From Aeropyrum pernix K1 (GTDB lineage: Archaea; Thermoproteota; Thermoprotei_A; Sulfolobales; Acidilobaceae): DNA of 32,000 bases. The DNA lies in contig NC_000854.2 in assembly GCF_000011125.1 (NCBI RefSeq), positions 1,440,001-1,472,000 of the forward strand, in the 5' to 3' direction. Under the pieces are notes generated by a model. That model was not told the DNA's origin. It saw nothing but the letters and a program-made list of their open reading frames with translations, and searched no databases. The position numbers were made by a program, and so were the translations under genes. Positions 1 through 32,000 of this stretch are shown piece by piece (the first letter of the stretch is position 1; each line of letters opens with the position of its first letter).

Positions 1-951
1 GCTTTCAGGACCTGGCTTACCGTGGGCGTGCTTCTTACAGGGGCTGCGGGCGTTCTGAGGCTTCTAGACCCCCTCAGCTACGAGTGGCTGCTGGCATGCC
101 AGGTCCTCGCTGCACTGGGCCAGCCCCTACTACTCAACTCCTTCGCCCCCGCAGCATCAACAATCAGGCCAGAGCGTAGGGATACCGTGGTCTCGCTCCT
201 AAGTTTCGCCATGTACCTGGGAATCATATACGCCCTAGGAACAGGCTACTACATCTACACCAGGCTCGGCCTCCAATGGTTAAACATACCTATCGCAGCT
301 GTATCGGCAGCCAGTGTAATACTGTATGTAGCAGGTCTACCAGCATTACCTCAGCAGGCGGGGTCAGGTCTCGGTTTCAAGGATGTGGTGTCAGAGTTTA
401 GACTATTGGCTGGCAGGAGGGATCTATGGCTTCTCGGCCTAATACTAGGCTTGGGTGTGGCACTGTTCGACAACATGTCGATATGGCTTGAGGCCGCGCT
501 GTCACCGAAGGGACTGGGAGACATAGCTGGCAGCTCTGTAGCCTTAGCACTCTTGGCAGGCCTGGTGGGCGTTGCGGTCATACCCCCCAGGGTTGTTAGG
601 GTTGGGTTAAGATCGTGGTACATCAGGGCGGCGGCGCTACTAGTAGCCGTATTATACCTAGCCTTAGCACTGGAGACGAGCAGGCTAGCAGTGCAAACTT
701 TGATCCCGCTGGCGGGGCTTGTCATGCTCCCCGCATACCCAGTGATAATGGAGTGGATATCAACCTACTACGATAAGCGGCTCCAGGGCAAAGCTGCAGG
801 GGCCATAGGGTTCGTGAGCAGGATCCTCACAGTATCCCTCGCATCGGCCGCTACACTATTCCTCTCTAGCCCCTCAGCCTACTTCACATTCCTAGCAGTA
901 CTTTCAACAATAGCATTTGCCATAGCCCTTCTACTCCCCTCAGACCGCTGA
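1..951 (+). CDS. Polytopic membrane transporter (MFS-like), 5'-truncated by the window edge
   Basis: Frame 1 is open from nt 1, with no stop before the GTG at 22, and stops at 949-951. It has about 9 Ala/Leu/Gly-rich hydrophobic helices with short basic loops (RPERRD, GRRD). Family assigned by eye only. Confidence 0.6.
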   Translation, partial: AFRTWLTVGVLLTGAAGVLRLLDPLSYEWLLACQVLAALGQPLLLNSFAPAASTIRPERRDTVVSLLSFAMYLGIIYALGTGYYIYTRLGLQWLNIPIAAVSAASVILYVAGLPALPQQAGSGLGFKDVVSEFRLLAGRRDLWLLGLILGLGVALFDNMSIWLEAALSPKGLGDIAGSSVALALLAGLVGVAVIPPRVVRVGLRSWYIRAAALLVAVLYLALALETSRLAVQTLIPLAGLVMLPAYPVIMEWISTYYDKRLQGKAAGAIGFVSRILTVSLASAATLFLSSPSAYFTFLAVLSTIAFAIALLLPSDR

Positions 952-997
952 AAAACGGTATGGGAAAGTTTTGGCACGCTCCTGCCGTTCCCTAACC

Positions 998-2641
998 TTA
1001 TTTGAGGAGCAGCCTTAAGACCGCTGCAGCCACGACAAGTGCAGCCAGCACTATAATTAGAGTGCGCGTGTCCAGCCCGAGGACGCTCCATATCGATGTT
1101 GTTACCGTGGATAGCGTCTTGGTTATTGTACCTATCGTTGCCGTATACGTTCCCACTTCGGTAAAAGTCTCTGTCTTGGTAACTGTTGCTGTTGCACCTC
1201 CTGTTACAGTCGATGTTACAGTTCTATAGCTTGTACTCGTCTCTGTTACAACCACAGTAGATGTTGAGCCTGCACCGCCTCCGGAGGCTCCACTTCCTGG
1301 TTCTTCTCCAGAGAGAATTTTCTGGATATCACTGCTAGAGAGGTAGATGAGGGCGTAGTTGTTGGAGAAGCTTAGCTCAGCGCCACCACCCTCCACAGCT
1401 ATGTATGCAACAAGGTCCTCGCCGGTATATCCCGAGTCAGGGAGGCTCAGCTCGACTCCTATAGTGTAAGTCCGTTTATCGCTCACGGCCAGGGGTGTAT
1501 CGTAGATGGCGGAAGCGCTGTAGACAGGGGTCTCCTCGTTGCTCCCGAGGAGCATAGCCCATATGAGCAGGTCATCCGTCATGTCGGCGTCTCCCATGTT
1601 GAAAACTTCTACGTCAGCCTCAATCACAATAGTAGGGCCCTCCTTGACAGCATAGCTGGTGTTCAGGAGCGTTAGAGCTGGGTCTGGAGGGTCTGTTGTC
1701 ATGCCTTTGGTCTTCAAGCCTCCAGCCGAAGTCACGGGCGCGCCCTTCCCGTCTAGGTCGAAAACAATTATCGGCGGCATCTTGGGCGACGACACTATGG
1801 GGGGTAACGCGGATATCTCCTTCTCGATAAGCCTCTTGAGGTGCGTCATAACCTTGGGGTCAGCCTCAAACTTGAACCACTTCCACGCAGGGTCGCTACC
1901 CTTGACGAGCTTCGAAGAGAGCGTAGAGAGTGCTGGATCTGAGGAGCTGGCGTAGAGTCTCGGCGTCCTCTTCAGTATGTTGCAAACCTCTAGCATGTCC
2001 TTAACAGTACCCCTTATCATAGACTCAGTCTTCTTGGGATCGGACGCGAGAGAGTCGGGGTCACGGCCTTTGATTATAGATGCCACAGCATGGCCGAGTG
2101 GAGGGCTATAGCCTTTGTGGGCGAAGGAGTCTTGGAGAGCGTGGAGGTAGACGCCATAGCCTGCTAGTACGCCCTGTGTTGGCCCCGCAGAGACGAAGCC
2201 CCCGTGGGCCGAGGACTTGCTCTTGGACAGGTAGGATGCTACTTCGGAGGGGCTGCCCATCGAGTGGAGCGTCTTCAGCTGTGTTGTATACCTATTATAC
2301 TCGTCGATAATAGCCCTAACAATAATATCAGGGAGCAGGACGTAAGCGGCCTTTCCATACCTCTTCACATAATCGTTTATTGTCTTCTTTATGGCGGTGC
2401 TGAGGCCGGGAAGAGGTGAGGTATCCGAGTCTAAGTCTACAGACATGTTCGCACTGGCTATAATTCTAGCCTCTATCGGCTCGAAGCAAGTAGCCAGGGC
2501 TAGGTAGTAGGTTAGGTAATAGTGAGTGTCCTTCTCATAGGCTTCGGCAGTGTAGACAGCCGGTGCAGATGGGGCTACGAGGGCTATCACTAAAGCTGCT
2601 GACACAAGTTTTAAAAACACGCTTCTAGGTTTTTGCACCAA
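998..2641 (-). CDS. Secreted, C-terminally anchored surface protein with a possible metal-hydrolase (H-x3-D-x3-H) motif
   Basis: 547-aa ORF with TTG/GTG start at 2641/2638 and GGAGG 8 nt upstream. N-terminal signal-like helix (FLKLVSAALVIALVAPSAPA). Motifs THYYLTYYLA and YLHALQDSFAHKGY. Thr-rich stalk (TSTVVVTETSTSYRTVTSTVTGGATATVTKTETFTE...). Terminal TM helix plus a basic tail (RLLLK). Confidence 0.7.
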   Translation of the reverse strand: MVQKPRSVFLKLVSAALVIALVAPSAPAVYTAEAYEKDTHYYLTYYLALATCFEPIEARIIASANMSVDLDSDTSPLPGLSTAIKKTINDYVKRYGKAAYVLLPDIIVRAIIDEYNRYTTQLKTLHSMGSPSEVASYLSKSKSSAHGGFVSAGPTQGVLAGYGVYLHALQDSFAHKGYSPPLGHAVASIIKGRDPDSLASDPKKTESMIRGTVKDMLEVCNILKRTPRLYASSSDPALSTLSSKLVKGSDPAWKWFKFEADPKVMTHLKRLIEKEISALPPIVSSPKMPPIIVFDLDGKGAPVTSAGGLKTKGMTTDPPDPALTLLNTSYAVKEGPTIVIEADVEVFNMGDADMTDDLLIWAMLLGSNEETPVYSASAIYDTPLAVSDKRTYTIGVELSLPDSGYTGEDLVAYIAVEGGGAELSFSNNYALIYLSSSDIQKILSGEEPGSGASGGGAGSTSTVVVTETSTSYRTVTSTVTGGATATVTKTETFTEVGTYTATIGTITKTLSTVTTSIWSVLGLDTRTLIIVLAALVVAAAVLRLLLK

Positions 2642-2775
2642 ATAACATCCTCCAACCCAACTTCTAAATGGTTAGTACCACTTCTTGTGGAGAACGTTAT
2701 TATAACCACATATATATTTTATAGTGAAGATACATACCAGTGAGAGATCACCGTATAGGAAACAATAGAAAACAC

Positions 2776-4758
2776 CTAGAGTTCCCTCAACACCCTTCCG
2801 GGCTCCTCCTGGAAAGCCGATCCGTAACCAACTAGTATCACTGTATCCGGCTGAAGGGCATCAAGTATCTCAGGCCTGTTTGTAGAAACTATGAGCGTTA
2901 TGCCTTTGCTTCGAGCCAGCTTGCCGAGCTTTCGCGCTATCCTCCTCGCTGTCAACGGGTCCAGGTGAGCCATAAACTCGTCTATAACCAGTAGATTGGG
3001 TCTCTCTGCCAGGAGGCTGGCTAGTTTAGCCCTCTCCTTCTGCCCTGTGCTGAGCTCTCCGAAGCTGGCTCTGAAGAATATTGCGTCACCCAGGCCCACA
3101 CTGCTGAGGACCTCGACAGCAGCCCCCGGGTCGCCGAGCTTAGAAGCCACATGCTCCAGCAGCGTCTCACCACCGAAGGATGGCTCCAGCTCGCCCGGGA
3201 GGAGTGCGGCCGCCTTGGTGTTTGTTGGTATCTTAACCACGCCGCTATCAGGCCTATAACCCTCGCCACCTATACCCAGCGCCTTTCCGAGTATCATTCG
3301 TAGCAGTGTGGTCTTCCCCGCCCCGCTGGCGCCGACGACCGCTGCCACGCTCCCTGGGTTCACAGTTATATTAACATCCTTCAGGACATACCTTTCCACC
3401 ACCCTCCTTTCGGCGCCGAACGCTCTTAGCACATCCTGAAGCTCCCTAGGCAGCCTCTCTATATCGAGGACGCTTCTGTAGGATTTTGTAACCCCCACTA
3501 GTGATTCAGGCTCGCTCAGCATCTCTACGGGGCTATATCTAGGCCTGTAGAGGACGCCTCCATGGCTTTTAGCCACGGGATCGCTGGACAGGAACTTTTC
3601 GATTATTCGCCTAGCCTCCTCTGTTAGTGGGTGCATAAGTACCGGCCGGCCGCTAGCCGTGTCCCACATGTACTTGAAACCTGCGCGCTCGAAGAAGGGA
3701 TTGTACCTGGCCATCTGTGCTATAGTCTCCACAACATGCTTAGCCCTCCTCATCTCCGGTATCCTCCTCTCCCTGATCCACTCTAGAGCCAGGCTAACAG
3801 AGGCTACCCCAAGCCCGTCTCCCCTATAGTCTGGGTGGACTACAACACGGGCTATCCTTGCGGCGGCCGTGTTAGCCCTTCTAAGTGCTTCATCAGCTAT
3901 CTCCTCGCCTACAGCAGCCCTGGCGATTCTCCTGCTGCCGTATAGCTTGGCGAGCTCCCTGAACCTGGCCAGCAGGCTTCGCCTATTACGGGGTTCTACT
4001 GGCCAGAAGGTCGGGTGGAACCAGTATTTCGGGAACACCTTTTCTCTTATCATCTTCTCGACTCCAAAACCTCCCCCAGGCTTGGGGACGCGGCGGTGCA
4101 TCAGGGGTATCGGGGTGTCAACCCTCACGTAACCCACTATCCTTGGCTCGTACGGCTTGCGGTCTAGAAGTTCGACAACCATGAATCTGCTGCTGGGCAG
4201 GCTTCCCCTTATTTCCTGGAGCTTCATGGGAACTCCGTCTCTAGGGCATTCTGGCTGTAGATTACTCTCTAGATAGACCCCGCATACTGGACACCTCCAT
4301 ATAGCTACTATCTCCTCTTTGCTGGCGTAGTGGTACTGTTCAAGCCCAACTATCTCTTTATAATCCTCCTCGGTTTGGGCCTCCCTGGCGAGGAGTCTAT
4401 AACTATATACCCTCCTGCCGGTGATAGTCTCCCTGTCAATCGATACAACCTTTCTCCAAACAGGCCATACTAGAACCCTCTCCCCTCTATAGATTCTCCA
4501 GAGCCTGTAACTCTCCCTAGGTGCAACCATGACACCATCTATATCCTCGGGTTCCTCGTGAAGCTCTAGCTCAACAGTTTCGCCGGGCGAGAACCAGCGG
4601 GCTATGCCGCCAGTCATAAACAAATGGAGTCTTCCTCCCTCGTGCTCTACAGTAAGTCCGCCCAGCCACCTCCAGCCCACGCGGGGTATACGCTGCCCGA
4701 TTACTTTAGCCTTAAAAGGCCTCATGAGGGGAGGGTTGTGAGAGGACACACAATACAC
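2776..4758 (-). CDS. ABC-type ATPase fused to a GNAT acetyltransferase-like domain (COG2401-like), with N-terminal domain of unknown function
   Basis: 660 aa. GNAT motif A-like VVVHPDYRGDGLGVASVSLALEW (aa ~305-327) and CPVCG-x11-C (aa 156-171). C-terminal NBD has Walker A GASGAGKTT (aa 476-484), signature LSTGQKERA and Walker B/D-loop LLVIDEFMAHLD. TATA (minus-sense TTTATA, 4786-4793) lies ~28 nt upstream of the GTG at 4758. Confidence 0.85.
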   Translation of the reverse strand: MYCVSSHNPPLMRPFKAKVIGQRIPRVGWRWLGGLTVEHEGGRLHLFMTGGIARWFSPGETVELELHEEPEDIDGVMVAPRESYRLWRIYRGERVLVWPVWRKVVSIDRETITGRRVYSYRLLAREAQTEEDYKEIVGLEQYHYASKEEIVAIWRCPVCGVYLESNLQPECPRDGVPMKLQEIRGSLPSSRFMVVELLDRKPYEPRIVGYVRVDTPIPLMHRRVPKPGGGFGVEKMIREKVFPKYWFHPTFWPVEPRNRRSLLARFRELAKLYGSRRIARAAVGEEIADEALRRANTAAARIARVVVHPDYRGDGLGVASVSLALEWIRERRIPEMRRAKHVVETIAQMARYNPFFERAGFKYMWDTASGRPVLMHPLTEEARRIIEKFLSSDPVAKSHGGVLYRPRYSPVEMLSEPESLVGVTKSYRSVLDIERLPRELQDVLRAFGAERRVVERYVLKDVNITVNPGSVAAVVGASGAGKTTLLRMILGKALGIGGEGYRPDSGVVKIPTNTKAAALLPGELEPSFGGETLLEHVASKLGDPGAAVEVLSSVGLGDAIFFRASFGELSTGQKERAKLASLLAERPNLLVIDEFMAHLDPLTARRIARKLGKLARSKGITLIVSTNRPEILDALQPDTVILVGYGSAFQEEPGRVLREL

Positions 4759-4958
4759 CCTTTTCTAGAGTTTCTGGCTACACAAGTATAAACACGATCT
4801 AGTTTGAAACTATGCTCACTACCCAAATTTTAGACAGGCATTTCACAAGCAGGCTAAACAGCAATGCTGCTAGCACCGATTATAATCACCTTTATCATCC
4901 TCCTTACTAGTTCGAGAGCGTCATGTGCTCTATATGTAAAATGAGACACCCCTTCAAG

Positions 4959-4982
4959 TTTATTAAAAACATTTTTTTAGCA
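4959..4982 (+). promoter_or_regulatory. TATA/promoter-like element, copy A (TTTATTAAAAACATTTTTTTAGCA)
   Basis: AT-rich box ~35-58 nt upstream of the GTG at 5017. A near-identical copy lies at 5392-5412. Confidence 0.4.
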
Positions 4983-5016
4983 GACAGTCACATTAGAACA
5001 TTACGGTGCACAAGAC

Positions 5017-5121
5017 GTGGAGGAGTTCGAGTGTAAGGAGTGTGGAGTGAAGTTTGCTACAAAAGAAGAATTCGAGAAGCACATTAAAGAACACCACTCA
5101 CATCACCACCATCATCATTGA
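5017..5121 (+). CDS. 34-aa classical C2H2 zinc-finger microprotein with His-rich C-terminal tail
   Basis: Not in the ORF track because it is under 60 aa. GTG 5017 to TGA 5119-5121 translates to (M/V)EEFECKECGVKFATKEEFEKHIKEHHSHHHHHH. This fits F-x-C-x2-C-x3-F-x5-F-x2-H-x3-H exactly. In-frame TAG at 4978-4980. GGTG at 5005-5008 is a weak SD, and the promoter-like box sits at 4959-4982. Confidence 0.6.
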   Translation: MEEFECKECGVKFATKEEFEKHIKEHHSHHHHHH

Positions 5122-5391
5122 CTGTAACAAACAACTGAGAGTAACTGTAACTCCTTTTAAACATATATTTCTGATTCGCTAATGTAATATCTTAACTCAA
5201 CCTTGGTCAATCCAGCACCTTTAGGACGTCGGGACCGCGTGATATCGTGATATAATGTGGAAGGATTATCATGTAGGTTTTTCGAGGGATTTCCCTCCAC
5301 GCCTTCACTAGCTTATTAGCTTCTTAGACGGCTATTGAGGTTGGTTAATTAGACATCATTGTGTAAACTCAAGATAGCGCCTTAAACTGTC

Positions 5392-5412
5392 TTTATTAAA
5401 ATATTTTTAGCA
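5392..5412 (+). promoter_or_regulatory. TATA/promoter-like element, copy B (TTTATTAAAATATTTTTAGCA)
   Basis: Second copy of the 4959-4982 element, ~150 nt upstream of the Trx-CcdA start at 5563. GAGGAGG occurs at 5524-5530. Confidence 0.35.
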
Positions 5413-5562
5413 TATACGTATTCCCAGGGCAACGCTATGTTACCCGGGCCCGACAGAGGTTCTCATAATAGTTCTGCTTAATCTCTCGAGTGTAACGACT
5501 GTTTATTGGTTTTTGGGGGATTTGAGGAGGTATTGGGAAGGCTTCGGGTCCGAGTGGCTTGA

Positions 5563-6762
5563 ATGGTGGTTTGTGTGATGGATCAGTCGGGGGGCCTCAG
5601 GCTGGGTGGGCGTAGCTCTCTGACTTTAGGCATGGTTGTCCTGTTTGGGGTGGCGCTAGGTGGAGCAATTTTAGGGTTCCTGGCGGGAGAGCTTAGCCAG
5701 ACTTCTCTAGTATACTCGTCCCAGTGTTATCTGAAATCTTCCTCTCAGCTCGAAGGATTAGTAGAAGCTAGCGGGAGGATAGCTGTTATGTTTTCTAGTG
5801 AGACTTGCCCTACCTGCAAGGTAATAGAGCCGGTCTGGACGGAATTATGCGAGAGTGGCGGTTATAAGGGGGTCAGGCTGGCGGTGATAAAGCTTGATAA
5901 TGATACTGCTGATGCTTTCCTGAAGAACAACGTTACGGGCACACCCACTTTCATACTCTTCGAGAACGGTAAGGAGCTGTCGAGGTATGTTGGAGCGTTT
6001 AAGGGAGACATTGAAGACGGTATTAAGGAATGGATAGACGCCAGCCTTAGGCAGGACGGAGCTTCCGGCGGCACCACAGAAATTTTCGGGGGATCAGCTA
6101 CACCGGTTAACACCTCCAGTCAAGGAGCTATTCTATCACTTTCCAGTACTGTGACAATTATGACGGCTTTCCTAGCAGGCTTCATAGCAGCCCTGTCGCC
6201 CTGCGTTCTGCCTGTTCTCTATTCGTACATAACAGGGCTAGGCGTATCCTCAGGGGGAAAGCCGCCTGTCCATGCTATAATCCTCGCCCCCATGCTGGCC
6301 GCCCTTGGAGCCGCCTCGATAGGCGCGCTCTTCCTAGGCCTTGGAAGCGTGCTTGAGCCTTTCCGCCAGGCTCTCCTTTTCGCTGCATCCATAGTGCTAG
6401 TATCAGCTGGCATCCTTGAGCTGATGGGAATACCAACCTATACTGCCATAAGGATTAGGAGTGGCGGCGGTTTGTTCGGTTTCAGTCTTCTATATGGCGT
6501 GCTGTCGGTTCAATGCAGCCTCCCACTGGTACTGGGCGGCCTTCTGCTTGTGGCAGGTGGCGGCTTAGAAGCGGGTCTTATTTCCCTAGCGGCCTTCTCT
6601 ATCGGAATCGGGATGCCAGTAGCAATAGCGGTTGCAGCAGTTAGAACGGGGATAGCGAGGGTTCCGGGGATACTGGGTTCGGCTAGGCTGTTGAAGGCAG
6701 GTTATCTCGCAGTATCCATAGGTGGTGTGTATATGCTTGCATACTCGCTTGGCGTGATATGA
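5563..6762 (+). CDS. ccdA: Membrane-anchored thioredoxin domain fused to CcdA/DsbD-type thiol-disulfide electron transporter
   Basis: 399 aa. N-terminal TM helix, then a Trx fold with the active site SSETCPTCK (C82/C85) and the cis-Pro loop GTPTF. A Gly/Ser linker leads to a 6-helix CcdA-like core with the two conserved Cys in ALSPCVLPVL (C214) and SVQCSLPLV (C318). An in-frame TGA lies immediately before the ATG at 5563. Confidence 0.85.
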   Translation: MVVCVMDQSGGLRLGGRSSLTLGMVVLFGVALGGAILGFLAGELSQTSLVYSSQCYLKSSSQLEGLVEASGRIAVMFSSETCPTCKVIEPVWTELCESGGYKGVRLAVIKLDNDTADAFLKNNVTGTPTFILFENGKELSRYVGAFKGDIEDGIKEWIDASLRQDGASGGTTEIFGGSATPVNTSSQGAILSLSSTVTIMTAFLAGFIAALSPCVLPVLYSYITGLGVSSGGKPPVHAIILAPMLAALGAASIGALFLGLGSVLEPFRQALLFAASIVLVSAGILELMGIPTYTAIRIRSGGGLFGFSLLYGVLSVQCSLPLVLGGLLLVAGGGLEAGLISLAAFSIGIGMPVAIAVAAVRTGIARVPGILGSARLLKAGYLAVSIGGVYMLAYSLGVI

Positions 6763-6780
6763 GCTGGGGGGCCTTGTTAA

Positions 6781-9780
6781 ATGTCTAGCCTAGTCGGTCT
6801 GCACTACGCCACGGTTCTACCGCTGGCAGCTTACCTACTACTAGCCGTTGTTATTCTGCTTCTCGCTATGGGGAGAGATGGCGCGGCGAGGAAAACATTC
6901 ACAGCTAGCTTGCTTATGATAGTGCTTGGCTGGATCCCCTATATTGCTGCGTTCCTCCTGCTCGACTATAGTCTTGATGAGGTTGCGAAAAACGCGTCAG
7001 ACGAGTTATCGCCGTACCTGCGGATCGGGGCTGCATGGTCCGGGGGCGGCGGTAGCCTTTATCTCTTCTCCGCTTTCCTATCACTAGCAATCCTGCTTCA
7101 AATGCTGCTTAACAAGGGCTTGAATAGGCGTGCCATGGCCGTTTTCACGCTTCTAGTATTAACTTCGATGACTTCAGCAACTCTCATGGGAGCTTTCGGA
7201 ACCGGACCGGGAGAGCGGGGAGGGCTAGGCATAAATCCTGTTCTAAAGAACTACTGGGTTGTACCCCACCCAACTACAACCTTCCTGGGCTACAGCTTCA
7301 TATTAGTAGGGTCTGTAGCTCTGGTACTAGGTTATTATAGAACAGGCCTTCCAATTCAGCTTCTGGGCCTCGCGTTTCTCACCTTCGGCCTCGTCTTCGG
7401 CGGCATGTGGAGCTACGAGACATTTGGGTGGGGAGGCTACTGGGCATGGGACCCTGTCGAGACAAGCCAGCTCGCGGTCTGGCTTGCAACGGTCGCCTCG
7501 ATACATATGATAGGCCCCCTTAGGAGCCTTAACCGGGGGTTCGCTGCGTATGCCGCCAGCTCCGTATTCTTAGCTCTCTATGTTACTAGGAGCGGGGTTA
7601 GCCCTCTACACAGCTTTGCGGCAGAGAGCTTTTCCGCGGTTCTACTGTTATCGGCTTCACTGGTAATGCTGGCTCTCTCGATGCTACTATTTTCAGAGGG
7701 TGTCGGAGAGACTCTCGAGAAGTGGAAGAGCCGTCTTCAGGACGCGCGCTGGCCCCCTAGAATTGCGGAGATGAATCTCTCGAACATACTTCTGACGGTT
7801 GGCTCTGTGTCTATTGCCCTCTCAGCACTTATAGTCTACTCGTCGCTGTTAACACCATCAGTGTTAAAGCTAGTTGGTCTCGATACTCAGCCTCCATCGT
7901 TTGAGCAGGGGGTGAGGTTCTACAATAGACTACTCATACCTCTAGCTCTTGTCTCCCTCTATGCGGTGGCCGGTTACTACGTCTCTGTTAGGGCAGGGGC
8001 GAAGGCGGCTTACAGTCTATTCGCAACACTGACTGTTGTTCTAGCCATAATGGGCCTGGCTACGGTCAAGAATACCATAATTATATCCCCCCTTTCCGAC
8101 ACGACCACAAACCTAGCCTCCGCTACCCTACTAGCCGCGGGCTCGATATCGGGATCAGTGCTACTAGCTATGTCACTCTGGATGTTATATGGCATGGTAA
8201 AGGGTAAGGTAGCAAAGAGTGTACACACACTCAGGATAGTGCTTGAGAAGCTAGTGCACGCCACTATGATTATGATACTTGTTTCTGTGGCCATGAGCGG
8301 TAGCTATGCTTACAACCAGGGATACAGCGAAGAGGTCTTAGTACCGTTAGGCGGAGAAGTTAGCGTTATGGGGGTCACCATATCATACGAGGGCTACGAT
8401 TATGAATTACACCAGGGTACGGTGGATCTAAAGAATAATCTCGACCCTTCAAGCGCCATTTTGATTACAGCCAGGGAAGCCCTAAACATGATGGATGAGG
8501 ATTTATCTTCGACTATCAGGGAATATAGGCTTGCATCAGCGGAATCCCAGTCAGACCGGACTCTTCAGACTCTTCTAAAGGCTTCAGCCAGCAACTCCGA
8601 ATATAGGGGCGTCTTCACCTCAACCAGAGGTGTAGCTGATGCTGCAGTTGTCGATGTGAGAACAGGAGAAAATATATCTAACATTCAAACGGCTGGAGAA
8701 ACGGTTCTTCAGCTTGAAGACCCTACACTTGAGGTCACAATAGATCCCAAGCTCGACCCGGAGACTGGGAGGATAGAGGGAGGTGCTCTGAGCGTTGTCT
8801 TCTACCCTGAGAGGCTTGTGGTGTATGGGATCGGCAGCCCCGTGTCACTTGATCCTTATTCATACTTATATGTTCGGTTCCGTGAGCCGGTGGAGATTAA
8901 TTTGGACGATATAACTGTGAATATGGAGGAAGTAGTCGTTTATTCTACTGGTGGCAGTAGCATAGAGGGTGTGGTATCGGGGCAATCTGTCCTATTCGAG
9001 GGTGTAGCCATTAGGGTAGTTTCGGGGGAGTTATCGTTCGGTTCTATGAACATAGAGTTGCCGTACCAGCTGGATAGGGGTGAATTCTTCTACTTTATGG
9101 TTTATAAGGGTCAGGCTGAGGTTTTAGATGATATCTTGTCTTCCAGCATATCCGACCTTCTAGAGTCTGGAATAGCGGGACTGGCAGCCGGAGAAGATAT
9201 GGACGATTTTAATGTGCCTAGGAGAGCCCCGGCTGGAGTCAGTCTTAGACTGTTCATGGAGGTTAACGGGGAGCCTGTGGAGGCTGATCTACGGTTCGAG
9301 GCTAACGGGGAGGCTATAGGGATACATGGCCTTGTGATAGACACAATAATATTGAGGAGGGGGCTAACGAATGTATACATAACAGTACAGGCGCCCCTAG
9401 TCAGCGGCCACTTCGGGGAATATCACGAGCTCATGGTTTATTATTTAAATGAAGCTATGAACACCCTCAGGCCAGAAGAGTACTTGGCCCTTGCTTCGGT
9501 GATGGCTGCAGGCTACAATATAGCGAGCATAGTATCCTCGCCCAGTAAAGAGAGGGCCGCGCTAGAGGTAGAGAGAGCTACGATAGACCTGTACCTGCTC
9601 TCGGAGAAGTTAGATGAGAAGCGTTCAAGCGCGGCTGAGGGAATAGTTGTTAGTGTGAAGATAGTTCCTGGGGTTCCGCTCCTCTGGTTAACTGGCGTGC
9701 TAGCAGGGGTCCTCCTGCTTGCTATGGCTTCTATCCACTTCTACCTGGGCTTCAGGCAGGGCCGACTTATTGATACTTAG
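6781..9780 (+). CDS. ccmF: CcmF-type cytochrome c heme lyase (System I) with greatly expanded extracytoplasmic domain
   Basis: 999 aa, starting 18 nt after the upstream gene. By-eye alignment to E. coli CcmF: RIGAAWSGGGGSLYLF, INPVLKNYWVVPHP (H163), the WWD motif GWGGYWAWDPVETSQLAVW (aa 216-234), IHM (H242), SGVSPLHSFA (H277) and LVHATMIM (H493). Hydrophilic block aa ~508-962 is followed by a final TM helix. Confidence 0.85.
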   Translation: MSSLVGLHYATVLPLAAYLLLAVVILLLAMGRDGAARKTFTASLLMIVLGWIPYIAAFLLLDYSLDEVAKNASDELSPYLRIGAAWSGGGGSLYLFSAFLSLAILLQMLLNKGLNRRAMAVFTLLVLTSMTSATLMGAFGTGPGERGGLGINPVLKNYWVVPHPTTTFLGYSFILVGSVALVLGYYRTGLPIQLLGLAFLTFGLVFGGMWSYETFGWGGYWAWDPVETSQLAVWLATVASIHMIGPLRSLNRGFAAYAASSVFLALYVTRSGVSPLHSFAAESFSAVLLLSASLVMLALSMLLFSEGVGETLEKWKSRLQDARWPPRIAEMNLSNILLTVGSVSIALSALIVYSSLLTPSVLKLVGLDTQPPSFEQGVRFYNRLLIPLALVSLYAVAGYYVSVRAGAKAAYSLFATLTVVLAIMGLATVKNTIIISPLSDTTTNLASATLLAAGSISGSVLLAMSLWMLYGMVKGKVAKSVHTLRIVLEKLVHATMIMILVSVAMSGSYAYNQGYSEEVLVPLGGEVSVMGVTISYEGYDYELHQGTVDLKNNLDPSSAILITAREALNMMDEDLSSTIREYRLASAESQSDRTLQTLLKASASNSEYRGVFTSTRGVADAAVVDVRTGENISNIQTAGETVLQLEDPTLEVTIDPKLDPETGRIEGGALSVVFYPERLVVYGIGSPVSLDPYSYLYVRFREPVEINLDDITVNMEEVVVYSTGGSSIEGVVSGQSVLFEGVAIRVVSGELSFGSMNIELPYQLDRGEFFYFMVYKGQAEVLDDILSSSISDLLESGIAGLAAGEDMDDFNVPRRAPAGVSLRLFMEVNGEPVEADLRFEANGEAIGIHGLVIDTIILRRGLTNVYITVQAPLVSGHFGEYHELMVYYLNEAMNTLRPEEYLALASVMAAGYNIASIVSSPSKERAALEVERATIDLYLLSEKLDEKRSSAAEGIVVSVKIVPGVPLLWLTGVLAGVLLLAMASIHFYLGFRQGRLIDT

Positions 9781-9913
9781 ATTTACGTTATAGATTTCAA
9801 GTACATATTTTGTAGTGACGTGAGAAAAGTATGTATAACCTTATCAGACACTAGTATATCAGGTCTGTCGTACAAAAATGATACCGGTTAATGTTTGGTT
9901 GTGATATAGAACT

Positions 9914-12151
9914 ATGTTAAAGGCTTTTGGAGGAGCATCTATAGCCCTTGTAACGGCTTTGCTGCTTCTCCTCGTCATAATACTCTCTCCAATCCAGGGA
10001 GCAGTTTCCGCTGCCTATAGTGTTCTCGTAGACGACTCGCATACTTACGGTAGAAGTATAGTTTACAATGCAATAAGCTCTAAAACTGGAATAGCGCCCC
10101 TCCAATATAGTGATGCGGCTGCAGGCACCATTTATAGTGATGGAGCGTTCGACGGCTTAATCACGCTGTACTATGGTACAATACCGTTTGCCACCGCGAG
10201 GTGGGATAGTAACTGGTCAGGCGATGACGTGTTTAACGATGTAGCCGCAAGTAGTCAGGCATCAGCCACGGTAGTGGGGTATACGAAGAAGTCTTACAGC
10301 CTGGGCGTCATCGCCGAGTACAATAACAATGGTCTCCTCCTTAACAATTACGTGTTCGGAGTCGGCGGGGCAAAACATGTAACAGTGAACGGTATAGTCT
10401 ATAGTCCTGCGCACAGCGCCTATGTTATAGTGGGTGACCTCGAGGGCGTCTCCTGGGCGCCCAAGGCAGGCTTCATAGCCATAGGAAACGCATCTGGCAT
10501 AGGAGGCATCGTAAAAGTAATACTAGCCTACAGTAGCTTCGAGAAGGTCGACGTGGTTAAGGACCCCTCTAACACCCGCTACGGCTATATAGCGGTAGCC
10601 GCAACATTCTTCAACAATACCGACATGAGCTTCGACGACGCCGGTGTTGTTCTTCTAGACCCCAATCTAAACCTCGTTACCTCGATGTACATAGACCTCC
10701 CTGGGCATGAGAAGGGGCTGGACGTCGCTTTTAACGGGTCTGAAGTAGTCCTTGCGGGCCAGAGCGTAGATTCCTCAGGAGGGAGTCATGGTTTCCTCTC
10801 GGCCAGCAAATACGACTTCGCGAACGACCTCTGGGCTAACATCTGGCACATGATTATAGACACGCCGGTGGACGATGCTGTCACTGGCGTGGACCTTAAA
10901 GCAGGCGTGATATACGTATCAGGCTACACCTCGATGCAGACTAACGGGCAGGCGACGGCGTTCGTAGGCTTCATAGACGGCGGCCCATCCCAGACAGTCC
11001 TCCTCGACTACACTGGCGGGAGCACGGTGTTCAACGATGTAAAGGCCGACGGCAACCAGTTTATACACGCCGCTGGCAAAGTCGTTGGACAGCCGTTCCC
11101 AGGCACCCTCTCCCAAAGCAGCATCACACCAATCATTTCGCAGCAGATTGTAGCTAACAGGAGTGACACGCTCAAGGACCTCGAGGCCAGAAACACGGAT
11201 GTCTCCGGGAGTTCGCAGCTTATAAGCCCTGTATACGATAACCCTACAACCCTAAGCGGCCTCTATGTAGTGCTTGCGCCGAAGGATGAAGGCGGGGGCA
11301 CCGATACGTCCACAACGACGACAACGACAATAACGACAATAACGATAACCGGTACTAGAACTACCACGACCTACACGACATTCCCAGGAACGGTAACGCC
11401 AACCTTCCCACAGCAGCCATACTGTATAGACATAAGCACCGGAAGCGAAGCACCCGGGGTACTCGACCCACTCGGCACTTTTGAAAACCCGGTAACTCAG
11501 GCGCCCGACTGGGGGACCAGCCAACCCCTAGGGAGGCCCGTCTCTTCAGTACAGCTGAGTGCGTGGCCCTCATTCCAGGGGGTCCAAGGCTTCCCCGGCC
11601 AGTGGATAACAGCCTACTTTGACCTTCAAGACCCCAGCAAGCCCGACTATAACACCACAAACAGGCCTGTAACAACATACGCCATAAGCTTCTACCTACC
11701 AGCTCCAGGGCAGCTCGTCATGGAGTGGAGTGCCGACGACTCCGGAGAGCTATTCATAGATGGAACGCTAGTTCAAACACACTCCGGCCAGAACGCCTTC
11801 CAGACGACAACCTCCTACCAAACAAGCCTCCTCCAGGGGAACCACACAATAGAAATCAGAGTGATGGACGAGCACGCCCACTACACGGGGCTGTTTGTAA
11901 GTGGCAGCGTCTGCGTTAACGCCTGCACACCAGAGACAGTAACAACCACTGTATATGCGCCGGGAGTCACAACATCAGTCGCGACAAAGACCGATGAGGG
12001 AGCCCAGGCTACAGTCACGTCACTCATACCGGAGGACGAAGGACCTCTCTCCAGCCTGCTAGACTCTATACCAGGCGGTATAGCTGGCGCTATTGCTATA
12101 ATAGCGGGCCTGGTTATAGCAACAGGAGTAGCATATAGAATATTGAAGTGA
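9914..12151 (+). CDS. Secreted surface protein: beta-rich N-domain, internal Thr stalk, PA14-like C-domain, C-terminal TM anchor
   Basis: 745 aa. Signal-like N-terminus (IALVTALLLLLVIILSPIQGAVSA). Poly-Thr stalk TSTTTTTTITTITITGTRTTTTYTT. The C-domain motif VMEWSADDSGELFIDGTLV...GNHTIEIRV resembles PA14-type beta-sandwiches. Second Thr-rich stretch, then a TM helix and the tail YRILK. Confidence 0.7.
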   Translation: MLKAFGGASIALVTALLLLLVIILSPIQGAVSAAYSVLVDDSHTYGRSIVYNAISSKTGIAPLQYSDAAAGTIYSDGAFDGLITLYYGTIPFATARWDSNWSGDDVFNDVAASSQASATVVGYTKKSYSLGVIAEYNNNGLLLNNYVFGVGGAKHVTVNGIVYSPAHSAYVIVGDLEGVSWAPKAGFIAIGNASGIGGIVKVILAYSSFEKVDVVKDPSNTRYGYIAVAATFFNNTDMSFDDAGVVLLDPNLNLVTSMYIDLPGHEKGLDVAFNGSEVVLAGQSVDSSGGSHGFLSASKYDFANDLWANIWHMIIDTPVDDAVTGVDLKAGVIYVSGYTSMQTNGQATAFVGFIDGGPSQTVLLDYTGGSTVFNDVKADGNQFIHAAGKVVGQPFPGTLSQSSITPIISQQIVANRSDTLKDLEARNTDVSGSSQLISPVYDNPTTLSGLYVVLAPKDEGGGTDTSTTTTTTITTITITGTRTTTTYTTFPGTVTPTFPQQPYCIDISTGSEAPGVLDPLGTFENPVTQAPDWGTSQPLGRPVSSVQLSAWPSFQGVQGFPGQWITAYFDLQDPSKPDYNTTNRPVTTYAISFYLPAPGQLVMEWSADDSGELFIDGTLVQTHSGQNAFQTTTSYQTSLLQGNHTIEIRVMDEHAHYTGLFVSGSVCVNACTPETVTTTVYAPGVTTSVATKTDEGAQATVTSLIPEDEGPLSSLLDSIPGGIAGAIAIIAGLVIATGVAYRILK
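11324..11350 (+). repeat. 9-bp tandem repeat (ACGACAATA x2 plus degenerate ACGATAACC) inside the poly-Thr stalk coding region
   Basis: Read directly: acgacaata (11324-11332), acgacaata (11333-11341), acgataacc (11342-11350). It encodes TTI-TTI-TIT. Confidence 0.7.
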
Positions 12152-12326
12152 ATAAAACAACAAGCAATAAGGAATATCTATATAAACTTTGAGTCAAGCC
12201 CGGCTCAACTCTTTTTCTCAGGGTGGGTGGGGAGGTCTCCTATCCCCTCCAAGCCCTATCAAGATCATCCTTGTTTAAATGGGTTTACTCATTAATTATC
12301 CAGGGGTGGAATTCGGGGTAGGGTTT

Positions 12327-13142
12327 ATGTCCCGATTGAACATAGCTGTTCTCCAGGTTGCGTCAACGCGTGAAAAGGATGCCAATCTAGAATCTGTTAA
12401 AAGGCTTGCCTCGCGTGTAAAGAACTCGCCTGATATAGTGTTGACGCCGGAGTACCTCATGTTAGACCCTACGGGGCTGGGCAGGGATGCTATATATGAT
12501 GCTGCTGAGGACCTGGAGGGCCGTTGGTCCCGGGAGCTCTCTAAGATAGCCGAGAGCCTGGGGTCCTGCCTCCTTGGGCATCTGTTCCTCAAAACCCCCT
12601 CTGGCAGGGTTGCCAACGCTGCTGTGTTGTACAGTAGAGATGGCGGGATAATTGGTGTTTACCGTAAGACACACCTCTTCGACGCCTACGGCTATGTGGA
12701 GAGTAGCTTCACAGAGCCGGGTGACGAGCTCTGGGAACCCCGTAAGGCTTGCGGAGCAAGCATAGGAGTTGCGATTTGTTACGAGCTCCGGTTTCCCGAA
12801 ATTTTCAGGACACAATCTCTAGTTGGGGGTGTTGACATCTTCCTTGTACCAGCCGCATGGTATAGAGGGCCAGGTAAAGAGGAGGCTCTGAGCGTCCTAT
12901 CTAGGGCTAGAGCCCAAGAAAACACTTCATATGTAGCAGTTGCATCAAATGCTGGAGCCAACTTCGTAGGGCGCAGCATGATAATACACCCACTCGGCTA
13001 CACCCTCGCACAAGCCCCCCCTTGGGAGTGGGTGCTCGAACACGAGATCGATCTAAGGGAGATTGAGAGGGCCCGCAAGTCGTTGCCAGTGTTGGAGCAT
13101 GTGAAACCACATCTATACAGGTATCTTATGAAGCAGGGTTAG
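12327..13142 (+). CDS. Carbon-nitrogen hydrolase (nitrilase superfamily amidase)
   Basis: Catalytic triad context: LTPEY (Glu), YRKTHLFD (Lys), VAICYELRFPE (Cys). The ORF track starts at 12279, but homologues begin near MSRLNIAVLQV. The ATG at 12327 lies ~30 nt downstream of TTAATTAT (12290-12299). Confidence 0.8.
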   Translation: MSRLNIAVLQVASTREKDANLESVKRLASRVKNSPDIVLTPEYLMLDPTGLGRDAIYDAAEDLEGRWSRELSKIAESLGSCLLGHLFLKTPSGRVANAAVLYSRDGGIIGVYRKTHLFDAYGYVESSFTEPGDELWEPRKACGASIGVAICYELRFPEIFRTQSLVGGVDIFLVPAAWYRGPGKEEALSVLSRARAQENTSYVAVASNAGANFVGRSMIIHPLGYTLAQAPPWEWVLEHEIDLREIERARKSLPVLEHVKPHLYRYLMKQG

Positions 13143-13326
13143 AGACAAGCAGCCTCGTCAGCCGGCACCCTGCAGTTTAAGAGTGTTTTGTCGACTCCAT
13201 TAATTATATTCATACAGCCTCATTTAGTAGCGTCTTTTCCCTTTATCGTCAACTCGCGGTTTAATTCCGCACAGAGGCCCGGGGGCCCACTCGTTTAGGA
13301 AGGCTTGTGTTAGTCGGTTTTTCGAC

Positions 13327-13344
13327 TTTTCAAAATTTTCAAAA
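13327..13344 (+). repeat. Perfect tandem 9-mer TTTTCAAAA x2 upstream of the peroxiredoxin promoter
   Basis: Read directly at 13327-13335 and 13336-13344, ~20 nt upstream of the TATA-like box at 13362-13369. Confidence 0.6.
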
Positions 13345-13361
13345 TAGGGATATGTGTTAGT

Positions 13362-13369
13362 GTTTATAG
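13362..13369 (+). promoter_or_regulatory. TATA-like box (GTTTATAG) of the peroxiredoxin gene
   Basis: AT-rich box ~75 nt upstream of the ATG. AT palindromes AATAATTATT (13376-13385) and TTAATATTAA (13391-13400) follow it, near the expected TSS. Confidence 0.4.
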
Positions 13370-13425
13370 GCACGCAATAATTATTAACCATTAATATTAA
13401 CGGAGAAGACTGTTAGATAAACAGT

Positions 13426-13433
13426 GGAGGTGA
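13426..13433 (+). promoter_or_regulatory. Shine-Dalgarno sequence GGAGGTGA for the peroxiredoxin gene
   Basis: Full complement of the archaeal 16S 3' end (UCACCUCC), 6 nt before the ATG at 13440. Confidence 0.6.
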
Positions 13434-13439
13434 GGGGAT

Positions 13440-14192
13440 ATGCCCGGGAGCATACCCCTGATCGGAGAGAGATTCCCTGAAATGGAGGTTACTACAGACC
13501 ACGGTGTAATCAAGCTACCAGACCACTATGTGAGCCAGGGTAAGTGGTTCGTGCTGTTCAGCCATCCAGCAGATTTCACTCCCGTCTGCACGACAGAGTT
13601 CGTCAGCTTTGCTAGGAGATACGAGGACTTCCAGAGGCTTGGAGTCGACCTGATAGGTCTCAGCGTTGACAGTGTGTTCAGCCACATAAAGTGGAAGGAG
13701 TGGATTGAGAGGCACATTGGCGTTAGGATACCGTTCCCGATAATAGCGGATCCGCAGGGAACTGTGGCTAGGAGGCTGGGTCTACTTCACGCCGAGAGCG
13801 CCACACACACGGTTAGAGGGGTATTCATAGTCGATGCTAGGGGCGTTATCAGGACTATGCTCTACTACCCCATGGAGCTTGGCAGACTTGTAGACGAGAT
13901 ACTGAGGATAGTTAAGGCCCTGAAGCTAGGCGACAGCCTGAAGAGGGCAGTACCCGCAGACTGGCCCAACAACGAGATAATTGGTGAGGGACTCATAGTT
14001 CCGCCGCCAACTACGGAGGACCAGGCGAGGGCGAGGATGGAGTCGGGCCAGTACCGCTGTCTAGACTGGTGGTTCTGCTGGGACACTCCAGCAAGCAGGG
14101 ACGACGTGGAGGAGGCTAGGAGATACCTCAGAAGGGCCGCTGAGAAGCCCGCTAAGCTGCTCTATGAGGAAGCCCGAACACACCTACACTAG
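13440..14192 (+). CDS. Peroxiredoxin (Prx6-type thioredoxin peroxidase, ApTPx-like)
   Basis: 250 aa. Peroxidatic Cys in [12 protein letters not shown] and a C-terminal Cys pair in RCLDWWFCW. The whole sequence reads like the A. pernix thioredoxin peroxidase as I recall it. Confidence 0.95.
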
Positions 14193-14278
14193 CCAAACAG
14201 TATTTAACCGTGTCATGTAGCCTCACTTCCTTTACATCCTCGCTTTGTTTTTATTATATAAGCTGAAATCCGCTGGAC

Positions 14279-16195
14279 TTATCTTAGCATCCTTGAAATA
14301 GCTGCTCCTAAGAGGAGAGAGAGTATAGCTACTAGGAGTATTGCTATTGAGTACGCTTCAACCCCGTGTTCGACGGGAACCATGTTTTCTATGGTTCTAG
14401 TGACCGTTACTGTAGATTCCCTCGTCACAGTCGTAACATAGATAGTCTCGGTACTTGTAGATTCTAAATTTGAACCAGGCGAACTAGGCTTCTCGCCTAT
14501 GCCTAGAGCTAGTGCTACGGCGTCGAGGTAGAGTAGTGCTTTGCTAGATGTAAGCAGTAGTTGAATGCCTTCCATCGCGTCAATAGAGGCGAGGGCGGCC
14601 TTGGGGTATTGAGAGGAGTCTTCTGGTAGCCGGGAGGCTATGTAGCCTGCCAGTGCTGTTATCCCCTGTGCTGTAGCTTCGGGGTCTAGAGTGAACGCCT
14701 CGTGTAGGTACGATGACGCGGCTGCTATAGCCTCTATAGAGTAGCCGGCTGTCTCAAGCGGGTTGTCCTTAGTAGAGAGGGCTAGGCTAACAAGATACTC
14801 AGCCCTTTCGTACCCCCGCTTACCGGTTTCGCTACCTATCTGTATGACGTAGGCCGTTGTAGTCGCAGCTTGAGACTCCATAACCCTCGCTAGCTTCTCA
14901 AGTACGGCGCCCTCCAGAGGCGCGCCCGATTGCGAGGCCTCCGCTACCGTGGCCCAGAGTCCTGCCCACCGGGCTAGTGAGAGAGCGGAGGAAACCCTCA
15001 GAACTCCCTCATAGTTCGCTTCCCCGAGAATGCTCACCGGTATGAAATACCTTCCATTCTTCTCAACTAGCATGCCTAGGCCGTTGGAGTACTCGTAGGA
15101 CGCTTCTCCAAGGACACCGTACGCTTTGAGAACTGCATCGAGGTTAGCCACGGTAACCTCCTCAATTCCCCCCAGCTTCTCCATGACCCCAGCGATGCTG
15201 TTTCGAGACTCCTCCACAAGCTCTGTTACATCGAAGTCACCATCCTTCGCTTCACTTACTTCAATAGACGCCCTGGCATACGAATAAGCCAGGGTTGCGT
15301 ACACTGCGGATGCATAGTAGAAGTCGTCATTAGCCAAGTCTAATGCCCTGTCTGACAGTTCTAAAGCCTTCTGGGCAAGCACGTTATCGCTATCACCTGC
15401 AAGGCTTCTCGCTAGGTTGACGGTCTCCAGCGTATACTGGCTGAGAGTAGCTGTCAACTGCTGAGAAGGGCTTGGAGGAACCCTAGCTTCTGGGACGGGT
15501 AACCCTAGTGCTTCAGCTGCCTCTGCTAGAGTGCTGACACCTATCACGTTAACGCCGAGGCTCCTACCATACTCAACTAGGTCTATGGAAATCGGTGTAG
15601 ACACTATCCTCACTATAGGCCCGTTCCTCTCAACCTTCCTAGCTATATATGTGTACTTCTCCTGCCCGTGGGGTATGAGGAAAACCTTCGCCCCCGAAGA
15701 GGCGGCGGCCTCCAGCTTCTCCTTCAACCCTCCGACAGGCCCCACACTGGTGTCGGGTAGTATCATACCTGTGGCGGCATAACCGTCTAGGCAAGACCCG
15801 GTTGTCAGGAGAGAGTAAGTCGCGAGGGCCATAGCCAGCCCCGCGCTCGGCCCGCCCACAACAATACTCTTAGACTCTAGAACATAGTAGAAGTCTAGGC
15901 TCGACATGTCAACGCCGGCCGCAAGACTGGCCGCGAAGGCGGCAACCCTAGCGCTGCCTAGCGTATCCAGCTGGCTAGCCGGGCTTGTTGAGATGTAGAC
16001 TCTCCCTTCTCCAGGATACCTAACCGTAACTATAAGCCTCCCGGTGGCACCCTCCCCCGAGCTGGATACGGCAACTATGATTGACTCGCATGAAGCCTGG
16101 AAGCCGTCTTCACTATTAGATAGAGCGGTGAGGGCAGGAGCTGATGCTACGAGAATAATGGTTAGAAGGACGGCCAGGTACACAATTATTCTCAA
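14279..16195 (-). CDS. Secreted, membrane-anchored Lon-type (S16) serine protease domain protein with large helical ectodomain (archaeal serine protease, COG1750-like)
   Basis: Ser motif VVGGPSAGLAMALA and Lys motif VGGLKEKLEAAASSGAKVFLIP match the Lon Ser-Lys dyad context. Signal helix IIVYLAVLLTIILVASAPALTA, a Thr-rich stalk (TSTETIYVTTVTRESTVTVTRT), a TM helix and the tail RMLR. The maximal ORF starts at 16354 and overlaps ribL by 31 nt. I prefer the TTG at 16195 or the GTG at 16183, downstream of the minus-sense TATATTTAAT at 16233-16242. Confidence 0.8.
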   Translation of the reverse strand: MRIIVYLAVLLTIILVASAPALTALSNSEDGFQASCESIIVAVSSSGEGATGRLIVTVRYPGEGRVYISTSPASQLDTLGSARVAAFAASLAAGVDMSSLDFYYVLESKSIVVGGPSAGLAMALATYSLLTTGSCLDGYAATGMILPDTSVGPVGGLKEKLEAAASSGAKVFLIPHGQEKYTYIARKVERNGPIVRIVSTPISIDLVEYGRSLGVNVIGVSTLAEAAEALGLPVPEARVPPSPSQQLTATLSQYTLETVNLARSLAGDSDNVLAQKALELSDRALDLANDDFYYASAVYATLAYSYARASIEVSEAKDGDFDVTELVEESRNSIAGVMEKLGGIEEVTVANLDAVLKAYGVLGEASYEYSNGLGMLVEKNGRYFIPVSILGEANYEGVLRVSSALSLARWAGLWATVAEASQSGAPLEGAVLEKLARVMESQAATTTAYVIQIGSETGKRGYERAEYLVSLALSTKDNPLETAGYSIEAIAAASSYLHEAFTLDPEATAQGITALAGYIASRLPEDSSQYPKAALASIDAMEGIQLLLTSSKALLYLDAVALALGIGEKPSSPGSNLESTSTETIYVTTVTRESTVTVTRTIENMVPVEHGVEAYSIAILLVAILSLLLGAAISRMLR

Positions 16196-16232
16196 CCCTA
16201 AACCCCGTGGTGGAAAGGGATTTTTGTCGAAG

Positions 16233-16242
16233 ATTAAATATA
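16233..16242 (-). promoter_or_regulatory. TATA box (TATATTTAAT) for the Lon-like protease gene
   Basis: Lies inside the N-terminal extension of the maximal ORF, 38 nt upstream of the in-frame TTG at 16195. Confidence 0.4.
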
Positions 16243-16323
16243 CGGTCGGCGTGGTGCGCAAAAGCTGTAGGCTAGCCGTCTGTGGGCCTTCCCGCCGTAA
16301 ATCCTGGATAATAATGAAAATAT

Positions 16324-17094
16324 TTAGCTTTCGCTGTTGCAGAGTCTCGAGCATACCTCACGGTATATGTCCCGCACGCCTTTGATCCCTTGCTCGAACT
16401 CCAGTTTATAGCCAAACCTCACCACCTCGGGCCTGTAGCCCAGTCTTGCCTCCACCATGGCAGCCAACTGTTCCTCGTCGAACCCTTGGTCAGGCCCCAA
16501 TACTATAATGTCGGGCTTCACTTTCTCCACAGAATCGAGGAAGTCCTTTTCGCTTCCTAGAAAAGCGTTGTAGACGTATCTGACAGCCGAAACAACCTTG
16601 AGCCTAGACTTCTCCCCCAATATGGGCTTTCTCCCCTTAATCTTCTCCACCGTCGAGTCCCGGGCGATAACCACGTACAGCTTGCCCAAGCTGCTAGCGT
16701 ACCTAAGGAGCTCCACGTGGCCTGGATGGAGTATCTCGAAAGTCCCCCCTACGAACACCCTTTTCTCCTCAAAACCCTCATCAGGCCACTCAGGCTCAAG
16801 CACGCCCAAGTATTTAAGAGAGTCTATCAAGCCCTCCGCGTAGCTGGCGGCGGAGAGGGCTGTAGCGTAGTCACCCTTTGCAGCATAGTATTCCGCGTCC
16901 CCAACATACCTCTCAGCAGCGTCGATAAGACTCTCTATATCTATCGAAATACTCCTTCTATCATTCTCCTGTCCAAGCCTTGATTTCAGCCTCTCCACAG
17001 CCGTCTTGGCGTTTCTAATATACTTCAGGGCTCTCTCTGCGATAACATCAGCCTCTGTAGCCACTTCAGCGCCACCCCCCGGGCGCTCGGGCAC
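16324..17094 (-). CDS. ribL: FAD synthetase (FMN adenylyltransferase, RibL type) with ~100-aa N-terminal helical domain
   Basis: The C-terminal ~150 aa align by eye with M. jannaschii RibL: GGTFEILHPGHVELLRYASSLG...VVIARDSTVEKIKGRKPILGEKSRLKVV...KPDIIVLGPDQGFDEEQL...PEVVRF. The N-terminal region (YVGDAEYYAAKGDYATALSAASYAEGLIDSLKYLG) resembles the DUF357 archaeal helical domain as I recall it. GTG start at 17094. Confidence 0.85.
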   Translation of the reverse strand: MPERPGGGAEVATEADVIAERALKYIRNAKTAVERLKSRLGQENDRRSISIDIESLIDAAERYVGDAEYYAAKGDYATALSAASYAEGLIDSLKYLGVLEPEWPDEGFEEKRVFVGGTFEILHPGHVELLRYASSLGKLYVVIARDSTVEKIKGRKPILGEKSRLKVVSAVRYVYNAFLGSEKDFLDSVEKVKPDIIVLGPDQGFDEEQLAAMVEARLGYRPEVVRFGYKLEFEQGIKGVRDIYREVCSRLCNSES

Positions 17095-17123
17095 CCTAAA
17101 TGCTTCTAGGCAGATAAGATGTA

Positions 17124-17744
17124 TTATGCTGTGTACAACTCGGCCTTAACAACACTTCCTAGAATCCTTACAAGCGCATACCTCCCCTCATACGCGGGCC
17201 CTGGGTTGACGAAGACGGTGCCTCCTATGGATTCAATGCCCGGCGACTCGTGGATATGCCCGAACAGGTGGGCTCTAGGCTTCAGCGAATCAACAAGGCT
17301 CCTGAGGTCGTGTAGACCCGCTCTAACGCCGGCGAAGGTAGTGTCGAGCACTCCGTGGGGCGGATGGTGGGTGAGCAGGACGTCCACTGTCAACCCGCTA
17401 GACTCCAGGGATCGCAGAAGCATTTCCATGCTAGTCCTAGGATCCATACCACCAACCCCACCGAACACTAGGCCACCCACTCTATCCACCCTCCCATCCA
17501 TAAGGACGCCAGCGCTACGTAGAACCCTCCTCACCCCGGCGTGGTCTAGATTTCCAGTCACAGCAACGAGGGGCACACCCTCTCGCCTCGACCACTCAAC
17601 TATTGCTACTGCCGCCTTCTCACACTCGAAATCGCCCGTGGCTGCTACCGTTGAGGGTTTTACAGGGAGAGACGATATAATGTCCTCTAGCCTCCTGAGG
17701 CTGCAGTGGATGTCCGAGACGTGAAGTATAACGCTTCCACCCAA
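17124..17744 (-). CDS. Calcineurin-like metallophosphoesterase
   Basis: Motifs ILHVSDIHCS, ATGDF, VTGNLDH, LLTHHPPHG and LFGHIHE. The maximal ORF reaches 17879 and overlaps the divergent gene. The TTG at 17744 is preceded by GGGGGAGG 6-7 nt upstream and sits ~8 aa before the D-x-H motif, as is typical. The start is uncertain, and the ATG at 17807 is an alternative. Confidence 0.75.
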   Translation of the reverse strand: MGGSVILHVSDIHCSLRRLEDIISSLPVKPSTVAATGDFECEKAAVAIVEWSRREGVPLVAVTGNLDHAGVRRVLRSAGVLMDGRVDRVGGLVFGGVGGMDPRTSMEMLLRSLESSGLTVDVLLTHHPPHGVLDTTFAGVRAGLHDLRSLVDSLKPRAHLFGHIHESPGIESIGGTVFVNPGPAYEGRYALVRILGSVVKAELYTA

Positions 17745-17852
17745 TCCAATCCTCCCCCTACGGGATAGCGGTACAGTGGTGCAGGTAAGCCAGATCACTA
17801 TATCCATGCGTGTACATAAAAATTGCTGCAAGAAACATAAGATGATTATTAG

Positions 17853-19575
17853 GTGGGTTGTTTGGAGGAAATCCGACATAATGCAGCCGAGGCTTACCTC
17901 TCTCGCCCTTGGCTTAAGAAGTATGACGAGGGAGTTCCCGCCGATATCGAGATCCCGGATAAACCCCTCTACTGGATCCTGGAGGAGAGCGCCTCGAGGT
18001 TCCCAAGCAGGACTGCACTTTTATTCTATGGGAGGAGGGTCACTTATAGGGAGCTGTTGGAGTCTGCTCTCCAAGTTCGCTGGGTATCTCCGCTCCCGCG
18101 GCGTCGGTAAGGGGGATGTCGTCGGGCTCTTCCTCCCCAACTCCCCCCAGTTCGCCATAGCCTTCTACGGAGCCCTAATTGCGGGTGCCATTGTCAGCCC
18201 TATGAATGTGCTCTACAGCCCCCGGGAGATACGCCATCAGCTCTCGGATAATAAGGCTAGGGTTCTTGTGGCGCTGGACATGTTCAAAGACAGGGTGCTG
18301 GCAGGTCTTCCGAGCAGTGTTGAAGAGGTCCTCTGGACCGGCATACAGGACTATCTCCCCGGGCTCAAGGCCCTGCTTTACAAGCTGTTCAAGAAGCCTC
18401 CTAGCCCCCCGAAGGGCGGTATACACAAGAAGTTTACTGATGCCCTTAAGCACGAGCCCATAGACTCTAAGCCCGAGATAAACCCGCACGAGGATGTAGC
18501 CGCCTTAATGTACACAGGCGGCACCACTGGCACCCCTAAAGGCGCTATGCTGACGCACAGGAACCTGCTGGCAAACGTCCTACAGATAGACGCCTGGTTC
18601 AAGAGGGGTGTAAGGGGTAAAGACGTTTTCGTGGGAGCTCTTCCATGGTTCCACATCTACGGCCTTACTGCAGTCCTAAACAGCGGGGTCCAAAAGGCTG
18701 CTACGATAATCGTCTATGCAAGGCCGAATATCGAGGAGATAATGAGGGATATTGAGAGGTATAAGGCCACGGTCTTCCACGGGGTGCCCACACTATACAG
18801 GATGATTATAAACCACCCCAAAGTTGAGAAGTTCAACCTAAGAAGCCTAGAGGTGTGTATAAGCGGCGCCGAGCCTCTCCCCAAGGCTGTAGCAGAAAGG
18901 TTTATGGAGATTACCGGGGCAAAGCTGAGGGAGGGCTACGGCCTGACAGAGACCAGTCCCGTGACTCACGTGAACCCCATAATGGGCGAGGCCCGCTACG
19001 GCAGCATAGGCATCCCGGTACCATCAACCGTAGCGGCGGTTGCCGATCCAGAGTCCCCCGCAATTCTCGAGCCCGGGCAGGTGGGGGAGCTCGTGGTATC
19101 GGGCCCTCAGGTTATGAAGGGCTACTACAACAGGCCTGAGGAGAACGAGAAGGTTTTCTTCGAGTGCTGCGGGCTGAGGTGGCTGCGCACGGGCGATATG
19201 GCGCGCATGGATGAGGACGGCTATTTCTACATAGTTGACAGGAAGAAGGACATAATCAAGTACAAGGGTTACAGCGTCTTCCCGAGGGAGATAGAAGAGG
19301 TTCTATACCGCCACGAGTGCGTGAGGGAGGCTGCAGTCATTGGAGTCCCACACCCCGAGTATAACGAGGTGCCGAAGGCCTTCGTCGCCCTAAGGGACGA
19401 GTGTAAGGGCAAGGTAAAGCCCGAGGATATAATAGAGTTCGCCAGGAAGCATCTTGCACCGTACAAGGTGCCTAAGGAGGTTGAGATAAGGGAGGACCTC
19501 CCAAAGAGCGGGGTAGGCAAGATACTTAGAAGAGTTCTAAGGGAGGAGGAGCTGAAAAAGAGGGGGCAGGCTTGA
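17853..19575 (+). CDS. Long/medium-chain acyl-CoA synthetase (AMP-forming), interrupted by a +1 frameshift near 18063-18073
   Basis: The frame-1 body carries MYTGGTTGTPKGAMLTHRNL, GYGLTETSP, TGDMARMDEDGYFYIVDRKKDIIKYKGYSVFPREIE and PKSGVGKILRR. The conserved N-terminus (YLSRPWLKKYDEGVPADIEIPDKPLYWILEESASRFPSRTALLFYGRRVTYRELLES) is in frame 3, running from the GTG at 17853 with that frame's stop at 18108-18110. Confidence 0.85.
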
Positions 19576-19591
19576 GAGGGTCAAAACAACA

Positions 19592-19840
19592 CTAGCAACC
19601 ACAGCCGTGCCCATGCCCGTGGTGGCCGTGGTGCTCATGATGCTCATGGTGTTCGTGGCCAGGCATGCCCTGAGGGCCGTGGGTTAAGTAGTACTCGGGG
19701 TTCTTCTCAAAGGCCGTTTTACACTGGGGGCTGCAGAAATAGTATATCTTCCCCTTATACACTGTTTTGTACATCGCGGAAGAAGTTTCTACCTCCATCC
19801 CACAGACGGGATCCACAGCTTTAGCCATAACATCATACAC
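19592..19840 (-). CDS. YHS/TRASH-domain metal-binding protein with His/Cys-rich tail
   Basis: 82 aa. DPVCGMEV...YKGKIYYFCSPQCKTAFEKNP is the YHS/TRASH Cys pattern. The tail is GHEHHEHHEHHGHHGHGHGCGC. Confidence 0.85.
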   Translation of the reverse strand: MYDVMAKAVDPVCGMEVETSSAMYKTVYKGKIYYFCSPQCKTAFEKNPEYYLTHGPQGMPGHEHHEHHEHHGHHGHGHGCGC

Positions 19841-19943
19841 CTATCTCATACCCTTGACATCCGAGGCTTTTAACACGTATATGGAGGCGCGGGTAGGCTA
19901 GTCAGTATCGTTGTAGAAAGTGAGGTGATTTCTAGCCGGGCAA

Positions 19944-21125
19944 CTAACCGCCAACAGCAATCTCTTCCAGCTTGAGTAGAGCCTCCTCGGCGGTGCTGGC
20001 ATATGCTCTCCTTACACCCGCACTACTTGCTATAAACTCTAGGGCCCTAGGATCCTTAAGACCGTGGCCTGTGAGTATCAGCACCACGCTTGAGCCAGAA
20101 GCTATGATGCCCTGGTTCCTCAGCTTTATGAGGCCTGCAAGGCTGGCTGCACTGGCAGGCTCTACCAGCATCCCCTCGTTCTCAGCGAGCGTGGCCGCCG
20201 CCTTTAGGATCTCGGCGTCGCTGACAGATATTATTAAACCGTCCGACTCCCTAACCGCTGCCAGGGCTTTCGCAGCGTTGACTGGATTGCCTATCCTTAT
20301 GGCCGAGGCTATGGTGCTCGGGTTTCTAACCCTCTCCACAGAGTCCATCTTCTCAACCCAAGCCCTGTACAGGGGGGAGGCGCCCTCAGCCTGGACCCCC
20401 ACCATCCTAGGCCTCATGCTGGGAAGGCCTAGGAGGCCGGCCTCTTTGAACCCTTTCCATATTGCAGATATGTTACCCGCATTACCCACAGGCACCACCA
20501 CATGGTCCACTCTGTCCACATCCTCTAGAATCTCGAAGGCAATGGTCTTCTGCCCCTCAAGCCTGTAGGGGTTTATGCTGTTGAGTGAGTACGCGAGCCC
20601 CTTCTCCGCAGCGGCCCTGGCAGCGTCGAGAGCATCGTCGAAGCTGCCCTCAACCTCAAGAACCCAAGCCCCAAGGGCGGCTATCTGGGAGAGCTTGCCC
20701 GAGGCTATACCCCCCTTCGGAATCAGTATAACCGGATTAAGCCCTGCTCTCCTAGCGTATGCTGCCATGCTAGCCGCAGTGTTACCCGTGCTTGCCGCTA
20801 CTACAAGTCGGTAGCTGAAGGACGAGGCGATGCTGACACCAACAGTCATACCCCTATCCTTAAAGCTGCCAGTAGGGTTTAGGAACTCGAGTTTCCCATA
20901 GACTTCAACCCCCATAGCCCTAGAAAGGTTCTCCAGCTTGACCAGCGGCGTAGAACCCTCCCCCATGGTCACGATCCTGCGTGGCCTCGGCAGGAGGTCC
21001 CTATACCTCCACACCCCCCTGCCCCTGGGCGATCCTCCGTCAATGTAGAAGGGCTCCAGAAGCCCCCCGCACTTAGGGCAGGTGAATAGACGAGGGGAGG
21101 ACGGATATTTGGAGCCGCAGGCCAC
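19944..21125 (-). CDS. thrC: Threonine synthase
   Basis: PLP-lysine motif NPTGSFKDRGMTV, STGNTAASMAAY and an N-terminal Zn-ribbon (C)VACGSKY...FTCPKCGG. The first canonical start is the GTG at 21125. See the finding about the upstream in-frame Cys. Confidence 0.9.
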   Translation of the reverse strand: MACGSKYPSSPRLFTCPKCGGLLEPFYIDGGSPRGRGVWRYRDLLPRPRRIVTMGEGSTPLVKLENLSRAMGVEVYGKLEFLNPTGSFKDRGMTVGVSIASSFSYRLVVAASTGNTAASMAAYARRAGLNPVILIPKGGIASGKLSQIAALGAWVLEVEGSFDDALDAARAAAEKGLAYSLNSINPYRLEGQKTIAFEILEDVDRVDHVVVPVGNAGNISAIWKGFKEAGLLGLPSMRPRMVGVQAEGASPLYRAWVEKMDSVERVRNPSTIASAIRIGNPVNAAKALAAVRESDGLIISVSDAEILKAAATLAENEGMLVEPASAASLAGLIKLRNQGIIASGSSVVLILTGHGLKDPRALEFIASSAGVRRAYASTAEEALLKLEEIAVGG

Positions 21126-21401
21126 GCATCTTAAACCGCTAGGACCCTCTACAACCTCGTCAATAGTCTCATCCCCACTATAGCCGAGAAGGATAGTGGG
21201 GAGGAGGCTATATATAAGAGGAGCGGGCTCGAAACCCTCTCTACACTAGCCGATAGCCCACCTCCCGGTGATACACGCTCCCGGGTAGTACCTACTGTAG
21301 ACGCCTATTATAAGTCGGCTCTCCACACATTAATTCTCGGGGGGTGTCCCCTTCCAGGCCAAACGGTGCACCGGTGTATTAGAAGACGGTGATTACGAGG
21401 T

Positions 21402-21968
21402 ATGAGCAGCAGTAGTAATGTCGACCCGGTATCCCAGGCTTTCAAAGAGGTTCTCGAGGAGATCTACTGGCAGGAGAGCCTTGAAGAGGCTGAAAAGAGG
21501 CTTGAAGAGTTCATAGCGTCTATGGACGAGGACCTCAGGGAGCTTCTACTCGAAAAGAGGAGAGAGTACTGTAGCAACCCTGAGGCCGTTGTATCGATAC
21601 TAAGCCTGGAGGCGCTTCTATCCTCTGAGGATTTGAAGGATGTTGAGCAGGAGTATAAGCAGGCTATGATAGCGAAGGCCATGATAAACGCTGCATTCCT
21701 TATCCAATGCACGCCAACGTGGAGCGAGCTAACCCCCGATGAGAAGGCGTGGGTGCTGGCGCCGCTCTACAAGGCCAGCTACGGCATAGAGTTGGCTCTC
21801 AAGGGCGATGCCATAGACAAGCTACATCTAAACCACGCCCTAGAGATGCTTGAAATCGCTCTTGCTAGGGCAGAGATGCTTGGTCTCGTGGAGGAGATGA
21901 GGGAGCATATCGAAATGATGGCCGAAAGACTCTTCGAGGAGAGTGGAAGCCCACACTCTGGGCCATAG
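21402..21968 (+). CDS. Hypothetical acidic all-helical protein (188 aa)
   Basis: ATG-initiated ORF with TATTAGAA ~25 nt upstream. Glu/Leu-rich and amphipathic. I recognise no motif. Confidence 0.55.
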   Translation: MSSSSNVDPVSQAFKEVLEEIYWQESLEEAEKRLEEFIASMDEDLRELLLEKRREYCSNPEAVVSILSLEALLSSEDLKDVEQEYKQAMIAKAMINAAFLIQCTPTWSELTPDEKAWVLAPLYKASYGIELALKGDAIDKLHLNHALEMLEIALARAEMLGLVEEMREHIEMMAERLFEESGSPHSGP

Positions 21969-22193
21969 CTCCGCGTATCGGAATGGCCGAATACACGCTT
22001 ATCACGGGCCTCATCTACAAGACCCCCATACACCTGTGCCAAAACCTCGTTCCAAAGAATAGGTTTGTCCTATGGTTGTGCTAGGGAGTGTTGTAGAGAC
22101 ATTTCTATTCTAGGCAGGACCATTCATCCCAGACTGAACCCTTGAGGGCATGATGTGGTAGTGTGGAGGTGGTCCGGGGGCGGGGGACCCTAA

Positions 22194-22307
22194 TGGTCCC
22201 GCCGCGGGGATTCGAACCCCGGACCACCCGGTGTCTGCGGGGAGACACCGGGTTACGCCGCCCGCGTCCCACTACAGCCGGGCGCTCTGCCGCTGAGCTA
22301 CGGCGGG
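22194..22307 (-). tRNA. tRNA-Tyr (anticodon GUA) with 39-nt intron at 37/38 (22233-22271) and encoded CCA
   Basis: Minus strand: acceptor CCCGCCG / CGGCGGG (C1:G72), D arm GCUC-AGCGGCA-GAGC, anticodon stem CCCGG / CCGGG and loop CUGUAG^...^A. T arm is CGGGG-UUCGAAU-CCCCG, followed by A73-CCA. The intron ends form two 3-nt bulges around the 4-bp helix CUGU/GCAG (a BHB motif). Confidence 0.9.
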
Positions 22308-22420
22308 ACCACTATTCTAAACCAATTTCTGGAACCTATAAGGTTTGAAGCCGTCCACTCTACTGTAACGTGTCCCCCTGGTAGGCATGTAATAGCTTTC
22401 CCCCGCCAAATATCCTGGAT

Positions 22421-22482
22421 GGGCGATGAGGATAGGCGGGCTTTTCTGAGACGTGTGATGAGTGCGGTCGTATCCGAGTCCG
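22421..22482 (+). ncRNA. Candidate C/D-box sRNA (tentative)
   Basis: C-like AUGAGGA (22426-22432), 13-nt spacer, D' CUGA (22446-22449), 5 nt, perfect C' GUGAUGA (22455-22461), 12-nt spacer, D-like CCGA (22474-22477). Short flanking complementarity GGGC / GUCC. It lies in the gap between the tRNA and the next gene's likely start. Confidence 0.3.
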
Positions 22483-22527
22483 GCCGGTTTGTTTAAACTT
22501 CCGGATGGACAGTTACTTCTACATGGG

Positions 22528-22533
22528 TATAAT
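22528..22533 (+). promoter_or_regulatory. TATA box (TATAAT) for the 22555 gene
   Basis: Lies 22 nt upstream of the GTG at 22555, which is consistent with a leaderless transcript. Confidence 0.4.
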
Positions 22534-22554
22534 GTGGGGTGGAATGTGTTGAGT

Positions 22555-23037
22555 GTGAAGCTCGAGGTTGTGGATATAGAGATTCCTGAGGGTGCTAACG
22601 TCATAATAGGTAGGAGCCATTTTATAAAGACGGTTGAGGACCTCTACGAGGCCCTCGTGACTAGCTGCCCCTCGCTGAAGTTTGGCATAGCTTTCTGCGA
22701 GGCCTCCGGTAAGAGGCTTGTCAGGCACGATGGAAATGATGAGGACCTCAGGAAGAAGGCTATCGAGGCCTGTATGAAGATAGGAGCAGGCCACGTTTTC
22801 GTGGTGTACATCAGGAATGGGTGGCCTATTAACGTGCTTAACGCCATAAAGAGCGTTCAAGAAGTGGTCTCGATAGACGCGGCTACAGCTAACCCTGTGA
22901 AGGTCGTTGTCGCCGACCTCGGGGAGCAGAGAGCCCTCCTCGGTGTGGCGGACGGGTTTAAGCCTCTAGGCGTTGAGGGCGAAGACGATATAAGGGAGAG
23001 GAAGGAGTTTCTGAGGAAGATAGGCTATAAACGGTGA
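22555..23037 (+). CDS. Adenosine-specific-kinase family protein (PAE2307/PF04008-like)
   Basis: [33 protein letters not shown]...[23 protein letters not shown] matches my recollection of this small archaeal family. The ORF track starts at 22462, but homologues begin at MK(I/L)EVV. In-frame candidate starts are GTG 22546, TTG 22549 and GTG 22555. Confidence 0.75.
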
Positions 23038-24944
23038 TTTTTGCCCCCTACACCTGCTTCCCCTTTATCGCTTGTGCCGGAGAGACCGAGCTTTTCTTTT
23101 ATCCACTTGAGCTTGAGCTCGAGCCTCTTCCTCCTGTGACGCGGCGACGCGAGTATACTGTGGCCGTGGCTTCCCTTGGTGAACACCACTAGGAAGCTTT
23201 CCTTGCCGTTGACCTTAAGAGCTGTGTGCATTGCGAGCGCCTGGTCTATGAAGCAGCGGTAATCCTCCATACTGTGAATTAGCATTACTGGAGTATTCAC
23301 GTTCTTTGCGTGAAATGCGGGGCTCCTTTTAACGTACTCCTCGAGATTGTCCAGGGGAGTGCCGCCTATCTGGTCGGGGTCAAACCAGTAACCTATGTCT
23401 GCCGCCCAGAAGTCCGCTATCCAGTCGGCTATGCCATTCTCGCTCACAGCTGCTCTGAACCTGCTCGTCTTCGTTACGATGACGTTTGTCATGTAACCGC
23501 CGTAGCTTATGCCAGTCACCGCCATCTTACCCTCGTCAACATCGCTACCCTCCACAACAGCGTCCAGGAACTTCATTAGCTGTTTGTAGTCGGTATCCCC
23601 ATACCTGCCTCTTATGTCGGCGAACTCCTCTTCATACCCGTCGCTACCCCTGGGGTTGGCGTAGGCCACTGTGAAGCCCTCGGATGCGAAGAGCTGCATC
23701 TCGCCGTAGAATCCATAGCCGTACATGCCCTTAGGACCTCCGTGTATGAATAGTATTAGGGGCTTCCTCCCCTCACCCTCCGGCTCTATGTACCAGCCCT
23801 CGACAACCTCGCCCTCCGCCTCTACTTCGACCCTCCGGGGCTTGTACAGTCTGAACTCCTCGACAACCCAGCGGTTAATGCTTGACACCCTCTCAACATC
23901 CCCGCCCTTAAACCTGTACACCTCCGGGGGCTCCGTTGGTGAGGAGGCTATGTACACAACCTCCTCTCCATTGGAGTCTGCCTGAACAACTATCATATCC
24001 CCCCTAACTAGGTCCTCAACCCGTCCTTCCACGGCGGCTATAACGCTCCTGCCCCTGTCTGCATAGACTATCACAGGCTCTCCTCCGAGCCCCCCTGCTA
24101 TAGACCATATATTCCTATCCAGGATACCGCATGTTAGGCAGGAAGCCTTGCCCCGATCCTCGAGGAGGTACAGCTTACTGTGGCTTGCAAGCCCTATCTC
24201 TCGTTTATGCGCCAGCATAAAGAGCTTCCCATTTATGCAGCGCAGCTGTGAGACCGTCAGGCCCTCGAGGACAGTCTCCGGCTCCCCACCACTAATGGGT
24301 ACGCTCTTGACCACAGTGTCTAGGGGATCGGCCCATCTTCTCAGGGTGACGTAATAGATGCTGTTGCCGCAAGGCTCGGCGGTAAGAACACCCAGGTCCT
24401 CGCTGGTGAGCCTCGAGGTCCTCCCAGACTCGGCGTCAACCAGGTGTATCTGGTCGGCTAGCCCCGCTACTAGACCGCTACTATCAAACCATAGGGGGAG
24501 TCTATCTGTGGCCACATAGTCTCCATCCTTGTCACGTGTTTTCTCGTCGGCCACAGGAGCTACAACGTACACCTTTGTGGCACTAGCCCATCCGAGCTCG
24601 GATACCCCATGGGTGAACCATGCTACCCTCCTAGGCTCGCCTCCTCTCCCAACGATGTAGAGGCCAGACCCCTTCTCACCCTTGCCCGAGCCCCTCCTGC
24701 TCGCGAATGCGAGCTTCGAGGCATCCGGGCTCCATGAGGGCATAGAGTCGCCCTCGCCCTGGTAGTAGGACTCGCCCCCTCCGCGCCAGACAACTCTTAT
24801 CTCAGGCCGATTCTTATTGGCTCCCAAATCAGGTATAACGGCAGAAAACGCTATGTCGCCCTTGCTCGAAAGCCGTGGTGAGGAGAGCCTGGCTATGCTT
24901 AGGAGAGCATCAACATCGAAGCGCCTAACATTCTCAGGCAACAA
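23025..24944 (-). CDS. S9 family serine peptidase (acylaminoacyl-peptidase / prolyl oligopeptidase-like) with beta-propeller N-domain
   Basis: 639 aa. Nucleophile elbow [11 protein letters not shown], acid in IHSMEDYRC and His in KGSHGHS. TTG start at 24944. The 3' end overlaps the convergent gene by 13 nt. Confidence 0.85.
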
Positions 24945-25024
24945 CCGGGCACCGGACTATAGACTAGGTGTGTTGAAGACTTAAAGCCTGGCTATAAAAC
25001 AATTATGGCTCATGAAGGGGGCTC

Positions 25025-25108
25025 AGGCCGGGGGCCCGCCCTGCCGCCGAAACCGGCCCGTAATCCTGCGGGCTCTTGGATGGGCGGCAGTTTCTGCCCC
25101 GGCCTACA
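25025..25108 (+). ncRNA. GC-rich three-helix hairpin with H/ACA-sRNA-like geometry (tentative)
   Basis: 9-bp lower stem 25025-25033/25097-25105. Internal loop of 7 nt (25034-25040) and 6 nt (25091-25096). 8-bp upper stem 25041-25048/25083-25090. Apical helix GCCCG/CGGGC (25056-25060/25069-25073). ACA at 25106-25108 leaves 15 nt between the upper stem and ACA. TATAAAA at 24993-24999 is ~26 nt upstream. I could not draw a clear K-turn. Confidence 0.3.
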
Positions 25109-25132
25109 CAATAGCGTTCAGAAGCCAGGTGT

Positions 25133-25867
25133 TCAACCCTTCTGGGGCGGCACGAGCCCACCCATGTCCTCTATCTCCTTAGACGCCTCCTCTATATCCT
25201 TGAAAGTGTCTATGCTCCTCCAGTAGAAAGGCGGTATTTCATACCTAGCCGCCACTAACTTTCCATCCGAGGCCAGCTGAGGGAATGTCGTCTTCTCAAT
25301 GTCGCCCTGCTGGGGGAGATACTTCACTATCTCCTTGCTGACGGCGTAGAGCCCCCCGTTTATCCAGTAGTCGTATATGAAGGGCTTCTCCCTGAACCCT
25401 GTGACATTGCCATCGTCGAGCTCTAGAATACCGTAGGGGCTCCTGAGGGGTACCGCGGCTATCCCGGCCACAGCCTCCCTCTCCCTTACAAGCCTGACCA
25501 GGGGGTCGGGGTCTATGTTGGTGACTATGTCCCCGTTGACTACTAGGACGAGGTTTTCCTTCTCAATTATGTGTCTAGCGTTCCAGAGGGCCCCGGCGGT
25601 GCCCAGCGGCTTATCCTCGACCACGTACGTTATCTTAACGCCGAACTTAGCCCCCGAACCCATCTCCTCTATAATCCTCTCCTTCAGGTAGCCGACGAGG
25701 AGGACGAACTCCTCAACGCCATAGTATCGGAGCCACTCTATCTGGTGGACTAGGACAGGCTTCCCAGCCACCTCAAGCAGGGGCTTGGGCTTATGCTCTG
25801 TGAGGGGCCTTAGCCTCTTACCATAGCCTCCGGCTAGAATCAGCGCCAGCACTCGTATCAGCCCCAA
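25133..25867 (-). CDS. Sugar-1-phosphate nucleotidyltransferase (NTP_transferase family)
   Basis: N-terminal signature LILAGGYGKRLRPLTEHKPKPLLEVAGKPVL, plus GTAGAL and VVNGD. 244 aa with no left-handed beta-helix tail. TTG start with TATAAGG ~28 nt upstream. Confidence 0.85.
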   Translation of the reverse strand: MGLIRVLALILAGGYGKRLRPLTEHKPKPLLEVAGKPVLVHQIEWLRYYGVEEFVLLVGYLKERIIEEMGSGAKFGVKITYVVEDKPLGTAGALWNARHIIEKENLVLVVNGDIVTNIDPDPLVRLVREREAVAGIAAVPLRSPYGILELDDGNVTGFREKPFIYDYWINGGLYAVSKEIVKYLPQQGDIEKTTFPQLASDGKLVAARYEIPPFYWRSIDTFKDIEEASKEIEDMGGLVPPQKG

Positions 25868-26016
25868 AAGACAGGTATAAGCGACTACCCTTATAGATTA
25901 GGCCTTATCAATCGCTGGGCGGGCTGGCTGCGAATCTGAGTGCACAGACCCTGCTGCCTACACTGGTGCTTTTGTGGATGCCGAGCGGGCGGTAAAAAAC
26001 TTCTTCACGAGGCTCT

Positions 26017-27603
26017 TTATCTGCGCGTGAGGAGGAAGAGGCCTATGCCGCCTAATACGATCACCGCTACAGCTGCTGCTATAACAGAGATCACTGGGCG
26101 GCCCGAATTATCTCTGTAACCGGATACACCCTTTTCGCCAGCTTCTTCTCCGCCCGTTGTTGTTTCTTCCCCGCCTCCTCCTGTCTTTGTTGTCTGCCTA
26201 GGGGTGGAAGTCTCCGTCTTCGGTTCTGTTGTCCCCGTGATACCCGTCTGTCCTGTCTCCGTTGCTGTGACCTCGCCTCCGCCGTCCGATGGCGCTTCTC
26301 CCCCGAGCGTCAATGATATTTTAACGGGCACAGTTTCTATATCAACGGCGTACTTCTCCTCGGAAGCGTCTTCGAAAGCTATAGCCACAACCTTAGCCTC
26401 TATATCCCCTTCTGATATCTCGCCTCTCAAGAGGCTCCTCTCAACTGCGCTCAGATCGGGCGAGTTGGAGGGGACTTTCCTTGTTAACTTCATAGTGTAG
26501 ACCCATTCACTCCAGTCCCCAGGATTAATGGGCTCCATCGAGATGACTCCCTCTATTGAACCAATGCCTCCAGGCAGGGTGAAGGACATCTCTTGCCTAT
26601 ATCCGTCTGCTAGATTGTCGTCGTATAGCGCTGATATGTCGGGGCCGATCATCGTGTTCACAGCCTGCGAGGTCGCGAACTCCCCTGAGACGAACACCTC
26701 GATGGCCAGGCCCACGTGGTGGGCTCCGCTTGAAACCCCGCTCACTTCAACGGAATAGCTAATCTCCACCATACCGTCCTCCGTCGTTATAGCCTCGATC
26801 TTTATGCCCTCTATCCTTGTTATCTCCACGCTCACGCTGGTGCTGTTGGTCTGTAGGAGTGAATAGAAGGGCTCGTCCTCACTGGGCTCCTCGGTTTCTG
26901 TATAGGTATCGGTGACGGGTATCCCCGTGTAGGTTGTAGTCCCGGTCTCCTCTCCGCCACCACCTACGCTGAAGTCCAACTGGTCTTCGATAGTCTGGAC
27001 GGGGCTCATTGTGGCGTCAAACACGCCTATAGCGAAGAAGCCATAAACGTCTAGGGTGTCGGCGTTTGAAAGAATCTCGTCTATACCGCTTGTAATTGTA
27101 GTGTCAAAAGTGAAGTTTAGAATGTAGGCGTTATCGGATGCCTCAGGCGTGGTGGCCATGAAAGTGTATGAGCCGCCTTCGAATTCTACCGTGGCCGCCG
27201 CCATCGTCTGCCTCCCAGCGCCCGGCATATACATGTCTGTTACACTGGCCTGGATGCTCGCCCATCCATCCTCACCTCTATACGCCTCTATCGTCAAGTC
27301 AAGAGTTACAAATATGAAGAGGTTCTCCCTCTCCTCCACGGGACCCGGCTCGGGTATAGAGCCTTCAGCTACTACTACTATCGTAAAATCGCCTGTGTTG
27401 GGATCGAGCTTTACAGAGACTCTCTTCACGTCCCCAGAACTCGCGTCCAATATGTTCTCGGTGGCGAAGTAGTTTACATCGCCAGTAGGGTCCTCGAACG
27501 ATAGCGAGGCAGGACTACCCACAGCTTCAAGGCTTGAGAGGGGGGCGAGTAGGATTATTGTCATTACACCGAGTAGTGCAACCAGCTTTAGAGATCCCTT
27601 CAA
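26017..27603 (-). CDS. Secreted acidic surface protein with Thr/Gly-rich stalk and C-terminal TM anchor
   Basis: 528 aa. Signal helix LVALLGVMTIILLAPLSSLEA. Acidic ectodomain with no motif I recognise. Stalk TATETGQTGITGTTEPKTETSTPRQTTKTGGGGEETTTGGEE, then a TM helix and the tail LTRR. TTG start at 27603 with TTTAAA at 27622-27627. Confidence 0.7.
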   Translation of the reverse strand: MKGSLKLVALLGVMTIILLAPLSSLEAVGSPASLSFEDPTGDVNYFATENILDASSGDVKRVSVKLDPNTGDFTIVVVAEGSIPEPGPVEERENLFIFVTLDLTIEAYRGEDGWASIQASVTDMYMPGAGRQTMAAATVEFEGGSYTFMATTPEASDNAYILNFTFDTTITSGIDEILSNADTLDVYGFFAIGVFDATMSPVQTIEDQLDFSVGGGGEETGTTTYTGIPVTDTYTETEEPSEDEPFYSLLQTNSTSVSVEITRIEGIKIEAITTEDGMVEISYSVEVSGVSSGAHHVGLAIEVFVSGEFATSQAVNTMIGPDISALYDDNLADGYRQEMSFTLPGGIGSIEGVISMEPINPGDWSEWVYTMKLTRKVPSNSPDLSAVERSLLRGEISEGDIEAKVVAIAFEDASEEKYAVDIETVPVKISLTLGGEAPSDGGGEVTATETGQTGITGTTEPKTETSTPRQTTKTGGGGEETTTGGEEAGEKGVSGYRDNSGRPVISVIAAAVAVIVLGGIGLFLLTRR

Positions 27604-27734
27604 ATCTGGTTCTCCGCAGCCTTTAAACGGCTACGCTGTAAGATGGCGCTAACACGCGTTAATATTTGTATATGCGTAGGAAATACATACTCCGTTAGAA
27701 TTACTGTTCTCAGTAACTACATCCTCCTTATGCT

Positions 27735-27753
27735 CTGCTAGAAGTTCTAGCAG
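27735..27753. repeat. Perfect 19-bp palindrome CTGCTAGAA-G-TTCTAGCAG
   Basis: Read directly. It is intergenic between the MBL gene stop (27895) and the surface-protein gene start (27603). Confidence 0.7.
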
Positions 27754-27894
27754 AACCGGGCGTTTACAAGGTAGGGTCCTGTACGTCACACTCAGCGATA
27801 GACTAAGAGTGGAAGGGGGAATTATGAAATGAGCAGATCATCCATGCAGGGCCGGAGAGGAGCCTTGCCCCCCATGAGCCCTGATCTTCATGCA

Positions 27895-28875
27895 TTAGGG
27901 CTGAGCTTCAGAACGTATTCCCAAGACCTTCTCTATGTATTTTGCGGTGAACCAGGCGTCGCTACCCCTGTAGGCGTCAACGATAACCCTCTTCGGCCGG
28001 GCTTCCCTGACGTAGTCTATGATCTCCCTGAATGTTGCATGGTCGCTGAAGGAAACGTTTATCATCCTATCTCCCGACCACGCGGCGGGGGCTCTCATCT
28101 CCCAGCCGGTCAGCCTGACGTGGACCCCGGGGAATCTCCGTATGCTGTTGAGCCTGGTCATGTGGAGGAACACTACTGCCGAATAGTCTATTGGGCCTCC
28201 GGTGTAGATCTCTACCTCTCCCAGGTCTACCCCGTAGAACTCGCTGGCTATGAGGGAGAGCCTGTAGGTCTTCTCGTCGGCCACGAAGGGGTAGTCCACG
28301 CCCCTTAGCCGTAGCTGCGCCATGACTTCCTGGAGTTTACCGTTGTATCCGTATATCCAGACCGGCCCTTCCCCCACGAACCTGTCTATTATTTCTATGA
28401 GGGCGGCTATGGCGTCCCACTCGCTCCACCTTCTCTGGAGTCTGGGGCTACCATACGTGGCGTCAACTACTAGGATGTCGAGGTCCTGGAGGGGTGGTGT
28501 ACCGGGCATTTTGAAGTCGCTCGTGTAGCCAAACCTGCCGTGGCCCGTCTCCACTAAGACTTGGGCGCTGCCTGCTATATGTCTCGCCTTGACTAGCGTT
28601 ACCCTTTCACCGTCGAAATCCAGCGAGGCTCCGTAGGGGAGTTCGACCCTCCTCTCGGGAGGTACCCTCTTCCCCAGTACCTCGAGGAATCTGAAGGTGT
28701 ATGGGGTGGCTATTATGAGAAGGCTCTCCCTCACGCTCCGCGAGAGCCCCTTCATGTGGTCTTCATGAGCATGTGTGACTATCCTAACGGGCCTTCTATG
28801 GTAGGCGTCGGCGGCGAAGCTGCAGCCTAGCAGTATTGCCCCCTTGCTGGTGACTCTGGCGCCGCAGCCTTCCAA
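27895..28875 (-). CDS. Metallo-beta-lactamase fold, short beta-CASP-like nuclease/hydrolase
   Basis: 326 aa. HxHxDH motif VTHAHEDHMKG, then ARHIAGS, YTSDF, VVDATYG and SFSDHATFREIIDYVREARPKRVIVDAYRG, which resembles the beta-CASP motif C region. TTG start at 28875. Confidence 0.75.
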   Translation of the reverse strand: MEGCGARVTSKGAILLGCSFAADAYHRRPVRIVTHAHEDHMKGLSRSVRESLLIIATPYTFRFLEVLGKRVPPERRVELPYGASLDFDGERVTLVKARHIAGSAQVLVETGHGRFGYTSDFKMPGTPPLQDLDILVVDATYGSPRLQRRWSEWDAIAALIEIIDRFVGEGPVWIYGYNGKLQEVMAQLRLRGVDYPFVADEKTYRLSLIASEFYGVDLGEVEIYTGGPIDYSAVVFLHMTRLNSIRRFPGVHVRLTGWEMRAPAAWSGDRMINVSFSDHATFREIIDYVREARPKRVIVDAYRGSDAWFTAKYIEKVLGIRSEAQP

Positions 28876-28930
28876 GCCCTATCCCAGAGTTTAGCGCTGG
28901 CAGCCGCCTCTCTTTACAGATAACCCCGCA

Positions 28931-30181
28931 TCACCCGGTGCTACCGTTTTTAAACCCGGAGTTCTCGGCTATCCTGGCGAACTCGCTGACTAGTATAGCC
29001 TCTATGTCCTCCAGGGACAGTTGACCCCTGTCACTAGCCTCCTCGAGAAGCCTTCTCAACGCGCCCCCCACCTTTTTTGTGTAGGAGTTGAGCGCGAGCT
29101 CCACGGCCTCGCGGGGGTCTACGCCGTTCCTAAGGCCGGCAAGCGTTCTCTCATACTCCCTCTCGGCGAGTATGGAGAGGGCCCTCATGACGGATCTCGA
29201 AGACTCTCTAGCCCTTCTCCTAGAGAGGGCATCCAGCAGGGCCTCCAGCTCCTCCTCTATTATCGCCTCGGCGGCAGGTATCCAACGCAGCCTCTCCTCC
29301 ATCATCCTCTTAGCCTCCTCCTCAACCTCGGGCATGTGGAAAACCCTGCCCGCCACCTTTGGGGTAACCGGCGGGTTTGAGATGTCTACTATAACCCTGG
29401 GGCTCACGCCCCTCTCAACCCTCCCCCTCTCCAGAATATTGGTAGAGCCTGCTATGGCGACGAAGAGGGCGTCTAATTCATTTATAAGCTTCGCCAGCTC
29501 GTCAAGCGGTAATACTAGGGACTCCACGCCCCTGCACTTGCCAGCGACCTCCCAACCCCTCTCAGGGGTCCTGTTAAACACCGCTACAACTCTCGGCCTC
29601 CACCTGGTGCACAATGCTCTGGCTATGCCTACGGCAGCCATGCCCGCCCCCACTATGCCAACTCTCGCCCCGTCAAGCCCACCTCCTAGGAGGCTGGCAG
29701 CTAGGGACACCGCCGCGCTGGAGTACCCCACTCCACCCGACGATATGGCCGACTCGCTTCTAACCCTGGCCCCAGTCTTGAGGGCCCTGTGGAACACCTC
29801 GTCGAGCAGAGGCGTGGTGAACCCCTTCTCCCTAGACTTAAGCCAGGCTCTGCGTACCTGCCCGAGGACCTCGTGATCCCCTATTATCTGGGACTCGAGG
29901 CCCGAGGCCACTCTGAAGAGGTGTCTGGCGGCATCGATACCTTGTAGCCTTACTAGGCCTTCTCCACCGGGGGAGGCTATGCTGGAGGCGAGGTCCTCCA
30001 CTAGCCTGGATGGGCTGTCTAGATAGACCTCGAACCTGTTGCACGTTGCTATTATGACGGTTCCTCTCGATGCATAACCTATAGTGTCTAGGTGTTTCTC
30101 CCACTCTTTCTCAAGCCTGGCCACGTGCTCCCTGGAGGCGGTTTTAACGTTTACCCCTATCATGGCGAGCCTGTCTATCAT
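28931..30181 (-). CDS. hemA: Glutamyl-tRNA reductase
   Basis: Active-site motif IIATCNRFEVY and NAD(P)-binding VGIVGAGMAAVGIARAL. The start overlaps the hemC stop (TAATG). Confidence 0.9.
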   Translation of the reverse strand: MIDRLAMIGVNVKTASREHVARLEKEWEKHLDTIGYASRGTVIIATCNRFEVYLDSPSRLVEDLASSIASPGGEGLVRLQGIDAARHLFRVASGLESQIIGDHEVLGQVRRAWLKSREKGFTTPLLDEVFHRALKTGARVRSESAISSGGVGYSSAAVSLAASLLGGGLDGARVGIVGAGMAAVGIARALCTRWRPRVVAVFNRTPERGWEVAGKCRGVESLVLPLDELAKLINELDALFVAIAGSTNILERGRVERGVSPRVIVDISNPPVTPKVAGRVFHMPEVEEEAKRMMEERLRWIPAAEAIIEEELEALLDALSRRRARESSRSVMRALSILAEREYERTLAGLRNGVDPREAVELALNSYTKKVGGALRRLLEEASDRGQLSLEDIEAILVSEFARIAENSGFKNGSTG

Positions 30182-31104
30182 TAAGAGCCACCTCCTGTCT
30201 TATGCCAGCCCTCCACAACCCGGGACAGCTCCTCTCCAAGACTGACGCCGATTCTCCTAGCCTCCTCGATCCTCCCCTCGGCTCTAGCCCAGTAGGCCCT
30301 GGATCCGTCGGGCGAGAGGGCGGCGGCTGTCACCCTAACCATGCTCCGGCCCAGCGGCTCGGCGTATGCGGCTACGGGGGTTCTACAGCCGGCCCTTGCC
30401 CCCTCAAGCACACCCCTCTCCGCCCAGGCCACATGCCACCACGGGGGCTTATCCAAATCTCGTAGCATCTTCTCAACGTTGCTTCCAACCCTGGCTACGA
30501 CGGCCACGAACCCCTGGCCGGGCGCTGGGGGGAAGTAGCTCGGGTCTAGGGGCGTGTACTCTACGTCGACGCCTAGCCTTATGAGACCCGCCTCCGAGGC
30601 AATTATTGCGTCGTAGAGGCCCTCCCTAAGCTTCCTCAGCCTCGTGTCTAGGTTGCCCCTGAGGTTCTCCACCCTGATCCTCGGGTTGTAGTGGAGGGAG
30701 AGAGCCCTTCTCCTCGCGCTGGATGTGCCTAAGGTGGAACCGGGCTCAAGGTCCTCGACCCTCCCAGGGCCTTGTCGTGATATGAGGGCGTCTCTGGCGG
30801 ACGGCCTGCTGGCTATGTAGACTATTTTGAGGGGGCCGCCGTAGCCGCTGGTCGGCATGTCCTTTAGGCTATGAACGGCAATGTCCGCAGCCCCCGACGC
30901 CACGGCCCTGTCGACCTCCCTCGTGAACACCCCCACGACTCCAATTGACTCCAGCGGCCTGTCGCTCCACACGTCGCCAGCGCTCTTCACCCTCACCACC
31001 TCCCAGTGCATCGAGACTCCCGCGTACCTGGAGAGTTCTTCCAGGGCCTGCTCTACCTGCAGGAGGCTGAGCCTACTCCCCCTCGCCGCCACCCTCACCC
31101 TCAA
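30181..31104 (-). CDS. hemC: Hydroxymethylbilane synthase (porphobilinogen deaminase)
   Basis: RVAARGSRLSLLQVE, AVHSLKDMPT, RGNLDTRLRKL, PAPGQG and the cofactor Cys in GCRTPVAAYA. The TTG start at 31104 overlaps the hemL stop (TTGA). Confidence 0.9.
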   Translation of the reverse strand: MRVRVAARGSRLSLLQVEQALEELSRYAGVSMHWEVVRVKSAGDVWSDRPLESIGVVGVFTREVDRAVASGAADIAVHSLKDMPTSGYGGPLKIVYIASRPSARDALISRQGPGRVEDLEPGSTLGTSSARRRALSLHYNPRIRVENLRGNLDTRLRKLREGLYDAIIASEAGLIRLGVDVEYTPLDPSYFPPAPGQGFVAVVARVGSNVEKMLRDLDKPPWWHVAWAERGVLEGARAGCRTPVAAYAEPLGRSMVRVTAAALSPDGSRAYWARAEGRIEEARRIGVSLGEELSRVVEGWHKTGGGS

Positions 31105-32000
31105 GACCCCAGCACCGTCTTGAGCGAACTCCTGAGGCCCTCAACCGCAATCTCTAGGGCCTCACCCTGGTGTGGGAGGCCTGTGAATACTGCCTCCAGG
31201 TTCGAGGGAGCTATGAATACGCCCCTCCTGAGCATCTCTTCGTGGAGCTTGACGTAGAACTTCTTATCAGCTTTTCTCGCCTGGGCAGCGTTGGAAACCT
31301 CCTCGACTCCTATGAAAAGCTGCATCATGCTCTCCACCCTGTTTATAGTGTAGGGTAAGCCCGTCCTGTCGAGGACCTCGGATGCCGCCTCCTCGAGAGC
31401 CTTTGCCGCCTCCCTCGAAACACTGTAGACCGGCTCCTCCTCGAGAGCCTTCAGCGTGGCCAGCCCGGCAGCCATGGTTATGGGGTGCGCGTTGAACGTT
31501 CCCGCGTTGAACACCTTGCCCTGGGGTGTTAGGAGGCTCATCACCTCCCTAGACCCTGCTACAGCGCCGACCGGGAAGCCGCCGCCTATTATCTTGCCCA
31601 GAACAATTATGTCGCCTTCAATGTTGAAGTAGCCTTGAGCCCCTTCGAGACCGAGCCTGAACCCTGTGACCACTTCATCCAGGATCAGAAGCGCCCCACT
31701 CTCTCTGGAAAGCCTCTGGAGGGCCGCTAGGAACTCCCTGCGGGGAGGTATAACCCCAGCATTAGCTATAACGGGCTCTACTATGACTCCCGCTATCCTG
31801 TCTCCATACTCGGCGAAGACGCGTTCGAGAGCCTCGACATCGTTATACGGGGTGACGAGGGTTAGCCTGGCGACAGCCTCAGGGACCCCCGCGCTGGTAG
31901 GGACGCCGTAGTGTGCAGCCGCGCTCCCAGCTGCAACGAGCACAGCGTCGTGGCTACCGTGGTAGCACCCGTCGAACTTCAGTATGAGGTCTCTCCCAGT
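31101..32000 (-). CDS. hemL: Glutamate-1-semialdehyde 2,1-aminomutase, N-terminus beyond the window
   Basis: LILDEVVTGFRLG, GKIIGGGFPVGA and FNAGTFNAHPITMAAGLATL. The reading frame stays open to nt 32000, so the ATG at 31943 is internal. Confidence 0.9.
   Translation of the reverse strand, partial: TGRDLILKFDGCYHGSHDAVLVAAGSAAAHYGVPTSAGVPEAVARLTLVTPYNDVEALERVFAEYGDRIAGVIVEPVIANAGVIPPRREFLAALQRLSRESGALLILDEVVTGFRLGLEGAQGYFNIEGDIIVLGKIIGGGFPVGAVAGSREVMSLLTPQGKVFNAGTFNAHPITMAAGLATLKALEEEPVYSVSREAAKALEEAASEVLDRTGLPYTINRVESMMQLFIGVEEVSNAAQARKADKKFYVKLHEEMLRRGVFIAPSNLEAVFTGLPHQGEALEIAVEGLRSSLKTVLGS

Follow-up and report, generated by a model that had tools for sequence, protein, structure and literature searches.

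A conserved 34-codon gene encoding a predicted C2H2 zinc finger with a histidine-rich tail in Aeropyrum pernix K1

The Aeropyrum pernix K1 chromosome contains, within the 32 kb stretch of DNA analysed here (the window, whose numbering is used throughout), a 34-codon open reading frame (ORF) that is almost certainly a real zinc-finger gene, and which is absent from the K1 gene calls due to its small size. The ORF runs from GTG 5017 to TGA 5121 on the forward strand and encodes (M)EEFECKECGVKFATKEEFEKHIKEHHSHHHHHH, with translation of 5017–5121 giving VEEFECKECGVKFATKEEFEKHIKEHHSHHHHHH*, so that the coordinates, length and translation of the original prediction were reproduced exactly. The best explanation as a whole, to which we assign a rough probability of 0.45, is a real finger gene whose product holds a structural zinc and carries a metal-binding tail, and which is not a classical DNA-binding transcription factor. 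The features of the locus are collected in Table 1.

Table 1. Features of the zinc-finger gene and its surroundings (positions in the window)
Feature	Position	Strand	Basis
Gene for a 34-codon zinc-finger micro-protein; GTG start, TGA stop	5017..5121	+	Translation, orthologs, purifying selection
Classical C2H2 finger core, residues 4-26 (FECKECGVKFATKEEFEKHIKEH)	5026..5094	+	Pfam, AlphaFold2, Foldseek/phmmer
His-rich C-terminal tail, residues 27-34 (HSHHHHHH; HHSHHHHHH counting H26)	5095..5118	+	Sequence, orthologs
Promoter-like element P1, TATA-like TTTATTAAAAA then CATTTTTTTAGCA	4959..4982	+	Read from sequence
Shine-Dalgarno-like GGTG, 8 nt 5' of GTG	5005..5008	+	Conserved in ortholog loci
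Candidate oligo-T transcription stop (CTCCTTTTAAAC...ATATATTTCTG)	5151..5174	+	Conserved layout; function inferred
Second promoter-like motif copy P2, TTTATTAAAATATTTTTAGCA	5392..5412	+	Approximately 150-170 nt upstream of the Trx-CcdA gene

An in-frame TAG is located at 4978–4980, and the first possible start codon after it is GTG 5017. The ORF lies in an 804-bp intergenic region (4759–5562) with a GC content of 0.39–0.41 versus approximately 0.55 in the surrounding DNA, as expected from its description as part of an AT-rich non-coding island, and is flanked by cellular genes, encoding a GNAT-ABC ATPase, Trx-CcdA, a CcmF-like protein and a peroxiredoxin, among others. The K1 gene calls on record include no gene with exactly the product of 5017–5121, and gene callers passed over the ORF both in K1 and in the Logan assemblies. 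The original description of the ORF as unlisted is correct for K1. In NCBI annotation, the orthologs from Aeropyrum camini and from the second A. pernix assembly, BDMD01, bear the name 'C2H2-type zinc finger protein'. Literature searches found no paper on this protein or its family, and no transcript or proteome study of the 34-residue protein.

Orthologs at the same position were detected in a second A. pernix strain (assembly BDMD01) and in A. camini. Comparison of K1 with A. camini showed differences at 19 of the 102 nt, 14 of which are at third codon positions, corresponding to a pN/pS of 0.11 (Fisher p=4e-8), with the flanking intergenic DNA not being alignable. Between K1 and BDMD01 there were no substitutions over 169 nt (4955–5123), with 6.5–13% differences in the flanking intergenic DNA. 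The reading frame, start codon, zinc ligands and tail were preserved in six divergent sequences, and stop codons were present in all five other frames. This pattern of substitutions identifies the ORF as a coding sequence that is subject to purifying selection. Its disruption in related genomes had been named in advance as evidence against a gene; the ORF was retained in both BDMD01 and A. camini, an outcome in favour of a gene. The synteny between the two Aeropyrum species is evidence of vertical inheritance. In three metagenome-assembled loci (L003–L005) encoding a neighbour protein with 74% identity, the gene order was different and the C2H2 ORF was lacking, and therefore the position of the gene is not conserved beyond A. 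pernix and A. camini.

The sequences collected to date place the family in Aeropyrum and close relatives from hydrothermal vents, with a nearly invariant finger and a tail of variable length. Family members were found via shared words and patterns such as KEEFEKH, and ascertainment thus accounts for part of the apparent invariance of KEEFEKH. When metagenomes were scanned with a strict back-translated KEEFEKHxKEHH pattern, no matches were obtained, whereas a scan with the family alignment gave, among the matches listed, only a Methanothrix contig (L014), with an ORF identical to that of locus L010. Matches in a HMMER search with the 30-residue finger were dominated by multi-finger proteins of 241–3374 aa, with 5–34 matched stretches each, and a profile search of NCBIfam returned nothing significant. 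More distant, tail-less relatives of 32–43 aa were found in Methanosarcinales and beyond, and these retain the KEEFEKH helix.

By consensus, Pfam score and predicted fold, the K1 protein is a classical C2H2 finger, with C6, C9, H22 and H26 as predicted Zn(II) ligands. Residues 4–26 fit [FY]-x-C-x2-C-x3-F-x5-hydrophobic-x2-H-x3-H at all constrained positions, as do those of all orthologs, in which the four ligands and three core hydrophobic residues are retained. This is the single match to the consensus in all six frames of the window, with approximately 6e-6 full matches expected by chance per window from its amino-acid frequencies, and none in 300 Markov-simulated windows. Both the full consensus match and its improbability by chance, as originally put forward, are hence borne out. 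The Pfam model zf-C2H2_4 (PF13894) matched residues 4–27 with 27.5 bits (cut-off 27.0, E=4e-6), while the score for the older zf-C2H2 model (PF00096) was 15.7 bits, below its cut-off of 25.2. AlphaFold2 predicted the beta-beta-alpha arrangement for the core (pLDDT 89–94), with strands at residues 4–5 and 12–13 and a helix at residues 16–29, and searches with Foldseek and phmmer matched the fingers of CTCF, ZNF568, Miz-1 and the viral protein AFV1p06, with a Foldseek TMq of 0.7–0.77 against solved and predicted C2H2 fingers.

Histidine makes up eight of the last nine residues of the K1 protein, encoded by a mixture of CAC and CAT codons, and HHHHHH is the sole run of four or more His residues in any frame of the window. 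The tail is predicted to be disordered (pLDDT of approximately 60 with AlphaFold2). All six distinct family members end in a His-rich tail, which is between 8 and 22 residues long and has kept its composition of His with Gly, Glu and a terminal Cys, with 8–16 His residues in proteins of 34–48 residues, and with a Cys near the end of the tail (HCH or HSC) in three of the six. An in-frame 9-bp indel in the tail distinguishes the two A. pernix strains, and pN/pS between K1 and A. camini is 0.11 for the tail as well, although this is calculated from very few sites. Longer tails were seen in three further members, which come from assemblies of deep-sea vents, for example HHGGHEHHEHHHHHHHHGGHCH in locus L012. 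We conclude that the His-rich tail is maintained by selection, although its length varies.

The TATA-like sequence TTTATTAAAAA is located at 4959–4969, 48 nt 5' of the GTG start codon, and the position of P1 would fit an archaeal TATA box approximately 25 nt before a putative transcription start site near 4990. The only difference in P1 between the two A. pernix strains is a 1-nt change in the length of the T-run, and P1 is partly retained in A. camini (TAGTTAAAAC-TTTTTTAGTA) within otherwise non-alignable intergenic DNA. In each of the ortholog loci compared (K1, BDMD01, A. camini, L012, L015/L016 and L017), a GGTG motif precedes the start by 5–9 nt, and a C-rich stretch followed by TTTT(T)AAA is found approximately 35–50 nt past the stop in K1, A. 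camini, L012, L015 and L017. The TATA-like box, the GGTG motif for ribosome binding and a T-run 3' of the coding region were present in every ortholog, so that the TATA-like element noted at the outset is conserved along with the ribosome-binding motif. Oligo-T termination is established in archaea, and the T-run at 5151..5174 may serve this function. The motif TTTATTAAAA (≤1 mismatch) occurs in the whole window only in P1 and in the copy at 5392, and the latter is retained in A. camini (TAAAATATTTTTAGCATATACG) amid non-alignable DNA. The two copies differ by indels, and the shared motif was found only with a shorter pattern, with none shared without gaps. The Trx-CcdA gene may be co-regulated with the finger gene via P2, although it is uncertain whether P2 belongs to the feature.

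We propose that the finger gene would be transcribed independently, and that its product would consist of one beta-beta-alpha C2H2 finger with a flexible His-rich tail. One structural Zn(II) would be held by the four predicted ligands, and this zinc, together with i/i+4 Glu-Lys pairs of the helix KEEFEKHIKEH, would stabilise the minimal fold at ≥90 °C. The exposed tail would bind additional divalent ions (Zn, Ni, Cu or Co), as in Hpn, SlyD, HypB and UreE, and the protein could then buffer or chaperone metals in the cytosol, or switch the activity of a docking target of the finger in a metal-dependent manner. A zinc-stabilised micro-protein with a tail binding a further divalent metal is probably the best reading of the sequence and model data, with a role in metal handling for the 34-residue protein being a tentative proposal, to which we give somewhat less than even odds. 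Of the roles put forward originally, that of a metal sensor or buffer is the favoured candidate. Support by analogy comes from small His-rich proteins of the Hpn type, which bind and store nickel (PMC4671568, PMC3856676).

Several observations count against the metal-tail proposal. No conserved partner gene accompanies the finger gene, and its neighbourhood is lineage-specific: a search across the His-tail subfamily for a conserved functional neighbour found none, with the neighbourhood differing in every lineage, and no metal transporter or metalloregulator was linked to the finger gene across the lineages compared. Furthermore, A. pernix is an aerobe without an obvious large demand for nickel. 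Finally, KEEFEKH is kept in the tail-less relatives, and therefore the finger has a role of its own which the metal tail does not explain; the invariant surface residues could reflect a macromolecular partner instead of thermostability.

Such a partner is central to an alternative which we consider unlikely, in which the protein is a protein-binding adaptor or regulator, with an invariant helix face (K16, E17, E18, E20, K21, K24 and E25) docking on a conserved partner (an enzyme or the ribosome, for instance), and the tail being secondary. The helix surface is indeed invariant or nearly so in the His-tail subfamily and largely also in the distant archaeal tail-less relatives, and C2H2 fingers are capable of protein-protein contacts (PMC3541406). 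The genomic context gives some hints in the same direction, since the tail-less form of Methanosarcinales is located directly 3' of genes encoding a Zn-dependent glucose-dehydrogenase-like protein and a GH15 protein in three loci, and one His-tail member lies 150 nt upstream of a gene of the Zn-ADH family. However, no partner gene is shared across lineages, the same conservation of the helix could result from the stabilising salt bridges of a hyperthermophile combined with a search that selects for KEEFEKH, and an adaptor function leaves the retention and extension of the tail unexplained.

The original prediction included a small DNA- or RNA-binding regulator, which would resemble AFV1p06 or the single-finger factors of eukaryotes, with the His tail aiding binding or oligomerisation. 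Most C2H2 fingers bind nucleic acids, and AFV1p06, with a single finger in 59 aa, binds DNA (PMC3541406). The K1 finger resembles AFV1p06 in predicted structure (TMq 0.73), as well as a 40-aa 'putative DNA-binding protein' of Sulfolobus polyhedral virus 1 (TMq 0.77), and the gene lies in an intergenic island of regulatory appearance, behind a promoter-like element of its own whose motif recurs before the neighbouring operon. The properties of the protein nevertheless disfavour this function, which we regard as rather improbable. With 8–9 acidic versus 4–5 basic residues, its pI is 6.0–6.3 (approximately 6.2, versus 9.6 for AFV1p06), helix positions -1, 2, 3 and 6 are T/S, E, E and K, placing Glu at positions 2 and 3, and there is no basic extension at the N- or C-terminus. 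Single fingers such as those of GAGA and AFV1p06 require extensions for DNA binding (PMC3541406), and the K1 protein lacks the basic or structured extensions that these use. Since the protein is acidic, has Glu at DNA-contact positions and is without a basic extension, a classical sequence-specific DNA-binding transcription factor is unlikely. Moreover, the similarity to AFV1p06 is limited to 20 residues with 35% identity, and one finger reads only 3–4 bp.

With regard to origin, the suggestion that single fingers are typical of crenarchaeal viruses agrees with the literature, in which all C2H2 fingers known to date from Crenarchaeota come from viruses or proviruses (PMC3541406). This would fit a domesticated or remnant gene of a virus or plasmid in an AT-rich foreign island, as would the GC content of the island (0.39 versus 0.55) and the best Foldseek match in the viral library, a Sulfolobus virus protein, albeit with an E-value of 0.5. 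The searches did not yield a viral relative: tblastn against GenBank phage and archaeal-virus records gave no match at E≤10 for this short query with the low-complexity filter on, a scan of IMG/VR limited to the exact 7-mers MEEFECK and ECGVKFA confirmed nothing, and nothing significant was found in PHROGs (best E=0.02), although these searches reached close relatives only. There were no signs of an integrase or att site around the K1 finger gene, the position among housekeeping genes is the same in two species, and the orthologs in four other contigs are likewise located among cellular genes. Low GC is usual in archaeal intergenic and promoter DNA, and the 43% GC of the ORF itself results from its Glu, Lys and His codons. 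We therefore consider the domesticated viral gene that had been proposed to be very unlikely.

The run of 6–8 consecutive His codons ending a tiny ORF upstream of another transcription unit is reminiscent of a regulatory leader peptide, in which His codons would sense charged tRNA-His in the manner of bacterial his-operon attenuators and the peptide itself would be functionless. This is extremely improbable and was rejected, as strong purifying selection acts on the finger part, in which no zinc ligand has been lost, and as the next gene downstream lies 440 nt further on, behind a promoter-like element of its own, is unrelated to histidine biosynthesis and varies by lineage. A scan for hairpin terminators detected no terminator-like hairpins downstream of the ORF, nor were there alternative hairpins, and the RNA structure of the transcript region was not unusual (z=+1.25), which also led us to reject a structured small RNA. 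A chance ORF or a conserved non-coding element (promoter or small RNA) resembling a zinc finger has next to no likelihood, for although the ORF is very short, was missed by gene callers and offers, in the comparison of the two A. pernix strains, no substitutions by which a coding constraint could be distinguished from a non-coding one, this reading is refuted by the codon-level substitution pattern versus A. camini, together with the very low expectation of a chance match and the conservation in six sequences described above.

A chromosomal, syntenic and selected family adds a cellular data point on the origin of the fold, the earlier crenarchaeal examples being viral or proviral (PMC3541406). 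At 34 aa, the K1 protein is among the smallest natural complete C2H2 proteins, in a host growing at 90–95 °C, and its natural His tag lends it to easy IMAC purification from native cells and to studies of minimal-fold thermostability. The gene is also a clear example of a real gene missed in the K1 gene calls on record. To our knowledge, archaea do not have metallothioneins, and the protein is a candidate metal-handling protein in this domain. A broader claim, which we regard as doubtful at present, is that the Aeropyrum proteins represent an undescribed class of archaeal metal-binding micro-proteins, in which a minimal, hyperthermostable C2H2 finger would anchor an Hpn-like poly-His tail as a cytosolic metal buffer or chaperone in metal-rich vents, and which would in addition give Crenarchaeota their first C2H2 family that is clearly cellular and vertically inherited. 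If true, this would bear on the question of whether the classical 'eukaryotic' finger arose in archaeal cells rather than in viruses.

Classical C2H2 fingers are a hallmark DNA-binding module of eukaryotes, and the K1 finger is identical to eukaryotic fingers (PF00096/PF13894; ZNF568, CTCF, Zif268) in consensus spacing, ligands, hydrophobic core and predicted fold, with per-finger sequence matches of up to approximately 14 bits. Eukaryotic C2H2 proteins differ in having tandem arrays, TGEKP-type linkers and basic DNA-contact residues, whereas the finger of the K1 protein stands alone without a linker, has acidic residues at the contact positions and is followed by a poly-His tail. Ros/MucR fingers have C-x2-C-x9-H-x3-4-H spacing in a domain of approximately 58 residues, within a DNA-binding protein of approximately 140 aa, and we rejected membership of this group for the 34-aa K1 protein with its C-x2-C-x12-H-x3-H spacing.

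The closest viral comparison is AFV1p06 (ORF59a; PDB 2LVH), which is likewise a very small protein with a single classical-type finger from a hyperthermophilic crenarchaeal system (PMC3541406), and which shares the beta-beta-alpha core. AFV1p06 is viral, basic and DNA-binding, the fourth His is missing, and its finger continues into a conserved extension formed by a loop, a helix and a third strand (PMC3541406). The Aeropyrum protein in contrast is chromosomal and acidic, with a complete C2H2 site and a His-rich tail but no such extension, since the K1 protein stops 8 residues past the last ligand and the BLASTP alignment covers residues 4–23 only. It also differs from the AFV1p06 family in its cellular context, syntenic in two species, and in that viral relatives were not found in our searches.

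The tail-less single-C2H2 proteins of the 'euryarchaeal ZNF group' (PMC3541406; P0273, P0275–P0283, loci L010–L013 and L028) are similar in size and in having one finger, share the helix FxSKEEFEKH with 55–68% identity over the finger, and are apparently encoded by stand-alone small genes. They differ in lacking the His-rich tail, having short K/D/S-rich ends and a pI of 4.5–9.0, and the conserved position of the Methanosarcinales form after the glucose-dehydrogenase-like and GH15 genes is unlike that in Aeropyrum. The C(P)XCG micro-proteins of Haloferax volcanii (PMC6562870, PMC11241148) are also archaeal single-domain zinc fingers of <70 aa, whose small, stand-alone genes frequently escape annotation. 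These belong to the C4 zinc ribbon or knuckle type and have two C(P)XCG motifs, whereas the K1 protein has one CxxCG (C6–G10), HxxxH as second ligand pair, as in the classical C2H2 fold, and a His tail, and it was hence not assigned to this haloarchaeal group.

The combination of a C2H2 finger with a His-rich tail was not found in any paper in our literature search, and the tail is best compared with the small His-rich proteins Hpn and Hpn-2 of Helicobacter and with the His-rich tails of SlyD, HypB and UreE, where a low-complexity C-terminal stretch of variable length abounds in His, Gly and Glu and may also contain Cys (PMC4671568). The Aeropyrum family has a similar His-dense, low-complexity stretch with Gly, Glu and Cys, with putative metal binding; the tail of the L012 member is Hpn-like in style, and the Aeropyrum protein is likewise small and probably cytosolic. 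As homology is not demonstrable for low-complexity sequence, we do not claim membership of the Hpn-type proteins, from which the Aeropyrum protein differs in that its gene is not linked to urease or hydrogenase genes and in that its tail is fused to a folded zinc finger.

The ORF listed first in the table below starts at GTG, the first possible start after an in-frame TAG, and ends at TGA, with VEEFECKECGVKFATKEEFEKHIKEHHSHHHHHH as its translation product. Residues 4-26 conform to the classical C2H2 pattern in its strict form, and a scan of all six frames gave no other strict match in the window. Chance alone, at the amino-acid frequencies of the window, would give ~6e-6 matches, and none occurred in 300 Markov-simulated windows, which bears out the original prediction that a full match is very unlikely by chance. 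The product reached the cut-off of the Pfam zf-C2H2_4 model (27.5 bits versus 27, E=4e-6), and fell below that of the older zf-C2H2 model. AlphaFold2 predicted a canonical hairpin and a helix at residues 16-29 for the K1 protein (pLDDT 89-94 in the core, ~60 in the tail), and sequence and structure searches matched classical fingers such as ZNF568, CTCF, Miz-1 and Zif268. Archaeal systems supplied two structural matches, the viral single-finger protein AFV1p06 (PDB 2LVH) at TMq 0.73 and, at TMq 0.77, a Sulfolobus polyhedral virus 1 protein of 40 aa; the Foldseek E-values are not significant because the domain is very short. By motif, profile score and predicted fold, the protein belongs to the classical C2H2 class. 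The gene lies in an 804-bp intergenic island with a GC content of ~0.39-0.41, compared with ~0.55 elsewhere, and the initial description of the ORF, its coordinates, C2H2 match, His tail and AT-rich island was correct throughout.

Positions of the finger gene and of other features in the window and on related contigs
Feature	Contig	Positions	Strand	Remarks
Finger gene	window	5017-5121	+	34 codons
In-frame TAG	window	4978-4980	+	precedes the first possible start
Substitution-free run	window	4955-5123		169 nt, K1 versus second A. pernix strain; slightly upstream of TATA-like box to slightly past stop codon
GNAT plus ABC-ATPase gene	window	2776-4758	-	one flank of the finger gene, divergently transcribed
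Thioredoxin-CcdA-like gene	window	5563/5578-6762	+	other flank; CcmF-like gene next
P1, TTTATTAAAAACATTTTTTTAGCA	window	4959-4982	+	promoter-like motif before the finger gene
Direct repeat, GTGATATCGTGATATAATGTG	window	5240-5262	+	GTGATAT twice, between finger gene and P2
P2, TTTATTAAAATATTTTTAGCA	window	5392-5412	+	promoter-like motif ~150-170 nt before the thioredoxin-CcdA-like gene
P2 to thioredoxin-CcdA start	window	5413-5562	+	ATG 5563 or 5578
tRNA	window	22197-22307	-	111 nt versus 71-position model
745-aa ORF	window	9914-12151	+	no Pfam match; downstream of CcmF-like gene; conserved, syntenic in A. camini
547-aa ORF	window	998-2641	-	short DUF6765 match only; conserved, syntenic in A. 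camini
Tail-less C2H2 micro-protein gene	L011	5956-6084		35-36 aa; Methanosarcinales-type contig
Tail-less C2H2 micro-protein gene	L013	5953-6084		35-36 aa; Methanosarcinales-type contig
Tail-less C2H2 micro-protein gene	L028	3501-3611		35-36 aa; Methanosarcinales-type contig
Second 32-aa called gene	L020	4431-4529	-	near type II restriction-modification (MmeI-like) gene
Second 32-aa called gene	L021	3394-3492	-	near type II restriction-modification (MmeI-like) gene

The ORF is conserved and protein-coding, and specifies a C2H2 finger with a His-rich tail. A second A. pernix strain (assembly BDMD01) is 95.6% identical to the window across 11 kb, and the 169 nt from slightly upstream of the TATA-like box to slightly past the stop codon are free of substitutions, while 6.5% and 13.4% of sites differ in the intergenic DNA on either side, with several indels. 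By our own arithmetic, the probability that none of the 163 sites between TATA box and stop codon would change is ~1e-8 at the pooled flanking rate of ~0.106; the strains differ there only by 1 nt in a T-run and by an in-frame insertion of 9 bp, which turns the tail HSHHHHHH into HSHEHHHHHHH in the second strain. A. camini, the source of the next relative after A. pernix of a neighbouring 660-aa protein (87% identity), has an ORF in the same position encoding VEEYECKECGIKFSSKEEFEKHMKEHHSHEHHHH, within intergenic DNA that cannot be aligned with that of K1. The two ORFs differ at 19 of 102 sites, with 14 of the differences at third codon positions, and Nei-Gojobori counts (11.5 synonymous changes over 14.2 sites, 7.5 non-synonymous over 84.8) give a pN/pS of 0.11 (Fisher p = 4e-8). 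Within the finger, the five amino-acid replacements (F/Y, V/I, A/S, T/S, I/M) are all conservative, and all five alternative reading frames of the ORF contain stops.

Three further members came from scanning one genome per prokaryotic species with a pattern and searching a protein collection with a profile. They are MSETYECKECNLTFSSKEEFEKHLKEHHGGHEHHEHHHHHHHHGGHCH, on a MAG with the label 'Aeropyrum sp.' (L012), and MAEYECKECGIKFATKEEYEKHMKEHHGHHHEHHGHGHSC (P0274) and MEYECKECGIKFSTKEEFEQHVKEHHGGHEHHHHHGHGHHCH (P0279), on metagenome contigs from the REYS20-1 series of samples, which we take to be from Brothers volcano vents. The TATA-like element noted originally is common to all orthologs, 45-58 nt upstream of the start, as are a GGTG 5-9 nt upstream of the start and, 35-50 nt past the stop, a C-rich stretch and then TTTT(T)AAA. 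Loss of the ORF in relatives had been named as evidence against a gene; it is instead kept in the second strain, A. camini and the three further members, and this retention, the substitution pattern and the common layout together argue for a gene. A structured small RNA fails to explain the conservation, since the structure of the transcript region is not unusual (z = +1.25).

The gene is absent from the K1 gene calls on record, as the gene-position collection contained no record with exactly its 34-aa product, and gene callers skipped the identical ORF in four K1-like read assemblies. The description 'unlisted' thus applies to K1, but not to the orthologs of A. pernix GCA_004323575.1 (P0001, 37 aa) and A. 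camini SY1 (P0272, 34 aa), both automatically named 'C2H2-type zinc finger protein' by NCBI. A literature search found no paper on the protein.

The tail is the distinctive part of the protein. Over six distinct sequences it ranges from 8 to 22 residues, and in each of them His predominates, accompanied by some Gly, Glu and Ser and, in three of the six, by a Cys near the end. The His-rich metal-binding tails of Hpn, SlyD, HypB and UreE are constant in composition and variable in length, and the Aeropyrum-family tail behaves likewise, including the in-frame indel between two strains.

Among the orthologs compared, only A. pernix and A. camini have a common gene neighbourhood. The finger gene lies between metallo-beta-lactamase-fold and SDH-type protease genes in L012 and after an ABC-2 permease gene in L017; in L015/L016 it is flanked by an MFS transporter gene on one side and, 150 nt downstream, by a gene of the Zn-ADH family on the other. 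Around more distant relatives of the K1 neighbour gene, the genes are ordered differently and no C2H2 ORF is close by. Every locus has a cellular context, and the K1 window has housekeeping genes, such as those for a peroxiredoxin, a Lon-like protease, an acyl-CoA synthetase and adenosine kinase. No integrase or att site was seen in the K1 window, and no viral relatives were found in GenBank phage and archaeal-virus records, IMG/VR or PHROGs, so the suggestion of a domesticated viral gene is not supported as a recent origin. An ancient viral origin is conceivable, since the range of these searches ends at fairly close relatives.

The profile search also found tail-less single-finger proteins of 32-43 aa in Methanothrix, other Methanosarcinales MAGs and further metagenomes, matching the 'euryarchaeal ZNF group' mentioned in PMC3541406. 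Their helix is near-identical (FxSKEEFEKH), although the apparent invariance of KEEFEKH is partly an ascertainment effect because relatives were found via shared words such as this one. In three Methanosarcinales loci, on three contigs, the small tail-less gene comes directly after the genes for a Zn-dependent glucose-dehydrogenase-like protein and a GH15 glycosidase, a conserved order of three genes which may point to the partner of the finger. Contigs with the 32-aa tail-less finger P0283 have a second 32-aa gene called ~1.3 kb away on the opposite strand.

We favour a role as a cytosolic metal-binding micro-protein, in which C6, C9, H22 and H26 would hold one structural Zn(II), the i/i+4 Glu-Lys pairs of the helix KEEFEKHIKEH (E17-K21, E20-K24, K21-E25) would stabilise the minimal fold at >=90 C, and the disordered tail would take up additional divalent metal. 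Such a protein could act as metal buffer or chaperone, or as a metal-dependent switch on an interaction of the finger with its partner. However, the loci compared have no conserved metal-related neighbour, and the tail-less relatives show that the finger also has an independent role, perhaps the binding of a partner protein. The proposed DNA/RNA-binding regulator is, for DNA, unlikely in its classical form, since the family is acidic (pI 6.0-6.3, 8-9 acidic versus 4-5 basic residues) whereas the DNA-binding AFV1p06 has a pI of 9.6, Glu occupies helix positions 2 and 3, a single finger reads only 3-4 bp, and the extension used by single-finger DNA binders (PMC3541406) is absent. A leader peptide with His codons as attenuator was rejected, given the purifying selection on the finger, the lack of alternative hairpins, and downstream genes that are variable and unrelated to histidine.

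The near-identical motifs P1 and P2 share the intergenic island and are the only TTTATTAAAA sites with <=1 mismatch in the 32 kb; the pair is also noted for loci L001 and L002. A. camini retains both motifs despite the unalignable DNA around them. This suggests that the finger gene may be co-regulated with the thioredoxin-CcdA/CcmF-like operon, or that a long leader or small RNA could arise from P2. A leader of ~150-170 nt is unusually long for archaea. Between P2 and the thioredoxin-CcdA start, ~7% of sites differ between the two A. pernix strains, comparable to the 6.5% left of the finger gene and half of the 13% between finger gene and P2, and this stretch had no Rfam match. That start is ambiguous, as the ORF gives 399 aa, called genes give 394 aa and the A. 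camini protein has 409 aa. The second A. pernix strain retains the direct repeat but for a G to A change in the last base; the repeat is not kept in A. camini. The sole Rfam match in the window was the tRNA, which probably has an intron; tRNA introns are common in Crenarchaeota.

In comparison with known systems, the Aeropyrum protein falls outside the AFV1p06 family, as it lacks the extension, is not viral and is 35% identical over 20 residues only, nor does it belong with the haloarchaeal C(P)XCG or the Ros/MucR fingers. Its likeness to Hpn-type proteins (PMC4671568, PMC3856676) is functional and compositional only. The literature search found no paper describing a fusion of a finger and a poly-His tail. 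Both the minimal classical finger fused to a poly-His tail and the family of single-finger proteins in crenarchaeal cells, with synteny between two Aeropyrum species, appear to be new.

Follow-up and report, generated by a model that had tools for sequence, protein, structure and literature searches.

A clade-restricted, confidently folded insertion in the outward loop of the cytochrome c synthetase CcmF of Aeropyrum pernix K1

Two transmembrane histidine ligands for an accessory heme b set CcmF apart from CcmC. Bacterial CcmF, represented by the Thermus thermophilus structure 6ZMQ and by CcmF/NrfE of E. coli, shares with the Aeropyrum pernix protein the 15 transmembrane (TM) helices, the WWD loop, the outer histidines P-His1 and P-His2, and the heme b ligands TM-His1 in TM7 and TM-His2 in TM14. 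In both, a homologous beta-hairpin opens the outward domain that separates TM14 from TM15. The differences include the size (approximately 650 amino acids in bacteria, 999 in A. pernix), the length of the TM14-TM15 loop (approximately 455 amino acids compared to 85-100 in the shortest forms) and the apparent lack of a CcmH partner in A. pernix. This archaeon is among the founding examples of a variant System I, which consists of CcmABCEF with a CXXXY-type CcmE and lacks CcmH (PMC4429474, PMC9084895). Loci orthologous to A. pernix ccmF conform to this variant, with ccmA, ccmB, ccmC and a ccmE of the CXXXY type as well as client cytochromes c. CcmB, CcmC, CcmE and CcmF of A. pernix served as queries in a survey of archaeal cytochrome c maturation, and CcmH in archaea was reported only from Ferroglobus (PMC4429474). 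In Methanosarcina, CcmF is split into two genes, and ccmG and ccdA are separate, whereas CcmF of A. pernix is one giant polypeptide and the thioredoxin and CcdA parts are fused in a single upstream gene. CcsBA of System II (7S9Y; PMC10663686) belongs to the same WWD/P-His superfamily and likewise has, above its active site, an outward domain that is large and rich in beta structure. However, this domain is located N-terminally in CcsBA and C-terminally in A. pernix CcmF, no similarity between the two outward domains was seen with Foldseek, no ResB match was obtained for the A. pernix protein, and the sequence resemblance does not go beyond the WWD core (E = 0.0066).

The window analyzed here is a 32,000-nucleotide stretch of the A. 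pernix K1 genome (NC_000854.2:1440001-1472000); its features are listed in Table 1. The ccmF reading frame is real, free of cysteine codons and encodes a protein 100% identical to the A. pernix K1 protein labelled "putative cytochrome C-type biogenesis protein". Its identity as CcmF is not new, since it has been annotated from the genome publication on. In the initial annotation, which was made from the sequence alone, a cysteine-free CcmF-type lyase had been recognized at this position, and matches to Pfam, NCBIfam and 6ZMQ confirm this. Among the two Pfam models considered, Cytochrom_C_asm (PF01578) matched with 52 bits (cut-off 29.9), but CcmF_C (PF16327) gave no match in the A. pernix protein; the latter matches five homologs at 30-38 bits, across the TM region. 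The NCBIfam model CcmF/NrfE (TIGR00353) was matched with E = 1.5e-28 and 100 bits, far under its cut-off of 569 bits, which places the protein in a divergent branch of CcmF. The CcmF chain of 6ZMQ was matched by the single sequence with E = 1.4e-18 and by the family profile with E = 9e-50 (profile positions 14-521). With the full-length model, 6ZMQ was the sole significant Foldseek match (E = 4e-9, TMt 0.60).

Table 1. Features of the ccmF locus of A. pernix K1, with coordinates counted from the first nucleotide of the window
Feature	Residues	Coordinates	Strand	Basis or remark
Fused thioredoxin (CPTC, aa 82-85) and CcdA/DsbD-like multi-TM thiol-transfer domain		5563..6762	+	Pfam, ortholog motifs
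ccmF, encoding the heme lyase (cytochrome c synthetase) of archaeal System I without CcmH	999 aa	6781..9780	+	
CcmF membrane core, 14 TM helices	1-511	6781..8313	+	6ZMQ profile match, AF2 helices, invariant His
P-His1	H163	7267-7269	+	invariant
WWD motif WGGYWAWDPVE	217-227	7429..7461	+	invariant columns, aligned with the 6ZMQ WWD motif
TM-His1, TM7	H242	7504-7506	+	invariant
P-His2	H277	7609-7611	+	invariant
TM-His2, TM14	H493	8257-8259	+	invariant
First beta-hairpins of the extracytoplasmic domain	512-550	8314..8430	+	common to bacterial and short archaeal CcmF
Lineage-specific nested insertion (~256 aa)	~551-806	8431..9198	+	no hhalign equivalent among short archaeal CcmFs
Conserved archaeal core of the extracytoplasmic domain	807-963	9199..9669	+	hhalign 97.8% probability vs short archaeal CcmF
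TM15 and short basic cytoplasmic tail	964-999	9670..9777	+	model helix 965-998, hydropathy, alignment to last TM of bacterial/archaeal CcmF

The AF2 full-length model (pLDDT 93.4, pTM 0.90) contains 15 long helices, the topology expected of a CcmF. All motifs quoted in the initial annotation are present, including the WWD motif from residue 217 on, and the four histidines named there are invariant in the family alignment (108 sequences). In the same alignment the columns W217 to E227 are invariant with the exception of A222, whose conservation is 90% or higher. H163 is part of a VPHP and H277 of a PLHSFA sequence, both aligned with their 6ZMQ equivalents. In the model, H242 belongs to helix 7 and H493 to helix 14, in agreement with the published layout of CcmF in 6ZMQ (PMC10663686). 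Judged from sequence and model, the predicted protein has the complete catalytic kit of a CcmF, i.e. the WWD loop, both outward P-His, both TM-His for heme b and 15 TM helices; heme b binding and heme attachment to CXXCH are its putative functions.

A hydrophilic, outward-facing block of approximately 455 amino acids, as described in the initial annotation, is located at residues 508 to 962, with the TM14 helix (481-511) before it and TM15 (965-998) behind it. The block is acidic (70 D/E compared to 31 K/R) and folded, with a pLDDT of 93.6 in a domain-only model. Of the top 120 homolog clusters, 109 have a long loop of this kind, and the named ones all belong to Desulfurococcales-type archaea. 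The block is therefore common in its clade, as had been considered beforehand, but the known fold or function considered along with it was not found. No Pfam match was obtained for residues 508-962 at E <= 1, and the domain-only model had no Foldseek match in the PDB at E <= 1e-3; the best ones, phage tail/Hcp-like beta proteins (E = 0.03-0.1, TM <= 0.3), were treated as noise. Searched for with phmmer among 1.84 billion representatives, the domain was matched only in proteins of approximately 850-1065 amino acids of the long-CcmF clade and in short proteins (68-425 amino acids) which look like fragments of long CcmFs. No match outside this clade and no other protein context was detected among these representatives.

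With hhalign, only residues 501-550 and 807-984 were placed on short archaeal CcmFs, leaving residues 551-806 as the insert. On this alignment evidence, the block is a normal CcmF loop that appears enlarged in two steps, by an archaeal core of approximately 200 amino acids and by an insert of approximately 256 amino acids nested within it. The earlier view of a large insertion within the loop, as opposed to a fusion, is thus retained, while the dimensions given (455 amino acids inserted into a loop of 100) have to be replaced. The hairpins at the beginning of the domain align with residues ~530-552 of 6ZMQ and, with 95% hhalign probability, with the short archaeal forms. The insert is composed of a helical hairpin (559-603), a module of approximately 150 amino acids (619-765) built of some 13 beta strands, most of them long, and a stretch of short helices (766-803). 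Its pLDDT is mostly above 90, and its conservation is the lowest in the protein (0.27-0.37 compared to 0.51-0.55 in the core). In the core, a beta region bearing RFEANGE.xGIHGLV (838-852) is followed by a helical bundle (883-953) and by the strand that enters TM15; R838, G843, E844, G847, H849, G850, Y866, Y888, K960 and P963 are invariant or nearly so. The beta module has the highest density of N-X-S/T sequons in the family, which comprise 59% of its asparagines compared to 11% in the TM core. Most relatives are rich in sequons in this module, and the A. pernix protein has a single one. When the domain was aligned with the loops of CcmFs from Acidobacteriota, Ignavibacteria, Chloroflexi and Kapaibacteria, the match was confined to the first hairpin and the final TM helix, so that the larger bacterial loops either expanded independently or have diverged beyond alignment. 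The insert was detected only in CcmFs of approximately 900-1070 amino acids of Desulfurococcales-type Thermoproteota, and no description of it was found in the literature searched. New here is the architecture of a CcmF with a clade-restricted, confidently folded insertion that has no detectable fold relative.

The thioredoxin-CcdA gene ends 18 bp before ccmF, and the two genes probably form an operon. Public gene callers set its start at position 5578, yielding a protein of 394 amino acids. Pfam Thioredoxin (PF00085) was matched with E = 2.5e-13. In 19 orthologs, a CxxC, an SPC..P and a QC..P motif are invariant, corresponding to CPTC, SPC214..P and QC318..P in A. pernix. DsbD_TM (PF02683) matched three of the 19 (best E = 3e-5); the membrane half of the A. 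pernix protein itself reached no Pfam threshold for DsbD, and the match to NCBIfam TsoB/DsbD was weak (E = 5.6e-4). Only six matches were obtained when homologs of the upstream protein were sought, probably owing to a word bias towards the thioredoxin part. The gene resembles the CcdA/DsbD plus CcmG/ResA module in its extracytoplasmic CxxC thioredoxin and in a membrane domain with two conserved cysteines in PC..P-type motifs, but differs in that both functions are joined in one polypeptide; fusion versions in Pyrodictiaceae and Ignicoccus additionally contain a monoheme cytochrome c domain. The ortholog in P. delaneyi was assigned to the CcdA superfamily and described as a functional homolog of CcmH (PMC5556600).

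The absence of other ccm genes from the neighborhood, as initially stated, applies to ccmB, ccmC and ccmE, for which no homologs were found in the window, but not to the adjoining thioredoxin-CcdA gene. Likewise, the statement that CXXCH motifs are missing was correct for all six frames of the window. A 660-amino-acid GNAT and ABC ATPase protein (positions 2776-4758, minus strand) was rejected as CcmA, its CcmA match being at the generic ABC level only (E = 1.8e-13), and a 745-amino-acid reading frame downstream of ccmF was rejected as part of the Ccm system, having no homolog at any related locus. At 16 of 24 related loci, the long ccmF is immediately preceded by a thioredoxin-membrane gene. 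In most of the 24, the pair is part of a full ccmABCE operon beside multiheme cytochromes, with 4-12 CXXCH motifs in adjacent reading frames. The P. delaneyi gene adjoining the orthologous ccmF and ccmC ends in EGCHESY, the signature of a CXXXY CcmE, and homologs of this protein adjoin long CcmFs at many loci. In a word-indexed search, P. delaneyi CcmC gave no match in Aeropyrum, and the presence of ccmA, ccmB, ccmC and ccmE in A. pernix is taken from the literature. A client is known, since cytochrome c553 of A. pernix (APE_1719.1, CVSCH) was purified and heme-stained (PMC3062577). The earlier picture of an isolated lyase lacking partners and clients is therefore not supported, given the gene 18 bp upstream, the operons of the relatives, and CcmB, CcmC, CcmE and CcmF of A. 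pernix and the heme-stained c553 in the literature (PMC4429474, PMC3062577).

With a probability of roughly 0.85, the protein is CcmF, the cytochrome c synthetase of A. pernix K1, acting in a streamlined archaeal System I (CcmABCEF, no CcmH) and carrying a putative solvent-exposed cap insert. The insert itself is most likely a structural cap or canopy above the outward heme-attachment site, because it is well folded, acidic, poorly conserved and, in most relatives, rich in sequons; the analogy with the periplasmic "beta cap" of CcsBA (7S9Y) points in the same direction. It may possibly also be a docking surface for holo-CcmE or the apocytochrome. The high model confidence shows a selected fold, so that a specific binding role is conceivable, while no catalytic or redox role is attributed to the insert.

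Archaeal System I operates without CcmH (PMC4429474, PMC9084895), and the outward-facing, confidently folded domain is kept across the whole order, with RFEANGE.xGIHGLV in the core as a potential binding element. The initial annotation had suggested on similar lines that the domain could substitute for the missing partner; in this form, it or specifically the insert would replace CcmH/CcmI by binding the apocytochrome CXXCH and presenting it to the WWD site. No convincing LRCxxC-type reading frame ([LIVM][RK]CxxC) was found in 30 archaeal loci, although this crude regex, applied to bacterial loci as well, gives only chance-like matches and is not a real test. The suggestion is unlikely nonetheless. 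Since the A. pernix protein lacks cysteine, CcmH-type redox chemistry is impossible in it, and a cysteine pair present in Pyrodictiaceae and Ignicoccus is variably spaced and missing in the Aeropyrum clade. No region of the protein is less conserved than the insert, archaeal CcmFs with loops of 92-180 amino acids do without it, and bacterial CcmFs also have loops of 200-340 amino acids at the same position. In M. acetivorans, where both CcmH and a comparable domain are lacking, CcmABCEF1F2 is required and sufficient (PMC9084895), and the published candidate for a CcmH-like role is the adjacent gene of the CcdA superfamily (PMC5556600).

Two further explanations concern the identity of the protein and the origin of the block. 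An orphan or repurposed lyase of the WWD family, with a non-CXXCH client or another task in heme handling independent of the Ccm system, would fit a window devoid of CXXCH, ccmB, ccmC and ccmE as well as the score far under the NCBIfam cut-off. It is highly improbable in view of the orthologs in complete ccm operons next to multiheme cytochromes, the covalent heme c protein of A. pernix with its standard CVSCH motif, the invariant CcmF-specific ligands and the adjoining thiol-reducing partner gene. Even harder to sustain is the idea that the CcmF gene was fused to that of an independent extracytoplasmic protein, e.g. a CcsB/ResB-like or S-layer-associated module, instead of gaining an insertion within the loop. 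Both flanks of the block align with short archaeal CcmFs, the last TM helix follows the block as in every CcmF, and the loop size at this position varies continuously from 83 to 455 amino acids throughout the family. The size of the block, its several subdomains and its lack of a Pfam match could be expected of a fusion, yet none of the 1.84 billion representatives has the domain in another protein context, and the weak profile match to 7S9Y, which might suggest a CcsBA-like partner, is confined to the WWD core (profile positions 73-293).

In the favored reading, a CcmF with a cap insert in the CcmH-less System I, the thioredoxin-CcdA fusion would carry reducing equivalents across the membrane and keep the cysteines of the apocytochrome CXXCH reduced, the redox task of CcmG, CcmH and DsbD in bacteria. 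CcmE of the CXXXY type, encoded elsewhere, would hand over heme to CcmF, which would ligate it to the monoheme cytochrome c553 of the bc complex (APE_1719.1), the single predicted cytochrome c of the organism. Rather doubtful is the extended proposal that insert and archaeal core together form a glycan-coated chamber over the WWD/P-His site, a built-in docking chaperone for the apocytochrome and holo-CcmE. If correct, the chamber would be structurally analogous to the CcsBA beta-cap or to CcmH/CcmI, and would account for the ability of hyperthermophilic Desulfurococcales to mature cytochromes with up to 12 hemes without CcmH and in an open pseudo-periplasm. If the insert is a mere glycosylated shield, it would be a footnote on loop plasticity within the CcmF family. 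The Desulfurococcales-type CcmF is approximately 50% larger than the bacterial enzyme, and its gene is coupled to that of a fused thioredoxin-CcdA protein.

The ccmF gene was found as described in the initial annotation, with an ATG start and a 999-aa product free of cysteine, and the quoted CcmF motifs were recovered as well (WWD from aa 217; histidines 163, 242, 277 and 493). The product is 100% identical to an A. pernix K1 protein named "putative cytochrome C-type biogenesis protein" (NCBI); gene and role of A. pernix ccmF are already known. The Pfam model Cytochrom_C_asm was matched above its threshold (52 vs 29.9 bits). The NCBIfam CcmF/NrfE subfamily model aligned to aa 56-513 (E = 1.5e-28), but with 100 bits against a curated cut-off of 569, which places the protein on a divergent branch. 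The sole match to a solved structure was CcmF of Thermus thermophilus (6ZMQ), obtained with E = 1.4e-18 from the single sequence and with E = 9e-50 from a 108-member family profile, of which positions 14-521 were covered, the match extending into the periplasmic domain's first beta-hairpin. A very confident AlphaFold2 model calculated on the family alignment (mean pLDDT 93.4, pTM 0.90) contains 15 long helices; helix 7 holds H242 and helix 14 holds H493, in agreement with the arrangement reported for CcmF (PMC10663686). Against the PDB, Foldseek retrieved 6ZMQ alone at a significant level (E = 4e-9, TM 0.60 on target). Together with the invariance of WWD and of the four histidines across the family alignment, these results support CcmF family membership well.

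The extracytoplasmic block (aa 508-962), located between the H493-bearing helix and the final hydrophobic helix, is real, outward-facing, folded and clade-wide. It is hydrophilic, as noted before, and acidic (70 D/E vs 31 K/R). The cytoplasmic start of TM14 bears TM-His2 and a basic stretch, and TM15, which follows the block, ends in a basic tail; block and WWD loop therefore share one side of the membrane. Modelled alone, aa 505-964 reached a pLDDT of 93.6 and a pTM of 0.90. Of the 120 best homolog clusters, 109 have a loop of 380-508 aa; those with a name are Aeropyrum, Pyrodictium, Hyperthermus, Pyrolobus, Pyrofollis, Ignicoccus and MAGs of Desulfurococcales, Thermoproteota and Korarchaeota. 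When species-representative genomes were scanned, the full-length matches among those listed came only from such archaea, and the listed matches from other archaea and bacteria aligned to the membrane core only. With only the block as query, phmmer gave 50 matches among 1.84 billion representative proteins, mostly CcmFs of approximately 850-1065 aa from the same clade; the remainder are short proteins (68-425 aa) looking like CcmF fragments.

Features of the window, of the CcmF block and of related loci
Feature	Position	Strand	Description
660-aa ORF	2776-4758	-	GNAT acetyltransferase, aa ~293-362; C-terminal ABC-type ATPase, aa 459-633
Trx-membrane (Trx-CcdA) gene	5563-6762	+	upstream of ccmF
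ccmF	6781-9780	+	
745-aa ORF	9914-12151	+	just 3' of ccmF
ORF of overlapping pair	17119-17724	+	nearly full overlap with the next
ORF of overlapping pair	17124-17879	-	
hemA-hemC-hemL	28931-31943	-	GlutR, porphobilinogen deaminase, aminotransferase class III
CcmF core domain	aa 516-543		beta-hairpins
CcmF insert	aa 559-603		helical hairpin
CcmF insert	aa 619-765		~150-aa module, about 13 mostly long beta strands
CcmF insert	aa 766-803		short helices
CcmF core domain	aa 819-882		beta region with highly conserved RFEANGE.xGIHGLV
CcmF core domain	aa 883-953		helical bundle
Trx-membrane gene, locus L002	6385-7944		
Trx-membrane gene, locus L001	7196-8662	-	

The block had been interpreted as a single insertion of ~455 aa. 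That it is an insertion and not a fusion holds true; the true insert is smaller. In profile-profile alignments of the long-form domain with short archaeal CcmFs, whose loop measures 150-180 aa, aa 501-550 matched the beginning of this loop (95% probability) and aa 807-984 its remainder plus the last TM helix (97.8%), while aa ~551-806 had no counterpart in these proteins. The block thus consists of a core domain of ~200 aa and a nested insertion of ~256 aa.

The position between TM14 and TM15 is a general expansion hotspot in the CcmF family. The loop comprises 83-92 aa in Thermoleophilia and an Archaeoglobaceae MAG, 150-220 aa in Ignavibacteria, Chloroflexi and other archaea, 300-340 aa in Acidobacteriota/Thermoanaerobaculia and ~455 aa in the A. 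pernix-type clade. Bacterial relatives of 847-876 aa were found in Acidobacteriota/Thermoanaerobaculia (loci L034, L046, L055, L065, L074 and L075), in Kapaibacteria and in an Ignavibacteriae MAG (L029, L035, L040 and L076); Kapaibacteria-type loops of ~220 aa apparently contain extra TM helices. Since the bacterial loops did not align to the archaeal insert in profile-profile comparisons, they look like independent expansions.

The Ccm system of A. pernix is dispersed rather than absent, as indicated by the ortholog loci and, for A. pernix itself, by the literature. ccmABCE and clients are missing from the window, as seen before, and CXXCH does not occur in any of its six reading frames. The statement that no other ccm genes are nearby does not hold, however: the Trx-CcdA gene adjoins ccmF 18 bp upstream. 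In its product, a CPTC-bearing thioredoxin domain (Pfam E = 2.5e-13) precedes a multi-TM region. The thioredoxin CxxC, SPC..P and QC..P are invariant among 19 orthologs, the latter two representing the two-cysteine signature of CcdA/DsbD membrane thiol transporters. Pfam DsbD_TM was matched by three of the 19 (best E = 3e-5), and the A. pernix protein gave only a weak NCBIfam DsbD-fusion match (E = 5.6e-4). In the P. delaneyi genome paper, the gene is assigned to the CcdA superfamily and "predicted to be a functional homolog of CcmH" (PMC5556600).

In 24 loci with long CcmF orthologs, whose ORFs were searched using the Ccm proteins of Pyrodictium delaneyi, the Trx-membrane gene is located directly upstream of ccmF in 16 cases. 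ccmA, ccmB, ccmC and a ccmE-like gene adjoin in most of the 24 loci, and many of the loci have neighbouring ORFs with 4, 8 or 12 CXXCH motifs. A 180-aa neighbour protein in P. delaneyi bears EGCHESY, the CXXXY signature of archaeal CcmE, at its C-terminal end. CcmB, CcmC, CcmE and CcmF of A. pernix served as BLAST queries in a survey of archaeal cytochromes c (PMC4429474). The single predicted cytochrome c of A. pernix, APE_1719.1 (CVSCH at aa 44-48), corresponds to c553, purified as a subunit of a bc complex and shown to stain for heme (PMC3062577). With the Trx-CcdA partner, the ccm operons of the orthologs and c553, the reading as an orphan lyase or one with a non-standard client is refuted.

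The Trx-membrane protein of Pyrodictiaceae, Ignicoccus and some Desulfurococcales MAGs has an extra monoheme cytochrome c domain (~120 aa; CXXCH, weak Cytochrome_CBB3 match) between the thioredoxin and membrane parts. Such a fusion would depend on the same Ccm system that it serves. Pyrodictium species have two paralogous long-form CcmFs, as P. abyssi does with P0032 and P0042 (contig 2224219), resembling the bacterial CcmF/NrfE paralogy, which serves different clients.

Around ccmF the window contains archaeal housekeeping genes. Heme biosynthesis genes are clustered ~19 kb away from it, with hemL cut at the window end. The product of the 745-aa ORF has a signal-like helix at the N-terminus, a TM anchor at the C-terminus and a Thr-rich linker (TTTTTTITTITITGTRTTTTYTT). 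It had neither a Pfam/NCBIfam match nor a homolog among the 24 related ccmF loci, and is probably a species-specific surface protein. The 660-aa ORF is an unusual fusion, which was rejected as CcmA, the likeness being at the generic ABC level only. In the overlapping pair only the minus-strand ORF matches Pfam (metallophosphoesterase), so that its plus-strand counterpart is probably spurious.

The insert did not match Pfam even at E <= 1, and the proposed structure prediction and fold search of the block yielded no PDB match (best Foldseek E 0.034, TM <= 0.3). Conservation within CcmF is lowest in the insert, with a mean top-residue frequency of 0.27-0.37 compared to 0.51-0.55 in the core domain and 0.54 in the membrane core; 6 of its 256 columns are conserved to at least 80%. 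Family-wide, the beta module contains 3.6 N-X-S/T sequons per 100 aa, and 59% of its Asn residues are inside sequons vs 11% in the membrane core, a pattern typical of glycosylated surface-exposed archaeal proteins. The A. pernix module has one sequon only. A Cys pair in Pyrodictiaceae and Ignicoccus, variable in spacing, not CXXC and lacking across the Aeropyrum clade, looks like a structural disulfide.

The initial annotation had suggested that the enlarged outward domain takes over for an absent CcmH. This proposal is weak: redox chemistry is impossible for a CcmF without cysteine, the insert is missing from short archaeal CcmFs, and in Methanosarcina acetivorans CcmABCEF1F2, with neither CcmH nor such a domain, are necessary and sufficient for maturing cytochromes c (PMC9084895). 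The neighbouring Trx-CcdA gene is the more obvious bearer of the thiol-reducing function. A chaperone-type role, played by the insert or by the conserved core domain, is conceivable. Low conservation and sequon richness favour the insert as a putative solvent-exposed structural cap or canopy above the outward-facing active site, which may also serve in docking.

No account of the outward domain enlargement in Desulfurococcales CcmF turned up in the literature searched. The appeal of an orphan lyase with a non-standard client is gone, and A. pernix ccmF codes for a known enzyme whose architecture is a new variant.
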